Both the position numbers and the translations under genes were made by a program. This document shows, piece after piece, positions 1 to 61,860 of a stretch of DNA of 61,860 nt. Positions within the stretch are counted from its first letter, which is position 1, and each line of letters begins with the position of its first letter. The stretch lies in contig CAVUVW010000018.1 of the NCBI GenBank assembly GCA_963745035.1, positions 1 to 61,860 on the forward strand, read 5' to 3'. The notes under the pieces are model-generated. The model was not told where the DNA came from and did no database searches. It saw only the letters and a list, made by a program, of their open reading frames with translations. Source of the stretch: an uncultured delta proteobacterium. Its GTDB lineage: Bacteria > Desulfobacterota > Binatia > UBA9968.

Positions 1-2
1 TT

Positions 3-170
3 GCGCCCAAACCTCGCAATACGCATCCGCTAGAAACGGCGCTGGACCTCGACATCAAGGACATGCAAGCGACGGTTCCGGAGCTGCGCGGGCGGCGCGC
101 CGCGGATTTCATCGACACCACGGCGCTAAAGGAAGTGGAAAAAGAGGGCTTCTTTGCCTGGGCGAAATAA
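3..170 (+). CDS. 3' end of NMT1/SsuA-like ABC substrate-binding protein (partial, runs off window)
   Basis: Manual translation gives ...ELRGRRAADFIDTTALKEVEKEGFFAWAK*, the same tail type as the other NMT1-like SBPs here (D..FI.ELE..GF). Confidence 0.65.
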   Translation, partial: APKPRNTHPLETALDLDIKDMQATVPELRGRRAADFIDTTALKEVEKEGFFAWAK

Positions 171-267
171 CCAGCAAAGTCGCGCGTCACAAGTCTAGGA
201 CGAAGCATGCCGGTTAGAGTGCTTTCGAAATACGGGTTTTGCAGCGGAGGAAGGAGCGCGCGATCGA

Positions 268-1332
268 ATGAAACTTAGAGTTGGCAACGGCTGCTGGCAT
301 GCGGGACATGTGCAAGCGGCGATGAATGCCTTGGAGGCGGGATTTTTCGCACAGGAGGGTCTGGACGTGGAAATCGTTCACGCCAAGATCAATCCGAAAG
401 GCATCGAATCAAGCCGTCCGGACGGCGAGCGTTACGATGAGGTCGGGACGGTGGTGCGCGACATGATCGCCTTCAACATCGATATCATTCCCGATGTGCA
501 CGTGCGCACGCCTTTCGCCGAGCGCGCGTTGGGCAACGATGAAGTGCGCATCATCGGCGGCTGGCGCAACTGGTTTCCAGCTACCTTGGTGACCGCCCCG
601 GGAATCAAGACGATTCGCGACTTGAAGGGGAAGCGGATCGGCGACTGGTACAAGGGCGGCATCGCGACCATGTGGATCGAGCACCAGTTGCGCCAAGCCG
701 GACTCGACCCGGAGAAAGATGTGGAATGGAAAGTCGGCTACCGGTACGGCTCCATGCGCGAGGCTTGGAAGCCGCTGCACGCCGGCGAAACCGACGCGGC
801 GCTGGTGCGCAATCAATTCGTTCCAGAGCTTTTGGAAAAGGGCTTCAACAAGCTCTACGACTTTGTCGAAGACAGTAAGCCGCACGGCCGCCCGGATCGC
901 GTGACGGTGGCGCGCAAATCTTTTATCGAGCGCAACCCCGAATTGCTCAAGCGATATTGGAAGGCGACGATCCGCGGCTATCACTTCATGCGCATCGTGC
1001 CGGAAAATTTTCCCTTCCAGCGCATGGTTGAAAGCAAGATCCGCGTCAACAATCCCGATCCATCCGAAAACATGCGCGACCTGCGGCCGATGCGCATCAT
1101 GGAAAGCGCCTTTTTCCCGCTCGACGGCCAGCTCACGGCCGAGGGCGTCTGGCGCATTTTGCAAGAGCACCAGGACGCGGGCGTGCTGTCGAAATCGATC
1201 ACGCGCGGCGATGTCGAAGACGTCGTGCGGCAGGAGTTGGTCAAAGAGGCCTGGGAAGAAATTTCTCAAACCGAGGAAGTGAAACGGAACTTGGAGCGGT
1301 TGCAACCGGTGGTGGAAAAATACGGGTACTAG
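268..1332 (+). CDS. NMT1/THI5/SsuA-like PBP-fold protein with no signal peptide
   Basis: GFFAQEGLDVEIV, IKTIRDLKGKRIG and FIERNPELLKRYWKA motifs. RBS GGAGGAAGGAG upstream. N-terminus MKLRVGNGCWHAGH has no hydrophobic segment. Confidence 0.8.
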   Translation: MKLRVGNGCWHAGHVQAAMNALEAGFFAQEGLDVEIVHAKINPKGIESSRPDGERYDEVGTVVRDMIAFNIDIIPDVHVRTPFAERALGNDEVRIIGGWRNWFPATLVTAPGIKTIRDLKGKRIGDWYKGGIATMWIEHQLRQAGLDPEKDVEWKVGYRYGSMREAWKPLHAGETDAALVRNQFVPELLEKGFNKLYDFVEDSKPHGRPDRVTVARKSFIERNPELLKRYWKATIRGYHFMRIVPENFPFQRMVESKIRVNNPDPSENMRDLRPMRIMESAFFPLDGQLTAEGVWRILQEHQDAGVLSKSITRGDVEDVVRQELVKEAWEEISQTEEVKRNLERLQPVVEKYGY

Positions 1333-1344
1333 CGGCGCCAACCC

Positions 1345-3346
1345 ATGTCTAACGAGTCTACGCCCGCTGAGCTCGACAAAGCCGGCGAGATCCTACGGCT
1401 CTACGCCAAGGCGCTGAGCGGGCGTGAAATACATTTGGTTCCGCGCGGCGCATCCAGCCTGCGCGGCGCCGGCTGGATGACGCCAGTAAGGACGGCAAAG
1501 CGCTGACGATCAGCTTGCCGGCGAAGATCGATCGCTTTCCGACGGAAAGGGAAAATTTCGATTGGTATAAAGTTATTCTCACGCATCAAGCGGGTCATTT
1601 TGAGTTCGGCACGTTCGATTTCAGGTTTGACCGGCCGTCGAGATGTTTCGATGACTGGCGCCCGCGGCTCGCACAAAATCCCGCGGCCGAAAGCGGGGCG
1701 AGCGAGCGGCAGCGCTTCCTTCAGTTGTTTCCCGATCAACAGCTCGGCGGGTGGATATTCGATCAGGTCGAGGACGCTCGCATCGACGCGCGCATGCTTG
1801 GGGTTTATCCGGGAATTCGGCCCCTTTATCGTCGCGTAGCGCGGGACGTTCTCGCGTCGCGACCGCGATTGCATCTATTGCCGCTGCGAGAAGCGTTCCT
1901 CGAGGCGCTCGTGCGGATGAGCTTGGGCGGCGATCCGGCGCAAGACCTGCCCGAATCGCTCAAGACCGTGTCGATTCGGGATGGGTTATCTTAGAAAAAG
2001 CAAAACAACCTGGCGCCGCCGTCGAAGATTCGGCGGAAGCGGCGCTGCGTCTCTATGAGATCGCCGCCCGACTGCCGAATGCTCCAATGGACAATTGCGA
2101 TCTCGATCATCGCGATGTTCGCAGCGCCACAAAGAAGCGATGCCCCTCCCGATCGATTTGGCGGAACCCTGTGTCGATGCGGACGATTTGCCGTTCACGC
2201 CGCCGCAAGAAGTCGAGTTTCGTCTTGGACAACGACATGAAACGCGGCTCGACACGAACCACTCCGCTCAAAGCGAGCCCATGAAGCTGTTCGAACGAGA
2301 GGCGCAAGCGGATGGTTCGCTCCTGCGCTCCGAGCCGTTTAGCTACTTGTATTCGGAATGGGACTTTCGTAGCGGCAGTTATCGCAGCCGGTGGTGCCGG
2401 GTGCGCGAACGCGTGATGGTCGAGGGCACGTCGGATTTCTACACAGAAACGCTCGCCGAGCATCGGCCGTTGGTCGCCCAGGTTACCGGCCGTTTCGAGC
2501 ATTATTTACCGGAACTTTTCCGCAAGGTGACGCGGCGTCTTGACGGCGAGGATCTGCATCTCGATGGCGTGATCGAGCGGTTCATCGATCGGCGCGCCGG
2601 CGGAGCGCCGGCGAGAGAAGATCTACTGGCGGCGCGAACGCACTCAACGCGACGTCGCGGTGGCGCTGCTGCTCGACATGAGCGCGACGACCAATGAGTA
2701 CGTGCACCTCGACGCGGCGAAGGCTCACCGACCCACGAGTTCGAGCGCGCAAGCTTACAGCGACTACTTGAGAACCATCGCCGTGGGCGTTGACTCGCGC
2801 GGCAAACCGCTGCGCCGCCGCACGATCGATGTGGAAAAGCAGGCGGCGATCATTCTCTGCCAGGCCTTGGAAAAGATCGGCGATAGTTATGCGCTGTACG
2901 CATTCTCAGGCAGCGGGCGAGCCGACGTCGAATTCTCCATCGTCAAGGATTTTCAGGAGCGGTTGGGTCAGCGCATCGCACGCCGCATCGACCGCATCGA
3001 ACCGGCTCACGCCACGCGCATGGGCGCGGCGATTCGCCACGCGATGCGGAAGTTGGAAAAGGTGGAAGCCAGCAGTCGGCTTTTGTTTTTGATCAGCGAC
3101 GGGCGACCCTACGATCGCGACTACGGGCGCGACGCCGAAGATCTGGAGTACGCCGTGCAGGACACGCGTCAGGCGCTGCTCGAAGCCAAACGGCGAGGGA
3201 TCCGGCCATTTTGTCTCACCGTCGATCGTGACGGTGAAGATTACCTTAGAAAAATGTGCGATGAGATTCCGTATGAAGTGGTCGGCAAGGTCGAAGACCT
3301 GCCGATCCGGTTGATCGCCGCGTACCCCAAACTGACGGCTAGATGA
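1345..3346 (+). CDS. CbbO/NorD-like VWA-domain chaperone adaptor (about 4 frameshifts)
   Basis: Joined ORF pieces carry [42 protein letters not shown]-like [18 protein letters not shown] and LISDGRPYD. Confidence 0.8.
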
Positions 3347-3366
3347 TCGCGGCGAGAAAGCTTTTT

Positions 3367-4228
3367 CTATTCCGCAAAAATCGCTTCGACCACTTCTTGA
3401 AGACTTTTTTGGACTTCCTGATCGTCGGTGAGCGCCGCGACAAAGCCCGATTGGCACGCAACCCGCGGCGCAAGTTTTGACGCTATGAGCTGCGCCGGTA
3501 TAGACCAACAGCCGCGTGCTGATGCCTTCCTGCAGTCCGTGCTCGCGCAGGTTGCGCACTTTGCCCGCAAGGCGCACCAGTTGCCCGGCAACATCTTCGG
3601 ACACGCCGCTCTCACGTTGAACGATGTTTCTTTCGATCTCCTCGGAAGGATAGTCGAACTCGATCGCCACGAAGCGCTGCCGCGTGCTCGGTTTCAAGTC
3701 TTTGAGCACGGTTTGATAGCCGGGATTGTAAGATATCACGAGCTGAAAATTATCGTGCGCTTCGATGATTTGACCGCGCCGTTCGATGGGCAGCATACGG
3801 CGGTGATCCGATAGCGGATGGATGAGCACGATGGTGTCTTTGCGCGCTTCGACGATCTCATCGAGGTAGCAGATCGCCCCCGCTTTCACGGCGCGGCTAA
3901 GCGGCCCATCGAGCCAGCGGGTTTCGTCGCCTTCCAAGAGATAGCGGCCGACCAAATCGGTGGCGGTCAAATCTTCATGACAAGCGACGGTGATCAGCGG
4001 CAGCGGCCCCAAGCGATGGGACATGTACTCGAGAAACCGTGTCTTGCCGCAGCCCGTCGGGCCCTTCAGCAAGATCGGCAACCGTCGAGCGTGTGCCGCT
4101 TCAAAGATCTCGACTTCGTGCGCGACCGGCATGTAAAAGGGCTCGTCGCGAAACACATATTCTTCAAACGCGACGTCCCGACTCCCTGGTGTCGAACCGA
4201 GGGACTGCTTTTCCGCGCTTTTCTTCAT
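3367..4228 (-). CDS. CbbQ/NirQ/NorQ-family MoxR AAA+ ATPase (frameshift near 3495)
   Basis: [17 protein letters not shown] (Walker A), [10 protein letters not shown] (Walker B), [27 protein letters not shown]-terminus continues in the 3367..3615 frame. Confidence 0.9.
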
Positions 4229-4278
4229 GGACGTTTCACTACTATCTCGTTCGCGGGGTTGCAAACGGCCGCGATTGT

Positions 4279-4306
4279 TTGACACGCGAGTCACAGTGAC
4301 GATAAT
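4279..4306 (+). promoter_or_regulatory. Putative sigma70 promoter with internal palindrome
   Basis: TTGACA-N16-GATAAT; the spacer contains GTCAC-A-GTGAC (4290-4300); lies between divergent genes. Confidence 0.45.
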
Positions 4307-4363
4307 CTCAGCCTCGCTTTTGCGGACGTGGCGTCAAATGATTGCAGGAACTGCGAGCTAGCG

Positions 4364-5401
4364 ATGAGCGATCGGAAGCAATTGTACATTGGCACGGATT
4401 CGGGCCTGGCAATGATGCGGGAGGGCACGGACGGCTGGGTGCCTAACGGCGAGGTTCTGTCGGGAAAGTTCGTCAGGGCCATGGCGACCGTCCGCGCCGC
4501 CAATACGGTGTACGCCTGCGTGACGAAAGATGGACTCTATGCATCGAGAAACGGCGGCAAATCATGGGACCTGGCGTTTTCCGGCAACGTTCACTCTGTT
4601 GCCGTCGATCCCAACGATTCCCAAGTCGTGTATGCGGGAACGGAGCCGGTGGGTCTTTTTCGCTCCTCGGATTGCGGGCGAACTTGGACTCCATTGAGCG
4701 CGCTCAACAATCAACCGGAAACCGTTACAGAAAAGTGGTGGTTCCCGCAATTTCCTCATGAAAGTCACGTCCTGTCGGTGTTCGTCGACTGGAACGATCC
4801 GGGCGTGCTTTGCGTCGGCCTCGAACATGGTGGGATTTTGCGCTCGGCCGACCGCGGCGAGCACTGGGAAGATATCTCCGCCGGCATCGAGTATGTCGAC
4901 ATCCATACGGTGAAGGGCGATCCCCAACACGCCAACTTGTACTACGCGGCGACGGCGCGCGGATTTTATCGCAGCGATCAATATGGCCGCGCCTGGGTAT
5001 TTTCCGAGCAGGGAATCGATCGCAGCTATTTTCACGATCTTGTCGTGATTCCCGGGCAGCCGCCGACGTTGCTGCTTACGACGGCCAACGGCACGCCACC
5101 GGCTTGGATGCGCAAGGAAAGGGCGCAAGCCGCGATCTTTAGAAGCACCGATTCGGGTTCGATCTGGCATCAACTTACGGGAGGTTTGCCCGCGAGCATG
5201 GAAAGAATGGTTTGGAATCTGTCGGTCGATCCTGACGAGCCGGACCATCTTTATGCCGGTACCGGCGAGGCGCAAGGGCAACGTTCCCAGAACGTAGCGA
5301 CGAGGGGCGGGGTCTTGGCCAGCCGCGATCGCGGTGATACGTGGGAACAAATTTACGAAGGTCCCAATACCGTGCGCTCCGTTTGTATCGGGCGTTCATG
5401 A
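4364..5401 (+). CDS. BNR/Asp-box (WD40/YVTN-like) beta-propeller protein, probably cytoplasmic
   Basis: Repeated Asp-boxes SRNGGKSW, SSDCGRTW, SADRGEHW, STDSGSIW, SRDRGDTW; no signal peptide. Confidence 0.8.
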   Translation: MSDRKQLYIGTDSGLAMMREGTDGWVPNGEVLSGKFVRAMATVRAANTVYACVTKDGLYASRNGGKSWDLAFSGNVHSVAVDPNDSQVVYAGTEPVGLFRSSDCGRTWTPLSALNNQPETVTEKWWFPQFPHESHVLSVFVDWNDPGVLCVGLEHGGILRSADRGEHWEDISAGIEYVDIHTVKGDPQHANLYYAATARGFYRSDQYGRAWVFSEQGIDRSYFHDLVVIPGQPPTLLLTTANGTPPAWMRKERAQAAIFRSTDSGSIWHQLTGGLPASMERMVWNLSVDPDEPDHLYAGTGEAQGQRSQNVATRGGVLASRDRGDTWEQIYEGPNTVRSVCIGRS

Positions 5402-5486
5402 CCCGGTCGTCGGCGTTCCTATCGAAGGCGGGCGACGAGTAGGCCCGCTATTAGCCAAGTCTGTCCTATCCCATGGAGATGCCTGC

Positions 5487-6343
5487 GTGAGTTTTGGCGC
5501 AACTTCCGAGAAGTCTTGGACGCCGCCGGCGGATGACGAGCTTAGCTGGTTTCTCGCGGTTCAGAAGTGCTTTGCCTCGGCACGCCCGCTCAATTACACG
5601 TTGGAAATCGACGCACTGGTTTTCGGTTTGACGTACGCCTTGGAAAGTCTGGAGTTTCCTCTCTATGCGTTGCGCTCGCGCCTCTCTCACGGGCGGGTTT
5701 ACCTTGCTGCCCTGCCGTCGGCGATGGCGGAAAGCAATTTACCGCAGCGTTTGAAAAATATTCACGCACAGAGCGTCCGTTTCACGCGCAACATCGAACG
5801 TGCCTGGGAGCGGCAGCTCAAACCAGAGGTGGATCTCTACAATCGGCGATTCGACGCGAGTTTTAACTTTCGCCGGTCCGCGCGGAGCTCGCAGAAAAGT
5901 TACGGCCGTTAAAACGCGACCGCGGCAATCAGTGGTTTACGGTGATTCGCGGCGTGGTCGCGCCGACCGTGCTCGTGCAGCAGCACATCGATGAGTTCGG
6001 CCAGGATATCTCCAAGCTGGGCAAGGAGTTAACTCGACAGGCGCTCGAATTAGTCGCGGTGCAGGGAAAGGCTTTGATCGATTCCGCACTGGCGCAAGCG
6101 GGAGAGTGTTTGGTCAAAGCGGATGTGATCGATAGAGCCGAGGACGTGTATGAGCTGGAGTGGAAAGACGTGATTGCGTTGTTGAAAGAGCCGCAAAACC
6201 GACGCGCTCTGGTTGCCGAAAGGCGCGTCCAGGCTGCGCGCGATGCCGAGGCTCCGGCGCCGGAGAACTTGGGGCCTGCCCTAGCACCCGGGGCACCGCG
6301 GATGTACTTGATCAGAGAAATCTTGGATCTTTTGGATTCGTGA
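5487..6343 (+). CDS. Hypothetical protein resembling the helical substrate-binding region of PEP-utilising enzymes (rifampin phosphotransferase / phenylphosphate synthase type); frameshift near 5880
   Basis: GGAG RBS then GTG at 5487. C-terminal GECLVKADVIDRAEDVYELEWKDV..RRALVAERR resembles the segment preceding the phospho-His domain in that family. Confidence 0.45.
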
Positions 6344-6345
6344 CG

Positions 6346-7365
6346 ATGACGACTCAATTCTCCAGTCTGGCGCGGATTCGAAGGAAGATATGCCCCATAG
6401 TCGCGGGCCTATCGGCGCTCTTTTGCGTGCCTACCGATGCGCGCGCAGAAAAGATCCGTACGGTCGTACCGCAATCCAGCCTCAACTACCTTTCCGTCTA
6501 TGTCGCTGAGAGCAAAGGTTTCTTCCACCAAGAGGGGCTGGAAAACGAAACGCTCGTGCTTGCCGGGCCGGTTGCCGCCGCCGCGTTGCTTGGCGGCAGC
6601 GTGGATTTCGGCGGTGGCGGCGGTAGCGCCATGCGCGGCGCGGCGAACGGCGCGCCGGTCAAGGCAATTTTTTTTCAAACCGAGAAGGTGACCTTCTATC
6701 TCGTTACCGATCCCAAAATCGTCAAACCGGCCGACCTGAGGGGAAAGAAAATCGCCGTCGGCGGCATAGGATCGAGTCAAGATCGAATCATTCTCAAGTA
6801 CATCGAACAGGCGAATTTGATACCGGGCGACATAGCTCGCATCGCTATGGGCGCCGACGCGGGGCGCCGTATTCAGGCGATCAAGAGCGGTTCCATCCAT
6901 GCCACGCTGCTGGATCCGGGAACACTGAGTTACGCGGAGAAGGAAGGGCTTAACGTATTGGCTTTCATGGGCGATTTGTTTCCGTTTCCTTTTCAAGCCT
7001 TCGCTGCCACCGACAAGAAGCTCAAGGAAAACCCGGAGCAGGTGAAGCGATGGCTCCGCGCTATGGTTAGCGCTTTGATGTTTGTCCGTGATCAACCCGA
7101 GGAAGCCGCCGAAGTCGGGATCAAAAGACTTCGCATCGGCAATGTCGCAAAGGCTGCATTGGTTGAAAGCATCAAACGATATAACCGAGCGGTAGCAGTG
7201 GGCGTGCCGGGTTTGCCGTCGAGCGAAGGAATCAGGAACGTGATCGAATATGAGGTGAGACAGCCGCTAAAGATCGAGCGGGAAATTCCTCAGGAGAGCT
7301 TGATGAATCTAGTATTCATGGAGCAGGTAAAGGCGGAATTCGAATCTAGACAGAAATCGCGATAA
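6346..7365 (+). CDS. NMT1/SsuA-like ABC substrate-binding protein
   Basis: Signal-like N-terminus, KGFFHQEGLE, DLRGKKIAVG, KENPEQVKRWLRA. Confidence 0.85.
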   Translation: MTTQFSSLARIRRKICPIVAGLSALFCVPTDARAEKIRTVVPQSSLNYLSVYVAESKGFFHQEGLENETLVLAGPVAAAALLGGSVDFGGGGGSAMRGAANGAPVKAIFFQTEKVTFYLVTDPKIVKPADLRGKKIAVGGIGSSQDRIILKYIEQANLIPGDIARIAMGADAGRRIQAIKSGSIHATLLDPGTLSYAEKEGLNVLAFMGDLFPFPFQAFAATDKKLKENPEQVKRWLRAMVSALMFVRDQPEEAAEVGIKRLRIGNVAKAALVESIKRYNRAVAVGVPGLPSSEGIRNVIEYEVRQPLKIEREIPQESLMNLVFMEQVKAEFESRQKSR

Positions 7366-7383
7366 CAAGTGAGGCTCGAACTT

Positions 7384-8364
7384 ATGATGACCGATCTTTC
7401 GCCGCCGCAAATCAGAGCGACCACGGGCCTGGAGCTTGCGGCCGGTGTATTTACGAAATGCTCGGACCAGTTGGCGAGCCAGCTAGCGGTTTCGCTGACG
7501 TCGGGCAAGAGAGATGCAAAGCAGACATTGCTTCGCATCGGCATCAACGGCGACATTTACGGCGGCATGCGCGCGCCGCTGGAAGTCGGCACGCGGCGGG
7601 TGGATATCGCCTACGTCAATCCGGCATCTTTGGTGGCGATGGCCTATCGCGGCAAGGGCTACTACAAACAAAAACTCCAGCTCCGCGTGCTCGGCTGCTT
7701 TCCGTCATGGGACCGCATCGCACTGGTCGTCGACAAGAAGCTCGGCGTGAAGTCGCTTTCCGACATCGCGGCGCGAAAATTTCCGCTGCGGGTTTCGACC
7801 CGGCTCTCAGGCGTCAATAACGGAACCTATTTTACGATCTCGACGATTCTTTCGCTGTACGGACTGTCGTTTGCCAGTCTCAAACGCTGGGGCGGGAGTG
7901 TTCAGGAGTGCGGCCGGCCATTTTCACCGGAGCGGTTGAAAGCCATCGCGAAACGCTCGATTCACGCCGTCTTCGACGAAGGGATCAGCACTCCAGGCGG
8001 CTGGTTGGATCAGGCGCTCGACAACGGCTACGAAATCATCCCGATGGAGCCCGCGATCGTCAAGAAACTCGAACAGATGGGTTACACGAGAAGCGTGTTG
8101 CCAAAAAGCCGCTATCCCCAGCTCAAAGCGGACGCGCTGACCATCGATTACAGCGGCTGGTCGCTGGTGACCCATCGCTGGCTGCCCGACAAGGTCGCCT
8201 ACGCCGCGATCGAAACCATCGACGAGCGGCAGAAGGCGATTCCCGTCGACGATGATCAGCCGCTGGACATGAGAAATCTTTGTCGCGGCACGGAGAAATG
8301 CCCGCTGCAAATTCCGCTCCATCCGGGCGCGGCGAAGTATTACAAAGAGAAGGGATATCTGTGA
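7384..8364 (+). CDS. TAXI-family TRAP solute-binding-like protein with no signal peptide
   Basis: C-terminal IPLHPGAAKYYKEKG TAXI signature; GVKSLSDI; polar N-terminus. Confidence 0.8.
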   Translation: MMTDLSPPQIRATTGLELAAGVFTKCSDQLASQLAVSLTSGKRDAKQTLLRIGINGDIYGGMRAPLEVGTRRVDIAYVNPASLVAMAYRGKGYYKQKLQLRVLGCFPSWDRIALVVDKKLGVKSLSDIAARKFPLRVSTRLSGVNNGTYFTISTILSLYGLSFASLKRWGGSVQECGRPFSPERLKAIAKRSIHAVFDEGISTPGGWLDQALDNGYEIIPMEPAIVKKLEQMGYTRSVLPKSRYPQLKADALTIDYSGWSLVTHRWLPDKVAYAAIETIDERQKAIPVDDDQPLDMRNLCRGTEKCPLQIPLHPGAAKYYKEKGYL

Positions 8365-8368
8365 GAGA

Positions 8369-8452
8369 TTGGAGTACTGGAGTGATGGAGTGTTGGAGTG
8401 ATGGGTTTCCGGAAGAGCAATACTCCAGTACTCCAACACTCCATCACTCCAA
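8369..8452. repeat. Inverted array of 8-nt tandem units (TGGAGTNN)n...(NNACTCCA)n, hairpin-forming
   Basis: ttggagtactggagtgatggagtgttggagtgatgg ... tactccagtactccaacactccatcactccaa. Confidence 0.85.
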
Positions 8453-8464
8453 AGGGAGGTTTCC

Positions 8465-10693
8465 ATGAGCTATAAAATCATCGGCCGGCCGGTGCCGCGC
8501 ACCGACAACACCGACAAAGTGACCGGCGAAGCGCGCTACACCTCAGACGTGCTTTTGCCCGGCACGCTTTGGGCGAAGAGCTTGCGCAGCCCCTATTCTC
8601 ATGCGCGCATCAAGAACATCGATGTGTCGCGCGCGGAAGATGCTCCGGGCGTGCGCGCCGTGCTTACCGGAAACGACGTGCGCGGAATTCTTTACGGCAG
8701 GCGCTATCGCGATATTTCCATTCTCGCTCAGGATCGCGTTCGCTTCATGGGCGAGCGGGTCGCGGCGGTCGCGGCGGATACGCTCGAGCAAGCCGAAAAC
8801 GCCTTGGATCTCATTCACAGTCGAATACGAGGAGCTGCCGGCGGTCTTTGATCCGATTGCGGCCGTGCAGGAAGGCGCGCCGATCGTCCATCCCGACGTA
8901 GCCAGCTATAAAGGACTTCCGACGCCGCTGGATGGTCCGACTAATCGCTTCGTTCACGATCTGTTCACCCGCGGCGACGTGGAGGCCGGCTTCAAGCAAG
9001 CCGACGTCGTCGTCGAAAATACTTTCACCGTGGCACGCGTGCATCAATCCTTTATCGAGCCGCACTGTTGCCTGGTGTCGATCGACGCGCAGGAGCGGGT
9101 GCAGATGTGGTCGCCCAACAAGGTGCCGCACGGCTTGAAGCAGAGCATGGCGCAGGCCTTCGGTATTCCCAAGGAAAAAATTCGCGTGAACCCGGTAGTC
9201 GATCGGCGGCGACTTCGGCGGCAAAGGGGCGCCGATCGACGAGCCGCTCTGCTATTTGCTCGCGCTGCGCAGCCGGCGGCCGGTCAAGATGGTGATGGAG
9301 TATCGCGAGGAGTTTTTTGCCGGCGCACCGCGCCACGCGGCGATCATGAAACTCAAAACCGGCGTCAAGCGCGACGGCACGATCGTTGCCCATCAAATGG
9401 ACGCCTACCTCGACGCCGGCGCCTACGGCGGATTCAGGCCGGGCGCGGTGGTCGGCGGCATCGCTCATGCGGGCGGCTGCTATCGCGCCGAGCACGCGCG
9501 CATTTCGGTTTCCCGCGTCTACACGAACAATATCCCCGGCGGGCAGATGCGCGCGCCCGGGGAGCCGCAAGGATTTTTCGCTGCGGAGTCGCACATGGAT
9601 TGCGTGGCGCGCAAGGTCGGCATGGATCCCTACGAGTTTCGCATGAAGAATCTCATGGAAGAGGGCGACATCACGCTCACCGGCGGCCACTATCGCGCCA
9701 TCAAGGCCAAGGAGACGCTCAAGGCGGCGGCCAAGGCGGCGGGATACTCGACAGCGAAGGGAAAATTCGTCGGACGCGGCGTGGCGATGGGCTATCGCGG
9801 GCCCGGCGGCGGCACGACGTCGCTCAAAGTCGAGCTCACCATCGATGGCGCGATCATCATCCACACATCTTTTTTCGAACAAGGCACCGGCACGTACACG
9901 ACGCTCAGGCAGATCGTCGCCGAGGAAATCGGCTGCGATCCCGAGGAGATTCAGATCAAAACTCTCGACACCGACTCCGGAGTTTCTGCCGACACCGGAC
10001 TCGGGGGCAGCCGAGGCACGCGGGTAGCGAGCGGCGCGGCTTTTCAAGCGGCGCGCGCGGCCAAAGAAGAACTGCTCGGCCTTGCGGCAGCCCAGTGGGG
10101 TTGGGCGAAAGACGACATCATTTTCAGCGGGAAAAAAATCATCGCCAAGAAAACCAGGAAGCAGGGTGCTTGGAAAGAACTGCTCGCGCAAGCGGGCCGC
10201 TCCGTCATCGGCGAGTCTTTGAACAAGGACGACGATCATTCTCCGGTGACCGCGTTCGCGGCGCAGGTCGCGGAAGTCGCGGTCGATCCCGAGACCGGCG
10301 AAGTCTCCTTGCGGCGGCTTGACGACGGCGCACGACACAGGCGTGATCATGAACCCGGTGGGCCATCAGGGCCAGATCGACGGCGGCGTCGTCCAGGGGA
10401 TCGGCTACGGATTGATCGAGTATCTGCCCGTGCAGGACGGCCGCGTCCAGGTAGGCAACTTCGGCGAATATAAGATTCCGACGATCAGGGATATTCCCGC
10501 GCTCAAAACCGTGATCGTCGCCAGCGGCGAAGGTGTCGGTCCCTATCATGTAAAAGGCATCGGCGAAAATCCGATCAGTCCGGCGGCGCCGGCGATCGCC
10601 AATGCCATCGAAGACGCAGTCGGTGTGCGGATCAAAGACTTGCCGATCACGGCGGAAAAGATTTACGCGGCGCTGCACGGGAACAGTAAGTAG
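8465..10693 (+). CDS. Xanthine dehydrogenase family molybdopterin-binding subunit (frameshifts near 8815, 9200, 10320)
   Basis: KVTGEARY, RSPYSHARI, EPH, GGDFGGK, QMRAPGEPQ, EQGTG, GQIDGGVVQGIG, KGIGE, IANAIEDAVGVRI.DLPITAEKI. Confidence 0.9.
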
Positions 10694-10781
10694 TTAGTAG
10701 CAAGTAGTTAGGAGTCAGGAGCTAAAAGCAAGGAGTTTTTGGAAGTGAAACTCCTCACTCCTCACTACTGACTCCTTACTG
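10690..10781. repeat. Inverted array of about 7-nt units (AGTTAGG/AGTCAGG ... CTCCTCA/CTACTGA)
   Basis: tagttagtagcaagtagttaggagtcaggag ... ctcctcactcctcactactgactccttact. Confidence 0.7.
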
Positions 10782-10795
10782 ATTTAGGAGGAGTG

Positions 10796-12214
10796 ATGCC
10801 ATTCGAATCGCTGGGTGATTTCATCAAAACGGCCGATGCGGTCGGCGAAGTGCAGTACGTCGAGGGCGCCGATCTTGAGATGGACGTCGGCGGTTTGACC
10901 GAGCTGATCGCCGAGCGGGGCGGGCCGATGCTCGTCTTCGACAAGTTCGCCGGCTATCCGGCCGGTCACCGCGTTTGCGCCAATGCGAATCGAACTCTGC
11001 GCCGGTTCGCTTTGGCGATGGATTTGCCACTCGACATTCATCCGTTGGAGTTGCTGCGCCGCTGGCGCGAGAAGCGCGCGGACTCGGTGCCGCTTTCGGC
11101 GAAAGTGGTGAAGGACGGGCCCATTCTCGCACACGTGCAGCAAGGCGACGACGTGAACATCGAAAGCTTTCCCGCACCGCGCTGGCACCCCGGCGATGGC
11201 GGGCGCTACATCGGCACGCAGGACATGGTGATCGTGCGCGATCCCGAGCAGGGGTGGGTGAACATGGGCTGTTATCGCGCGATGATCCAACGGCGCGACC
11301 GCATCAGTCTGTGGATCAACCCGCAGAAGCACGGTCGCATTCTGGCACAAAAGTATTGGAAAGAAGGGAAGGCCGCGCCGGTCGCGGTGGTATTCGGCTG
11401 CGAGCCGGTAACTTGGATGACCGCGTCCATGTCTCCGCCTTTCGGAACTTCCGAGTATGATCTGGCCGGCGCTTACCGCGGCAGCCCGGTGGATGTGGTG
11501 GAGTTGCCGCTGACTAAATTGCCCGTGCCCGCGCAGGCGGAGATCGTCGTCGAGGGAGTGATTCCGCCGGAGAGCGAAGAAACCGCGGTCGAAGGACCGT
11601 TCGGCGAGTGGCCGGGCTACTATACTCATCAGGGCCCGGAAGCCGTGGTGCGCATCCAGCGCATTTACTATCGCGACAATCCGATCATCGCCGGCGCGCC
11701 GCCGCTCAGGCCGATTAACTGGAGCAACTTCACGAACTATGTGCATCTGTGGGAGCACCTCGAGCGATCCGGCATCACGGACGTGCAGGGTGTCTGGGGT
11801 TTTTACAACGGCCTACTGACCGTAGTGGCGCTCAAGCAGCGCTACGCCGGCCACGCCAAACAGGCGTTGATCACCGCCGCGGGTTTCCGCCACGGCGACA
11901 TGAAGACGTATTACGTCACCGTCGACGACGACATCGATCCGACTAACCAAGACGAAGTTCTATGGGCCATGTGCACGCGGGTCGATCCGACCACCGCCGT
12001 CGACGTCGTACGCGACGCCTGGACTGCCGATCTCGACCCGCGCGTCTCGCCAGGCAGGCGCGAGGCGGGCGATTTAACCGTCGGGCGCATGCTGATCAAC
12101 GCGTGCAAGCCCTTTGCCTGGCGTGAGCAGTTTGCCAAGACCAACGTATTCAACATCGAAGATCGGAAGAGGTTGCAGGCCAAGTGGGGGGAGCTGCTCG
12201 CGAAGATGCGCTGA
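10796..12214 (+). CDS. ubiD: UbiD-family prFMN-dependent decarboxylase (paralogue 1)
   Basis: NMGCYR, AEIVVEG, EGPFGEWPGYY, VDDDIDP, WAMCTRVDP. Confidence 0.9.
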   Translation: MPFESLGDFIKTADAVGEVQYVEGADLEMDVGGLTELIAERGGPMLVFDKFAGYPAGHRVCANANRTLRRFALAMDLPLDIHPLELLRRWREKRADSVPLSAKVVKDGPILAHVQQGDDVNIESFPAPRWHPGDGGRYIGTQDMVIVRDPEQGWVNMGCYRAMIQRRDRISLWINPQKHGRILAQKYWKEGKAAPVAVVFGCEPVTWMTASMSPPFGTSEYDLAGAYRGSPVDVVELPLTKLPVPAQAEIVVEGVIPPESEETAVEGPFGEWPGYYTHQGPEAVVRIQRIYYRDNPIIAGAPPLRPINWSNFTNYVHLWEHLERSGITDVQGVWGFYNGLLTVVALKQRYAGHAKQALITAAGFRHGDMKTYYVTVDDDIDPTNQDEVLWAMCTRVDPTTAVDVVRDAWTADLDPRVSPGRREAGDLTVGRMLINACKPFAWREQFAKTNVFNIEDRKRLQAKWGELLAKMR

Positions 12215-12290
12215 AGTCGCTCGCTCGATTCCGCATACAAGTCGGATGCAGCGATAGAGTCGTGCGCTGAAAATACTCAGGCGCAATCGG

Positions 12291-12905
12291 TCATTTGAGC
12301 AGGTAGCTCGCGGGCATCGGAACGCGCAGAATATTAATCCCTTCGCTCTCTTCGACGTAGCGGATGAAATGGTACTTGTTCTCTAGCTCGTCGTATTGCA
12401 GCGGCGGCGCTTCGGCACGGCCGGGTTCGATGCGCGCCCAGATGAAGTGCGGGCCGTCATGGCTGAGCGCGTGGCGGACCGCCTGGCTCAGTTCTTCGAC
12501 TGTCGAAGCCACGCAGGAGCTGTGGATGCCGGCGTTGCGGGCGATCCCAGCGAAATCGATCTTGCCGGCGGTCGCCACGGTCGGCTCGCCGCCGGAGGAT
12601 TCGTACTGCTGGTTATCCCAGCAGATGTGAATCAAGTTTTTCGGTTGATGCAGGCCGATGGTGGCGAGCGAGCCGAGATTCATCCACAGGGCGCCATCGC
12701 CGTCGAAAACGAAAACTTTGCGCTTGGGAAGAGCGATCGCGACGCCGAGTCCGATCGATGAGCACAGACCAAGGGTTTTCACCTGAATATTGCCGTCGCT
12801 CGGATGAACCGCATTCCATTCGGCGGTGGCGCCTCCGGCGGTGGTGACGAACAACTCGTTCTTGATCAAGGGCGCAATCGCCTGCAAGCATTCGAAGCGT
12901 TTCAT
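12291..12905 (-). CDS. comE: ThDP-dependent sulfopyruvate/phosphonopyruvate decarboxylase beta subunit (ComE-like)
   Basis: GDGALWMNLG...DN ThDP-binding motif and YESSGGEP. Confidence 0.75.
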   Translation of the reverse strand: MKRFECLQAIAPLIKNELFVTTAGGATAEWNAVHPSDGNIQVKTLGLCSSIGLGVAIALPKRKVFVFDGDGALWMNLGSLATIGLHQPKNLIHICWDNQQYESSGGEPTVATAGKIDFAGIARNAGIHSSCVASTVEELSQAVRHALSHDGPHFIWARIEPGRAEAPPLQYDELENKYHFIRYVEESEGINILRVPMPASYLLK

Positions 12906-12914
12906 CTTTGCTCC

Positions 12915-13409
12915 CTAAAGTACGGCGCGCGTGAGTAACAGAGCCACCGGCCGTTTCGAGCTGTTCGCCAGGGTTACCGCCCCGGCGATGTCCTGCTTCA
13001 CTTTGGCAGGATCGCGCATGACGATGTACTTGATGCCCAAGCCCTGGAGCACCGGCTCGGTCACCAGCCCAACCATGTGAAATGCATTGTCGCCGATATC
13101 CCCGGCGTAATAGATGAGCAGCAAGATCGGCATGCCGAACTGCAGCGCGGTAGTGGTGAGGCCGTTGCAGCTATTCAAGAGGCCGCCGTTCTGCATGAGC
13201 AGCGCGGTTTTCTTGCCGCCAAGATGCGCTCCAGCGCAGACGCCGACGCCTTCCTCTTCGCGGCCGACCGGCACGTGGCTAATCTGTTTATCCTCGTAAA
13301 GTAGATTGATGAGCTGCAGCATGTTGATGTCGGGAACGCTCGATACCAAATCGATTCCGGCTTCCTTTAACCCGGCAAGAATCTGCTGCGCTCCGGCGAC
13401 GGTTCCCAT
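12915..13409 (-). CDS. comD: Sulfopyruvate/phosphonopyruvate decarboxylase alpha subunit (ComD-like)
   Basis: SVPD, REEEGVGVCAGA and LMQNGGLLN motifs; AGGAG RBS before ATG at 13409. Confidence 0.75.
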   Translation of the reverse strand: MGTVAGAQQILAGLKEAGIDLVSSVPDINMLQLINLLYEDKQISHVPVGREEEGVGVCAGAHLGGKKTALLMQNGGLLNSCNGLTTTALQFGMPILLLIYYAGDIGDNAFHMVGLVTEPVLQGLGIKYIVMRDPAKVKQDIAGAVTLANSSKRPVALLLTRAVL

Positions 13410-13461
13410 GTCAGCTCCTCTGCGATCGCGTGATGGCTTTCTCCAGCCTCCACGCTGTTCT

Positions 13462-13490
13462 CTTCTAAAAATTATCGGCGATGCTGTCAA
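13462..13490 (-). promoter_or_regulatory. Putative sigma70 promoter for the comDE-like operon
   Basis: Minus strand TTGACA-N17-TAGAAG. Confidence 0.45.
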
Positions 13491-13506
13491 GCCGAAGCAG
13501 ATTGGT

Positions 13507-13536
13507 TTGACACTCCGTGGGAGATTCTGTTAGCAG
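13507..13536 (+). promoter_or_regulatory. Putative sigma70 promoter for tctCBA (divergent)
   Basis: TTGACA-N18-TAGCAG with TG upstream of the -10 element. Confidence 0.35.
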
Positions 13537-13603
13537 AGGATGCGATTCAAGATCGGAGGTGACGTTGTGAAGTTGTTCCCGGAGATTCGGAAGTTGCGCC
13601 GCA

Positions 13604-14551
13604 TTGCCGGCATTATGCGCGTCGTTCATCATGCTCGGCGCTGCGCCGGTGGCGGCGCAAGATTATCCGACAAAGACCATCCAGATCATCAACCCTTTTC
13701 CTCCCGGGGCCGTTACCGACATCGTCGCGCGCATCCTGGCGCCGAAAATGTCGGGCCTTCTCGGCCAGCAGGTCGTTGTCATCAACAAGGCTGGAGGCGG
13801 CGGCGCCGTGGGCATTCAAGCGGCGCGCGACGCGGCGCCGGACGGCTATACGATTCTGGTGACGCCGCCCCCGATCGTGTTGATTCCCATCGTGAATAAG
13901 AATTCCGGCTTCACCTTGAAGGATTTTGTTCCGCTCACTCTGGCGACCAGCAGCCCGAACACGACGGTGGTCAAAGCAGACGCGCCGTGGAAGTCGCTCG
14001 AAGACGTGCTCGCCGAAGCGAAGAAAAATCCCGGGCAGCTCACCTACGGATCCGCCGGGCCGGGCACGACGCCGCACTTTATCGGTGAGCTGGTCAAGCT
14101 GAAAACGAAGATCGATATGACTCACGTTCCGCTCGGCTCCGAGTCCGCCGCGGCGACGGCGGTTTTGGGCGGCCACGTGAACATTGCCTTCTTGACGTTG
14201 GGCACCACCCGGAGCCACATCGAGGCCGGCACCATGCGCGCGCTCGCAGTGGCGTCCAATCGCCGGCTCAAGGATTTTCCCAACGTGCCCACCACGGTGG
14301 AAAAGGGATTTTCCGAGCTCAATCTTAAGATCTGGGTGGGCTTCTTCGCTCCCGCAAAAACGCCGCCGGCGATCGCCAAACGGCTTGCCGGCGCGATCGG
14401 CGAGAGTCTCAAGGACGCCGAAGTGACGGCGCAGATCGAGAAGGCGCAGGCGCTCGTGGAAAATCTCGGGCCGCAGGAGGCGGCGAAATTTCTCGCCGAA
14501 GAAGAGCGCAAATGGTCCGAAGTCGCGAAGGTCGCCAAAATCGCAAATTGA
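13604..14551 (+). CDS. tctC: Tripartite tricarboxylate transporter substrate-binding protein (Bug/TctC); start approximate
   Basis: YPTKTIQIINPFPPGAVTD..AR, NKAGGGG, PDGYT, YGSAGPG. Confidence 0.9.
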   Translation: MPALCASFIMLGAAPVAAQDYPTKTIQIINPFPPGAVTDIVARILAPKMSGLLGQQVVVINKAGGGGAVGIQAARDAAPDGYTILVTPPPIVLIPIVNKNSGFTLKDFVPLTLATSSPNTTVVKADAPWKSLEDVLAEAKKNPGQLTYGSAGPGTTPHFIGELVKLKTKIDMTHVPLGSESAAATAVLGGHVNIAFLTLGTTRSHIEAGTMRALAVASNRRLKDFPNVPTTVEKGFSELNLKIWVGFFAPAKTPPAIAKRLAGAIGESLKDAEVTAQIEKAQALVENLGPQEAAKFLAEEERKWSEVAKVAKIAN

Positions 14552-15024
14552 TGCGCGCCGTTGCTTTTGTAATGCGGTCAGATCTTGCGGCTGCCGCGCT
14601 TTTGCTCGCGCTCGCCGGCTACATTTTTTTAGCCGCCGGTGCGCTGCCGTTTGGCACCGCGCGGGTGCCGCAGACGGCTTTCTTCCCCAAGTGCCTGGCT
14701 ATTTTGCTGGGCGTATTGTCGCTTATCCTGCTTGGCCGAGCTTTCGTCGGTAGAGAGGATACGCTCGCTTCCGACGAAATCGCGCCCCGCGGTTGGCTTC
14801 GCATCGGTGCCACATTGGCGGTGCTGATCGGCTTCGCCCTCGTCCTTGAGCGTTTGGGCTTTCTGGCGTCGACTTTCCTGTTGATGTTTCTGCTGCTGCG
14901 CGCCATCGAGCCGCAGCCATGGCGCAACGTCATCGCCATCGCCCTGGCCACCTCGCTTATCTCCTATGGGCTTTTTGCATGGCTTTTGGGCGTGCCGCTT
15001 CCCGCCGGAGTTCTAGGGATCTAA
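14551..15024 (+). CDS. tctB: Tripartite tricarboxylate transporter small membrane subunit
   Basis: Four hydrophobic segments, FFP, LGF, C-terminal LGVPLPAG. Confidence 0.85.
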   Translation: MRAVAFVMRSDLAAAALLLALAGYIFLAAGALPFGTARVPQTAFFPKCLAILLGVLSLILLGRAFVGREDTLASDEIAPRGWLRIGATLAVLIGFALVLERLGFLASTFLLMFLLLRAIEPQPWRNVIAIALATSLISYGLFAWLLGVPLPAGVLGI

Positions 15025-15025
15025 G

Positions 15026-16510
15026 GTGGATCTCCTCGCCAATGTCGGCCTGGGTTTCACCGTAGCGCTCACGCCGGCAAATCTGCTCTTTTGTTTTCTC
15101 GGCGCGCTGGTCGGTACGCTGGTCGGCGTGCTGCCGGGGCTGGGTCCGGTCGGCGCCGTCGCGTTTTTGTTATCGCTCACGTTCAAGATGGAACCAGCGA
15201 GTGCCGTCATCATGCTCGCAGGCATTTATTACGGCGCCATGTACGGTGGTTCGACGACTTCGATCCTGGTCAATATTCCCGGCGAAACCGCATCGGTGGT
15301 CACCTGTCTCGACGGCTACCGCATGGCGCGCCGGGGCAGAGCGGGTGCCGCGCTCGGCATGGCCGCTTTCGCTTCGTTCATCGCGGGAACCGTCGGCGTG
15401 ATCGGCCTCATGCTTCTGGCACCGCTGCTGGGCAGGGCCGCGCTGAGCTTTGGTCCGCCTGAGTTTTTCGCTCTCACTCTTACCGGTCTGACTTTGGTGG
15501 CGTATCTCACCCAGGGGTCAATGGTCAAAGCATTGATCATGGCTGTCCTCGGGTTGTTGGCCGGCACGGTGGGGATGGATCCGATCTCCGGCCAGGAGCG
15601 TTTCACCTATGGAACCCTGACGTTGAGAGATGGCTTCGGTCTGGTGCCGGTGGCGATGGGTTTGTTCGGCGTCGCCGAGGTGCTCGACAACCTGGCCCGG
15701 ATCGGCACGCAAACCGTCTATGAAACTAAGATCAAGGGGCTACTGCCCAATTCCACAGACTGGAAGGACAGCGCGCGGCCGATCGCACGCGGCTCCCTGC
15801 TGGGTTTTTTTCTCGGCATCTTACCGGGCCCCGGACCTGTGATCGCGTCGTTCGTTTCCTACGCGATGGAAAAGCGCCTCTCGCGTTATCCGGAAAAATT
15901 CGGCAGCGGCGTCATCGAAGGCGTGGCCGGGCCCGAAGCCGCCAACAATGCCGCGACCGCCGGATCGTTCATCCCGCTGCTCTCGCTCGGCATTCCCACC
16001 AGCGCGATCATGGCGCTGTTCATGGGCGCGCTGATGATCCACGGCATCCAGCCTGGGCCGCTGTTCATCGCGCGCTACCCCGAGCTCTTCTGGGGTTTTA
16101 TCGCCAGCATGTACGTCGGCAATGCGATGCTGCTCGTGCTCAATCTGCCGCTGATCGGCATATGGGTGCGGGTGTTGAAAACGCCGTACGCTATTCTATG
16201 CCCTTTGATTTTGCTCTTCTGTCTGATCGGTGTTTACAGTCTCAACGCCAACGTCGTGGAAATAGCGATCATGCTCGCTTTCGGCGTGTTTGGTTTTTTC
16301 ATGCGCCGCGCCGGATTCGAAGGCGCGCCGTTCATCCTCGCTTTGGTGCTCGGGCCGATCATGGAAACGTCGCTGCGCCAGTCTTTGCTCATCTCGCGCG
16401 GCAGCTTCAATATTTTTCTTACGCGGCCGATCTGCGCCGCGCTGATCGCCTTAACCGCAGCGTTCCTGATTTGGCCGATACTGCGGCGCAGAAAGCGCAG
16501 GGAAAATTAA
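15026..16510 (+). CDS. tctA: Tripartite tricarboxylate transporter permease
   Basis: [38 protein letters not shown]. Confidence 0.95.
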
Positions 16511-16590
16511 CTAACCAGCGGCGAAGGGACAGTTCACCACGAAGTGATGCATGACTTTCGCTCGCGCAAAGATAATGAAAAAGCATCACG

Positions 16591-16667
16591 AAAGATTTCT
16601 CGCATCCGCTCGAAATGACAATTAGGCGCACGCATCTGTCATTTCGAAACGAAGTGAGGAAATCTTT
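16591..16667. repeat. Palindromic element of the GTCATTTCGA...AGAAATCT family (units tail-to-tail)
   Basis: agatttctcgcatccgctcgaaatgaca ... tgtcatttcgaaacgaagtgaggaaatct. Confidence 0.8.
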
Positions 16668-16724
16668 CTCTACCTGTTATTTTCGAAGGAGGACGCGAAG
16701 GCCACGAAGAGTTTTTAGGTTTTT

Positions 16725-16744
16725 GTAGGGTGCGCTTGCGCACC
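16725..16744 (+). repeat. GTAG-type REP-like hairpin
   Basis: GTAG followed by a perfect 7-bp stem GGTGCGC-TT-GCGCACC. Confidence 0.6.
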
Positions 16745-16904
16745 GACTCAGCCGGATGCAGCGCAGAGGATGCGTCATGAAGACAAGAACTAGATAATCC
16801 CGCGCCCGAGTTGACGTCTCCGGGGCCGTAGTCGAGGTTGCATTCCCTGACTTGCGCTATATATTAGCGACGCCTTCCACTTCGGAAACGGAAAGGAGAG
16901 CGCT

Positions 16905-17932
16905 ATGAGTTTTCTCTTAGGCTTTTTCTTTTTGTTGGCAGCGAGCTCTACCCTTCAAGCCCAGTCTTTCTACCAAGGGAAGAGTATCAAGCTCATCGTC
17001 GGCAGCCCGGCCGGATCCAATTACGATCAGTACTCCCGCCTGATCGCTCCCTATCTCAGCAAGTACATTTCTGGAAATCCCGAAGTGATCGTCCAGAATA
17101 TGGGCGGCGCCGGCTCTGCAATCGCCGCCAACCACGTTTATCGTCTCGCCGCGCCGGATGGTTTGACGCTCTTGTCGATCCTTCCAGCGATCTACTTCGA
17201 TCAACTCGTCGGTCGCAAGGAGGTCCAGTTCGACTACGCTAAATTCGTCTGGATCGGCAGCACCGACCGATCGAATAATCTGCTCATCATGCGGCGCCGA
17301 TACTCCCTTATAAGACTCTGCAAGACGTGCGGACTGCGTCCGAGCCGCCCAAGTGCGCAGCCACCGGGACCGGCTCGATCGCGTATTATATGCCCAAACT
17401 GTTGGAGGAAGTGCTCGGCACGAAATTCAACGTCGTGGTCGGCTACCCCGGCGGTCCGGAGATGGATCTCGCGGTGGAGCGAGGCGAAGCGCAATGCCGG
17501 GCTTTTACCCTTTCGGCGTTTTTGAGCGACCGAGATCCTTACCGAACCTGGCGCAAGAACAATTCCGTTCGTGTGCTGGTGCAGACCGGCGCCAGTCGCG
17601 ACAAAAGGCTGCCGAATGTGCCGACGCTCGTCGAGTTGATGGATGAGCACAAAACTCCCGAGTCGTCGCGGCGCCTGGCAAAATTGGTTCTCGCCTCCGG
17701 CGATCTGGGCCGTCCGATCATCGGACCGCCCGGGATTCCCACGGATCGGGTAAAAATCCTGCGCCAAGCGTTTATGAAAGCGTTGACCGACCCGGCGCTT
17801 CTCGCGCACGCCGAAAAAGTCAATATGGAAATCGAACCCACCGGCGGAGAGGAATTGGAGACGCTGGCCAAAGACGTGATGACCCAGCCTCCCGACGTGA
17901 TCGAACGAATGAAAAAATTGCTCGGCAAATGA
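16905..17932 (+). CDS. Bug/TctC-family substrate-binding protein (frameshift near 17295)
   Basis: Signal peptide, FYQGKSIKLIVG, VQNMGGAGS, PDGLT, GYPGG.EMDLAVERGE, PPGIP.DRV. Confidence 0.85.
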
Positions 17933-17977
17933 TGGGCGCGAGCAACCCGTAGTAACGCGGTCTAAGGAGGTAGCGCC

Positions 17978-19006
17978 ATGAAGAGAATAGTCCTCGGGCT
18001 GTTGTTTTTCGTCGCTGCAAGCTCCGAGCTTTTGGCCCAGCCATCTTTCTTCGAGGGCAAGAGCGGACGCATTCTCGTCGGATTCTCGCCCGGCGGATCT
18101 TACGATTTGTGGGCGCGCCTGATCGCGCAGCACATGAGCAAGCATATTCCTGGGAATCCCAGCTTCGTCGTGCAGAACATGACCGGCGGCGGCTCGATGG
18201 TCGCGGCGAATTACATCTACAACGTCGCCAAGCCTGACGGTTTGACTTTCGGCGTCGTCACGCCGGGGCTCTATATCGAGCAGCTCGCCGGACGAAAAGA
18301 GGTTCAATACGACTGGGGCAAATTTAGCTGGATCGGCTCGCCGGAAAGAACCGACCGGATCTTTTACATTCGCGCCGATACTCCCTACAAAATCCTCGAA
18401 GATCTGCGCAAGGCGGCGGAGCCGGCGAAATGCGGCGCTACGGGAGTCGGCACGGCAAGCTATTATTGGCCCCGGCTTCTCGCCGAGGCATTTGGCTTCA
18501 AGGTGAATATCGTTGCCGGATACCAGGGGTCGAGCGACGTCAATCTCGCGATCGAAAAAGGGGAAGTGCAATGCTGGGGCGGCACGGTGCAGGCGTTTTT
18601 CGGCAGCGAGCCCGGGCGAACCTGGGCCAAGACGGGCTATGTTCGCGTGCTCACGCAGGGAGGGCAGAAAAGGCATCCCCAGCTTGCCGACGTTCCAACC
18701 GTATGGAATTTAATGGACAAGCACGGCGCCGCCGAATCGACACGGCGTGTCGCCAAGGTGCTGCTTTCTCCCGACGATCTTGGCCGGCCATTCTTCGGTC
18801 CGCCCGGTGTTCCGCCGGATCGAGTGAAAATTTTGCGTGATGCGTTTGCGAAAGTGCTCAATGATCCGGACGTAGCCGCGGAAGCGCAGAAGAAAGGTCT
18901 CGATCCCAGCCTCGTCACCGGCGGCGAGATTGAAAGTATGATCAAAGATCTCGTCGGCCTGCCGCCTGAAGTCACCCAGCGGATGAAGAGACTTGTGGAG
19001 CAGTAG
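17978..19006 (+). CDS. Bug/TctC-family substrate-binding protein (tandem paralogue)
   Basis: FFEGK, GGSYD..AR, VQNMTGGGS, PDGLT, LAIEKGEV, PPGVP.DRV. Confidence 0.9.
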   Translation: MKRIVLGLLFFVAASSELLAQPSFFEGKSGRILVGFSPGGSYDLWARLIAQHMSKHIPGNPSFVVQNMTGGGSMVAANYIYNVAKPDGLTFGVVTPGLYIEQLAGRKEVQYDWGKFSWIGSPERTDRIFYIRADTPYKILEDLRKAAEPAKCGATGVGTASYYWPRLLAEAFGFKVNIVAGYQGSSDVNLAIEKGEVQCWGGTVQAFFGSEPGRTWAKTGYVRVLTQGGQKRHPQLADVPTVWNLMDKHGAAESTRRVAKVLLSPDDLGRPFFGPPGVPPDRVKILRDAFAKVLNDPDVAAEAQKKGLDPSLVTGGEIESMIKDLVGLPPEVTQRMKRLVEQ

Positions 19007-19012
19007 GTCGCC

Positions 19013-19978
19013 TTACCTTTTCTCGGCCAACACTTCTTTCAAGATTGCGTAGTCCACCACTTGGCCGAGAGGAATCGCAGTCTTCAGCTTGTTCTGTTCG
19101 CGGATGAAATCGATGTCGGCGCGGACGGCTTCATCGGCGGTGGTCCCGTCCCTGGAAAGATTCTTTACGATCTCGCGTAGGGACGCTTCGGCGGTTTTCC
19201 GGTCGAGTTGGAAATCTTCCATGATGAACGGGATGACTTTTTCCTGATTGGCGGGATCTCTGGCGAAGTCCATGCCGCGAAGCGTTGCCCGAACGACGCG
19301 TTTAGCTTGTGCAGGATTCGATTTGATTCGCGCATCGGAAGTGCCCAAGCCGGCCAACACCGTGCGCAAATAATCCGCCACGTTTCCCAGGCTTCGATAG
19401 CCTAGCTCTTCCGCCTTGTAGTTGAATGGGATCGAAAGCAAAGCGGCCGCAGCCGCGCTCCCCTGCAATGCGGCGAAGGCATTTGCCGTGCTGCCAGCGG
19501 CGATAATAGTCAGATCCTGCTCGGGAATCATGCCCGCCGCTTTCGCCATCGCGCGCGCACCGACCGCGTCGGTGGCGGCGATGGCGGTAACCGCAATGGC
19601 TTTGCCTTTGAGGTCTTGGATGCGCTTTATCTCCGGCCGCACCATCATGTGAAATATCGGTTTGTCGAGGGTAAACATCAGCGCCTTTACCGGCAAGCCG
19701 GCCGCGGCCCCGCGAAGAACCGTCCCCGCCGCAGCGATATACTCCATTTCGCCGCTTACGACTGCCGCCAACTGCACGTCAGCTTTACCGACCGGAAGGC
19801 TCACTTCGAGCCCCTCGCTTTTGAATAGACCAAACTTGTCTGCGAGATAGTAGTTCAAGAACGTCAAGCTTTTCGACGGCATGGCGACGCGTACCGGTTC
19901 GGCCGGAGCCGTCCCAGCGTGGAAGAATATCGCGAGAGCCACTACGATCAGGCGTACGAAATTATTTTCATGACTCAT
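19013..19978 (-). CDS. NMT1/SsuA-like ABC substrate-binding protein
   Basis: Signal peptide, GLFKSEGLEV, DLKGKAIAV. Confidence 0.85.
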   Translation of the reverse strand: MSHENNFVRLIVVALAIFFHAGTAPAEPVRVAMPSKSLTFLNYYLADKFGLFKSEGLEVSLPVGKADVQLAAVVSGEMEYIAAAGTVLRGAAAGLPVKALMFTLDKPIFHMMVRPEIKRIQDLKGKAIAVTAIAATDAVGARAMAKAAGMIPEQDLTIIAAGSTANAFAALQGSAAAAALLSIPFNYKAEELGYRSLGNVADYLRTVLAGLGTSDARIKSNPAQAKRVVRATLRGMDFARDPANQEKVIPFIMEDFQLDRKTAEASLREIVKNLSRDGTTADEAVRADIDFIREQNKLKTAIPLGQVVDYAILKEVLAEKR

Positions 19979-20060
19979 AAAGCTCTTCTGAAGAAAGGCC
20001 GATGGGGAACGCCGAACCGTTAAGCTATCGGCAATACGCTCGCGACTGACGAACCCGTTT

Positions 20061-21197
20061 TCAGACTTCGCTTTCCAGAATTTCCAATCCGTCCAGCCGG
20101 TCGATCAAATACAGCAAGCCGTTGTCCGCGCGGAAGATATCGTTGCTTTTGACAGTTTTCTGTCCGCGTCCCGGTTCCGGAACGTAGTAGCCGATCTCGG
20201 TCGGCAAGTACGGATTGCTGATGTCGACGACGCGCAGGCCGCCGCTGAACCAAGTGACGAACATCTTGTTATCGTAAACTTGCTCGGCAGGTTGGTGGGC
20301 GCCGTATTGGTGGCCCGGCTCGATGCTGTGCGCTTCCTCGGTATTGAAGGTAGAGATCGGCACGGGCCGCGTCTCATCGGTGATGTCGACCATCCACATG
20401 AAAGCATAGGGCAGGGGCGCGCGTTTGCCGGCCTCTTCGTCGGAAACGACCATTACGTCGCGGTTCATGAGCTTCCATGGAATCGGCAAGGTCGTATGGA
20501 TCGGCGACGGATAGGTCGGCGACCAGTTGTAGCCGCCGATATATTTGGGCTTCGTCATGTCGGCGATATCGAGGATGACGAAGCCGCCGTGCCAGTAGCT
20601 CGTGTAGAGCCGGTCGCCGCGCCGGATCGGATGATGGCACTGATGCGCGGTGCCTTCCCACGTCGGCGTTTCGCCGCCGGCGATCCACTGGCCGGGCATC
20701 CACCAGCGTCCCACTTCCTCGGGCCGGGTGGGATCCTTCAAATCGAGGATCATCGGAATGCGCCCGACATATCCCTCGATATGTGCCGAGATGTAGGCAT
20801 AACGGCCGTCGAAAGTGAACCGATGTACGCCGCCGTTGGTCTGGAAGAAGGCGATCTCCTTCGGCTTCTCTCGGTTGGAAATGTCGTACACTTTGAGACC
20901 GCTCGGCTGTTTCTCCTTGCTGCGATATCTTTCCAGGTTCACGAGCATGATATCGCCGCTGACGCGCACCTTGTGCGAATGTACGCCCTGGGGAATTTCG
21001 ATCTCAGCGACGACTTTCGGATGCTTCGGGTCTTTGACGTCGACGATGGACGTGCCGTGCGGCGGGTCCATGTGGCCGACATAGGCATAGCCGTTCTCGA
21101 CGACGACCTGCCCGCCGCCCGCGACGTCGGTCCGTCCGATGAGTTTCATATTTTTCCGAACACCGAAGCGAGGCGCGTTGCCGTTCTTGTCGCTCAT
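20061..21197 (-). CDS. LVIVD-repeat beta-propeller protein, His-rich, probably cytoplasmic
   Basis: Repeats SIVDVKDP, VYDISN, ILDLKDP, ILDIAD, MVDITD, VVDISNP; His motifs HSH, GVH, CHH, IHT, GAH. Confidence 0.85.
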   Translation of the reverse strand: MSDKNGNAPRFGVRKNMKLIGRTDVAGGGQVVVENGYAYVGHMDPPHGTSIVDVKDPKHPKVVAEIEIPQGVHSHKVRVSGDIMLVNLERYRSKEKQPSGLKVYDISNREKPKEIAFFQTNGGVHRFTFDGRYAYISAHIEGYVGRIPMILDLKDPTRPEEVGRWWMPGQWIAGGETPTWEGTAHQCHHPIRRGDRLYTSYWHGGFVILDIADMTKPKYIGGYNWSPTYPSPIHTTLPIPWKLMNRDVMVVSDEEAGKRAPLPYAFMWMVDITDETRPVPISTFNTEEAHSIEPGHQYGAHQPAEQVYDNKMFVTWFSGGLRVVDISNPYLPTEIGYYVPEPGRGQKTVKSNDIFRADNGLLYLIDRLDGLEILESEV

Positions 21198-21396
21198 ATT
21201 TCAGTCTCCTCTTTCGCGAAATATGCTCTTCTACCAACCGGAGGGCAAAGTGGTCAACCGGTTTCACATCTTCATCGCTCTGCTGAAAGCGTTTCGTGAT
21301 CTTTCTTCAACTGCGTTTAATGCACGATCCGCCTTTACCAAAAAAATGAATTGATATAGGCTGCGAGCGATGAAAAATCTCCGAGAGCAACTGATC

Positions 21397-23077
21397 ATGG
21401 CAGCAAAGAAATCCAGTCGCCGGAGAAGAATCATCGACCATTCCTGAGCGCGGCTATCCCGATCTGCACGATCACTTGGCGCAACTCGAACGCGAGGGGT
21501 TGCTCATTAGAATCAAAGAGCCGGTGGACAAAGACCAGGAGATGCATCCGCTGGTGCGCTGGCAATTTCGCGGCGGCATCAAAGAGAAGGACCGCAAGGC
21601 ATTTTTGTTCGAACAGCCGGTGGATGCGAAGGGCAAGCGCTACGATATTCCGGTCGCCATCGGTATCCTCGCGGCGAACCGGCGCATCTACGGCATCGGG
21701 CTCGGCACCGATCCGACGAAGGTTAATCAGCTTTGGGCGCAGGCGAAAGCAAATCCGGTCCCGCCAGTGGAGATTCCGTCCGGCGCCGCGCCGGTCCACG
21801 AGATCGTCATTACGGGCGACGAGCTGAAAAAATCGGGCCACGGGCTCGATAGCATTCCGGTGCCGATCTCCACACCGGGTTGGGACAACGCTCCCTACAT
21901 CAGCGCTGCCCACTACATCACCAAGGATCCCGACAACGGCATCCACAACATCGGCACCTACCGGGCGATGATCAAGGCGCAGGATCGGGTCGGCTGTAAT
22001 CCGTCCCTGGAACTGGGGCAGGGGATTTACGTGCACTGGGAAAAATACCGCGCACGCAAAGAACCCATGCCTGCGGCGCTCTGCATCGGCGGCGTGCCGG
22101 CAATTTCCTATGTTGCCGCCCAGAAGCTCGCCTACGACGTCGACGAGTTTGCCGTCGCCGGTGGCCTCGTGAAAGCGCCGATTCGGGTCGTCAAGGCTAA
22201 AACGGTGCCGCTTATGGTGCCTGCGGATGCGGAGATTATCATCGAGGGTTTTGTCTCGACCGAATATCTCGAACCGGAAGCGCCGTTCGGCGAGTCCCAC
22301 GGCCACGTCAATCCGAAAGAATACAATCCGTACATGGAAGTCACCGCGATCACGCGACGCAAGAAGGCGGTTCTCTGCTCGATCATCAGCCAGGTGACGC
22401 CGTCAGAGTCGAGCGTGATCAAGAAGATGGCATATGAGCCGCTTTACCTCGATCATCTGAAAAACGTGCTCGGCATCCACTCCGTCACGCGCGTGATGCT
22501 GCACGAGCCGCTCACGGCGACGCAAAAGCTCACGGTGATTCAGATGCACCAACCGAGCCAGGCTGAAGTGTGGCGCGCTCTGATGGCCGCGGTCACGTTT
22601 CGCCCCTCGATGTCGAAGATCGTCATCGCTGTCGACGATGACATCGATCCGGAGAATCTCGATGCTGTCTTCTGGGCACTCGGCTACCGCTCGCAGCCGC
22701 ACCGCGACGTGCAAATCATCCGCGGCACCGACGTCGGCCATGCGCCGCGCCATGACGCGCGCGGTGGCGCCGACGATTCCTGTCTGCTATGGGATGCGAC
22801 CTTAAAAGAGACTTTTCCGCCGATCTCCTTGCCGAAGCAGGAGTACATGGAGCGCGCGCGCAAACTCTGGGAGCGCCTCGAGCTGCCGAAGCTCGAGCCG
22901 GAATCGCCCTGGTACGGCTATTCGCTCGGCGATTGGAATAGCGAGCTCGATGAGGAAGCCAAGCTCGCGGTAATCGGTGAATTCTGGCAGACCGGTGAAA
23001 AGATTTCCCGCGAGCGAAAACCGGCGGGCGAAGTCGCCGTGAACACGTCGTACTACGGCCGTCAGAAAAAGAAATAA
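21397..23077 (+). CDS. ubiD: UbiD-family decarboxylase (paralogue 2; frameshift in N-terminal tail)
   Basis: YPDLHDHL, NIGTYR, AEIIIEG, EAPFGESHG, VDDDIDP, extended C-terminus PWYGYSLG.W. Confidence 0.88.
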
Positions 23078-23162
23078 ATCCTTGGGGCTAGAGGGCTGCG
23101 ATTCTATAGCCATCTCCGCAGGAAAAAGGGGATCGGGCTCTTATCTTAAAAACTGTCCTACT

Positions 23163-23186
23163 TCCCCCTTTGTACAAAGAGGGGGA
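23163..23186. repeat. Short CCCCCTTT...AAAGAGGGGG hairpin (REP-like or terminator-like)
   Basis: tccccctttgtacaaagaggggga. Confidence 0.45.
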
Positions 23187-23241
23187 TTCGGAATTCATGC
23201 GGACGAAGCAAGGAATAACTCAAATTTTCCAGGAGACATAG

Positions 23242-24156
23242 ATGGACTACAGAGCACTGAAATTCTCCGTGCACGACAACCCGAATAATCCCGGCGAGCC
23301 GTGCATCGGCGTCATTACCTTGAATCGCCCAGAGAAACTCAACGCCGTCGATCCGCTCATGCGCCTTGAGCTCGATGCCTTATGCAGCGAGATCGCGCGC
23401 AATTCCATCGTTAAGGTCGTGATCTTGACCGGTGAGGGGCGGGGCTTTTGCGCCGGCGGCGATTTGAAATCGGAAGGCGACGTGCTCGGCGCCTTCGAAG
23501 GCTCTATGGGCATCACCGGTCCGTACAAGGAAATAGCGGAGTATTTTTTCAACGATCTGCGCCACAAGGTTCTGCAGAGCGCCATGCGCAAGCTGGAAGA
23601 TTTACCGCAAGTGACGATCGCGGCGATTAATGGACCCGCCGTCGGCGTCGGCCTCGAAATGGCAACGCTGTGTGACATGCGCATCGCTTCGGACCGGGCG
23701 CGCTTCGGCGAAGTAGCCGTCCCGGCGGGCTTCGTGCCCGAGAGCGGCGGCGCGCGGAACCTGCCCAAATTGGTTGGGGTCGGGCGCGCTATGCGCTTGA
23801 TCCTCACGGGCGAAATCATCGATGCGAAGGAAGCTCTTAGAATCGGTTTAGTCGAAGAGGTCGTCCCTGCCGCCAAGCTGCTCGACACCGCGTTCGCTCT
23901 GGCCGGCCGCATTGCGGCGAATCCATATCTATCGGTACGTCAGGCAAAGCGGCTGGTGAAAATGTATTGGAATTGGAATCGCACGGAGGAAGGCTATCAG
24001 CAGGAGCTCGATGCCGTGCTCGAAATCACCCGAACAAAAGACTGCCAAGAGGGAATGCGCGCTTTCGTGGACAAGCGTCCGCCGCGCTACAGCTATCCTT
24101 ACGATGGCGGCTGGCCTTTTCCGAAGAAAAGCCCTCCGAAGAAAACCAAGAAGTAG
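23242..24156 (+). CDS. Enoyl-CoA hydratase/isomerase (crotonase) family protein
   Basis: ITLNRPEKLNA, GFCAGGDL, IAAINGPAVGVG, CDMRIAS, EGMRAF.DKR.P. Confidence 0.92.
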   Translation: MDYRALKFSVHDNPNNPGEPCIGVITLNRPEKLNAVDPLMRLELDALCSEIARNSIVKVVILTGEGRGFCAGGDLKSEGDVLGAFEGSMGITGPYKEIAEYFFNDLRHKVLQSAMRKLEDLPQVTIAAINGPAVGVGLEMATLCDMRIASDRARFGEVAVPAGFVPESGGARNLPKLVGVGRAMRLILTGEIIDAKEALRIGLVEEVVPAAKLLDTAFALAGRIAANPYLSVRQAKRLVKMYWNWNRTEEGYQQELDAVLEITRTKDCQEGMRAFVDKRPPRYSYPYDGGWPFPKKSPPKKTKK

Positions 24157-24162
24157 GCCGCG

Positions 24163-25741
24163 ATGGTCGTCAAGAAAAGTCCCGGAAGCGGCTATCGGGT
24201 TGTGCCGGATCGGCTGAACATCGCGCGTGAAGTGCTCGACGACTCGATTGCCCGCGGGTGCGGGCCGCGCGCGGCGCTGGTCGGCGACTTCGGGGTTGTG
24301 ACCTATGAAACTTTGCAGCAGCGAGTCACCAGCGTCGCCGCCGGTTTGATCGATCTCGAAGTGAAACAGGGCGATCTTGTGCTCATCAAGATGAGCAATT
24401 CGCCGGAATTCGCCGTTGCGTTTCTCGCGGCGGTTAAGCTGGGAGTCATTCCCGTTCTGGTGAATTCGTTTCTGACGTCGGCCGAGCTGTCTGTCGTCCT
24501 CGAGCAAACCCGCCCTCAACTTATCTTTACCGAGGCAGCGCGCGGCGGGGCCGTCCGCGAACTGCGTGGCAGAGGTTTCTTCAAGCACGTGGTCTGCGCG
24601 GGAGAAACAAACGCAGAAGAGATTTCATTTTCAGCCCTCGAGGGTCGGCCATCAACCGCTATCGTGGCTGCAGATACCCGTAGCGAGGAGCCTGCTTTCA
24701 TTGTTTACACCTCCGGCACGACCGGCAAACCCAAAGGCATCGTTCACGCGCATCGCTGGATCGTCGCACTAGGCGACTTGAATCACTATCGCCTGCCTCC
24801 GCAGGAAAACGACGTGGTGATGGCGACCGGCGAGTGGAGCTTCATCAGCGCGCTCGGGCATAATCTGCTCTTTCCGCTCCGCAACGGCGTCACGGGCGCA
24901 ATTCTACTGGGCCGCGCCACGCCGGAAAACGTGCTCGCCGCCGTTGAAAAGTACAAAGTCACGGTGCTTCATTGCGTCGCGACGGTTTATCGGCGTCTGC
25001 TCGCGATGCCTGATTTTGAAAAAAATCATAATCTTAGACAGCCTGCGCTGCTCGCACTCCACCGGCGAAGCGTTGCGGGAGGCGACTTACAAAGAATGGA
25101 AAGAGCGGGTCGGCTCCGAGTTGTACGAGCATTACGGGGTTTCCGAATACCAGCTCGTTATCGGCAATGGCGTGAGAGATCCGGTGAAGCCCGGATCCGT
25201 CGGCAAAGTTCTTCCGGGAGTTGGCGCGGCGATTCTCGACGACGATTTGAATCCGGTCCCGACAGATGATCTCGGCCAATTCGCAATCTCGACATCGGAT
25301 CCGGGACTGTTCCTCGGCTACTACAAAGATGAAGAGCGCACCGAGGCGGTGATTCGCGACGGGTGGTATCTCACTGGGGACCTCGCCTATCAGGACAGCG
25401 AAGGGTATTTCTTCATCGCCGGGCGGCGCGACGACTGCTTCAAGAGCCGGGGTATCTTCATCTCACCGACGGAAATCGAAAACGCCTTACAAAAGCACCC
25501 CGCGATCGTCGAGGCCGCAGTGATTGCGGTACCTGACGGCGATATCGGCAATACGATTCACGCCATCGTTGTCTTGAGCGGCGGCTTCACGCCATCGGCT
25601 GAATTTGCCCAATCCATCCGCGAAAGTCTCCGCTCGCAGCTCGCGCCATACAAGATTCCTCACACAATCAGCTTCACCGACAGCCTGCCGAAAAGCACAA
25701 TCGGCAAGATCTTGCGCGCTAATCTTGTCAAGCCGGCATAG
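24163..25741 (+). CDS. Acyl-CoA synthetase, benzoate-CoA ligase-like (frameshift near 25035)
   Basis: YTSGTTGKPKG P-loop, STGEAL, YGVSE, TGD, GRRDD, LPKSTIGKI. Confidence 0.88.
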
Positions 25742-25801
25742 GTACAAAACCCGCTCGATGCGGTCTGCGGGTCCTGCTCAATAATTTTTGAATTCATTTT
25801 A

Positions 25802-25829
25802 TCGACTTTAAAGATGGGTGGTATACAAT
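25802..25829 (+). promoter_or_regulatory. Putative sigma70 promoter for the GAPDH pair
   Basis: TCGACT-N16-TACAAT in an AT-rich spacer. Confidence 0.35.
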
Positions 25830-25877
25830 AGCTCATTACAACGACGGCTTAAATTTGCGCGAGACGGAGGTGGCCAC

Positions 25878-26896
25878 ATGCGTGACGGCAAAATCCGAAT
25901 CGGCATTATGGGCTTGGGGCAGATCGGGCGCCAGCTCTATCATCTTGCCCTCGAAAAGGATGACATCGATATCGTGGCGGTGGCCGATATCGGCAAGCCG
26001 GAAATCATCGAATATCTGCTTGAAGAGCGACGGTTTTGACGAGCCGTCGTGCCAGCTACAAGACAATTACTTAGTCAGCGCGAAGTTCCGCACGCGGATG
26101 CTCCAGCTCGCGCGGCCGGAAGAGGTGCCGTGGGATGTCCTCGACGTCGATTGCGTCGTCGACGCTACGGGGCGATACCGCCAGCGCAGGGACGTGGAAG
26201 GGCATCTGCGCGCCGGCGCTAAACGGGTGATTCTCGCCTCCCTGCCGGCGGAGCCGATCGATCGGATCGTCATCCCGGGGGTGAACGAAGGGCACGCCGC
26301 CGCAGGCGATAGAATGGTCTCCGCTGGGTCGGCGACTACCAATGCGTTCGCTCTGCTGTTGCAGTCCCTTGACCAGAGCTTGGGCGTGGAATGCGCGACT
26401 TTGACCACGGTGCACGCCTATTCGAGTGATCAGTCGCTTCAGGATTACGCCCACCAGGATTTTCGCCGCAGCCGGTCCGCGGCGGAAAACATCATACCCA
26501 ACAGCAATGAATCGGCGCGATGGGTGGAGCAGGTTTTACCGCAATTCTCGAACAAATTGAGCGGCTACGCGCTGAACGTTCCGGTCCAACGCGGATCGTT
26601 GCTCGACGTCAACTGCGTCATGCGGGACGGCAATGTGACTATCGATCAGGTGACCGAAGCCATGCGCGCGGCCGCGGCGCGCTTCCCGAACTTGATTGGC
26701 ATCACAGACGATCCGATCGTTTCTTCTGATGTCATCGGCTGCCGGCAATCCCTGCTGTTCGACACGCGTGCGACTCTCAAGGCAGGAAAGAAAATCGTCA
26801 AAGTCTTGGCGTGGTACGAGAGTCTCGGGTCATGCGTGCCGGGTGCTCGACGTGGTCAGGGACTATGATGGGCTCGGTAATGGAGGCAAGCGATGA
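25878..26896 (+). CDS. GAPDH-like paralogue lacking the catalytic Cys (probable pseudoenzyme; frameshifts near 26020 and 26828)
   Basis: GIMGLGQIGR Rossmann motif, VVDATG, GAKRVI, TVHAY, RSAAENIIP, but SAGSATTNA replaces SNASCTTNC. GGAGG RBS; stop overlaps the gap start (ATGA). Confidence 0.85.
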
Positions 26897-27894
26897 GAGT
26901 TGCCATCAATGGATTTGGCCGGATTGGTCGTTCGGTCTTCCGCATTCTCGACCAGCGCGCGGATGCCGATTTGGTCGCGATCAACGATGTCTTCGACCAC
27001 GATGCGCTACGCTACTTGCTCAACTATGATACCGTGATGGGGCGCTTCGAGGGGACATTGCGGCTCGAAGGCGATGAGCTGGTGACCTCCCATGGTCGCA
27101 CCCGCATGCTCCGAGAGAAGGATCCGCTCAAGCTGCCTTGGCGCGAGCTGAATATCGACGCCGTCATCGAATCGACGGGAATCTTCACCAGCCGCGAGCA
27201 GCTCGCCAAACATTTGGAAGCCGGCGCCAAGCGGGTCATTCTCACCGTGCCGGCAAAAGACGAGATCGATTATACCGTCGTGATCGGGGTCAACGACGAC
27301 GGGCTCAAGCCGGAGCACAGGATGATTTCCAACGCGAGCTGCACGACGAACTGCCTGGCGCCTTTAGCAAAGGTGCTGCACGACTCCTTCGGTATCGTCG
27401 AAGGTGTAATCAACACCGTGCATGCCTACACCAACGACCAGCGCCTGGCGGACGTGCCGCATTCGGATTGGCGGCGCAGCCGCGCGGCGGCGGAAAATAT
27501 CATTCCGACTTCCACCGGCGCGGCGAAGGCGGTAGGCGAGGTTTTGCCCGAGCTGAAGGGGCGCTTGGACGGTATCGCCGCGCGTGTGCCGGTGCCGGAC
27601 GGTTCGGTAGTCGATTTATTTGCTGAATTGGACAAGCGCGTGAGCGCGGAGGATGTTCATGCCGCGATCGATGCCGCAGCCGAATCGAAGAGGATGAAGG
27701 GGATTTTGCAGATGATGAAATCGCCCGTCGTGTCATCGGACGTCATCGGCAATTCCCACTCCTCGATTTTCGATCCCGCCTTTACCAGCGTCGCCGGCGG
27801 CAAATATCTGAAATGCCTCAGCTGGTACGACAACGAGTGGGGATACTCCAATCGAGTGTGCGATTTGCTCGGGCTGATCGCGAAATGGGGCTAG
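26893..27894 (+). CDS. gap: Type I glyceraldehyde-3-phosphate dehydrogenase
   Basis: INGFGRIGR, ESTG, SNASCTTNC, HAYT, STGAAKA, RVP, WYDNEWGY. Confidence 0.97.
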   Translation: MRVAINGFGRIGRSVFRILDQRADADLVAINDVFDHDALRYLLNYDTVMGRFEGTLRLEGDELVTSHGRTRMLREKDPLKLPWRELNIDAVIESTGIFTSREQLAKHLEAGAKRVILTVPAKDEIDYTVVIGVNDDGLKPEHRMISNASCTTNCLAPLAKVLHDSFGIVEGVINTVHAYTNDQRLADVPHSDWRRSRAAAENIIPTSTGAAKAVGEVLPELKGRLDGIAARVPVPDGSVVDLFAELDKRVSAEDVHAAIDAAAESKRMKGILQMMKSPVVSSDVIGNSHSSIFDPAFTSVAGGKYLKCLSWYDNEWGYSNRVCDLLGLIAKWG

Positions 27895-27920
27895 GCGGGT
27901 TGACTGAGGATGTACCGGCC

Positions 27921-29453
27921 TCAATCCTGTCTCGTCACGGATTCCAACTTTCCACGATCGATCTTACCGAGGCCGGTGCGAGGTAGGATCGAAACAAACT
28001 CAACGATCTTCGGCGCTTTATACGGGGCCAGCGACTCCTTGCAAAACTGGATCAAGGCTTCCGCGCTCGAGTTGGCGCCGGGATTCAAGACGACGAACGC
28101 CTTCACGGCTTCGCCCCATTCCTGACTCTTGAAACCGATCACCGCTGCATCCGCGACGGCCGGATGCTTGCGGAGCGTGTCTTCGATTTCTTCAGGGAAG
28201 ACGCTGATGCCGCCGCTTTTGATCATGTTCTTCTTGCGGCCGGAAATGTGCAGGTAGCCCTCGTTGTCGAGGAAACCGACGTCGCCGGTGTGGCACCAGC
28301 CGCCTTGGAGAAATTCTTCCGTCGCCTGCAGGTTTTGGTAATAGCCTTGAATTGCCAGCGGGGTGCGGACACAGACTTCGCCTTCGGTGCCGATGGGAAC
28401 CTCGCGGCCGTTGTCATCCGTGATGCGGACCAGTACGCACCAGATCGGTTTGCCGACGGTGTCGCCGTGAGAATCCCAATCGTCGCCGCTGATGGTTGTG
28501 ATCTGGCCGCAGTCGGTCGAGGCGTATGCTTCCGAGACGTGCTGACATAACCGCATGCGTGTCTCGCGTGCGAGATCCTTCGATAAATGCCCGCCGGTAA
28601 TGCCAAGGTAGCGGAGCGAGGATTTCCGGTATTCATCCAACCGTTCGTGACGCAGTAGTCGCTCGCATAGGATTGGCACGAGCATCGTGTAGGTGATCTT
28701 TTCGCGCTCGATGGTCTCCAAAAATAGAGTGGCGTCGAACTTTTCCTGAATGAAGATCGTCCCGCCGAGATAGAGGATGCTCATGACGGAACCGCGGCCG
28801 GCATTGAAATGGACAGGCAGTGCCATCAAGGCGCGCTCATCCGGATGCATGCCCTTGGTGAGACCGTAGTTCATGCAGCGCAGCGAATAGGTTTCGTGAT
28901 TGATGCTGCACGCCTTTGGAAATCCGGTGGTGCCGGATGTGATCATGAGGAGGAAGACATCGATGCCCTGAACTTCGACGTCGGGATCACTGGGCTCGCT
29001 TTGATTGATTGCGGATTCAAAGAGAGACGCTTCGATAGGCTCAGCGTGCATGGAAGAAGATGAGTCGATCACGAGAAGGGTATTGCTTGGCACGTGATCC
29101 CGGGCGATCTTGCTCAGGGCTTGGGTTTCCTTGCGCGTTTCGAGAAGAAAGGCTTGGGGGGCGAAGAAGCGCATCATCGCTTCGCACTCTTGGGCGCTCC
29201 AGTTGAAATCAAACGGGACGGCGACGGCGCCGATCTTGGCTATGGCGAACAGCGCTTCGAAATGCTCCGCGCGGCTGCCGCAAGAGAGGCCGACAAGATC
29301 GCCCTTGCGGATGCCTTGAGCGAGCAGGTAATTCGCCAGCCGATTGGTGCGTTCGTGCAGTTCGCGATAGGTGAAGGTGCGCTGCGCATCGACGATGGCG
29401 CGCTTGTTGGGAAAGTGTTGCGCGTTGCGCGGCAGTGATTCGCCGATATTCAT
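27921..29453 (-). CDS. Class I adenylate-forming enzyme (acyl-CoA ligase)
   Basis: TSGTTGFPK, YASTD, TGD, GRKK, LPRTGLGKI. Confidence 0.92.
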   Translation of the reverse strand: MNIGESLPRNAQHFPNKRAIVDAQRTFTYRELHERTNRLANYLLAQGIRKGDLVGLSCGSRAEHFEALFAIAKIGAVAVPFDFNWSAQECEAMMRFFAPQAFLLETRKETQALSKIARDHVPSNTLLVIDSSSSMHAEPIEASLFESAINQSEPSDPDVEVQGIDVFLLMITSGTTGFPKACSINHETYSLRCMNYGLTKGMHPDERALMALPVHFNAGRGSVMSILYLGGTIFIQEKFDATLFLETIEREKITYTMLVPILCERLLRHERLDEYRKSSLRYLGITGGHLSKDLARETRMRLCQHVSEAYASTDCGQITTISGDDWDSHGDTVGKPIWCVLVRITDDNGREVPIGTEGEVCVRTPLAIQGYYQNLQATEEFLQGGWCHTGDVGFLDNEGYLHISGRKKNMIKSGGISVFPEEIEDTLRKHPAVADAAVIGFKSQEWGEAVKAFVVLNPGANSSAEALIQFCKESLAPYKAPKIVEFVSILPRTGLGKIDRGKLESVTRQD

Positions 29454-29456
29454 TTT

Positions 29457-29536
29457 AGCAGTGAGTAGTGAGGTGTTAGGAGTGAGGAGAAGAGAAGCAC
29501 GGGCGGACTCCTTACTCCTGACTCTTCACTCCTCTC
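29457..29536. repeat. Inverted array of about 7-nt units (AGTGAGG ... CTCCTTA/CTCCTGA)
   Basis: agcagtgagtagtgaggtgttaggagtgaggag ... ctccttactcctgactcttcactcctc. Confidence 0.7.
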
Positions 29537-29548
29537 GCTATTTTCAAA

Positions 29549-30545
29549 CTATTTTTTCCAGACAGCGTCGATGAAGCCGGTTTTTTCCAGCTCCTGGATG
29601 AAGCTCGCGTCGACTACGGCGTTGGGATCGAAAGTTTTGGCGCGGGGGTCGCGGGCTTCGAGGGTTTTGAGCATGAACTCGATGCCTTTCATGTTGACGT
29701 AAGGAACACGGTCCTGATAGCGGGTGACGACATCGTAGGTCGGGTTGAGCACGTTGGGGTCGCGGTTTTGTGCGAAATCGGCGGTGACCTTAAGTACGAA
29801 CTCTTTATTCTCTTTGTAATAGCGCAGCCCCTCGACAAAAGTTTTCATCACCCGCATCACGGTGTCGCGATGGGATTTTATGTAGGTCTTGGTGCTGGCG
29901 AAGCAGCTGCCTGGGTTATAGAGACCTAGCGTGCTCATATCGATGAGCGGATTGAGGCCGAGTCTCTCGGCGGCGATGTCTTGCGGCGGAATGAACGTCG
30001 AGCCCTGGATCACGCCTTTGCTCAAAGCTGCCAAACGCGTCGGCGCGCCGCCGACGGCGACGACGGCGAAGTCGCGATCGGGAATCAAGCCGCGGTCGCG
30101 GAGTATGAAGCGGACGACGCTATCTTCCTGGGAGCCGATCGTCGTGACGCCCAGTGTTTTGCCTTTGAGGTCGGCGATCGTTTTTATATTCGGCGTCGTG
30201 AAAAATCGCCAGTAAAGCGTATTGATGCCGCAAGCGAGATACACGGTGTCGGCGCCGCCGACTGCCGAGGCGATCAGCGCTGCGCCGCCGAGAAATGCCA
30301 TCGGCACCTGACCGGACACCATTGCGGTCGTCAAGACCGGACTGCCTTGAATGTAAACGAGATCGACGTCGAGACCGTTCTTCCTGAACAACCCCGCTTT
30401 GCGCATCACGTCGATGATGCCGAGCGAGGCCACCGGAGCAGGGTAGCCGATCACGAGTTTTTCGAGTTTCTGGGCGTGAGTGGGGCTCCAGGCCAATCGC
30501 TGAGATGCACAATAAGGAGAGAATCAGAGATCGAGAGAATTTCAT
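29549..30545 (-). CDS. NMT1/SsuA-like ABC substrate-binding protein (frameshift in signal peptide)
   Basis: GLFRKNGLDV, DLKGKTLGV, FIQELEKTGFI; signal MKFSRSLILSLL. Confidence 0.85.
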
Positions 30546-30548
30546 TTA

Positions 30549-31517
30549 TCATTGTCCCGCTTTTTTAAGTTCTTCGTTGAGCGCGCGCAACATCGTGAAG
30601 TCATATACTTGCTCCGGCGCGATTTCTTTTTCGACTTTCAGTTGCTTGCGCTGGAAGCTGATGATTTTCTCCTGCAGATCGCGCGATATAGTGCCGTCGA
30701 GGGTATAGCTCTTTAGCGTCGCCTTATAAATGCCAAGCGCGTCGTCGCGTGAAATCTTGAATCCCTCGGCCATGCGCGCGACGGCTTCTTTCTCATTGCC
30801 GCGAAACCAGAGCAGCGCGCGCAAGTGGCGCGCAGAAAACGCCGGACCAGATCCGGCTTTTCCTTGAGCATGCGATCGGTAAGCGCAGCGCCGCCCGATA
30901 CGATATTCAGATCGTAATCGCCGTAGAAGAAAAGCTCGTTGAGTCCTTGCTTGCGCGCGACGATGCTTTCGGTCGGATTGGTGATCGCGGCGTCGAGGCT
31001 GCCGCCGAGCAGCGCAGCCAAGCGTATCGCGCCGGTGCCGGTGCCTTGAATCACGACATCTTTGCGCGGATCGATGCCGTTCATCGCCAAGACTTCGCGC
31101 GTCATTTGATCGGTGTTGGCGCCAAGGCTCGAGACGCCGACGAGCTTGCCGCCTTTCAAATCTTGCAGGCGCCGGATCTTCTTGCTGCCGAAAAACCAAA
31201 ACAGCGGCCGGGTGTCGAAAACCATGACGTTTTTGAGCGGCGCGCCGTGCAGGATCGCCGCGGAGGTTTGGCCGAGGATCTGGCTGAAGTCGAAGCTGCC
31301 GCCGACAAGTCCCTGAATGCCCGCCGACGAGGTCGCCGCGATCGTCAGGACGTTGAGATTTTCTTCTTTGTAGAAGCCTTTTTCCTGGGCGATTTTATAG
31401 ATGAGGACATTGGCGCTGGTGCTGCCCGAGGTGTGAACTTTGATGTCATCGATGGCCAAGCGACCACTGTACTTCACAAGCTAAAAATACCAGTGAACTC
31501 AATATGATAGTCGTCAT
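30549..31517 (-). CDS. NMT1/SsuA-like ABC substrate-binding protein (frameshifts near 31455 and 30822)
   Basis: KGFYKEENL, DLKGGKLVGV, EKPDLVRRFLRA, VYDFTMLR. Confidence 0.8.
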
Positions 31518-31546
31518 ATGTAAGCTTTTCAGCGACATTTGATCTC

Positions 31547-33113
31547 TCACTCCTTCTTGCCGTCGTCTTCAGGTTCCCGTCCGGCAACGACGGCCGCTGC
31601 GGCATTGCGCAAATCGTCGGGCCAGTGGCCGAGCTCGTAGCCGTGCCACGGCGACTTCGGTTTCAACGGCGGCAGTTCGAGCTCTTCCCACAACTTGCGC
31701 GCGCTCTCCATGTATTCTTTGGCCGGCAGAGCGACGGGCGGGTAGTTCCACTTCCTGAGCGCGTTGATGAGCAGCGCGGAAGAGCCGTGCGGCTCGGGAT
31801 AGTGGTGATGCCAACCCGGCTGCGCGGGCGAGACTGCAGATGGATCCATCATCGGCCGCCTGCCGGTCACCGTTTGAATATCGCGATGCGGCTGAACGCG
31901 AAAAACCATCGCCCACATGACGGCGTCCAAATCGTGCGGATCGATGTCCTCGTCGACGACGATGAAGATCTTGCCGAGGCCCGGAGTCAGGCTCGCGGCG
32001 GAATTGAGCGCCTGCCAGGCATGCGCGGGTTGGCGCGCTTTGAGCTGGATGACGAACAGACCCCAGCCGCCGCTTTCTTCGTGAATCGCCACTTGCTTGA
32101 TGCCGCTCATGCCGATGCTTTCTTTCAGACCGTGATAGAAAATCGCTTCGGTGGCGATCTGCTTGAGCTTGCTGCCTTCGCAGGGCGGATGGGCAGCCAC
32201 GAGGTCGAGCAGGATCGGATTTTTCCGTTGAGTGATGTGCTTGACGATGAAGCGCGGATATTTGCCGCGCCCGGCCATGTAGCCGGAGAATTCTCCGAAC
32301 GGCCAGTTGTGGTCCATTTCGTCCGGCGATACCTCGCCCTCTAAGATCATCTCGGCTTGCGCCGGGACATAGAGATCGGCGGTGCGGCAGCGAACTAATT
32401 CGAGCGGCTTTCCCGCAATCGCTCCGGCAACGGCGTATTCATCGACGCCGTAGGGAAAAGTAGAGGCGGCGGCGTAAATCAAGTTCGGCGTCGGCCCGAT
32501 CACCACGGCTGCTTTGAGCGGCGCGCCTTTCTCCCGGGCTTTGTCCAAATGAATGCGCGAATCTTTGCCGGCGCCGAGGCCGACGGAAATTCTTCCGCCT
32601 TTGCGAATATAGCCGCTATAGATACCGACGTTGCGTTGGCCGGTTTCCGGATCGGCTGTGACCCATAGCGCTGCGGTCAACCGCAGCGAGCTGTCGAAAC
32701 CGGGATTGGCTAGCGGCACGGGGATAGCGTCGACAGCATCGTCGAGATTGCTGTCGATGTCGATTTCCTGGACGGGGCCGGTGGGCACGACTAACGGGTC
32801 GATGGGATTTTTTTGGGCGTTGATCCAGCGGTCAAAGATCTCTTCTTCTGCGGCAGTTCATGCCGAGCGCGTAAATCGCGCGCGAAGAGCCGCAGGCGCC
32901 GGAGAGAACCGACATGTCGTATTTTCGGCCCGCGACGCTCGCGACTTTCTCGAATAGAAACGCGCGCCGCTCGCTTTCCGGCAGGCCGCGGAACTGCCAG
33001 CGTACCAGAGGCTCGAGCTCGGTCTCGCGGCACACTTCGCGCCGGATGCGAAATAGTTTTTCGCGGCTCTCCAATGTCTCGATATAGTCTCGAAGACTCG
33101 TGTAATAACCCAC
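31547..33113 (-). CDS. ubiD: UbiD-family protein with altered catalytic motif (paralogue 3; frameshifts near 32850 and 32790)
   Basis: YTSLRDYI, PLVRWQFRG, AEMILEG, VDEDIDP, PWHGYELG.W; NVGIYSG and NWPFGEF replace N.G.YR and EGPFGE. Confidence 0.85.
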
Positions 33114-33123
33114 TCTGGATCTC

Positions 33124-34119
33124 CTATTTTTTGTAAAGTTGGTCGACGAAGCCGGAGCGGCGAATCTCTTCGACGACGCTCGCATCCCAGAAGTCTTTTT
33201 CGGAAAACTTCGCGGCGCGCGGATCGTCGAGTGCGGCCATGTCGAGATGAAAGCGAATGGACTCAGGGTTGGCGCGCAATTCTCTTTCCAGACGGCGCGT
33301 GGTTTCGTCGTAAAGGTAGCTCATGGCCGCCGTGTCGGAGTTTTGAAAATAGCGCTGCAGGATTTTCAGACTCTCGTCCTTGTTGCGGTTCATGTAGTGA
33401 ATGCCTTCGATATAGCCCTTGAGAAAATTGATCACCAGCGGCCGATTTTGCTTGAGCATGCGCCGCGGTCGTGTTGATGCCGCCGCCCGGAGTCGGCACG
33501 TCGAATTTCTGCAGGACCTTGAGGCCTTCGTTTCGGCCGATCAGATCCAGCGGCGGGAAAAGCATCGTGCCGTGGATGACGCCGGCCTTGAGCGCGGAAA
33601 GCCGGCCGCCTTCGCCGCCGCCGATGGAAAGAAACTTGACGTCTTCGTTGGGATTGAGGCCATTATCGCGCAACAGCTTCGCTAGACGAATATAGCTGGC
33701 ATCGCGCCCGCGCGAGATGCCGAGGATCTTGCCTTTCAAATCCTGTACGGACTGGACGTTGGGTTGAGTGAGCAATGACGAGCCGAGGGTGTTCATCGTG
33801 ACGCCGAGGCGGACGACCGGGATACCCTGGAGCTGCGCGGTGGTCACGCCCGTGTCCGAGCCGAAGAGAAACTGAACGCTCTGGCCGATCAACGCCGGCA
33901 CCGCGCGCGCTCCGCCGCTCACCAGGATCGGTTCCACCTCGAGGCCGTATTTTTGCCAGATTCTTTTTTCCGCCGTGATCCAGGAAGGCGTCGAGCCCGG
34001 CGCCACGGCAGGGTAGGCGGCGCGGAGCTTTTCGAGTTTTTCGGCGGCGTACATGTGGCTTGTGCTGCAGCCATGACACACAGACAATTACGATGATAAA
34101 GATTGTGAAATTTTCGCAA
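33124..34119 (-). CDS. NMT1/SsuA-like ABC substrate-binding protein (frameshifts; start approximate)
   Basis: KYGLEVE, DLKGKILGISR, FLKGYIEGI, EEIRRSGFV. Confidence 0.8.
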
Positions 34120-34120
34120 T

Positions 34121-34205
34121 GTGTCATTTCGAACGAAGTGAGAAATCTTCCTTCTCCAACACGCGACGGAATCGGAAAGATCTCTCGCTGCGCTCGAGAT
34201 GACAC
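34121..34205. repeat. 85-nt palindromic MITE-like element (GTGTCATTTCGA...TCGAGATGACAC), copy 1
   Basis: Terminal inverted arms; near-identical copy at 35195. Confidence 0.85.
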
Positions 34206-34279
34206 CAATGGAATTCGGTGGAACTGAGAGGAACGGTCAATGTGAAAAGGCTCGGCGAAACTGAGAGTGCGGCTGTCAT

Positions 34280-35128
34280 CTAAAACCACCTTCCGGTGAG
34301 AAACTGGTTGATGTTGCGCTCCACCATGCGAGTCTTGCCGAGTCCAGCGTAGCTGCCGCCAAGCATGTGCTCGGCGACTTCTTCGCGGCTTTTTCGGCCC
34401 GATTTGATTTCCTCGAGCTTGCCGTAAAAATCTTCGAGGTAGTCGTGCATTTTTCTGAAATAGCTCCGGCCCGCTTGCTCTCCCTCGACCGCGGGGCCAT
34501 GACCCGGCACGAGTTGCTTGTAGTGCGTTTGAAACAGCGGCTTCAACGCGGTGAGCCAGTTGGGAATATTGCCAAAGAAAGTCACGGGATGGACTTCGGT
34601 GTAGAGTAGATCGCCCGCGATGAAGATCTCTTCTTCCTCGAAATAGATGGTCGTGTCGCCTTTGCTATGGCTGTGCCCGTTCTCCGCCCGATATTCGAGA
34701 TGCAAAGTTGCACCGGGAAGGGTCACCGTGGTCTTGTCGGCAAAAACGACGTCCGGAAGAGTCAAGCTCAATTCAGGAAAACGGTCGTACAATTCCGGCA
34801 CCGGCTTCATCATGCGGGCGAAATCAGGTTCACCTTCGTCGCGCATCGCGCCGACACAACCGGCGCTCGCGACGATAGGGACGCCGTGTTGGCGGAAGTA
34901 GAAATTTCCCGACGTGTGATCGAAGTGCTCGTGGGTGTTGATGAGATATTTGACTTCCGTGCAGCCGGTGAGCTTGAGTGCTTCTTCGACTTCGTCGATG
35001 CGGCGGATGTCGGCATCGATCAGGATGGCCGCGCCGCCATTGCCTTTCACGATCGAAAAGTTGGTGGCGCCTTCAGGCCCGATGATAACGTAAGCGGATT
35101 TACCGGCTTGATAGATGGTGGATTCCAT
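34280..35128 (-). CDS. Metallo-beta-lactamase-fold hydrolase (cyclase/glyoxalase II-like)
   Basis: THEHFDH (HxHxDH), HSKGD, AGDL, VPGHG. Confidence 0.9.
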   Translation of the reverse strand: MESTIYQAGKSAYVIIGPEGATNFSIVKGNGGAAILIDADIRRIDEVEEALKLTGCTEVKYLINTHEHFDHTSGNFYFRQHGVPIVASAGCVGAMRDEGEPDFARMMKPVPELYDRFPELSLTLPDVVFADKTTVTLPGATLHLEYRAENGHSHSKGDTTIYFEEEEIFIAGDLLYTEVHPVTFFGNIPNWLTALKPLFQTHYKQLVPGHGPAVEGEQAGRSYFRKMHDYLEDFYGKLEEIKSGRKSREEVAEHMLGGSYAGLGKTRMVERNINQFLTGRWF

Positions 35129-35194
35129 GGCTTGGGATATCCGATCGATGGTCTTGTTGCAAGATTTGCATGGAGATGATGAGGGAGACACGGC

Positions 35195-35279
35195 GTGTCA
35201 TTTCGAACGGAGTGAGAAATCTTTCTTGTCTGACGGGCGACGGAATCGAAAAGATCTCTCGCTGCGCTCGAGCTGACAC
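35195..35279. repeat. 85-nt palindromic MITE-like element, copy 2 (direct orientation to copy 1)
   Basis: 9 mismatches to copy 1 by manual alignment. Confidence 0.85.
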
Positions 35280-35419
35280 CACTAAACTTAGGTGGCATGA
35301 CGTATAAGGAGATTCCACGGTGGGCGACGGACAGGCAGCTACTCCATCAGCTGTGTTGACCTCCCCTCACATGCGGTGCTATTCGCCTAAACAGCAATCG
35401 ACCCAAGAAAGGACCATTC

Positions 35420-36202
35420 ATGATCAAGGAAGGTAAATTTACTCTATTGGAGAAGCGCGGCGCGGTAGCGAAGATTACCATCAACCGGCCGGAAAAAAGA
35501 AACGCGCTCAGCCGGGATGCGATTCGGGAGATTCTTTCGCTTTTTGAAGAACTGCGCACCGACGATTCTATCGCCGTGGTTTTGACGACGGGCGCGGGCG
35601 ACGTAGCCTATTGCGCCGGCCGCGATCTGTCGGAATTTCCCACCGAAGGCGGGAAGAACCGCGGCACAGATCGCCGCGCCGAGCCGCGCGCTTACCACGT
35701 CGCCGAGGTAATTCGGACTTTTCCCAAAGTGACCATCGCCGTTGTGAATGGCTTCTGCTTAGGTGGCGGCATTACGTTACTCCTGCCGCACGACCTGGCC
35801 ATTGCTTCCGATAAAGCCCAGTTCGGTCTGCCGGAAATCAAGAGAGGCTTCCTGCCGTATCCGATCATCGCGACGATGTTCAAAACTCTCATCCCAACGA
35901 AATTCGCCTTTGAGATGATTCTCACGGGCGAAAACTGGGACGCGCAGAAATCCATGGCCGCGGGTTTGATCAATCGCGTCGTGCCGCACGCCGAGCTTCA
36001 GGATGCGGCGTGGAAGTGGGGGGAAGAGATCGGCAAGTTCGATAAAGTGACTTTGAAATTCTGCAAGATGGCGGCGCATTCCTCGATGGAAGCGGCAAGC
36101 GTGCCGATGGCGGCTGAGATCGCCTGGTTGATGCAGGAGGAGCACACCTTGGTCAATCCGCGCGCTTATGCCGGGACGAAGGAGTTTCATAAAGGGCAGT
36201 GA
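35420..36202 (+). CDS. Enoyl-CoA hydratase/isomerase family protein
   Basis: ITINRPEKRNALS, YCAGRDL, IAVVNGFCLGGG, FGLPEI. Confidence 0.92.
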   Translation: MIKEGKFTLLEKRGAVAKITINRPEKRNALSRDAIREILSLFEELRTDDSIAVVLTTGAGDVAYCAGRDLSEFPTEGGKNRGTDRRAEPRAYHVAEVIRTFPKVTIAVVNGFCLGGGITLLLPHDLAIASDKAQFGLPEIKRGFLPYPIIATMFKTLIPTKFAFEMILTGENWDAQKSMAAGLINRVVPHAELQDAAWKWGEEIGKFDKVTLKFCKMAAHSSMEAASVPMAAEIAWLMQEEHTLVNPRAYAGTKEFHKGQ

Positions 36203-36233
36203 GGTGTAAGGCAGTGAGGCGGAATAGAAACGG

Positions 36234-36393
36234 GAAATCCGAAGCACGAAATCCGAAATTCGAAACAAATTCGAATGGCCGAAACACAAAATTGAAAACA
36301 TGGTTCAATTCGGTCGGGGTTTTGAATTTTCTATTTGAGATTCATTTTGACTGTGAGTTTGTTTCGGATTTCGATATTCGAATTTCGAATTTC
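36234..36393. repeat. Inverted array of 7-nt units (AAATCCG/AAATTCG ... CGGATTT/CGAATTT)
   Basis: gaaatccgaagcacgaaatccgaaattcgaaacaaattcgaa ... tttgtttcggatttcgatattcgaatttcgaatttc. Confidence 0.85.
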
Positions 36394-36457
36394 TGCTCAG
36401 GAAGATATAGATGCCTGAGTCATCTACGCAGAGTGCCAATCTAAGAGGAGCGAGGAG

Positions 36458-36898
36458 TTGACCACCGACCGAATCTCCGGGGGAGCGCTAGTCATCCTTT
36501 CGCTTCTGGTGATCTGGCAGAGCGGCACTCTGCCGCTCGGTACGTTCCGCCAGCCCGGCCCCGCTTACATTCCCATCCTGCTGGCTTTGTTTCTCTTGTT
36601 CTTTGGAGCTCTTCTCGCCGTCACGTCCCGCCGCGCGCCAACACTGTCATCGATTCAATGGCGCGAATGGCGCCATGCCGCGGTGATTTTGGCAGCTTGT
36701 ATCTTTGCAGGTTTTGGGCTCGAACGTCTCGGCTACCGCTTCACTGTCCTGCTTATCTTATTTTGTCTCCTCAAGATCGTCGAAAGACGTGGCTGGTTTG
36801 TGAGCTCGACTCTTTCATTCGCGCTGGCGTTTGGTTCTTTCTTTTTGTTCCACACGCTTCTGCGAGTGCCATTACCGCAAGGACCCTTCGGCTTCTGA
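36458..36898 (+). CDS. tctB: Tripartite tricarboxylate transporter small membrane subunit
   Basis: PGPAYIP, LERLGY, LRVPLPQG; TTG start with RBS. Confidence 0.85.
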   Translation: MTTDRISGGALVILSLLVIWQSGTLPLGTFRQPGPAYIPILLALFLLFFGALLAVTSRRAPTLSSIQWREWRHAAVILAACIFAGFGLERLGYRFTVLLILFCLLKIVERRGWFVSSTLSFALAFGSFFLFHTLLRVPLPQGPFGF

Positions 36899-36956
36899 AG
36901 AAGAGGTTCAAATCGTTCAAGTTGTTTAGGCCTGATTACAGAGGCGCCGCGGCCAT

Positions 36957-38480
36957 ATGACTGAAACTCTGCAAAATCTCTACGTCGGATTTTCGGTTGC
37001 ACTGACGCCGAACATCTTGATGTATGCTTTTGTCGGGTGCGTTATCGGAACCCTCGTCGGCGTCCTGCCGGGAGTGGGTCCGCTTGCCGGCATCAGTTTG
37101 CTGCTTCCCGTCTCTTTCGGTCTGAATGCGACCTCGGCGATCGTTCTGCTTTCCGGGATTTACTATGGCGCCATGTACGGCGGCTCGACGACTTCGATCC
37201 TGATGCGCATTCCCGGCGAGGCGGCGTCGGTCATGACCTGCATCGATGGCTATGCGATGACGCGCAGCGGGCGAGCCGGACCGGCTCTGGCCGTTGCGGC
37301 GGTGGGTTCCTATATCGCCGGAACGATCAGCGTCGTCGCTCTTATGTTCCTTGCGCCGCCGTTGGCGAGTTTTGCTCTGCGCTTCGGACCGCCGGAGTAT
37401 TTTACCCTGCTGCTTTTGGGATTGCTGGCGCTCGCCTACATGAGCAGCGGTTCCATGCTCAAGGCGCTCGCGATGGCGGTGCTGGGACTTTTGTTCGGCA
37501 TGATCGGAATCGACCCGATGACGGGGTTCTCTCGCTTCAGTTTTGATCTCGTTGAGCTTGGCGATGGCATCGGCGTGGTGCCGGTGGCCGTAGGCCTTTT
37601 TGGCCTTTCGGAAATTTTACTGACGGCAGGCCAGCCGACGCCGCCGGAAGTCACAAAACCGCGGCTCCGCGAGTTGCTGCCGTCGCGCGAGGAGTGGCGC
37701 GTCTCGCTTCCGCCCATTGGCCGCGGCACGGTACTTGGCTTTTTGATCGGTATCATTCCGGGCTCGGCTCATATCATCTCGTCATTTGTGTCCTACGCGC
37801 TCGAACGGCGCATCTCCAAACATCCCGAGCGCTTTGGGCAGGGGGCGATCGAGGGCGTTGCCGGACCGGAGTCGGCGAACAATTCCGCAACTTCGGGCGC
37901 CTTTGTTCCAATGCTCGCATTGGGCGTCCCTTCAGGTCCGATTCCGGCGGTGATGATGGCGGCGATGATGGTGCATGGAATCTCGCCGGGTCCGCTGCTC
38001 ATCTCTCAGCAGCCCGAGTTGTTTTGGGGCTTTGTCGCCAGCATGTACGTCGGCAACGTCGTGCTTTTGATTTTGAATCTCCCGCTGGTCGGACTCTTCG
38101 TCAATCTCCTGCGAGTTCCCTATCCGCTGCTCTATCCCGGAATTCTGATGTTTTGCGTTCTCGGCGTCTATGCGGTCAACGGCAGCGTGGTCGATGTCGG
38201 CATCATGACGGCGATGGGCGCGTTAGGTTATCTGCTTCGCAAGTTTGACTTCGAGACTGCGCCGGTAGTATTGGGGCTCGTACTCGCGCCGATGATGGAG
38301 ATGAGCTTTCGCCAATCCTTATCCTTGTCTTCGGGCAGCTACAGCATCTTCGTAACGCGGCCTATCGCTCTTGCTTTGCTGGCGGTGGGGCTTGCATTGT
38401 TGCTGTCGAGTATCGTCGCGTTCGTCATGCGGAAAGCGGATTGGCGGCAGCGACTCGGTTTTGCAGGCGTCAAACAGTAG
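36957..38480 (+). CDS. tctA: Tripartite tricarboxylate transporter permease
   Basis: [31 protein letters not shown]. Confidence 0.95.
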   Translation: MTETLQNLYVGFSVALTPNILMYAFVGCVIGTLVGVLPGVGPLAGISLLLPVSFGLNATSAIVLLSGIYYGAMYGGSTTSILMRIPGEAASVMTCIDGYAMTRSGRAGPALAVAAVGSYIAGTISVVALMFLAPPLASFALRFGPPEYFTLLLLGLLALAYMSSGSMLKALAMAVLGLLFGMIGIDPMTGFSRFSFDLVELGDGIGVVPVAVGLFGLSEILLTAGQPTPPEVTKPRLRELLPSREEWRVSLPPIGRGTVLGFLIGIIPGSAHIISSFVSYALERRISKHPERFGQGAIEGVAGPESANNSATSGAFVPMLALGVPSGPIPAVMMAAMMVHGISPGPLLISQQPELFWGFVASMYVGNVVLLILNLPLVGLFVNLLRVPYPLLYPGILMFCVLGVYAVNGSVVDVGIMTAMGALGYLLRKFDFETAPVVLGLVLAPMMEMSFRQSLSLSSGSYSIFVTRPIALALLAVGLALLLSSIVAFVMRKADWRQRLGFAGVKQ

Positions 38481-38539
38481 ATAGCTTCCAAACCCAAGGG
38501 ATCGGATTCGATCCGCTGGCGCGGATCAGGAGGTAGAAA

Positions 38540-39553
38540 ATGGCAACCATTCTAAGTGCCAAGTGTTTGCCGCGTGTCTTCGGCTTGGTTCTACTTATTC
38601 TATTTTACAGCCTTGCCGTCGATTCTCTGGCGCAAGAGAAATACCCCAACCGGCCGATCACGATTGTCGCGCCTTTTCCGCCCGGCGGTGTCGCCGATCT
38701 TACCGCGCGGCCGGTCGCGGCGGCGATGGAAAAGGTCTTGAAAAATCCCGTGGTGGTTTCGAACAAGACCGGCGCGGCGGGCGCTGTGGGCATGGCCTTC
38801 GTCGCCAACAGCAAACCGGACGGCTACAATCTGCTGATGGCGCTATCGAGCATCTCGATCATTCCCGAAGCGGACAAACTCTTCGACCGCAAACCCGCTT
38901 ACACCATGGACCAACTCATTCCGATCGCCTTGATCTCCGCCGACCCGACCATCTTTGTCGTCAGCGCGGACCGGCCATGGAAAAACGTCAAAGAGTTCGT
39001 CGATGATGCGAAGAAACGTCCGGGGCAGATCTCGTACTCCTCTTCCGGCGTGTATGGAACTTTGCATATGGCGATGGAAATGCTCTCGCATGCCGGTGGC
39101 ATCAGCTTGAAGCATGTGCCGTATTCAGGGGCAGGGCCGGCGCTCACGGCAATTCTCGGCGGACACGTGGACACGCTGGCTTCCGGACCCGCCGTTGTGA
39201 TCCCGCAGATCAAAGCCGGCAAGCTGAGGCCTCTCGCCGGATGGGGCGCCAAGCGGGTTGAGGCTTTGCCCGATGTGCCGACGTTTAAAGAGCAGGGTTA
39301 CGATATCGAATTCTACATCTGGGCGGGTCTCTTCGCGCCGCGTGGAACGCCGGAACCGCTAATGAAGAGTGTTCGCGAGGCGGTGCGCCAGGCGGTGAAT
39401 ACGCCTGAGTTTACGGCGGCGATGGAAAAACTTCAGACTCCGATCGCATACCTCGACGCGCCCGAGTTCAGAAAATTCTGGGACAAGGACGCCAAGATGC
39501 TCGCCGACGCGATCAAGCGCGTGGGAAAGATTGAGATACCGGAAGCGAAGTAA
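38540..39553 (+). CDS. tctC: Tripartite tricarboxylate transporter substrate-binding protein
   Basis: YPNRPITIVAPFPPGGVAD, NKTGAAG, PDGY, HVPYSG. Confidence 0.92.
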   Translation: MATILSAKCLPRVFGLVLLILFYSLAVDSLAQEKYPNRPITIVAPFPPGGVADLTARPVAAAMEKVLKNPVVVSNKTGAAGAVGMAFVANSKPDGYNLLMALSSISIIPEADKLFDRKPAYTMDQLIPIALISADPTIFVVSADRPWKNVKEFVDDAKKRPGQISYSSSGVYGTLHMAMEMLSHAGGISLKHVPYSGAGPALTAILGGHVDTLASGPAVVIPQIKAGKLRPLAGWGAKRVEALPDVPTFKEQGYDIEFYIWAGLFAPRGTPEPLMKSVREAVRQAVNTPEFTAAMEKLQTPIAYLDAPEFRKFWDKDAKMLADAIKRVGKIEIPEAK

Positions 39554-39598
39554 GTGAGTAGTGAGAAGAGAGCAGAGAGAAGTCAGGAGCAAGGAGTA
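39554..39598 (+). repeat. Single arm of the 7-nt unit repeat family
   Basis: gtgagtagtgagaagagagcagagagaagtcaggagcaaggag. Confidence 0.5.
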
Positions 39599-39615
39599 AA
39601 CGGAGAGGGGCGCGA

Positions 39616-40626
39616 ATGAAAACTACCTTGAGACGCGCGCAGGTCCTGGTCGCGGTTTGCTTCATCGCGGCTGACCTGTGGGATTCAGTTCTTGTCCATG
39701 GCGCAGCGCCGAAAACGCCGCTTCGCGTGGCATACAGCTCGATCTCCGGCTCCGCGATCGTGCCGTTCATCGCGCTCGACAAGGGACTGTTTGCCAAATA
39801 CGATCTCGATGTCGAGTTAATCTACGTCGCTGGCTCGCAGGCGATGCAATCATTGCTGAGTGGTACGACGCCGATCGGCATACAGGGTATCGAGCCGGTG
39901 TTTCGCGTGAACGCGCAGGGCGGCGACTCAGTCATGATCTTGGGCTTGGTCACGAAACCGCCGTTCTCGATCATCGTGCGGCCCGAAATCAAAGACCACC
40001 GCGAGCTGCGCGGCAAGCCGATGGGCATAACCCGCTATGGCTCGTCAACCGACTTGCTGCTGCGGCTGACCTTGGACAAATGGGGTCTCAAACCGGAGAC
40101 AGATATTCCCATACTTCAGATGGGCGGCGTGCCGCCGATCCTGCACGGTATGCAGTCTAAGAAAATCGCTGGCGGACCACTTTCGTTGCCGACACTGGCG
40201 CGAGCCAAGCAGGAAGGATTTCGAGAGCTGGCTGATGTTGCCGACCTTGTTCCGGAGTACCAGGTGGCGGGAGTCGTGACCCGGCGCACGTTCATCAAGC
40301 AGCAGCCCGATGTCGTGCGCGGTTTCCTCAAAGCCATCGGCGAGGCGACGGCGACATTCAGAAACGACGCTGCGTTTGTCAAGAAAGTCATGCGCGAGCG
40401 CCTGAGAATCGACGATCCGCTTGTGGTGGAGGAAACGCAGAAGAATTATCCGCGCTATATGCCGGACATTCCCTATCCGAGCCGCGCCGGCGTGGCCGTA
40501 ATCAAAGCGTTTCTCGAAAAATCCGAGCCGGCGTTGCAGAAGTTATCCATCGACGATCAGATGGACATGACGATCGTGCGCGAGCTCGAGCAGAGCGGTT
40601 TTTTCGGTGGCCTACGAGGAAAGTGA
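39616..40626 (+). CDS. NMT1/SsuA-like ABC substrate-binding protein
   Basis: KGLFAKYDLDV, LRGKPMGITRYGS, ELEQSGFF. Confidence 0.88.
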   Translation: MKTTLRRAQVLVAVCFIAADLWDSVLVHGAAPKTPLRVAYSSISGSAIVPFIALDKGLFAKYDLDVELIYVAGSQAMQSLLSGTTPIGIQGIEPVFRVNAQGGDSVMILGLVTKPPFSIIVRPEIKDHRELRGKPMGITRYGSSTDLLLRLTLDKWGLKPETDIPILQMGGVPPILHGMQSKKIAGGPLSLPTLARAKQEGFRELADVADLVPEYQVAGVVTRRTFIKQQPDVVRGFLKAIGEATATFRNDAAFVKKVMRERLRIDDPLVVEETQKNYPRYMPDIPYPSRAGVAVIKAFLEKSEPALQKLSIDDQMDMTIVRELEQSGFFGGLRGK

Positions 40627-40635
40627 GGCGAAGAA

Positions 40636-40746
40636 CTGGAGTGATGGAGTAGTGGAGTGATGATCTCGGCAAAAGACGTCCCACCTATTTCCGGTCTCTC
40701 TCTTTACTCCCTCGCCTACGAAATGGGAGAGGGCAGGGGTGAGGGC
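40636..40746. repeat. Single TGGAGTNN arm plus CCCTC...GGGAGAGGGCAGGGGTGAGGG REP-like unit
   Basis: ctggagtgatggagtagtggagtgatg (40636-40662) and ccctcgcc..tgggagagggcaggggtgaggg (40709-40745), between convergent genes. Confidence 0.6.
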
Positions 40747-40852
40747 AACGTCCGCAATCCTTTCGTCGGCTAAGCTAATTGATCCACGAGAGCGGGAGGG
40801 ATTAGCTCAGGTTTCCTCGCGGTGATTTACTAGCGAATTGGTTCGGAGTGAG

Positions 40853-41800
40853 TCAGTTTCCAACCGGCGCGAAAAGATCGCTCAACGCTGGCCTGCTGGG
40901 TATGTAGCCTTGCTCGTTGGCGTATTGAACGAACTTTTCCAGGACGACCTGGTTTTCATTGGTCAAGCCGTGGCCCCACGGATTTCTGCCGAACAGCTCT
41001 TCTTCTTCCTCAAGAATTAGAACGGCGGAAGGAAACGCCGAGCGCTTGGCGTAGTCGTAAGACTTCCGGCAAATTTCTTCGGCTTCGGTGAAAGCCTTCA
41101 GCAAGCTCGATACCAGCCATGGATTCTCGTCGAAGAGCGACTGGCGCACGACCAGCGTGTGCGTGATCGGAAAGATTCTCGTCTTACGGAAGTATTCATT
41201 TACCGTCGCGCGCGCATCTTTGAAGACGCGGCGGATGCGCGGGTCTCTGGCGCGAAACGACGGCACGATGTTAGGCGGAATGAGCGCATCGATCTCTCCA
41301 CGGAGCAAAAGCGCTTCGGTGGGCTCGTTCACGACGGTGACTTTTATATTCGCCGGTATCCTATACCCGGCGGCTTCAGGGGCCGAGGTGAACCACTCGC
41401 ACTGTTCCGGCCGCACGCCGTGATACTCCTGGAGAATGCCGCGTGCCCAAAGACCAACCGTTAGGCGATACTCGTCCATGCCGATCTTCTTGCCCTTGAG
41501 ATCTTCCGGCCGCACAATGCCGGAGGCGGCGGAGCAAAAAATGTAGGGATGAATCTGCATGCGCAGTGGAAAAATCGGCAGAGCGATCACGGGCTCATTG
41601 CGGCAGCGCGCCATCATGTACCACGAGAGCGACATTTCGGCGATGTCGAACTCTTCGTACACCGGCTTGAGGCAGGCTTCGCCAGTCTCGGCGCGCCGCG
41701 GCTGTAGCTTAATTCCTTCGGCCATTACCTCGCCGCTCAGCAGCGGGCGCGTGCGATGGTAGTCGGCGAGGAGAATGGACAACTCTAACTCGTGCGCCAT
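40853..41800 (-). CDS. 4,5-dihydroxyphthalate decarboxylase-like (OphC/Pht5 family, PBP fold)
   Basis: DYHRTRPLLSG, FDIAEMSLS, LPIFP.R..H, EYRLT..LWARGIL, FPITH, YANEQG; no signal peptide. Confidence 0.75.
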   Translation of the reverse strand: MAHELELSILLADYHRTRPLLSGEVMAEGIKLQPRRAETGEACLKPVYEEFDIAEMSLSWYMMARCRNEPVIALPIFPLRMQIHPYIFCSAASGIVRPEDLKGKKIGMDEYRLTVGLWARGILQEYHGVRPEQCEWFTSAPEAAGYRIPANIKVTVVNEPTEALLLRGEIDALIPPNIVPSFRARDPRIRRVFKDARATVNEYFRKTRIFPITHTLVVRQSLFDENPWLVSSLLKAFTEAEEICRKSYDYAKRSAFPSAVLILEEEEELFGRNPWGHGLTNENQVVLEKFVQYANEQGYIPSRPALSDLFAPVGN

Positions 41801-41849
41801 ATCGTCTCCTTTGTTCCGTTTTTAGCTAAGGCAGCCAGCGGCACTGCAA

Positions 41850-41972
41850 TTGGAGTGGTTGAGTAATGGAGTGTTGGAGTGTTGCGCGGATCCAGGACCA
41901 ACCCACCACTCCAGTCTACTCCACTACTCCATCACTCCAACTTAAATCAAAACTCCACAACTCCATTACTCC
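41850..41972. repeat. Inverted array of 8-nt TGGAGTNN units
   Basis: ttggagtggttgagtaatggagtgttggagtgttg ... cactccagtctactccactactccatcactccaa, plus extra ctcca units. Confidence 0.85.
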
Positions 41973-41980
41973 GGTTTTGT

Positions 41981-42947
41981 TCATCGTCCCTGACTGCCGG
42001 CCTTCACCAAAAACTGCCGGGTGAAAAATTTGTCCGGGCCGCCGACCTTTTTTGCTTCGGCGTCGATTTTCGTTGCGGCGATGAGGGCGTCGATATCATC
42101 CCGAGAGATCGCGGTCGAATACACTCCGGCGAACTGGTTGATCACCTGCCGCACCGTCGTCGGATCGCCGAACTTGTTCTTCTTGATGACGCTTTCGGCA
42201 ACTCTATCGGGGTTCTTCTTGAGAAAGTCTAGGCCGCGGTTAATCGCGCGTAGTGTCGCGACGATGCCTTCCGGATCGGTTTCCAATTTTTGTTTGCCGG
42301 TCGCGATGACCACGAAGGGAAATCCGGGAATGACGCTGCCGATGTCGAACAGGGTCGGAAAGCCTTTCTTTTCAAGCGCCAGCCTTTCCAAAAAAGAAAA
42401 CGGTGAGGCTTGAATTTTTCCTGTTTCCAAAGCTTGGGCCCGGGACGGGCTGTTACCGACGCCGTACAGAATCTTGTAATCGCGATCGCGCACCAAGCCT
42501 TTCCGAGTCAAGCCTTCGACAGCAGCGAATTCCGCGACGCCGCCGGGGCCGGTGACCCCGACGACCTTGCCTTTGAGATCGTTGACGCTGTTAAATCCTT
42601 TGGCGCCGATCAGCGTATAATCCATGTAAGGTTGGATGCCGCTGATGATGAGCATGGGCGCACCCTGCCCGATCGCGCGCACCGCAGCGACGCCGGCGAC
42701 CAAAGTGTAATCGACACCGCCTCCGACGAGCGCGGCCATGGCGGTTGGTCCGCCTGTGATCAGAACCGTTCTTACGTCCAAACCTTCAGCGGCGAAAAAC
42801 CCAAAATCCTGCGCGACCACCAGCGGCAGCGTTCCGCTAAGGGTCGGCGTGTTGGAGGCGAAGTTGACGGTTTTGGCTGAGGCGGTGTTATGGCTCGCGC
42901 AAAAAGCCAGTAATAAAGAACAGCAGCAGGATAGACATTGTTCTCAT
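41981..42947 (-). CDS. NMT1/SsuA-like ABC substrate-binding protein (frameshift in signal peptide)
   Basis: GFFAAEGLDV, DLKGKVVGV. Confidence 0.82.
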
Positions 42948-42997
42948 TTGTTTCTTACATCTCCCTGACTGTCGAACTTTGTCTCATTGTCCAGGTT

Positions 42998-43066
42998 TGT
43001 CATCCGAAACGAAGGTGAGGGATCTAGTCTCTTAAGGAAGGATTTCTCGCTTTGCTCGAAATGACA
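42998..43066. repeat. Palindromic element of the GTCAT...ATGAC family
   Basis: tgtcatccgaaacgaaggtgagggatct ... ggatttctcgctttgctcgaaatgaca. Confidence 0.8.
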
Positions 43067-43129
43067 TCCGATGATGCAACGGATTTTCGGTATTGACGAT
43101 ACAGCACTCCCAATGCTCTGAGTCCTTTC

Positions 43130-44143
43130 TTACAGCTCTCTCGTGCTTTCGGCAAACAACTCTTCCACTTTCGGCTTCTTGGTGATGAGCCCCTGCTCGT
43201 GGGAGAAATCGATGAGCGTCTCGAGCATCTTGCGGTTGGCTTTGACCCCGTAGGGATACGGGTCGCTGCCGAATATCTCCTGAGTCATGGCCAAGTACTC
43301 TTTGCCGAAAAAGAGCCCGGACGGAATGCTGTCCACAAGCTTGGCGTTGAACTCCGCCTTGGCTTTCACAAAACCGGTATAAAGATTGAACGCGACCCAC
43401 GGATATTTTTTGTAAACATCGCCGCGAATCGTATAGGCGTGATTGACCGGTAAAAATCCCCATTTTTGGAAAAACCGTTTACCCTCGGCCATGCGATCGG
43501 TAAAGAGCCGTTTCACCTTGCTCCAGTCACCGTCCGCTCCCGGAATCCGGTGCGAGCGGCCAATGACGTTGGGCGTATTCTGCCACGGGCTGTTGATGGC
43601 GGCGGCATCCAGTTCATTATTGACCAGCATGGACGCCATGCTTTTATCCGGCGGAATTCTCTGGAAAGAAATTCCCTGCGGCGGCGTGAATCCGGTCGCG
43701 CCGCCATGGCTCAACTCTTCGGTGCGTTCCATGTGCCAATGGACCTTGTATTGAGAAACGCCGAAGTCGTGTTCCAGAATACCGCGCTGCCAGAGCGCCG
43801 CGGTTTGCTGATATTCGCCGACGCCGAAGCGCTTGCCGGCCAAATCTTCGGGCTTCTTGATGCCCGAGTCGATGTTGTAAGAAATTTCGGTGTGAAACAG
43901 GCGGCGGCTCGGGAACACCGGCAGGGCGATGAGATCAAAGCCGCGCTCGCGGGCAATCAGATATGACGACATCGACATCTCGCCGACCTCGAACTCCTGG
44001 AACTTGAGCTGGCGCCAAAAGGTCTCCGAAGGATGCGAGTAGGTCGGCACGATCTCGATGCCTTCTGCCTGAACGGTGCCCTTCATCAGGGGATCCACTC
44101 TTTCGTTAAAAGCCGAGATGAAACTCAATTGAAGCTTGGGCAT
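43130..44143 (-). CDS. 4,5-dihydroxyphthalate decarboxylase-like protein (paralogue A)
   Basis: PSETFWRQL, EMSMSSY, LPVFPSR, EYQQTAALW.RGIL, PVNH, YPYGV, SHEQGL. Confidence 0.75.
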   Translation of the reverse strand: MPKLQLSFISAFNERVDPLMKGTVQAEGIEIVPTYSHPSETFWRQLKFQEFEVGEMSMSSYLIARERGFDLIALPVFPSRRLFHTEISYNIDSGIKKPEDLAGKRFGVGEYQQTAALWQRGILEHDFGVSQYKVHWHMERTEELSHGGATGFTPPQGISFQRIPPDKSMASMLVNNELDAAAINSPWQNTPNVIGRSHRIPGADGDWSKVKRLFTDRMAEGKRFFQKWGFLPVNHAYTIRGDVYKKYPWVAFNLYTGFVKAKAEFNAKLVDSIPSGLFFGKEYLAMTQEIFGSDPYPYGVKANRKMLETLIDFSHEQGLITKKPKVEELFAESTREL

Positions 44144-44188
44144 GTGTGTCTCCTGGCCGAAAACGGTCCCGCAGCAATCGACCCCGGA

Positions 44189-44216
44189 AGGATTTCTCCC
44201 TTCGGTCGAAATGACA
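44189..44216. repeat. Half unit of the GTCAT...ATGAC family
   Basis: aggatttctcccttcggtcgaaatgaca. Confidence 0.65.
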
Positions 44217-44279
44217 ATGGCGTTTCTGGATGCGGTCGCAAGGTTGAAGCGTCCGGTTCTGTTTTGCGTTCTTTCCCTC

Positions 44280-45293
44280 TTACAGAGCCAGTGTTTCCTT
44301 GGCGAATAACTCCTCGATCTGCATTTTTCGCGGCGTCAAACCCTGCTCAGCCGAGTATGCGATGATCGTTTCGAGCATAGCTTCATTGGCCTTGATGCCG
44401 TAAGGGAAAGGGTCGTCGCCCAAAATCTCCCGCGTCATCGCAAGGTACTCCGGTCCAAAGACCAGCGCGGCGGGGATGCGCTCATTCAGTGTTTCCGCGG
44501 CCTGTGTTTTTGCCTTGACGAACGCCTCGTACAGCTTCACCGCGACATCCGGGTGCGCGCGGTAAACATCGCCGCGGATGATGTAGGTGTGGTTGACGGG
44601 GACAAAGCCGTGTGCGCCGACAAATCGTTTGGCTTCGCCGATCTCGTCGGGAAACAGCGGCTTCACCTTGGACCAGTCACCTTCGCCGCCGCGCATGTGC
44701 GTGGATCGGTCGATCACGTTAACCGCGCGCGAGAGGTGCCCACCGATGGGCGCGACGTCGATTTCATTATCGACCAGCATGGTCGCCATGCTCTTGTCCG
44801 GAGGGATGCGGTGAAACGAAATGCCCGCCGGGGGCGTAAAGCCGGTGGCGCCGCCGTGGCTCAATTCTTCGGTGCGTTCCATGTACCAGTGAACTTTGTA
44901 CTGGGAGACGCCGAAGTCATGCTCCAATACGCCGCGCGCCCATAATGCAGCGGTCTGCTGGTATTCGCCGACGCCGATGCGTTTGCCGTTGAGATCGCCC
45001 GGTTCCTTGATGCCGGAGTCCAAATGGTAGGACTGCTCTGCATGAAAGAAACGGCGGCTCGGAAAGACCGGCAACGCGATCATGTCGGCGCCGCGCGAGC
45101 GCGCAATGAGATAAGAGGACATCGACATCTCGGCGACTTGGAATTCGTTGAACTTGAGTTGGCGCCAGAAAGTTTCGGAGGGATGGGAGTAAGTTGGGAT
45201 GATGTCGATGCCGTCGGCTTCGACGCCACCGTTCATGAGCGGCTCGACCCGTTCGTTGAAGTTGGAAATGAAACTAAGGCTCAAGTTCTCCAT
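44280..45293 (-). CDS. 4,5-dihydroxyphthalate decarboxylase-like protein (paralogue B)
   Basis: Same motifs as paralogue A; 337 aa. Confidence 0.75.
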   Translation of the reverse strand: MENLSLSFISNFNERVEPLMNGGVEADGIDIIPTYSHPSETFWRQLKFNEFQVAEMSMSSYLIARSRGADMIALPVFPSRRFFHAEQSYHLDSGIKEPGDLNGKRIGVGEYQQTAALWARGVLEHDFGVSQYKVHWYMERTEELSHGGATGFTPPAGISFHRIPPDKSMATMLVDNEIDVAPIGGHLSRAVNVIDRSTHMRGGEGDWSKVKPLFPDEIGEAKRFVGAHGFVPVNHTYIIRGDVYRAHPDVAVKLYEAFVKAKTQAAETLNERIPAALVFGPEYLAMTREILGDDPFPYGIKANEAMLETIIAYSAEQGLTPRKMQIEELFAKETLAL

Positions 45294-45306
45294 CGATATC
45301 GCAACG

Positions 45307-46332
45307 TTAGCGGAGCTTGAAAATGCTGTTGTAGAGCTTTACCAGGCCTTCGAAATCTTTGTAATCCTCGGGATTCTCCACGATCCGTTTGTATCCTCTA
45401 AAAAGCCGCGGCGGGTCGGGCTCAACGTCTTTGCGCACCGGTATGCGCTGCATCCCTCGCAGCATCTCCTGGCCCTCTTTGGAAAGACTGAAATCATAAT
45501 AGAGCCGCGCCGCGTTCGGATGCGGCGCCTTCGCCGCGATCATGATCGGAAAGGCGGAGACCACCGCCGGTTCGAGCGCGACCCAGTCCATGGGCGCGCC
45601 CCGCGCGACCATTCGCTCGAAGGTCTGGTTGTACGAAATCGTCAACGGGTATTCACCCGCCGCCGCAAGTGCGACGCGCTCCGTGTTGCCACGCTTCAAG
45701 GCGGGATCGATGGCGGCGATCCGCCGAAAGTAGGCAATGGCTTTTTCGCGTCCCCACGCGCGCATCAATCCTTGCAGCATGCCGTAGGCTTCGTTGTCGA
45801 AGGACAACTGGCCGCCTTTCCATTTCGGGTCGACCAGCGCTTCGTAGGTGCGTGGCACGTCTTCGCGCTTGACCAATTTGGTGTGCCATCCCAGCACATA
45901 CGAGATAACGTAGTATCCCGACCAGTAGCCTTCCTTATCGAAAAGGTCTTCGTCGATCATTTTCGTTTCAGGCGAGCGGTAGGATGCGAGCAGTTTTCGC
46001 TCCATCAATGGCATCACCATCTCCGCCCGGCCGGCGGTCACGTCCCATAGATGCTGCCCCGCGCGGGCTTCAGTGAATATTTTATTGAGCAGCGGACCGC
46101 CGCCGGTGCGAAAGAGCGTTGCTTTGATAAAGGGATATTTTTTCTGAAAGCGGTCGATGACCTCCTTGCTCTGATCGAGCGTCATCGTCGTATAGAAGAC
46201 CATCTGGCCTTCTTTCTTTGCGCCTTCGATGACTTTGGGATCTGGACTTTGCGCAATGGCTGGATCGGAAGCGTGGGAGACAAAAAGAACCAGAGTGCTT
46301 ATGAAAAGAATGCTGCATCGGATTATTTTCAT
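45307..46332 (-). CDS. ABC extracellular solute-binding protein (AfuA/FbpA Fe3+-type family)
   Basis: Signal peptide, EGAKKEG, FQKKYP, LVDPKWKG, AAGEY, APHPNAARL..DF.LSKEGQ. Confidence 0.85.
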   Translation of the reverse strand: MKIIRCSILFISTLVLFVSHASDPAIAQSPDPKVIEGAKKEGQMVFYTTMTLDQSKEVIDRFQKKYPFIKATLFRTGGGPLLNKIFTEARAGQHLWDVTAGRAEMVMPLMERKLLASYRSPETKMIDEDLFDKEGYWSGYYVISYVLGWHTKLVKREDVPRTYEALVDPKWKGGQLSFDNEAYGMLQGLMRAWGREKAIAYFRRIAAIDPALKRGNTERVALAAAGEYPLTISYNQTFERMVARGAPMDWVALEPAVVSAFPIMIAAKAPHPNAARLYYDFSLSKEGQEMLRGMQRIPVRKDVEPDPPRLFRGYKRIVENPEDYKDFEGLVKLYNSIFKLR

Positions 46333-46371
46333 ATTTGCCTCTTTACCCCGGACCTGGATTTCGAGTCCCGC

Positions 46372-47383
46372 TCATAAACCGAGAGTACTTTCCGCGAACA
46401 ATTCCTCGACGGCCAGTTTTCTCGGAGTAAGCCCCTGTTCGTGGGAAAAGCCGATGATCGTGTCGAGCATCGGCTTGGTTCGCTTTGATGCCGAAGGGAA
46501 AAGGATCGTCGCCGATCATGTCGCGCGTCATGGCTGCGTATTCCGGACCGAAGAACAGCCCCGTCGGTATACGCTCCAGCATTTTCTCACGGGCGAGCGC
46601 TTTGGCTTTGACGAAGCCGGTATAGAGGTTGAACGCGACCCAGGGATACTTTTTGTAGATGTCGCCGCGAATGATGTAGGTGTGATTGACGGGCAGAAAG
46701 CCGTGTTTCTTGTGGAAGCGCGCGCCTTCGGCCATGCGATCGGGAAAGAGCGGTCGTATTTTGCTCCAATCTCCCTTTCCCGTGATGCGGCTGGAGCGAT
46801 CCAGGGTATTCGCCTGAAGCACGAACGGGCTCGCGACGTGGGCGACATCCAGTTCATTATCCAGCAGAGTCGAAACCAGGCTCTTGTTCGGGGCGATGCG
46901 ATTGAACGAAATACCGGCCGGCGGCTTGAAGCCGGTCGCGCCGCCGTGGCTCATCTCTTCGCTGCGCTCCATGTACCAGTGAATCTTGTACTGCGAGACG
47001 CCGAAGTCGTGCTCGAGAATGCCGCGTATCCAGAGCGCCGCGGTCTGCTGGTACTCGGCGACGCCGAGTTTTTTGCCGGCGAGGTCTTCCGGCTTCGTGA
47101 TGCCCGAATCGACGTGGTAGGAAAGCTCGGTTTGAAACAGCCGCCGGCTCGGAAAGACCGGCAGGGCGATCATGTCGGCGCCTTGGGATTTGGCGATCAA
47201 ATAAGACGACATCGACATCTCCGCCACTTCGAACTCGCCGAACTTGAGCTGGCGCCAAAAAGTCTCGGCTGGATGGGAGTAGGTCGGGATCAGCTCGATG
47301 CCTTCCGCTTTGACGGTGCCGTTCATCAGCGGCTCGACGCGCTCGTTGAACGCGGAGATGAATCCTAGAGTGAGTTTAGGCAT
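46372..47383 (-). CDS. 4,5-dihydroxyphthalate decarboxylase-like protein (paralogue C; frameshift near 46475)
   Basis: Same motifs; true C-terminus ...GFSHEQGLTPRKLAVEELFAESTLGL* lies in the alternative frame. Confidence 0.75.
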
Positions 47384-47440
47384 GGTGTTACAATGAGTGG
47401 TCGAGACATCGCTCAATGGTTGATAGTGCTCGCAGTGTTT

Positions 47441-47523
47441 GTCATTCCCGCATGTCTTTAGCGACGAAGAATCCAGGCGAACTTCGTGACTGAGACCCCC
47501 GATTAAAACGATTCGGGGGTGAC
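47441..47523. repeat. GTCATTCCCG...GAATCC / CCCCCG..CGGGGGTGAC palindromic element
   Basis: gtcattcccgcatgtctttagcg..gaatcc ... cccccgattaaaacgattcgggggtgac. Confidence 0.6.
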
Positions 47524-47591
47524 GACATGGGAGTAGTCGTCCAAGGGTTTCCTCGTATCGCTCATCTAAGCGGCCGCGATTTGTTCAGTGC

Positions 47592-48278
47592 TTACTTCTC
47601 GTACCCCTCGATGGACCAGATATCGTAGAGCAGTTCCATGCGCCGGAAGGTGTGCTTGCGCGTCTGCTCCTGCAGATGTGGCGAGTGGAGATAGCGCACC
47701 GCGATGTCTTCGCGAGGCTGCTGTGGTCTTCGTCCGCTTCGGAATGGACGGTGAAAAAGCGCACGTCATCGGGCTTCATGTTGTAGTTCTTTAGCAAACC
47801 GTGCCCGATCGCCGCCGCCGCGGGGCCGAAGGTTCCTTCCGCGCCGATCTGGATCGACATGACGACGAACCAAGGCAGGGTATGAATGATCAATTCGACG
47901 TAATACAAATGCGCCGCCGTGGACGGGCGCAGCTCGGCGTTCTCGAGTTGGTCTTTCGATAAGGCCAATGGCGTTGGCGAAGCGGATCGCCAGCTCGTTA
48001 TGGCCGGCGCTGCCGGTGTCCATGCCGCGGGTCTCTTCCTCGACGACACCCCAGAGCCGCTGGGCGATCTCCGGATCGTTGCAGGCCAAATAGCGCATCA
48101 TCGCGATGCGCGGCACGGCGGCGCGAAACTGATAATCTTGAATCGCCCAGGCGCGAATCTGGTCCATGGTCGCCGTCCCGTTGCACACGGCTTTCAAGAA
48201 CGGATGCTTGATGCGGATTTTGGGAAACGCCTGAATGTCTTTCTTCAGCTGATCGACGAATTCCTTGGATGTGGCCAT
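47592..48278 (-). CDS. TenA/PqqC/CADD-like heme-oxygenase-fold (diiron) protein (frameshifts near 47960 and 47710)
   Basis: HPF, EEE..H, AEG, FFTVHSEADEDH (HxxxDxxH); C-terminus RRMELLYDIWSIEGYEK*. Confidence 0.8.
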
Positions 48279-48308
48279 ATCGTTTTCCTCCTAACGTTTT
48301 CACTTGAG

Positions 48309-48385
48309 TTGGAGTGATGGAATGTTGGAGTACTGGAGTGTTGCCAAATCTATCACTCCAACACTCCAGTACTCCATTACTCCAA
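48309..48385. repeat. Inverted array of 8-nt TGGAGTNN units
   Basis: ttggagtgatggaatgttggagtactggagtgttg ... tcactccaacactccagtactccattactccaa. Confidence 0.85.
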
Positions 48386-49082
48386 TTATTTTTTCGCCTC
48401 GAGCCGGCTGACGAAATACTCCCAGCCGCGCATGGGGAAGCGCTGGTCGGCGTTGTAAGCTTCGAGCTCCTCGGCGGTCAGATATTTCGGGTCGCCGTGC
48501 AGCATCGCCAGATGATTCCACTCGCCGAGCATGGCCAGCCGCGTCGTGCGTTCGATGACCTGCTCGACGCTCTCGCCGACTACTGCGTCGCCGTGCGCGC
48601 GCATCAAAACCGCCGGATGCTGACCGAGGGCGGCGGCGAGATCGTTGCCGCGCTCTACAGTGCGCACGAGGCCGATTCCCTGGTACACCGGCGGGCCGTC
48701 GGCGGACAAAAATTTGCCGTAGTGGTGCATGGGCTTGAGCTTGATCGGCAGCACGCTGAAGATCGTGCTCCATTTGGAGTGGGTGTGCGCGACACTGACG
48801 ATCTCGGGACGGGCTCTCAAGAATGCACGAATGGATCGGCCATTCGTTGGGCGGTGTTTTGGCGCCGTCGAGATAGTTGCCGTCGAGGTCCTGCATGATC
48901 AACCGGTCGCGGGTGACGCAGCCCGGGCTCACGTTGGCGATGGTGATGAACGCATCCGCTCCGGGAACGCGCACGCTGACATGGCCGTAGCCGTCGGTCA
49001 CGCCTTCATGATCGAGGATGTGGCAGGCGGTCATCAGTTTTTCGATCGGCTCTTTCAGTTCCGCCGAGTCGATTTTGGGCAC
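48386..49082 (-). CDS. Class II aldolase/adducin-fold protein (frameshift near 48822)
   Basis: GHVSVR, EWPIH, ARP..SVAHTH, LMRAHG. Confidence 0.85.
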
Positions 49083-49142
49083 GTCTTTGTGGCTGGCAGG
49101 CCATAACTCTCCTTGTTGGATAACAACAAATCTGTCTTCGCG

Positions 49143-49171
49143 AATTTATGCGGCGCTTGTCGGGGTGTCAA
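49143..49171 (-). promoter_or_regulatory. Putative sigma70 promoter for the downstream aldolase/diiron genes
   Basis: Minus strand TTGACA-N17-TAAATT; the -35 element overlaps the upstream stop codon. Confidence 0.45.
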
Positions 49172-49884
49172 GAAGAGCGGCGTTCGCGGATGCGGCTCAA
49201 GTAATATTCCCAGGGCGTGCCGGAAAAGCCGGATCACCAGAGAAGGTTGCCAACTCCTCTTCGCTCATGTAGAGCGGCTCGCCGTGCGCCACGGCCATAT
49301 GCGCGAGCTGGCCAAGGAAGGCAAGCTGGATCGTCCGTTGGATCGTTTGCTCTAGACTGCTGCCGACTACGGCATCGCCGTGAGCGCGCAAAAGCACTGC
49401 GTTGCTGTCCTTTAGAGTCGCGGCCAGCGCTTCGCCTCGCTCAAAAGTGCCGATCAGCCCGGCGGCAGGATAGATCGGGCGGACCATTGGGCGGCAGAAA
49501 TTTCGCGTACATGTGAATCGGCCGAAGACCGCCTTTGATGACGCTGAAAAGCGCGCTCCAGCGTGAATGCGTATGCGCCACGCTCATCACATCGGGACGC
49601 GCGCGCATGATACGCGCGTGAATCGGCCACTCGTAAGGCGACGCCTTATCGCCGCCCAGATAATGTCCTTCGAGGTCGAGCATGATGATCCGATCTAGAG
49701 TCGCGCAACCGGGGCTGACTCCCGCAATGGTCAGGAACGCCTCCGTAGCGGGTATGCGTATGCTCACATGGCCGAAGCTGTCGGTGATGCCTTCGCGGTC
49801 GAGGATGTGGCAGCCGTCGACGAGTTTTTGCTTCAATTCTTGCAACTCGTTGGAATCGAAAGCTGGAATGTCGAGTTTTGGCAT
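49168..49884 (-). CDS. Class II aldolase/adducin-fold protein, tandem paralogue (frameshifts near 49487 and 49213)
   Basis: GHVSIR, EWPIHARIMRARPDV.SVAHTH, LLRAHG, WEYY. Confidence 0.85.
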
Positions 49885-49923
49885 GAGGCCATTTCTGCTC
49901 CTTGAAACAAGAATGCTGAGACG

Positions 49924-49952
49924 GTTCTATGGGTGGGCTTTAAGAGTGTCAA
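49924..49952 (-). promoter_or_regulatory. Putative sigma70 promoter
   Basis: Minus strand TTGACA-N17-TAGAAC. Confidence 0.45.
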
Positions 49953-49986
49953 GGCAGGCGCTGACGTATACCCTGTCCGTCGGTAA

Positions 49987-50013
49987 AGATTCCTCGCTTT
50001 GCTCGGAATGACA
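49987..50013. repeat. Half unit of the GTCAT...ATGAC family
   Basis: agattcctcgctttgctcggaatgaca. Confidence 0.65.
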
Positions 50014-50118
50014 ACGACGGAGTGAAAATTCTCGAACTGCAGTGATCTGCGAATCAGCTTGACGCGCGGCGAAGAGTGATGCAAAAACGTAGGTAAATGC
50101 GCAAGGAGGCCATGCGAT

Positions 50119-51106
50119 ATGAGTAAAGCGCTGAGCGCGGCTTTGCTATTGTTTTTCTGCGCGGCGACAACGGTTCGTCGCGCAAGAAAAATATATCGCC
50201 AGCTACGCGGGCTTCGCGGGCTTTCAAGCGCCTCTCTGGGCTGCCAAGGATTTTGGCTTCATGACAAAGTACGGTGTGAACGCCGATCTCGTCATGATTC
50301 CCGGTTCGGCGCGGGGCGCGCAGGCGCTCCTCGGCGGCAGCATCCATTTCGGCCAGATCGACGGCACGGCGCTGATCGCGGCGATCAATCAGGGCGCGGA
50401 TCTCGTCTTCGTCGCCTCTTCGCTGAACAAGTTTCCCTTCAGCTTGGTCACGCAGAAGGCGATTCGCCAACCCAAAGATCTCGTCGGCAAGAAAATCGGC
50501 ATCGTGAGTCTTGGCGGCGCGCATGAAGTGTCGCTCATCCTGGCGCTCCGAGAGTGGAATATTCCGCGACAGTCGGTGACTTTGCTCGCGAGCGGACCGG
50601 CAGCGAATCGACTCGTGGGGCTTTCGGCCGGCGCTCTCGATGCAACTTTACTGGCCCCTCCCGAGACCGGCGAGGCCGCGCGCATGGGACTGCCGACTCT
50701 GGCGCACATGACCGAGCTCAAAGCGGCTCATTTTCCGATGAACGCCATCGCGACGCGGCGCTCGTTCATGGAAAAGAACCGTGACGTGATCAAACGCTTC
50801 CTGCAAGCCTACGCCGAAGGCATTCACCAGTTCATGACGAGCAAGGAAAAGGGTGTGGCGCTGCTGACCCAGCGGATGAAGCAAAAGAATCCCGCGGTCG
50901 TCGAAGAGACTTATCAGTATTTCGCTTCTACGTTTTCATCCCCGCCGCGCATGTCGCACGACGGCATGCGCGCCGCCATCGACATGCTCCAGCAGCGCTC
51001 GCCGGAAACCAAGTTCGACACTAATGTCGGCCGCTACGTCGACGAACGCTTGATGGACGAGTTGGAGCAGGAAGGGTTTTTCAAGCGGATGGGCGGAAGA
51101 AGCTAA
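50119..51106 (+). CDS. NMT1/SsuA-like ABC substrate-binding protein (frameshift near 50180)
   Basis: Signal MSKALSAALLLFF, KYGVNADL, DLVGKKIGI, ELEQEGFF. Confidence 0.85.
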
Positions 51107-51131
51107 TACGGATCTTGCGGGAATCATTCTC

Positions 51132-51736
51132 ATGTCAACTTCGAGGGAAAATTCAGCGCAGCTGCAGTGTCATCCGGACACGCCTTCTACGGTTGTCGAA
51201 AATATCACAGCAAACATCCGATGGGATGAGGGCAGAAATCTCACGATCAAATACAGTCTTACTGGCGCGGTCGAGCGCTTGCGGATCCCCGAGGATCAAT
51301 CGGCCATAAGAGCAGACGAGTTGTGGCAACACACGTGCTTTGAACTGTTCATTGGCGCGCAGAACGACGCTGAATACTACGAGTTCAATTTCTCTCCCTC
51401 GGGGGAATGGGCGGCCTATGAATTTCGCAACTATCGCGACGGAGGGCCTATTCACGTTGACGGACTTGATCCGAAGATCGCGGTGCAGCGCAGCGCGGAG
51501 GCCTTAGAGCTAAGCGCCAAGGTCCGCTTAAATCGCTTGCCGGGAATTCAACCCGATGTTTACTTGTGCATCGGGCTTTCCGCCGTGATCGAAAGTGCGC
51601 GACGGATCGCTCTCCTACTGGGCGCTCAAGCCATCCTCCGGGAAAGCCTGATTTTCATCATTCCGACAATTTCACTTTGCAGATCGAGCCTGCGGTGGTC
51701 CATGGCGCCGCTATCGATTATACTGCCGAGCCATGA
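51132..51736 (+). CDS. DOMON-like domain protein (frameshift near 51600)
   Basis: LQCHP, RADELWQHTCFELF, YYEFNFSPSGEWAAY.F..YR, GLSAVIE; alternative-frame tail SYWALKHPPGKPDFH; stop overlaps the next start (ATGA). Confidence 0.8.
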
Positions 51737-52938
51737 AGTGCGGCATCGATCGCCTCATCGAAGATAAGCAACTAAGGAAGCCCTTGGCGGGAAAGCGGAG
51801 CGCGCTGCTCGCGCATCCCGCCTCCGTGACTGCAGGCTTGGTTCATTCTCTCGACGCCCTGGCGGCTCTCAAAGACATCAATCTCACGGCTGCCTTCGGC
51901 CCGCAGCATGGACTGCGCGGCGACAAGCAGGACAACATGATCGAATCGCCTGACTTTCACGATCCGGTGCAGGGGATTCCGGTGTTCAGTCTTTACGGCG
52001 AGGTGCGCCGACCTACTGCGGCGATGATGGATAGCTTCGATGTTCTGCTCGTCGATCTGCAGGATGTTGGCTGCCGTGTTTATACGTTTATCACGACCTT
52101 GCGCTACATCCTCGAAGCGGCGGCGCAGCACAAGAAAAGTGTCCGGGTGCTCGACCGGCCCAATCCGGCCGGGCGTCCAGTCGAAGGGCTTCGACTTCGA
52201 CCGGAATGGGAGAGCTTTGTCGGCGCCGGTCCGCTGCCGATGCGTCACGGTTTGACGCTCGGAGAGCTTGCGAAGTGGTTCGTGAAAAGTCTCTGCCTGG
52301 ATGTCGAATGTGAGGTGGTTCAGTTGGAAGGGTGGCGCCCTGCGAGTTCACCCGGCTACGGCTGGCCACTCGGCGAACGCGCCTGGATCAATCCGAGTCC
52401 GAACGCATCTAATCTCTGGATGGCGCGCTGCTACAGCGGGACGGTGATGCTCGAAGGTACGACGTTATCCGAAGGCCGTGGTACGACCCGGCCGCTGGAA
52501 CTTTTCGGCGCGCCCGATCTCGAGCCGCGCGCGCTGCTCGCAAAAATGCATTCGCTCGCGCCTGAGTGGATGCGCGGCTGCCGGCTGCGCGAGAGCTGGT
52601 TCGAGCCCACGTTTCAGAAATATGCCGGGAAGCTCTGCGCGGGAGTGCAAATCCATGTCGATGATCCGAGCTACGATCACGACGGGTTTCGTCCGTGGCG
52701 TCTCATGGGGCTGGCCTTCAAAGCGCTGCGCCTTCTGCAGCCGGATTACGATCTCTGGAGAAAATTTCCGTACGAGTATGAGAACGACCGTCTCGCCATT
52801 GATCTGATCAACGGCGGCGAGCTGCTGCGCGATTGGGTGGACGATCCGGCGGCAACCCCTGGCGATCTCGATCGTCTCGCTCAAGCCGATGAGAATTCGT
52901 GGCGTGACGAACGCGATGCGGTTCTGCTGTACGACTAA
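51733..52938 (+). CDS. namZ: DUF1343 / exo-beta-N-acetylmuramidase NamZ family protein
   Basis: FGPQHG, SLYG, DLQDVGCRVYT, LDRPNP, RHGLTLGE, PSPN, SEGRGTT.P. Confidence 0.88.
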   Translation: MKCGIDRLIEDKQLRKPLAGKRSALLAHPASVTAGLVHSLDALAALKDINLTAAFGPQHGLRGDKQDNMIESPDFHDPVQGIPVFSLYGEVRRPTAAMMDSFDVLLVDLQDVGCRVYTFITTLRYILEAAAQHKKSVRVLDRPNPAGRPVEGLRLRPEWESFVGAGPLPMRHGLTLGELAKWFVKSLCLDVECEVVQLEGWRPASSPGYGWPLGERAWINPSPNASNLWMARCYSGTVMLEGTTLSEGRGTTRPLELFGAPDLEPRALLAKMHSLAPEWMRGCRLRESWFEPTFQKYAGKLCAGVQIHVDDPSYDHDGFRPWRLMGLAFKALRLLQPDYDLWRKFPYEYENDRLAIDLINGGELLRDWVDDPAATPGDLDRLAQADENSWRDERDAVLLYD

Positions 52939-53051
52939 GATCGAGGTAATGCATCCAAAAAGAACATAGAATCAAGTAGGGATTTTCGAAGTTTCTCCTC
53001 CGCGTTGCACTTGATTAGCTCGATTCCATCCCGGTAACCAAGAGAAGATCA

Positions 53052-54035
53052 ATGCTCACAATTCTCATATTTGCTGTGCTTGGTTTTGCTTCCACGGTGG
53101 ATGCTCAAGAGCGGCTCACAAAGTTCCGCTTTGTCCATCTCGAAGCCAACGGCTCTCAAGCTGTTCCGTTCATCGCCAAGGAAGCCAGGGTTTTCGAAAA
53201 GAACGGTCTGGATGTGGAGATCATTCGCATCGGCGGCGGCTCGCGGGTGATCCAGGCGATGCTGGCCGGTGAGATCAAAGTCGCGCATGGATCCTCGCCC
53301 GCGGTCGTGGAGGCGAATCTCGCGGGCGCCGATCTTGTAATCATTGCTTCGACCGTCAATGTCGCGACGTTTCGCATGATGGTCGCGCCGACAATCAAAG
53401 CTCCGGGTGATCTCAAAGGAAAGAAGATCGGCATCAGCCGTTTTGGCGGTCAAACCGATACGCTGACGCGCCATCTACTGGATCGCTGGCATGTCGATGC
53501 CAAGGACGTTGCGCTGATACAGACCGGCGGCGGCGCGGAGACTGCCGCGGCGATGGTTACCAAAGCGATCGACGGGGCGCTGGTCAATCCGCCGCTGCAT
53601 CTTAACCTCGCGGACGCGGGCTTCCGCACGATGGCGAATCTGGGCGAGATGGGCGTGCCGTACACGAGCGGCTCGGTGGTAACGACGCGCGCCTTCGTCA
53701 AAACCAACCCGGATATTCTCCGCCGCGTCATGCGTTCCATGCTCGAAGGGATCAAGATCTACAAGACCGATCGCGAGTTCTCGCTCAAGGCGTTGGAAAA
53801 ATACACCCGGAATCGAGATCAGAAAGTGCTGTCCGCTTTATGGGAAGAGTTCGGCAACGGCGTCATCCAAAGAGTTCCCTACGCGGACACGGCCGGCTTC
53901 AAGTTTGTTTTGGACGAAGTGGCGGTGCGCCGTCCTGAAGCGAAGAAAATGAACGTCGACGAGTTGATCGATAACAGGTTTGTGAGAGAATTAGAGAACA
54001 GCGGTTTCGTTAAAACACTTTACGGTGGAAAGTAG
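53052..54035 (+). CDS. NMT1/SsuA-like ABC substrate-binding protein
   Basis: Signal peptide, FEKNGLDV, DLKGKKIGISRFG, FVRELENSGFV. Confidence 0.9.
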   Translation: MLTILIFAVLGFASTVDAQERLTKFRFVHLEANGSQAVPFIAKEARVFEKNGLDVEIIRIGGGSRVIQAMLAGEIKVAHGSSPAVVEANLAGADLVIIASTVNVATFRMMVAPTIKAPGDLKGKKIGISRFGGQTDTLTRHLLDRWHVDAKDVALIQTGGGAETAAAMVTKAIDGALVNPPLHLNLADAGFRTMANLGEMGVPYTSGSVVTTRAFVKTNPDILRRVMRSMLEGIKIYKTDREFSLKALEKYTRNRDQKVLSALWEEFGNGVIQRVPYADTAGFKFVLDEVAVRRPEAKKMNVDELIDNRFVRELENSGFVKTLYGGK

Positions 54036-54120
54036 GTTCATTGACTAACAGCTCTGCCGGCCCAAGTTAGGCAATCCGTTCTCATCCGCCGAGTCTCGTT
54101 TCCTGAAAAGCTGCGCAGCG

Positions 54121-54153
54121 TGTCATTCTGACGAGCGTCGCGAGGAAGAATCT
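54121..54153. repeat. Half unit of the GTCAT...GAATCT family
   Basis: tgtcattctgacgagcgtcgcgaggaagaatct. Confidence 0.55.
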
Positions 54154-54271
54154 GCTTCTCTTGCGGGGTTCGCGCTTGGATTCGCTGAATTCAAGCGGCC
54201 CCTTCGCCAAGGCTCAACATAACGTAAACTGCGGATTGCTGTCGGATGATCTGTAGAATTTGAATTAATCT

Positions 54272-55205
54272 ATGAACGCCATCGAAGTCGAAAACATACG
54301 CAAAGTCTATCGATCCAAGGACCGCGAGACCGTGGCGCTCGACGGCGTGTCGTTCGAAGTGCCGCAAGGCACGATCTTCGGATTGCTCGGGCCCAACGGC
54401 GCCGGCAAGACGACCTCGTGAAGATTCTCACGACGATCACTCCGCCGGCAGGCGGCCACGCGAGAATCATGGGCTGCGACGTGGCGCGCAATCCTCTCGA
54501 GGTACGCCGGCGCATCGCCGTGGTGCTGCAGCAGACGGCCGTCGACGGCTTGCTGACCGTACAGGACAATCTTCTCATCTACGCTATCTCCATCACGTGC
54601 CGCCCCACGCGGCCCGGAAACGCATGCAAGCGGTCGTCGAAGAGTTTGAGCTAGGCGAGAAGCTGGGGCAGACCGTCTATGATTTGAGCATCGGCACCAA
54701 GCGCCGGGTTCAAGTGGCGAAGATATTCATGGTCGATTCCCCGGTTATCTTCATGGACGAGGCGACCACCGGCATGGACCCGTTCATGAAGCGGCGCGTG
54801 ATGGATCGCATCGTCGCCGAATCGCGCAAGGGCAAGACCGTTTTGATGACGACTCAAGTGCTGAGTGAGGCGGAGCAGCTCTGTGATACCATTTTGATTA
54901 TCGACCGCGGTCGTATATTGGCGTCCGGCACGCTTGAGGATCTGCGCCGGCTGTCGGAGCAGATGTTTCGAGTGAGCCTGACGTTCGCCGCGATGGACGA
55001 CAATCTCGCCAGTCGACTGCGCGACCTGCAGCCGGTGGAGTTCAAGGTGACCGGCAAAAGCGTGGAAATGTTGTTTCGCGGCACGGAGGCGTCACTGCTG
55101 GGAGAGTTGGCAGACATCGCGCGAACGGTGCCGATCACGCAATTCGAAATTCACGGCGCCGATCTGGAAGAGATTTTCATGGCGCTGGTGAAGGAGGCGT
55201 CATGA
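54272..55205 (+). CDS. ABC-2 type exporter ATP-binding protein (frameshifts near 54415 and 54585)
   Basis: ALDGVSF, LLGPNGAGKTT, LSIGTKRR, MDEATTGMDP, EAEQLCD, LEEIF. Confidence 0.85.
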
Positions 55206-55690
55206 GCGGCATTGCAGGGGTGATTTATCGCGACTGGCGCCAGCGCATCACCAATGTCGGTTTTGTTTTTTGGGATTTGCTCGTGCCGGCGGCGTATCTG
55301 GTGCTGTTCGGCACCGGGTTTGACTACGCGTTGGCGCGCTCGTTCGTCGTCGATGGACGGGAGATCGAATATACGTCCTACTTGCTCCCCGGGGTGATCG
55401 CAATGACCGCTTTCAGCGTGGCCATGAACACCGCCTGGGGTTTTTTCATGGACAAGGACTCAGGGATTTTTTACGAGATGTTGACTTATCCGATGACGCG
55501 GCGGCAGTTTTTAATCGGCAAAGTTTGCTTCAACGTGACGGTGAGTTTGATCGGCGCGTTGCTGACGATATTGCTCGGCGTCTGGGTGATGGACATGCCC
55601 GTGCGCTGGGACTTGGCGCCGTTGACTGCCTTGGTGATCGTCGCGACCACGGCGGGGTGGTTTTTTCTGTTGAGCATCTTCGCCATCCGC
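55202..55690 (+). pseudogene. ABC-2 type permease, C-terminally truncated; reading frame continues into foreign sequence to 55861
   Basis: YLLPGVIAM, DKDSG..EML.YP and hydrophobic helices end abruptly at ...SIFAIR; last helices missing. Confidence 0.75.
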
Positions 55691-55863
55691 TTGCCGCAGC
55701 CCCGGCGTATCCTGGCAAACGTCGTAAAAGCTCGGGGTCGATTCATCCGCGAAGCCGTGTTGGAGCAGGGCTACCGTGCTTCTCAGCTAGCAGATTTTCT
55801 TGCTTGCCATCCGTCGAACGTTAGCCGGGGGCAAAAGGTTAGTAGACTTAGGCAAATCTGACA
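55691..55863 (+). mobile_element. Probable 3' remnant of a REP-associated tyrosine (IS200-like) transposase: C-terminal HTH plus end sequence
   Basis: VVKAR..FIREAVLEQGY..SQLADFL.CHPSNVSR HTH-like tail followed by AGACTTAGGCAAATCTGACAC. Family call is by recognition only. Confidence 0.5.
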
Positions 55864-55891
55864 CGGCTAACGGCTGCGGCGAATTCTGCTT

Positions 55892-58471
55892 TTACGTTGC
55901 AAATAGTCCACGAAATTTGTCCAAAAGGGAAGTCCATTGTGGGCCGCTGTCATTTGAAAGCGCGTTCAGCAATTGATTTGTGTGTTTCGCCGCCTCGCTA
56001 CTTTGTGATGGAAGGCGCCGCAGCCTAGCCACTGCGACTGCCTTAAGTTCTCTATCACTGCAAGCGAGCGCGACATACGCGCAAGCTACAGCGTACGGAT
56101 AATGAAGATGCGCGGAAAGAGCCTCTGCATTGATGTTGAGGAGCATTTCACGCGCTCCTTCCTTTCGGTTAGCGCGCAAGCGAGCATCCAAAGTCACTAA
56201 CTGCGCAAGTGGATCACCAAGAGCAGCTGCGTCAGAAAAAATACGTTCTACTTCGTCGAAGTTCCCGTGCTCAATCAGTATGCTGGCGAGCATATGCTCG
56301 TGTCCTGAATCGCTGAACACCCGTAGTTCATCTTGTGCAGCTTTAAAATCTTCTTCGTTTCTGGTGATTCTCCACCGATATGCCAGTGCATTCGCTAAAG
56401 CCCCTCGATTGAAAACGCTGCTCTTCGACACAGCAATGACTGAATCTACGTGCTTTAACGCTTCCTCTAGTTCGGCAGAGCTCAGGAAATACTGAACCAA
56501 TTCTAGTTGCGCGTACAACCTCTCTCCATCGCTATACGCGTGGGAAATCGCGCGAGTTAAATACTCCTTTTTCTGAGCTGGCGGGTAGTCGAACAGTTTA
56601 GTTGCTAGCAATAGAGCTAACGTGTCATTCACGTTTTCGACATCACCTAGCTTTTCCAATTCCCCGATCGCTGAGGTGTAATCACCCAATTCGACAAACC
56701 ATTGCGATGCTAATGCTATAAAGCGAAGGCTAACTGCCGGCACGTGAGCTACTTTGCTGAGATAGCGAAGTTCCTCCGCGAAGGAATGCGACGTACCATT
56801 TGCTATGACGAGTTCTCCCAGCCGCCGAACGTGAGCGTCCAAAGCTGGCACATCAAATTCCACCAATTGTCGGTGCAGTTCCGGTGCGACATTCATCGTC
56901 GGAGCAGTGTGTTGTCGTACCCAGATGACATATTGTGCCAACGCCGCTCTGGCAAGGTCTTCAGCAGTGGAGAAATCGCGAATTGCCATGGCTGAATCTA
57001 TGTCGCGCTCGATGTGGTCGCGCTTGTTTTCCGATTTTAGAAATGGTTCACAGCATTCCGCGAAACGCCGTGGCCTTGCACAAAAGCACCTGTCCAGTGG
57101 ATCAGGCTTCCAAACTCGTCTCGTTCGCTTGCCTTCAACGGAGGAGAGCGCCTTTGCTTAAGCCATACGTCAAATACCGGTGTTAAATAGAAAGGTTGGT
57201 ACTCCTCATCAAATGTAATCGTGTCGGCGAGCTTAATACCGCCAAATGTACCTCGCTTGAACGGTGTCATATAATTTCGAACCGTGCCGTCGCGAGTCGC
57301 TACCAGTACTTGCAGAACTTCCTCTCGCAGCGGATGCTCGCTAAGTCTATCAACATCTATCACTTGCGCGGTCTTTGGTGAGCGGACCACCCATGCTTCT
57401 CCAACGTCAATGAGGGCATCAGCACCGACGCTTTCGATGAATCGGGCAATCATCCGGAGTAATAAATGCTTTTCCGTCCGGTTTGCCGCATTTACGCCTG
57501 TCAGATGCCAATGACCCAAACCATCACGGATAAACATCATTCGATGGTGATACCTATCTTTTCGCAAAATACGCTTGGCATTGTGCAAAACGTGTTCGGC
57601 AAAGATTATTGGATCACTTTCTTGCCATTGGGCGATGCGGTTATTTTTCTTCAGGCGTAACGTCTTACCGCGCTTGCTAACTGTTGTGCTGTCGGTTGGA
57701 CAGGTTTGACGCCAGCCGTATTTAATTCTTGGCCAGTAGACAGTTCAAACTTGTGCACGCGATCTTCAGCCCCGAGCAACATGCACCCGAGCATACCAGT
57801 ACGGTGATGAGCGGAAGGAGAAATCAGGATGATCACTTTCGGACGAAATACAGCCGGATTCGCGTAAGATAACATGGGCGTCTACACCAGGTTGCTCAAG
57901 ATCGCCATAAGCCTCTGCTAAAGCATCAAGAATTTCTCGATCTGGCCAGTCAGGAACACGCCAGCATCGTTCAATAACGACTGCTGCATTTTTAGCATCC
58001 CCGGGAGAAACTTTGCTGTTATTGATGGCTGCTAATAAAGAGAAGATTGCGTAAAATCAATGACGGTGGAATGGTCGGCGGCACGATCGATTCGATGAGT
58101 ATATCGTCGCGCCATGTAACCAGCTTCACAACCCCAGTACTGTTAAGCTCAAGTTCCCCCTGCTTGACGACAATATTTCGTGCCTCCTTCAGCCATTTTA
58201 GAAGAGGGTTCGCTCTCAACAGTTCTTGCCACGGTGCATACCATTGCTCAAAATTAGTAATCGCCGCTTTTCAGCCTGCAGCACGAACGTAACATTCCCG
58301 TAAAGCCTGTATGGTCGCATTCAAGTTCGCGTGGAAAAATTCGGGTTGATGATACTGCTGTAAAGTTTGGTGCCAAAGCACATGCGCTTTCAATGAGACG
58401 GCGGTGTGTTTTCAGAGAATGGGACAGCGACTAACATCGGCCGAGCCAATGTGAGTCTGTGCTTTGGCCAC
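55892..58471 (-). pseudogene. Large fragmented SEC-C-motif protein with helical N-terminal domain and TPR-like C-terminus (many frameshifts)
   Basis: Joinable fragments CPI..THRRL, LWHQ, ANLNATIQAL, WYAPWQ..WLKEARNIVVKQG, ERCW..EILDALAEAYG, HHRMMF; DPLDRCFCARPRRFAECC is in frame with ORF 55892..56989; AT-richer than flanks. Confidence 0.6.
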
Positions 58472-58518
58472 GATTACCCCCTAAAGAAACATTCAACATC
58501 TCGAAAAGTAGCCGGCTC

Positions 58519-58573
58519 GGGTCAAGTCTTTGCTTTTGACATCGTAGTGCGTAAGTTTAGACTTCCTCACCCC
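58519..58573. repeat. Possible transposase-associated end motifs
   Basis: GGGTCAAGTCTTTGCTTTTGACAT followed by TAAGTTTAGACTTCCTCACCCC; loosely inverted and similar to the motif at 55838-55863. Confidence 0.35.
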
Positions 58574-58679
58574 TCGTCTTCTTGCCTCAGAAAGCCATAA
58601 CACGTGTTGCAGTTCTATTCCCTCCCGCGCCGTGTAGGCGGCTTAGAACTGCGTTACTCACTAGGCGCTTTTGTCGCTC

Positions 58680-59102
58680 TCAGATTTTCTCTTTCTCGCC
58701 CCATGCACATTTCCTTAGTAAAGCCAATGGAAGGTTCAGAGGAGAACCGACAAGGATTTTCGTGGCGTTTGTAAGCGCGGAGTATGTTTCAGAGTCGATC
58801 TGAAACGGAGGTGTCTCAGGTTTCCAGTCTGGATCTCGCAGTGTTCTGAACACGCCGTATCCTAGAGTGCCGGCTGCAACCAAGAACGTGATTCCACCGA
58901 TCACTATACCCGCCATCGCGAAACCGCTGGTGATTCCTCACCCGTCGAGCTCCATAGCAAAGACTCCCAATCACGATCAGATTACATGCAAAAGAGAACC
59001 ACATCCGGGCGGGAGTATTGGAGTTATTGTTGATCGGCACGAGCGTATTCTACCAAAGTGCATCGCCACTTGGCGATCCTGGGTCGCTGACGCGGCAGTC
59101 AT
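58680..59102 (-). CDS. Possible small membrane protein, frameshifted or degraded
   Basis: Hydrophobic stretch AGIVIGGITFLVAAGTLGYGV; GGAG RBS before ATG at 59102; frames do not join cleanly. Confidence 0.3.
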
Positions 59103-59522
59103 CTGTCTCCTGCCTCCTCAGCCGATGGAGCGGCAGCCGATGGACCTTCACGCACGGCGTAGGTTACCACGGGCTCGTCGATCCTTTTATGAATTCGGCA
59201 GGGATGGGCACGAGCACGAAGCGCGCGTCGAACTCGGTACATAGCGCCTCGGTGACGAGCAAGGATCAAAAGGTTTGGGGTCGGACCAAGCTAAGTCGCC
59301 GTAGCTTCAGGATTGTCGTTCCAAAACCTGGCGTTTTCGGAGCTTAGCACCTCATTTTCGCCGGTAAAATCGGACCGGTAAGCTTCACTTTGCTCGCGGA
59401 GCGCATTCAATCCCTGGTCAGGAGTCGGATCTAAGCCCCCGTCGATTTAAGTTTTTCGGCCCAAAAGAATGGCAGCTTTTAAACGCGCCGTCGGGCGTTA
59501 CGGATTGACGGAGCGTTAGCGA

Positions 59523-59546
59523 TTGAACGGTTTGAACGGCTTGAAC
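59523..59546. repeat. 9-nt tandem TTGAACGG(T/C) x3; a reverse-complement relative lies at 36906-36928
   Basis: ttgaacggtttgaacggcttgaac versus gttcaaatcgttcaagttgttt. Confidence 0.55.
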
Positions 59547-59712
59547 CATCCAGCTCAGGATGTGCCGCTTTTAATCCGAGTCCGCTCTTCACCTTCTCAA
59601 CAGAATTCAAATCCCCGACCGTCGCGCCGTTTCTCATCCCATTGCAATCAAATCGACGGCTGGAGTAAGTCAGGGTCAGCCCATGTTTACGATTAGATGA
59701 ACGAGGTGGCGC

Positions 59713-61065
59713 GTGAACCAAGCAGCTCAAGAAATTATCGGCGTGACGCAAAAATTCTGCGCGCGCATGGCGGCGGCGCAATTTTCCGACCTGCCCAAGA
59801 AAGCCGTCGATGAAGGAAGGCGCGGCGTGCTCGACTGGTTGGGCTGCGCGCTCGCCGGGAGTAGGCATCCGACGCTCGATCGTTTGCTCCTGGTGCTGCA
59901 AGAGTGCGGCGGCAAACCCCAGGCGACGGTGTTCGGACGCAGTTTAAAACTTGGATTCCTCGATGCGCCGATCGCCAACGGGCAGGCCGGGCACCTGCTC
60001 GACTACGACGACACCCACATGGGCGGCACTCTGCTGCACGCGAGCTCGCCGACCCTTGCGGCGCTGTTTTCACTGGCGGAGCGAGGGTTGGCGAGCGGCG
60101 CGGAATTTCTCATGGCCTACGCGGTAGGATTCGAAGCCGGAGTACGCAGCGGCCGGACGGCGCCGGGGCATCACAAGGGCGGCTGGCATTTGACCGGCAC
60201 GCTCGGCAGCATCGCCGCAGCTGTGGCGGCAGGAAAGCTACTCGGGCTCGACGCCCAACGGATGACCTACGCGATGGCGATCGCCGCGACCCAATCCGCG
60301 GGCATGCAGCAAAATCGCGGCACCATGTGCAAATCCTTTCACGCCGGCAAGGCGGCATCGAGCGGGGTGCTGGCTGCTCTTCTTGCCGAGCGCGGCTTCG
60401 ACGGCTCGCTGGAAATCATCGAGGGCAAGCGCGGCTATTGCCGCATTTACAGTGACGCGGCGTCGCCCGACGAGCTCGTTCAGAATTTGGGCACGGGCTG
60501 GGAAATCGAGCGCAACGGGCACAAACCCTACGCCTGCGGCGTCGTTCAACATCCGGCGATCGATGCGGTGATCGCCATACGCTCCCAGGGCGGCGTCGAT
60601 CCCACGCGCATCGAAGCGATAGCGCTGCGCGTCAATCCATTGGTGATTTCGGTTACCGGAGTCGAGACTCCCGACACCGGTCTGCAATCGAAATTCAGCA
60701 TCTATCACAGCGCCGCCGTGGCCTGGATCGACGGCGCCGCGCGCATCCCGCAGTACACGGACGAGCGCGCCGGCGACCCGGCGGTAGTCGCGCTGCGGCA
60801 GAAGATCAAAGTGACGACCGATCCTTCACTGCGCAGCGATCAGGCAGAGGCGGTCGCGACCGTCGCCGGCATGCGCCACCGAACTTTCGTCGAGCATGCC
60901 AGCGGCACCGCGGACAATCCCATGAGCGATGCGGAGATCGAAGCGAAATTTTTGGCCAACGCGGAACCCGTCATCGGCCCCGACCGGGCGCGGCGCGTGC
61001 GCGATCTGGTACAGAGACTCGATCGGTTAGCGGATATGCGAGAGCTGAGTCAATTGTGCGCCTAG
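59713..61065 (+). CDS. MmgE/PrpD family protein
   Basis: LDWLGCALAG, ANG.AGHLLDYDDTH, GWH.TG, KSFHAG, KPYACG..H, KFS, KFLAN. Confidence 0.92.
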   Translation: MNQAAQEIIGVTQKFCARMAAAQFSDLPKKAVDEGRRGVLDWLGCALAGSRHPTLDRLLLVLQECGGKPQATVFGRSLKLGFLDAPIANGQAGHLLDYDDTHMGGTLLHASSPTLAALFSLAERGLASGAEFLMAYAVGFEAGVRSGRTAPGHHKGGWHLTGTLGSIAAAVAAGKLLGLDAQRMTYAMAIAATQSAGMQQNRGTMCKSFHAGKAASSGVLAALLAERGFDGSLEIIEGKRGYCRIYSDAASPDELVQNLGTGWEIERNGHKPYACGVVQHPAIDAVIAIRSQGGVDPTRIEAIALRVNPLVISVTGVETPDTGLQSKFSIYHSAAVAWIDGAARIPQYTDERAGDPAVVALRQKIKVTTDPSLRSDQAEAVATVAGMRHRTFVEHASGTADNPMSDAEIEAKFLANAEPVIGPDRARRVRDLVQRLDRLADMRELSQLCA

Positions 61066-61093
61066 CCTAGGACGCAAGGAGGCCGGACAACCT

Positions 61094-61807
61094 ATGACGC
61101 AGATGGTTTTCATTCACGGGCCCGGCGCCGGCGGGTGCGCCGAATCGTTCGTTTATCAGCTCGAACATTATCCGGGCAGCCTCGCGCCAACCTTGCCGGG
61201 ACATCCCGAAGGAGCCGCTTGTACGAGTGTGGAGCGATATGCGGAATGGCTGAGAGGCTGGTTATGGTCGCAAGGCAAACGGAAAGAGCTGGTGCTGGTG
61301 GGCTATACCTTGGGCGGTTGCATCGCGCTCCAATACGCTCTCGACTATCCCGACGAGGTCAAGGCGCTGGTGCTGATGACGACGGGCATGCGCCCGCGCG
61401 AGCGCGCGCCGGGGGCGCTGGAGCTGCGCTCGAAAGCCACGGCGGATCCCGAGTCCTACCGGCAATGGCTGGAGCTCATGCGGCATCAGTTTTTGTTTAT
61501 GGAGCCGGAGCTGGCCGAACGTCTCGTCGAATGTCACCGCCGGGTGGGTCCATTGTCGCAGTATCGTGATTTTGTCGCGATCGATCAGTTCGATGTCCGC
61601 GATCGCATTCATACTCTCGAGCCGCCGCTGCTTTTGATCCGCGGCGTCGACGATCCGGCCAAGACGCCGGAATACGAGCTGGAGATCCACCAGGCTGTTG
61701 CCGGTTCACAGTACGTGAAGCTAAACGGTTGCGGTCATTTCCCCTTCGCCGAGCGGCCTGTAGAAGTGAACCGCGCCATCGATGAGTTTCTCTCGCTCCG
61801 GATGTGA
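61094..61807 (+). CDS. Alpha/beta hydrolase with Thr at the nucleophile position
   Basis: VFIHG, LPGH, LVGYTLGG (GxTxG), G.DD, GCGHFP..ERP. Confidence 0.85.
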   Translation: MTQMVFIHGPGAGGCAESFVYQLEHYPGSLAPTLPGHPEGAACTSVERYAEWLRGWLWSQGKRKELVLVGYTLGGCIALQYALDYPDEVKALVLMTTGMRPRERAPGALELRSKATADPESYRQWLELMRHQFLFMEPELAERLVECHRRVGPLSQYRDFVAIDQFDVRDRIHTLEPPLLLIRGVDDPAKTPEYELEIHQAVAGSQYVKLNGCGHFPFAERPVEVNRAIDEFLSLRM

Positions 61808-61860
61808 GAAACGGCCTGTACCAATGGGCAAGCGGCGTGAGGTATGAGGCGTGAGTAAGA

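Follow-up and report, generated by a model that had tools for sequence, protein, structure and literature searches.

Results

Two overlapping GAPDH-fold genes at the locus

The window, by which we mean the whole stretch of 61,860 nt that was analyzed, carries on its forward strand two consecutive genes of the glyceraldehyde-3-phosphate dehydrogenase (GAPDH) fold, referred to here as gene A (upstream) and gene B (downstream), whose features are listed in Table 1. Gene B is a canonical type I GAPDH in which Cys149, His176, the phosphate-binding sequence TSTGAAKA, Arg231 and WYDNE are all present, and its score against the type I model TIGR01534 (416.8 bits; cut-off 367.2 bits) makes it a full member of that family. 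Gene A is a paralogue with 42% identity to gene B over 263 residues. Pfam assigns to it the domains Gp_dh_C (PF02800; E = 6e-40) and, in both of its N-terminal pieces, Gp_dh_N (PF00044). The first-pass annotation of this DNA had described two GAPDH-fold genes sharing an ATGA, and had named for the upstream copy the motifs that are kept (GLGQIGR, TVHAY and the S-loop) and those that are lost (the catalytic Cys, STGAAKA, the Arg of RVP and WYDNE), with a GCG codon where GAPDH has its catalytic Cys; each of these elements was found in the sequence.

A separate ordinary gap gene, which the first-pass annotation had not anticipated, lies on another contig of the same genome, so the A–B pair is an extra GAPDH in this organism. 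The weak promoter-like element upstream of gene A falls inside the 136-nt gap that precedes the gene, and a scan for promoters and terminators gave nothing above chance (one promoter-like site, compared with a shuffle mean of 0.9). Contigs of the RNA run X15 include parts of gene A (26167–26688) and of gene B; since none of them bridges the A–B junction, and since DNA is possible in such libraries, this run is evidence for neither transcription nor co-transcription.

Table 1 Features of the A–B locus (positions in the window)
Feature	Position	Strand	Remarks
Promoter-like TCGACT, 16-nt spacer, TACAAT	25802..25829	+	Upstream of gene A; weak
Shine-Dalgarno-like GGAGGTG	25866..25872	+	5 nt before the gene A ATG; read from sequence
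Gene A, Cys-less GAPDH-fold paralogue	25878..26896	+	ATG at 25878; intact form 338 aa
GLGQIGR (gene A)	25911-25931	+	Motif read from sequence
First frameshift, gene A	26018..26022	+	One extra base; P0005 across the site: EYLLKSDGFDEPS
GSATTNA (gene A)	26326-26346	+	Motif at the GAPDH catalytic Cys region
GCG (Ala) at the catalytic Cys149 position, gene A	26332..26334	+	Sequence and alignment
TVHAY (gene A)	26407-26421	+	Retained; His176 equivalent at 26413..26415
S-loop end, gene A	26458..26499	+	DFRRSRSAAENIIP, kept; motif read from sequence
Degenerate phosphate-binding loop NSNESARW, gene A	26500..26523	+	Replaces TSTGAAKA; sequence and alignment
LNVPV (gene A)	26572-26586	+	Asn replaces Arg231
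Asn at the Arg231 position, gene A	26575..26577	+	Defining switch of the A family
WYESL (gene A)	26812-26826	+	Motif read from sequence
Second frameshift, gene A	26826..26830	+	One extra base; P0005 across the site: WYESLGHACRVLDVV
GGAGG, Shine-Dalgarno for gene B	26882..26886	+	Within the last codons of gene A; read from sequence
ATGA, gene B start overlapping gene A stop	26893..26896	+	ATG 26893-26895; TGA 26894-26896
Gene B, canonical type I GAPDH	26893..27894	+	333 aa; single open frame

The frameshifts in gene A are probably assembly errors

As assembled, gene A is read in three frames (25878–c. 26020, c. 26022–26829 and 26828–26896). Deleting one base at each frameshift site gives an intact protein of 338 aa, P0005, which is present in public data. 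P0005 is 100% identical to the window over the 263-aa central piece of gene A and, the first frameshift junction aside, differs from it by a single residue (V for D) over the full length shown. Contigs from runs of two other studies (X2 and X6; ~99% identical) are each one base shorter at both sites. The upstream neighbor, an acyl-CoA synthetase gene (24163–25741), is likewise split by a frameshift, and three indels in 2.7 kb fit an error-prone long-read assembly. Judged from these comparisons, both frameshifts in gene A are probably assembly errors, in keeping with the first-pass annotation, which had treated them as repairable.

We consider it very improbable that gene A is instead a recently broken pseudogene in this strain, with real frameshifts and a family that is functional elsewhere. 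The window sequence does contain two +1 insertions; against this stand the intact and centrally identical P0005, the absence of both extra bases from closely related contigs of two other studies, the damage to the neighboring gene, and a dN/dS of 0.06–0.10 for the window's central piece compared with its orthologues. Run X1 contained a share of 0.78 of the sampled words, yet showed contig depth in only 9 of 30 position bins, and no conclusion was drawn from it.

Gene A directly precedes a B-type gene wherever the locus can be examined

In all 13 related genome loci the gene directly after A is of B type, as it is in 18 of the 19 same-genus genomes that carry A (a set including one unpublished genome, G205), the remaining one being split by contig ends. 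For a broader view we collected 77 A-type loci from metagenomes, defined by Asn at position 231. Eight of these had no room downstream, and in all 69 with at least 400 nt of downstream sequence, at 40–86% identity to A, the order was A-then-B. Two distantly related genomes of the phylum show the same order, with A proteins 34–37% identical to P0005. Another 200 phylum genomes yielded no match to gene A above 39% identity, a sample that says little on distribution and was less informative than the metagenome loci. All 14 orthologues that were fetched (out of 120 listed, 81–100% identity) are full length and carry the same motifs, and among the uncultured groups named in the source records of close relatives are Candidatus Binatia and Candidatus Marinimicrobia. 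The A family reaches well beyond a single genus, which the first-pass annotation had not anticipated, and the pair is old and widespread, its carriers including many uncultured bacteria of soil and ocean. The arrangement recurs at each related locus open to examination, so the pairing is not a matter of chance.

The junction itself is also conserved. Among the 69 metagenome pairs, stop and start overlap by 4 nt in 46 and by 1 nt in 9, and abut in 3; the 4-nt overlap was seen in 17 of 19 plus-strand genome loci examined, and a GGAGG-like sequence lies 6–9 nt before the gene B start in most related loci. Strict adjacency combined with stop–start overlap usually marks stoichiometric subunits rather than mere co-regulation. 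The arrangement that the first-pass annotation put up for test, with Cys-less homologues immediately ahead of a canonical gap, is borne out for all loci with room downstream, and 72 of the 77 A-type loci either lack Cys149 or do not cover the position (Ala, 35; Ser, 33; Pro, 2; Asn, 1; not covered, 1), the other five having Cys.

Members of this genus can do without the pair, which is missing from 5 of 24 genomes, three of them 92–99% complete. One locus (L112) has a B-clade gene without A, with 1.8 kb of upstream sequence present. When the two genes on each side of the pair were clustered across the 77 loci, the largest cluster comprised 9 of them; a reading of the pair as part of a pathway operon was dropped, since no neighbor family occurred in more than 9 of 77 loci. 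A search for A–B fusions among longer proteins returned three hits and no natural fusion: in the only A–B-like long hit (P0394, 677 aa) the linker is rich in Arg and garbled, as is typical after a frameshift, and an apparent fusion at locus L005 misses one base at the junction relative to other loci.

Catalytic positions are relaxed in the A family while the protein is under purifying selection

The A proteins form one clade (support 99, FastTree, 182 rows; SH-aLRT 98, IQ-TREE, 82 rows). We compared 62 A sequences with 62 B sequences column by column. Column 149 is Cys in all 62 B sequences, whereas in A it is Ala in 47% and otherwise Ser, Cys, Pro or Asn, with at least seven changes among these five residues within the family. 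Column 231, by contrast, is fixed on both sides: all 62 A sequences have Asn there and all 62 B sequences have Arg. The anion sites of GAPDH are Arg231 and the Thr208/Gly209 loop, and columns 208–217, invariant in B, are highly variable in A (1.4–3.4 bits); at the Gly209 column the top residue of A reaches only 27%, with an entropy of 3.3 bits. Positions R10, N31 and 118–120 are likewise variable in A and invariant in B, and the NAD-contact position N313 varies within the A family. Other parts of the old active site are kept: G12 and G14 are invariant in A, G17 is conserved at 92% and the Asp32 equivalent at 97%, His176 is present in 62 of 62 sequences, Ser148 and the S-loop arginines are invariant, and Thr150, Asp181 and Gln182 span 94–98% (Thr150 and Asp181, 94–95%).

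The most basal A members keep Cys149 yet already have Asn231, a combination that the first-pass annotation had not foreseen. With Cys149 in five of the 77 A-type genes, the oldest A members may be active enzymes.

Median dN/dS was 0.087 for A and 0.062 for B (12 sequences, 51 of 66 pairs kept), values that are rough, as dS lies at 0.9–2.0 and hence near saturation. At ~0.09, gene A is under purifying selection and not near the value of 1 that the first-pass annotation had associated with a decaying duplicate; loss of catalytic residues is combined here with purifying selection on the protein, as expected of a pseudoenzyme partner of a live paralogue. A evolves ~1.6 times faster than B, and the pairwise distances of the two are correlated (r = 0.88, a value that none of 999 permutations attained), a co-divergence that is no proof of contact because any two linked genes would co-diverge.

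A predicted A–B heterodimer uses the canonical GAPDH interface

Co-assembly of the two proteins had been proposed in the first-pass annotation, and the modeled A–B heterodimer passes its controls: the score was 0.72 (median of three runs) compared with 0.00 for the best control. Among solved complexes 58 of 80 came up to this mark, and among mismatched pairs 2 of 110. At least 97% of contacts are shared among the three runs, and the partner has a pLDDT of 90. The predicted interface corresponds to the canonical GAPDH P-axis interface. Half of the invariant A positions (14 of 28) are located within this predicted interface, which comprises 13% of positions (odds ratio 9, p ~9e-7), among them R196, R199, N204, I206 and P207 of the S-loop. 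The pass may nevertheless reflect likeness alone, because GAPDH homotetramers have been solved many times, and as a prediction the heterodimer model does not separate A–B from A–A or B–B.

Discussion

Comparison with known systems

The nearest relative of A is type I GAPDH itself (TIGR01534, EC 1.2.1.12; for example that of Geobacillus stearothermophilus, PDB 1gd1), a homotetramer of identical active subunits. A has the same two domains and length, is 33–42% identical to it, and shares its Gly-rich loop, Asp32, His176 and S-loop arginines; Cys149, Arg231 and the Thr208/Gly209 loop are missing. Intact A (P0005) scores 256.0 bits against TIGR01534, below the cut-off of 367.2, and three other A members score 279.9, 331.8 and 345.4. 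The best PDB matches to A are all canonical GAPDHs, and the solved structures comprise only these and engineered C149A/S mutants, with no natural Cys-less relative among them. A search of the ESM Atlas returned generic GAPDH clusters only, NCBIfam holds no dedicated model for the A family, and a search of full-text literature, in which subscription journals are thinly covered, turned up no description of a Cys-less partner of GAPDH in bacteria. Epd/GapB (erythrose-4-phosphate dehydrogenase) resembles A in being a paralogue of GAPDH whose phosphate site is altered. It keeps the catalytic Cys that A is without, and A scores far below its models (TIGR01532, 190.8 bits, cut-off 530.55; NF010058, 200.8 bits, cut-off 539).

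For the proposed architecture, a parallel is the chloroplast A2B2 GAPDH of land plants, in which two paralogous subunits (GapA and GapB) make up each heterotetramer. Both of these subunits are catalytic, unlike the Cys-less A, and GapB is extended at its C terminus by a segment that contains a regulatory pair of cysteines. A has no counterpart of that extension: its tail measures ~20 residues with no Cys pair (14 fetched orthologues) and is partly dictated by the ribosome-binding site of gene B.

For the proposed logic, a precedent is the prozyme of trypanosomatids, a catalytically dead paralogue that heterodimerizes with AdoMetDC and activates it (PMC6221367). A dead paralogue is kept there as partner of a live enzyme, as we propose for A, albeit in another enzyme family and other organisms; an activation of B by A is conjectural. 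Trypanosomatids also have a GAPDH homologue, GAPDHL, in which the catalytic Cys is replaced by Pro and an adenosine-site pocket is possibly retained (PMC4106842). It is a eukaryotic flagellar component that is poorly conserved between species and that is not described as paired with an active GAPDH, whereas A is strongly conserved and gene-coupled to B.

A proposed two-protein GAPDH and its alternatives

We consider it reasonably probable that gene A encodes the non-catalytic subunit of a two-protein GAPDH with gene B. Without the nucleophilic Cys149, Arg231 and the Thr208/Gly209 phosphate loop, the A protein would have lost GAPDH chemistry. A and B would be produced from one message by coupled translation, and we infer that they co-assemble into a mixed tetramer, most simply an A2B2 built from A–B dimers across the large P-axis interface. 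Only the B subunits would turn over substrate in such a tetramer, and any effect of A on B would be that of a structural or allosteric subunit. Given its Gly-rich loop and Asp32, A has probably kept the ability to bind the adenosine moiety of NAD(H), and the retention of His176, Ser148, Thr150, Asp181 and the S-loop arginines suggests that it may hold a ligand without converting it. These conserved active-site residues and the invariant Asn231 are not obviously needed by a purely structural subunit, so that residual ligand binding or chemistry is possible. The NAD(H)- or redox-sensing role that the first-pass annotation suggested for A is conjectural.

Two alternatives keep A intact and functional but without contact to B. 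In one, which we regard as unlikely, A is non-catalytic and works on its own, whether as a homotetramer with NAD(H) or a phosphorylated metabolite as its ligand or in a buffering, sensing or moonlighting role, with the overlap serving only co-expression. Its retained Gly-rich loop, Asp32, His176 and S-loop arginines are compatible with this, as is the failure to find an A–B fusion, and the self-complementary interfaces of GAPDH make A homotetramers possible and compatible with the model; the dead GAPDH-like protein of trypanosomatids has a role away from GAPDH (PMC4106842). What weighs against an A apart from B is that adjacency (69 of 69) and overlap (55 of 69) persist down to 40% identity of A, that half of the invariant residues of A lie in the predicted A–B interface, and that no conserved nearby gene presents itself as another target.

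In the other alternative, A is an active NAD-dependent enzyme with a chemistry or substrate that does not require a thiol, linked to B by metabolism rather than contact; hydroxyl or hemiacetal oxidation with His176 as base would be a possibility. We consider this quite unlikely. The NAD-binding motif is kept, the old active site is surrounded by invariant His176, Ser148, S-loop arginines and the family-specific Asn231, with highly conserved Thr150, Asp181 and Gln182, and the basal members with Cys149 and Asn231 suggest a site that was changed rather than killed at the origin of the family. A conserved new chemistry should, however, fix the NAD contacts, and R10, 118–120 and N313 are variable; the toggling of column 149 among Ala, Ser, Pro and Asn and the variability of the 208–217 loop, which lines the site and varies more than most of A, point the same way. 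Nor are pathway genes conserved beside the pair, and the only curated matches are the GAPDH and Epd models, all below their cut-offs.

Implications for GAPDH

GAPDH ranks among the most studied of enzymes, and its bacterial form is regarded as a tetramer of four identical subunits that are all active. In A it probably has a non-catalytic partner subunit that had gone undescribed. Some A proteins are annotated at source as 'type I glyceraldehyde-3-phosphate dehydrogenase', and this label, taken at face value, inflates GAPDH copy number in metabolic reconstructions of the groups concerned. More tentatively, many uncultured bacteria, soil Binatia-like lineages and ocean Marinimicrobia among them, may possess an obligately two-protein form of GAPDH, composed of an active subunit in permanent association with a dead, NAD(H)- or metabolite-binding paralogue that sets its stability, cooperativity or regulation. 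If true, this would be a second, undescribed quaternary form of a core enzyme and a hard-wired version of the half-of-sites behavior long debated for GAPDH homotetramers, and it would offer a natural system in which ideas on subunit cooperativity and half-of-sites reactivity could be tested.

A Cys-less GAPDH paralogue overlaps a canonical gap gene

Two GAPDH-fold genes, here called A and B, lie head to tail on the plus strand. B carries canonical motifs throughout (SNASCTTNC, TVHAYTNDQ, TSTGAAKA, RVP, WYDNE) and scores above the cut-off of the NCBI type I GAPDH model (416.8 bits vs 367.2). The reading of A is split across three frames in the window's assembly; the 263-residue central stretch of the protein shares 42% identity with B and is recognised as Gp_dh_C (E 6e-40). 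Every substitution in A listed by the first-pass annotation is present: the catalytic Cys149 is replaced by Ala, the phosphate loop TSTGAAKA by NSNESARW, Arg231 by Asn and WYDNE by WYESL. A keeps GLGQIGR, the His of TVHAY and DFRRSRSAAENIIP. The ATGA junction described there, in which the stop codon of A overlaps the ATG of B, is likewise found in the sequence. By curated score and defining residues, A falls outside both type I GAPDH and Epd. Besides this pair the genome has an ordinary gap, which lies on contig C27 and is 55% identical to B.

Features of the gene pair and its upstream neighbour in the window
Feature	Position	Strand	Remarks
Acyl-CoA synthetase gene	24163-25741	+	directly upstream of A
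Gene A, Cys-less paralogue	ATG 25878 to TGA 26894-26896	+	GGAGGTG precedes start
Ala codon GCG replacing Cys149 in A	26332-26334	+	
Gene B, canonical gap	26893-27894	+	single open frame, 333 aa
Intact acyl-CoA synthetase paralogue	27921-29453		

Taken at face value, the split reading would mean that A is truly broken in the window's strain, which we consider very improbable. An intact public A protein of 338 aa (P0005) is 100% identical over the central piece and continuous through both breaks. We aligned contigs from public sequencing runs to positions 25600-28000. Run X2 supplied one of 1452 nt (12 differences), which has one base fewer at ~26018 and another at ~26830; two contigs of run X6, from a separate study (9 and 12 differences), have one base fewer at ~26020 and ~26826. 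These contigs represent near-identical strains rather than reads of the window's own sample, and lend strong support, short of proof. The acyl-CoA synthetase gene is also split: its two overlapping frames match the intact paralogue over residues 28-187 and 279-503. The genome comprises 28 contigs and 7.4 Mb; three indels within 2.7 kb of it are consistent with long-read assembly prone to errors, and the third suggests indel errors throughout the window's assembly. Both frameshifts in A, flagged earlier for repair from reads, are thus most likely assembly errors.

Gene A belongs to a conserved family under purifying selection

The 120 best public matches to A share 81-100% identity; most are 335-339 aa long, and a few partial records among them span 285-329 aa. 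Each of the 14 A orthologues retrieved shows SAGSATTNA, NVPV, the degenerate loop and WYES[LI]G[HQ]ACRVL. For 11 related loci plus the window's central A piece, 51 of 66 pairs had usable dS; Nei-Gojobori dN/dS had a median of 0.087 (range 0.057-0.147) for A and 0.062 (0.028-0.130) for B, values that are rough at a dS of 0.9-2.0, near saturation, yet far under 1. The selection on A that remained to be checked is therefore purifying, and A is a conserved family rather than a decaying duplicate.

B directly follows A across genomes and metagenomes

Among species-representative genomes, all 13 loci with A at 77-86% identity have a B-type gene directly after it, 83-94% identical to B (a 14th locus, with a 32% A match, is omitted from this count). 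Within the genus, 19 of 24 genomes, including the unpublished G205, carry an A orthologue (72-85% identity), with B adjacent on the same strand in 18; in the 19th, G216, B begins at the edge of another contig. The pair is absent from G207 (98% complete), G208 (99%), G210 (60%), G222 (86%) and G224 (92%). A was found in none of 16 genomes of two other families of the order, and no A match exceeded 39% identity in a phylum sample of 200 other genomes. In two genomes of that sample, G194 and G062, a B-like gene stands downstream of a Cys-less gene with Asn231, forming a pair more remote from the window's; in G062 the two reading frames overlap by 4 nt.

Fourteen diverse Cys-less proteins were aligned and used to scan metagenome contigs, which yielded 80 loci at 40-86% identity to A. 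GAPDH-like frames were sorted by residues at seven key positions, Asn at 231 defining the A type; 77 loci contain an A-type gene and three a canonical gene only. Position 149 of the 77 is Ala in 35, Ser in 33, Cys in 5, Pro in 2 and Asn in 1 (not covered in 1). The full canonical signature stands directly downstream in 67; in two more loci (L045, L071) the contig ends partway through B, and the other eight have <400 nt of downstream room. Homologues thus retain Cys in only 5 of 77 cases and are linked to gap in 69 of 69 with room, two of the points on which the first-pass annotation had staked its reading. Junctions of these 69 pairs are mostly 4-nt overlaps (46), followed by 1-nt overlaps (9), abutting genes (3) and spacings of 1-10 nt (7), 16-32 nt (3) and 140 nt (1); some of the wider ones have no start codon at the projected position, and their true spacing may differ. 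Among close relatives, 17 of 19 plus-strand genome loci (four minus-strand loci lie outside this count) preserve the ATGA together with a GGAGG-type Shine-Dalgarno located in the final codons of A, the exceptions being L005, an apparent A-B fusion, and L015, a truncated A, both with a disrupted A frame. Clustering of flanking genes at the 77 loci found no conserved gene beyond the pair (largest cluster, 9/77). Source taxon names of close relatives include Candidatus Binatia, Deltaproteobacteria and Chloroflexota; those of the Ser149/Trp209 clade are Candidatus Marinimicrobia and Fidelibacterota.

Several side observations accompany this survey. At window positions 26879-26893 and in related loci, A's last codons double as the B ribosome-binding site (GGAGG), and one Gly column near A's C-terminal end is invariant (P0005 position 333); A's Gly-rich tail may reflect such dual coding. 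Two apparent A-B fusions look like sequencing artefacts: L005:3986-6004 (672 aa) has one base fewer at the junction than its relatives, and P0394 (677 aa) has an Arg-rich, out-of-frame-looking linker. Locus L112:1798-2796 is a B-clade gap, sister of the B of L088, with 1.8 kb upstream devoid of A, so B-type genes can occur without an adjoining A. Two other genomes of the phylum carry a different tandem pair (L030, G028:C187:271-2345; L031, G067:C34) with Cys149, His176 and Arg231 in both copies, SSASCTTHC in the upstream copy and genes ~55 nt apart. In G062, a long-form GAPDH of 484 aa, extended at its N terminus (L029:999-2453, minus strand), lies on the opposite strand ~1.5 kb from the Cys-less/canonical pair, giving at least three GAPDH-family genes within 5 kb. 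In the neighbouring genus g144 (family f87), 9 of 11 genomes, most of them complete or nearly so, have no GAPDH match to the A query at E <= 1e-20, a search in which housekeeping matches elsewhere reach near 1e-50; these genomes may use another GAPDH type. One representative protein (P0127, 2089 aa) has four separate GAPDH-like stretches at 29% identity to A.

A and B co-diverge under different constraints

Trees were built from 61 loci with both genes full length, the window's pair, three canonical-only loci, the genome's other gap and 54 canonical representatives drawn from 130 (P0145-P0274; 325-345 aa, SCTTN and Arg231 motifs). A forms one side of a single branch, with support of 99 in FastTree (182 rows) and an SH-aLRT of 98 in IQ-TREE (LG+C20; 82 rows, with 30 chosen loci and 16 random canonical rows, eight long-branch rows omitted). 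Of the B genes, 58/62 fall in one group, which also takes in one representative and two canonical-only loci. Groupings agree between the A and B subtrees, and the pairwise distances of the two genes correlate at r = 0.88 (reached in 0 of 999 permutations), A changing ~1.6 times as fast; since linked genes co-diverge anyway, the correlation shows that the pair is inherited together, not that the proteins touch. The basal A branches (L108, L104, L106) keep Cys149 and already have Asn231, and their B partners lie outside the main B group. Loss of Cys149 takes two changes on the tree and column 149 at least seven overall, and this Ala/Ser toggling indicates that residue 149 in A is not a catalytic nucleophile.

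Across 62 A and 62 B sequences, mean column entropy is 1.58 bits in A vs 0.96 in B. Columns variable in A but invariant in B comprise R10, N31, T118-P120, C149, N152, the whole 208-217 loop, P235, D236, D312, W315 and Y317, so that parts serving GAPDH chemistry and inorganic-phosphate binding are free to drift in A. Invariant in A are the Gly-rich loop, S148, H176, two S-loop arginines, N202-I204-P205, Asn231, V-P, a V-S-x-D motif (P0005 281-284), K308, W312 and R321, with T150 at 95% and Asp32 at 97%; what stays constrained in A is thus the fold, the site for adenosine, some residues of the pocket, and contacts made by the sheet and S-loop.

A complex of A and B is predicted

From alignments of 59 A and 59 B sequences, a predicted A-B complex scored 0.72 (median of three runs) vs 0.00 for the best control, although many GAPDH tetramers are solved and the score may reflect likeness to them. 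In the tool's calibration this mark was reached by 58/80 solved complexes and 2/110 mismatched pairs, a rough guide for such custom alignments. Runs agreed on at least 97% of contacts (partner pLDDT 90). In the model, A and B meet through the large dimer interface that is canonical for GAPDH (A residues 172-178, 195-207, 225-247, 279-283 and 295-310). This interface takes up 13% of A positions yet 14 of 28 A invariants (odds ratio 9, p about 9e-7), and its columns average 1.08 bits vs 1.66 elsewhere (p = 5e-4); because these residues also belong to the core sheet, fold constraint accounts for some of the conservation. Complex modelling, proposed earlier for A2B2, gave a high score for an A-B dimer, from a model that is blind to A-B vs A-A vs B-B.

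A candidate two-subunit GAPDH

A two-subunit GAPDH, in which the active enzyme and a dead paralogue are produced in concert and assemble, is the simplest explanation of the residue losses, selection, synteny, overlap of stop and start, co-divergence and constraint pattern that we observed, and it is the account we moderately favour. The first-pass reading of A as a pseudoenzyme partner is partly supported, through the residue losses, selection, synteny and overlap; the co-assembly, its stoichiometry and A's effect on B we infer. That A acts alone as a binding protein, its retained ligand-site residues set beside the constant presence of B downstream, seems unlikely to us; that it is a thiol-independent enzyme, with His176 kept and residue 149 toggling, seems slightly more so.

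The chloroplast A2B2 GAPDH shares with the pair no more than the concept of a mixed tetramer, both plant subunits being catalytic. The trypanosomatid prozymes (PMC6221367) are similar in logic. A dead GAPDH-like protein has been described in trypanosomatids (PMC4106842), but it is poorly conserved and no live GAPDH partner is reported for it. No description of a bacterial A-B pair was found in full-text literature, a body that mostly excludes subscription journals.

In the two-subunit account, A would be synthesised in step with B and, itself dead, would assemble with the active subunit. With His176, Ser148, Thr150, the S-loop arginines, the Gly loop and Asp32 all kept, A may still bind a phosphorylated ligand or NAD(H) but not turn it over, which would suit an allosteric or stabilising role.
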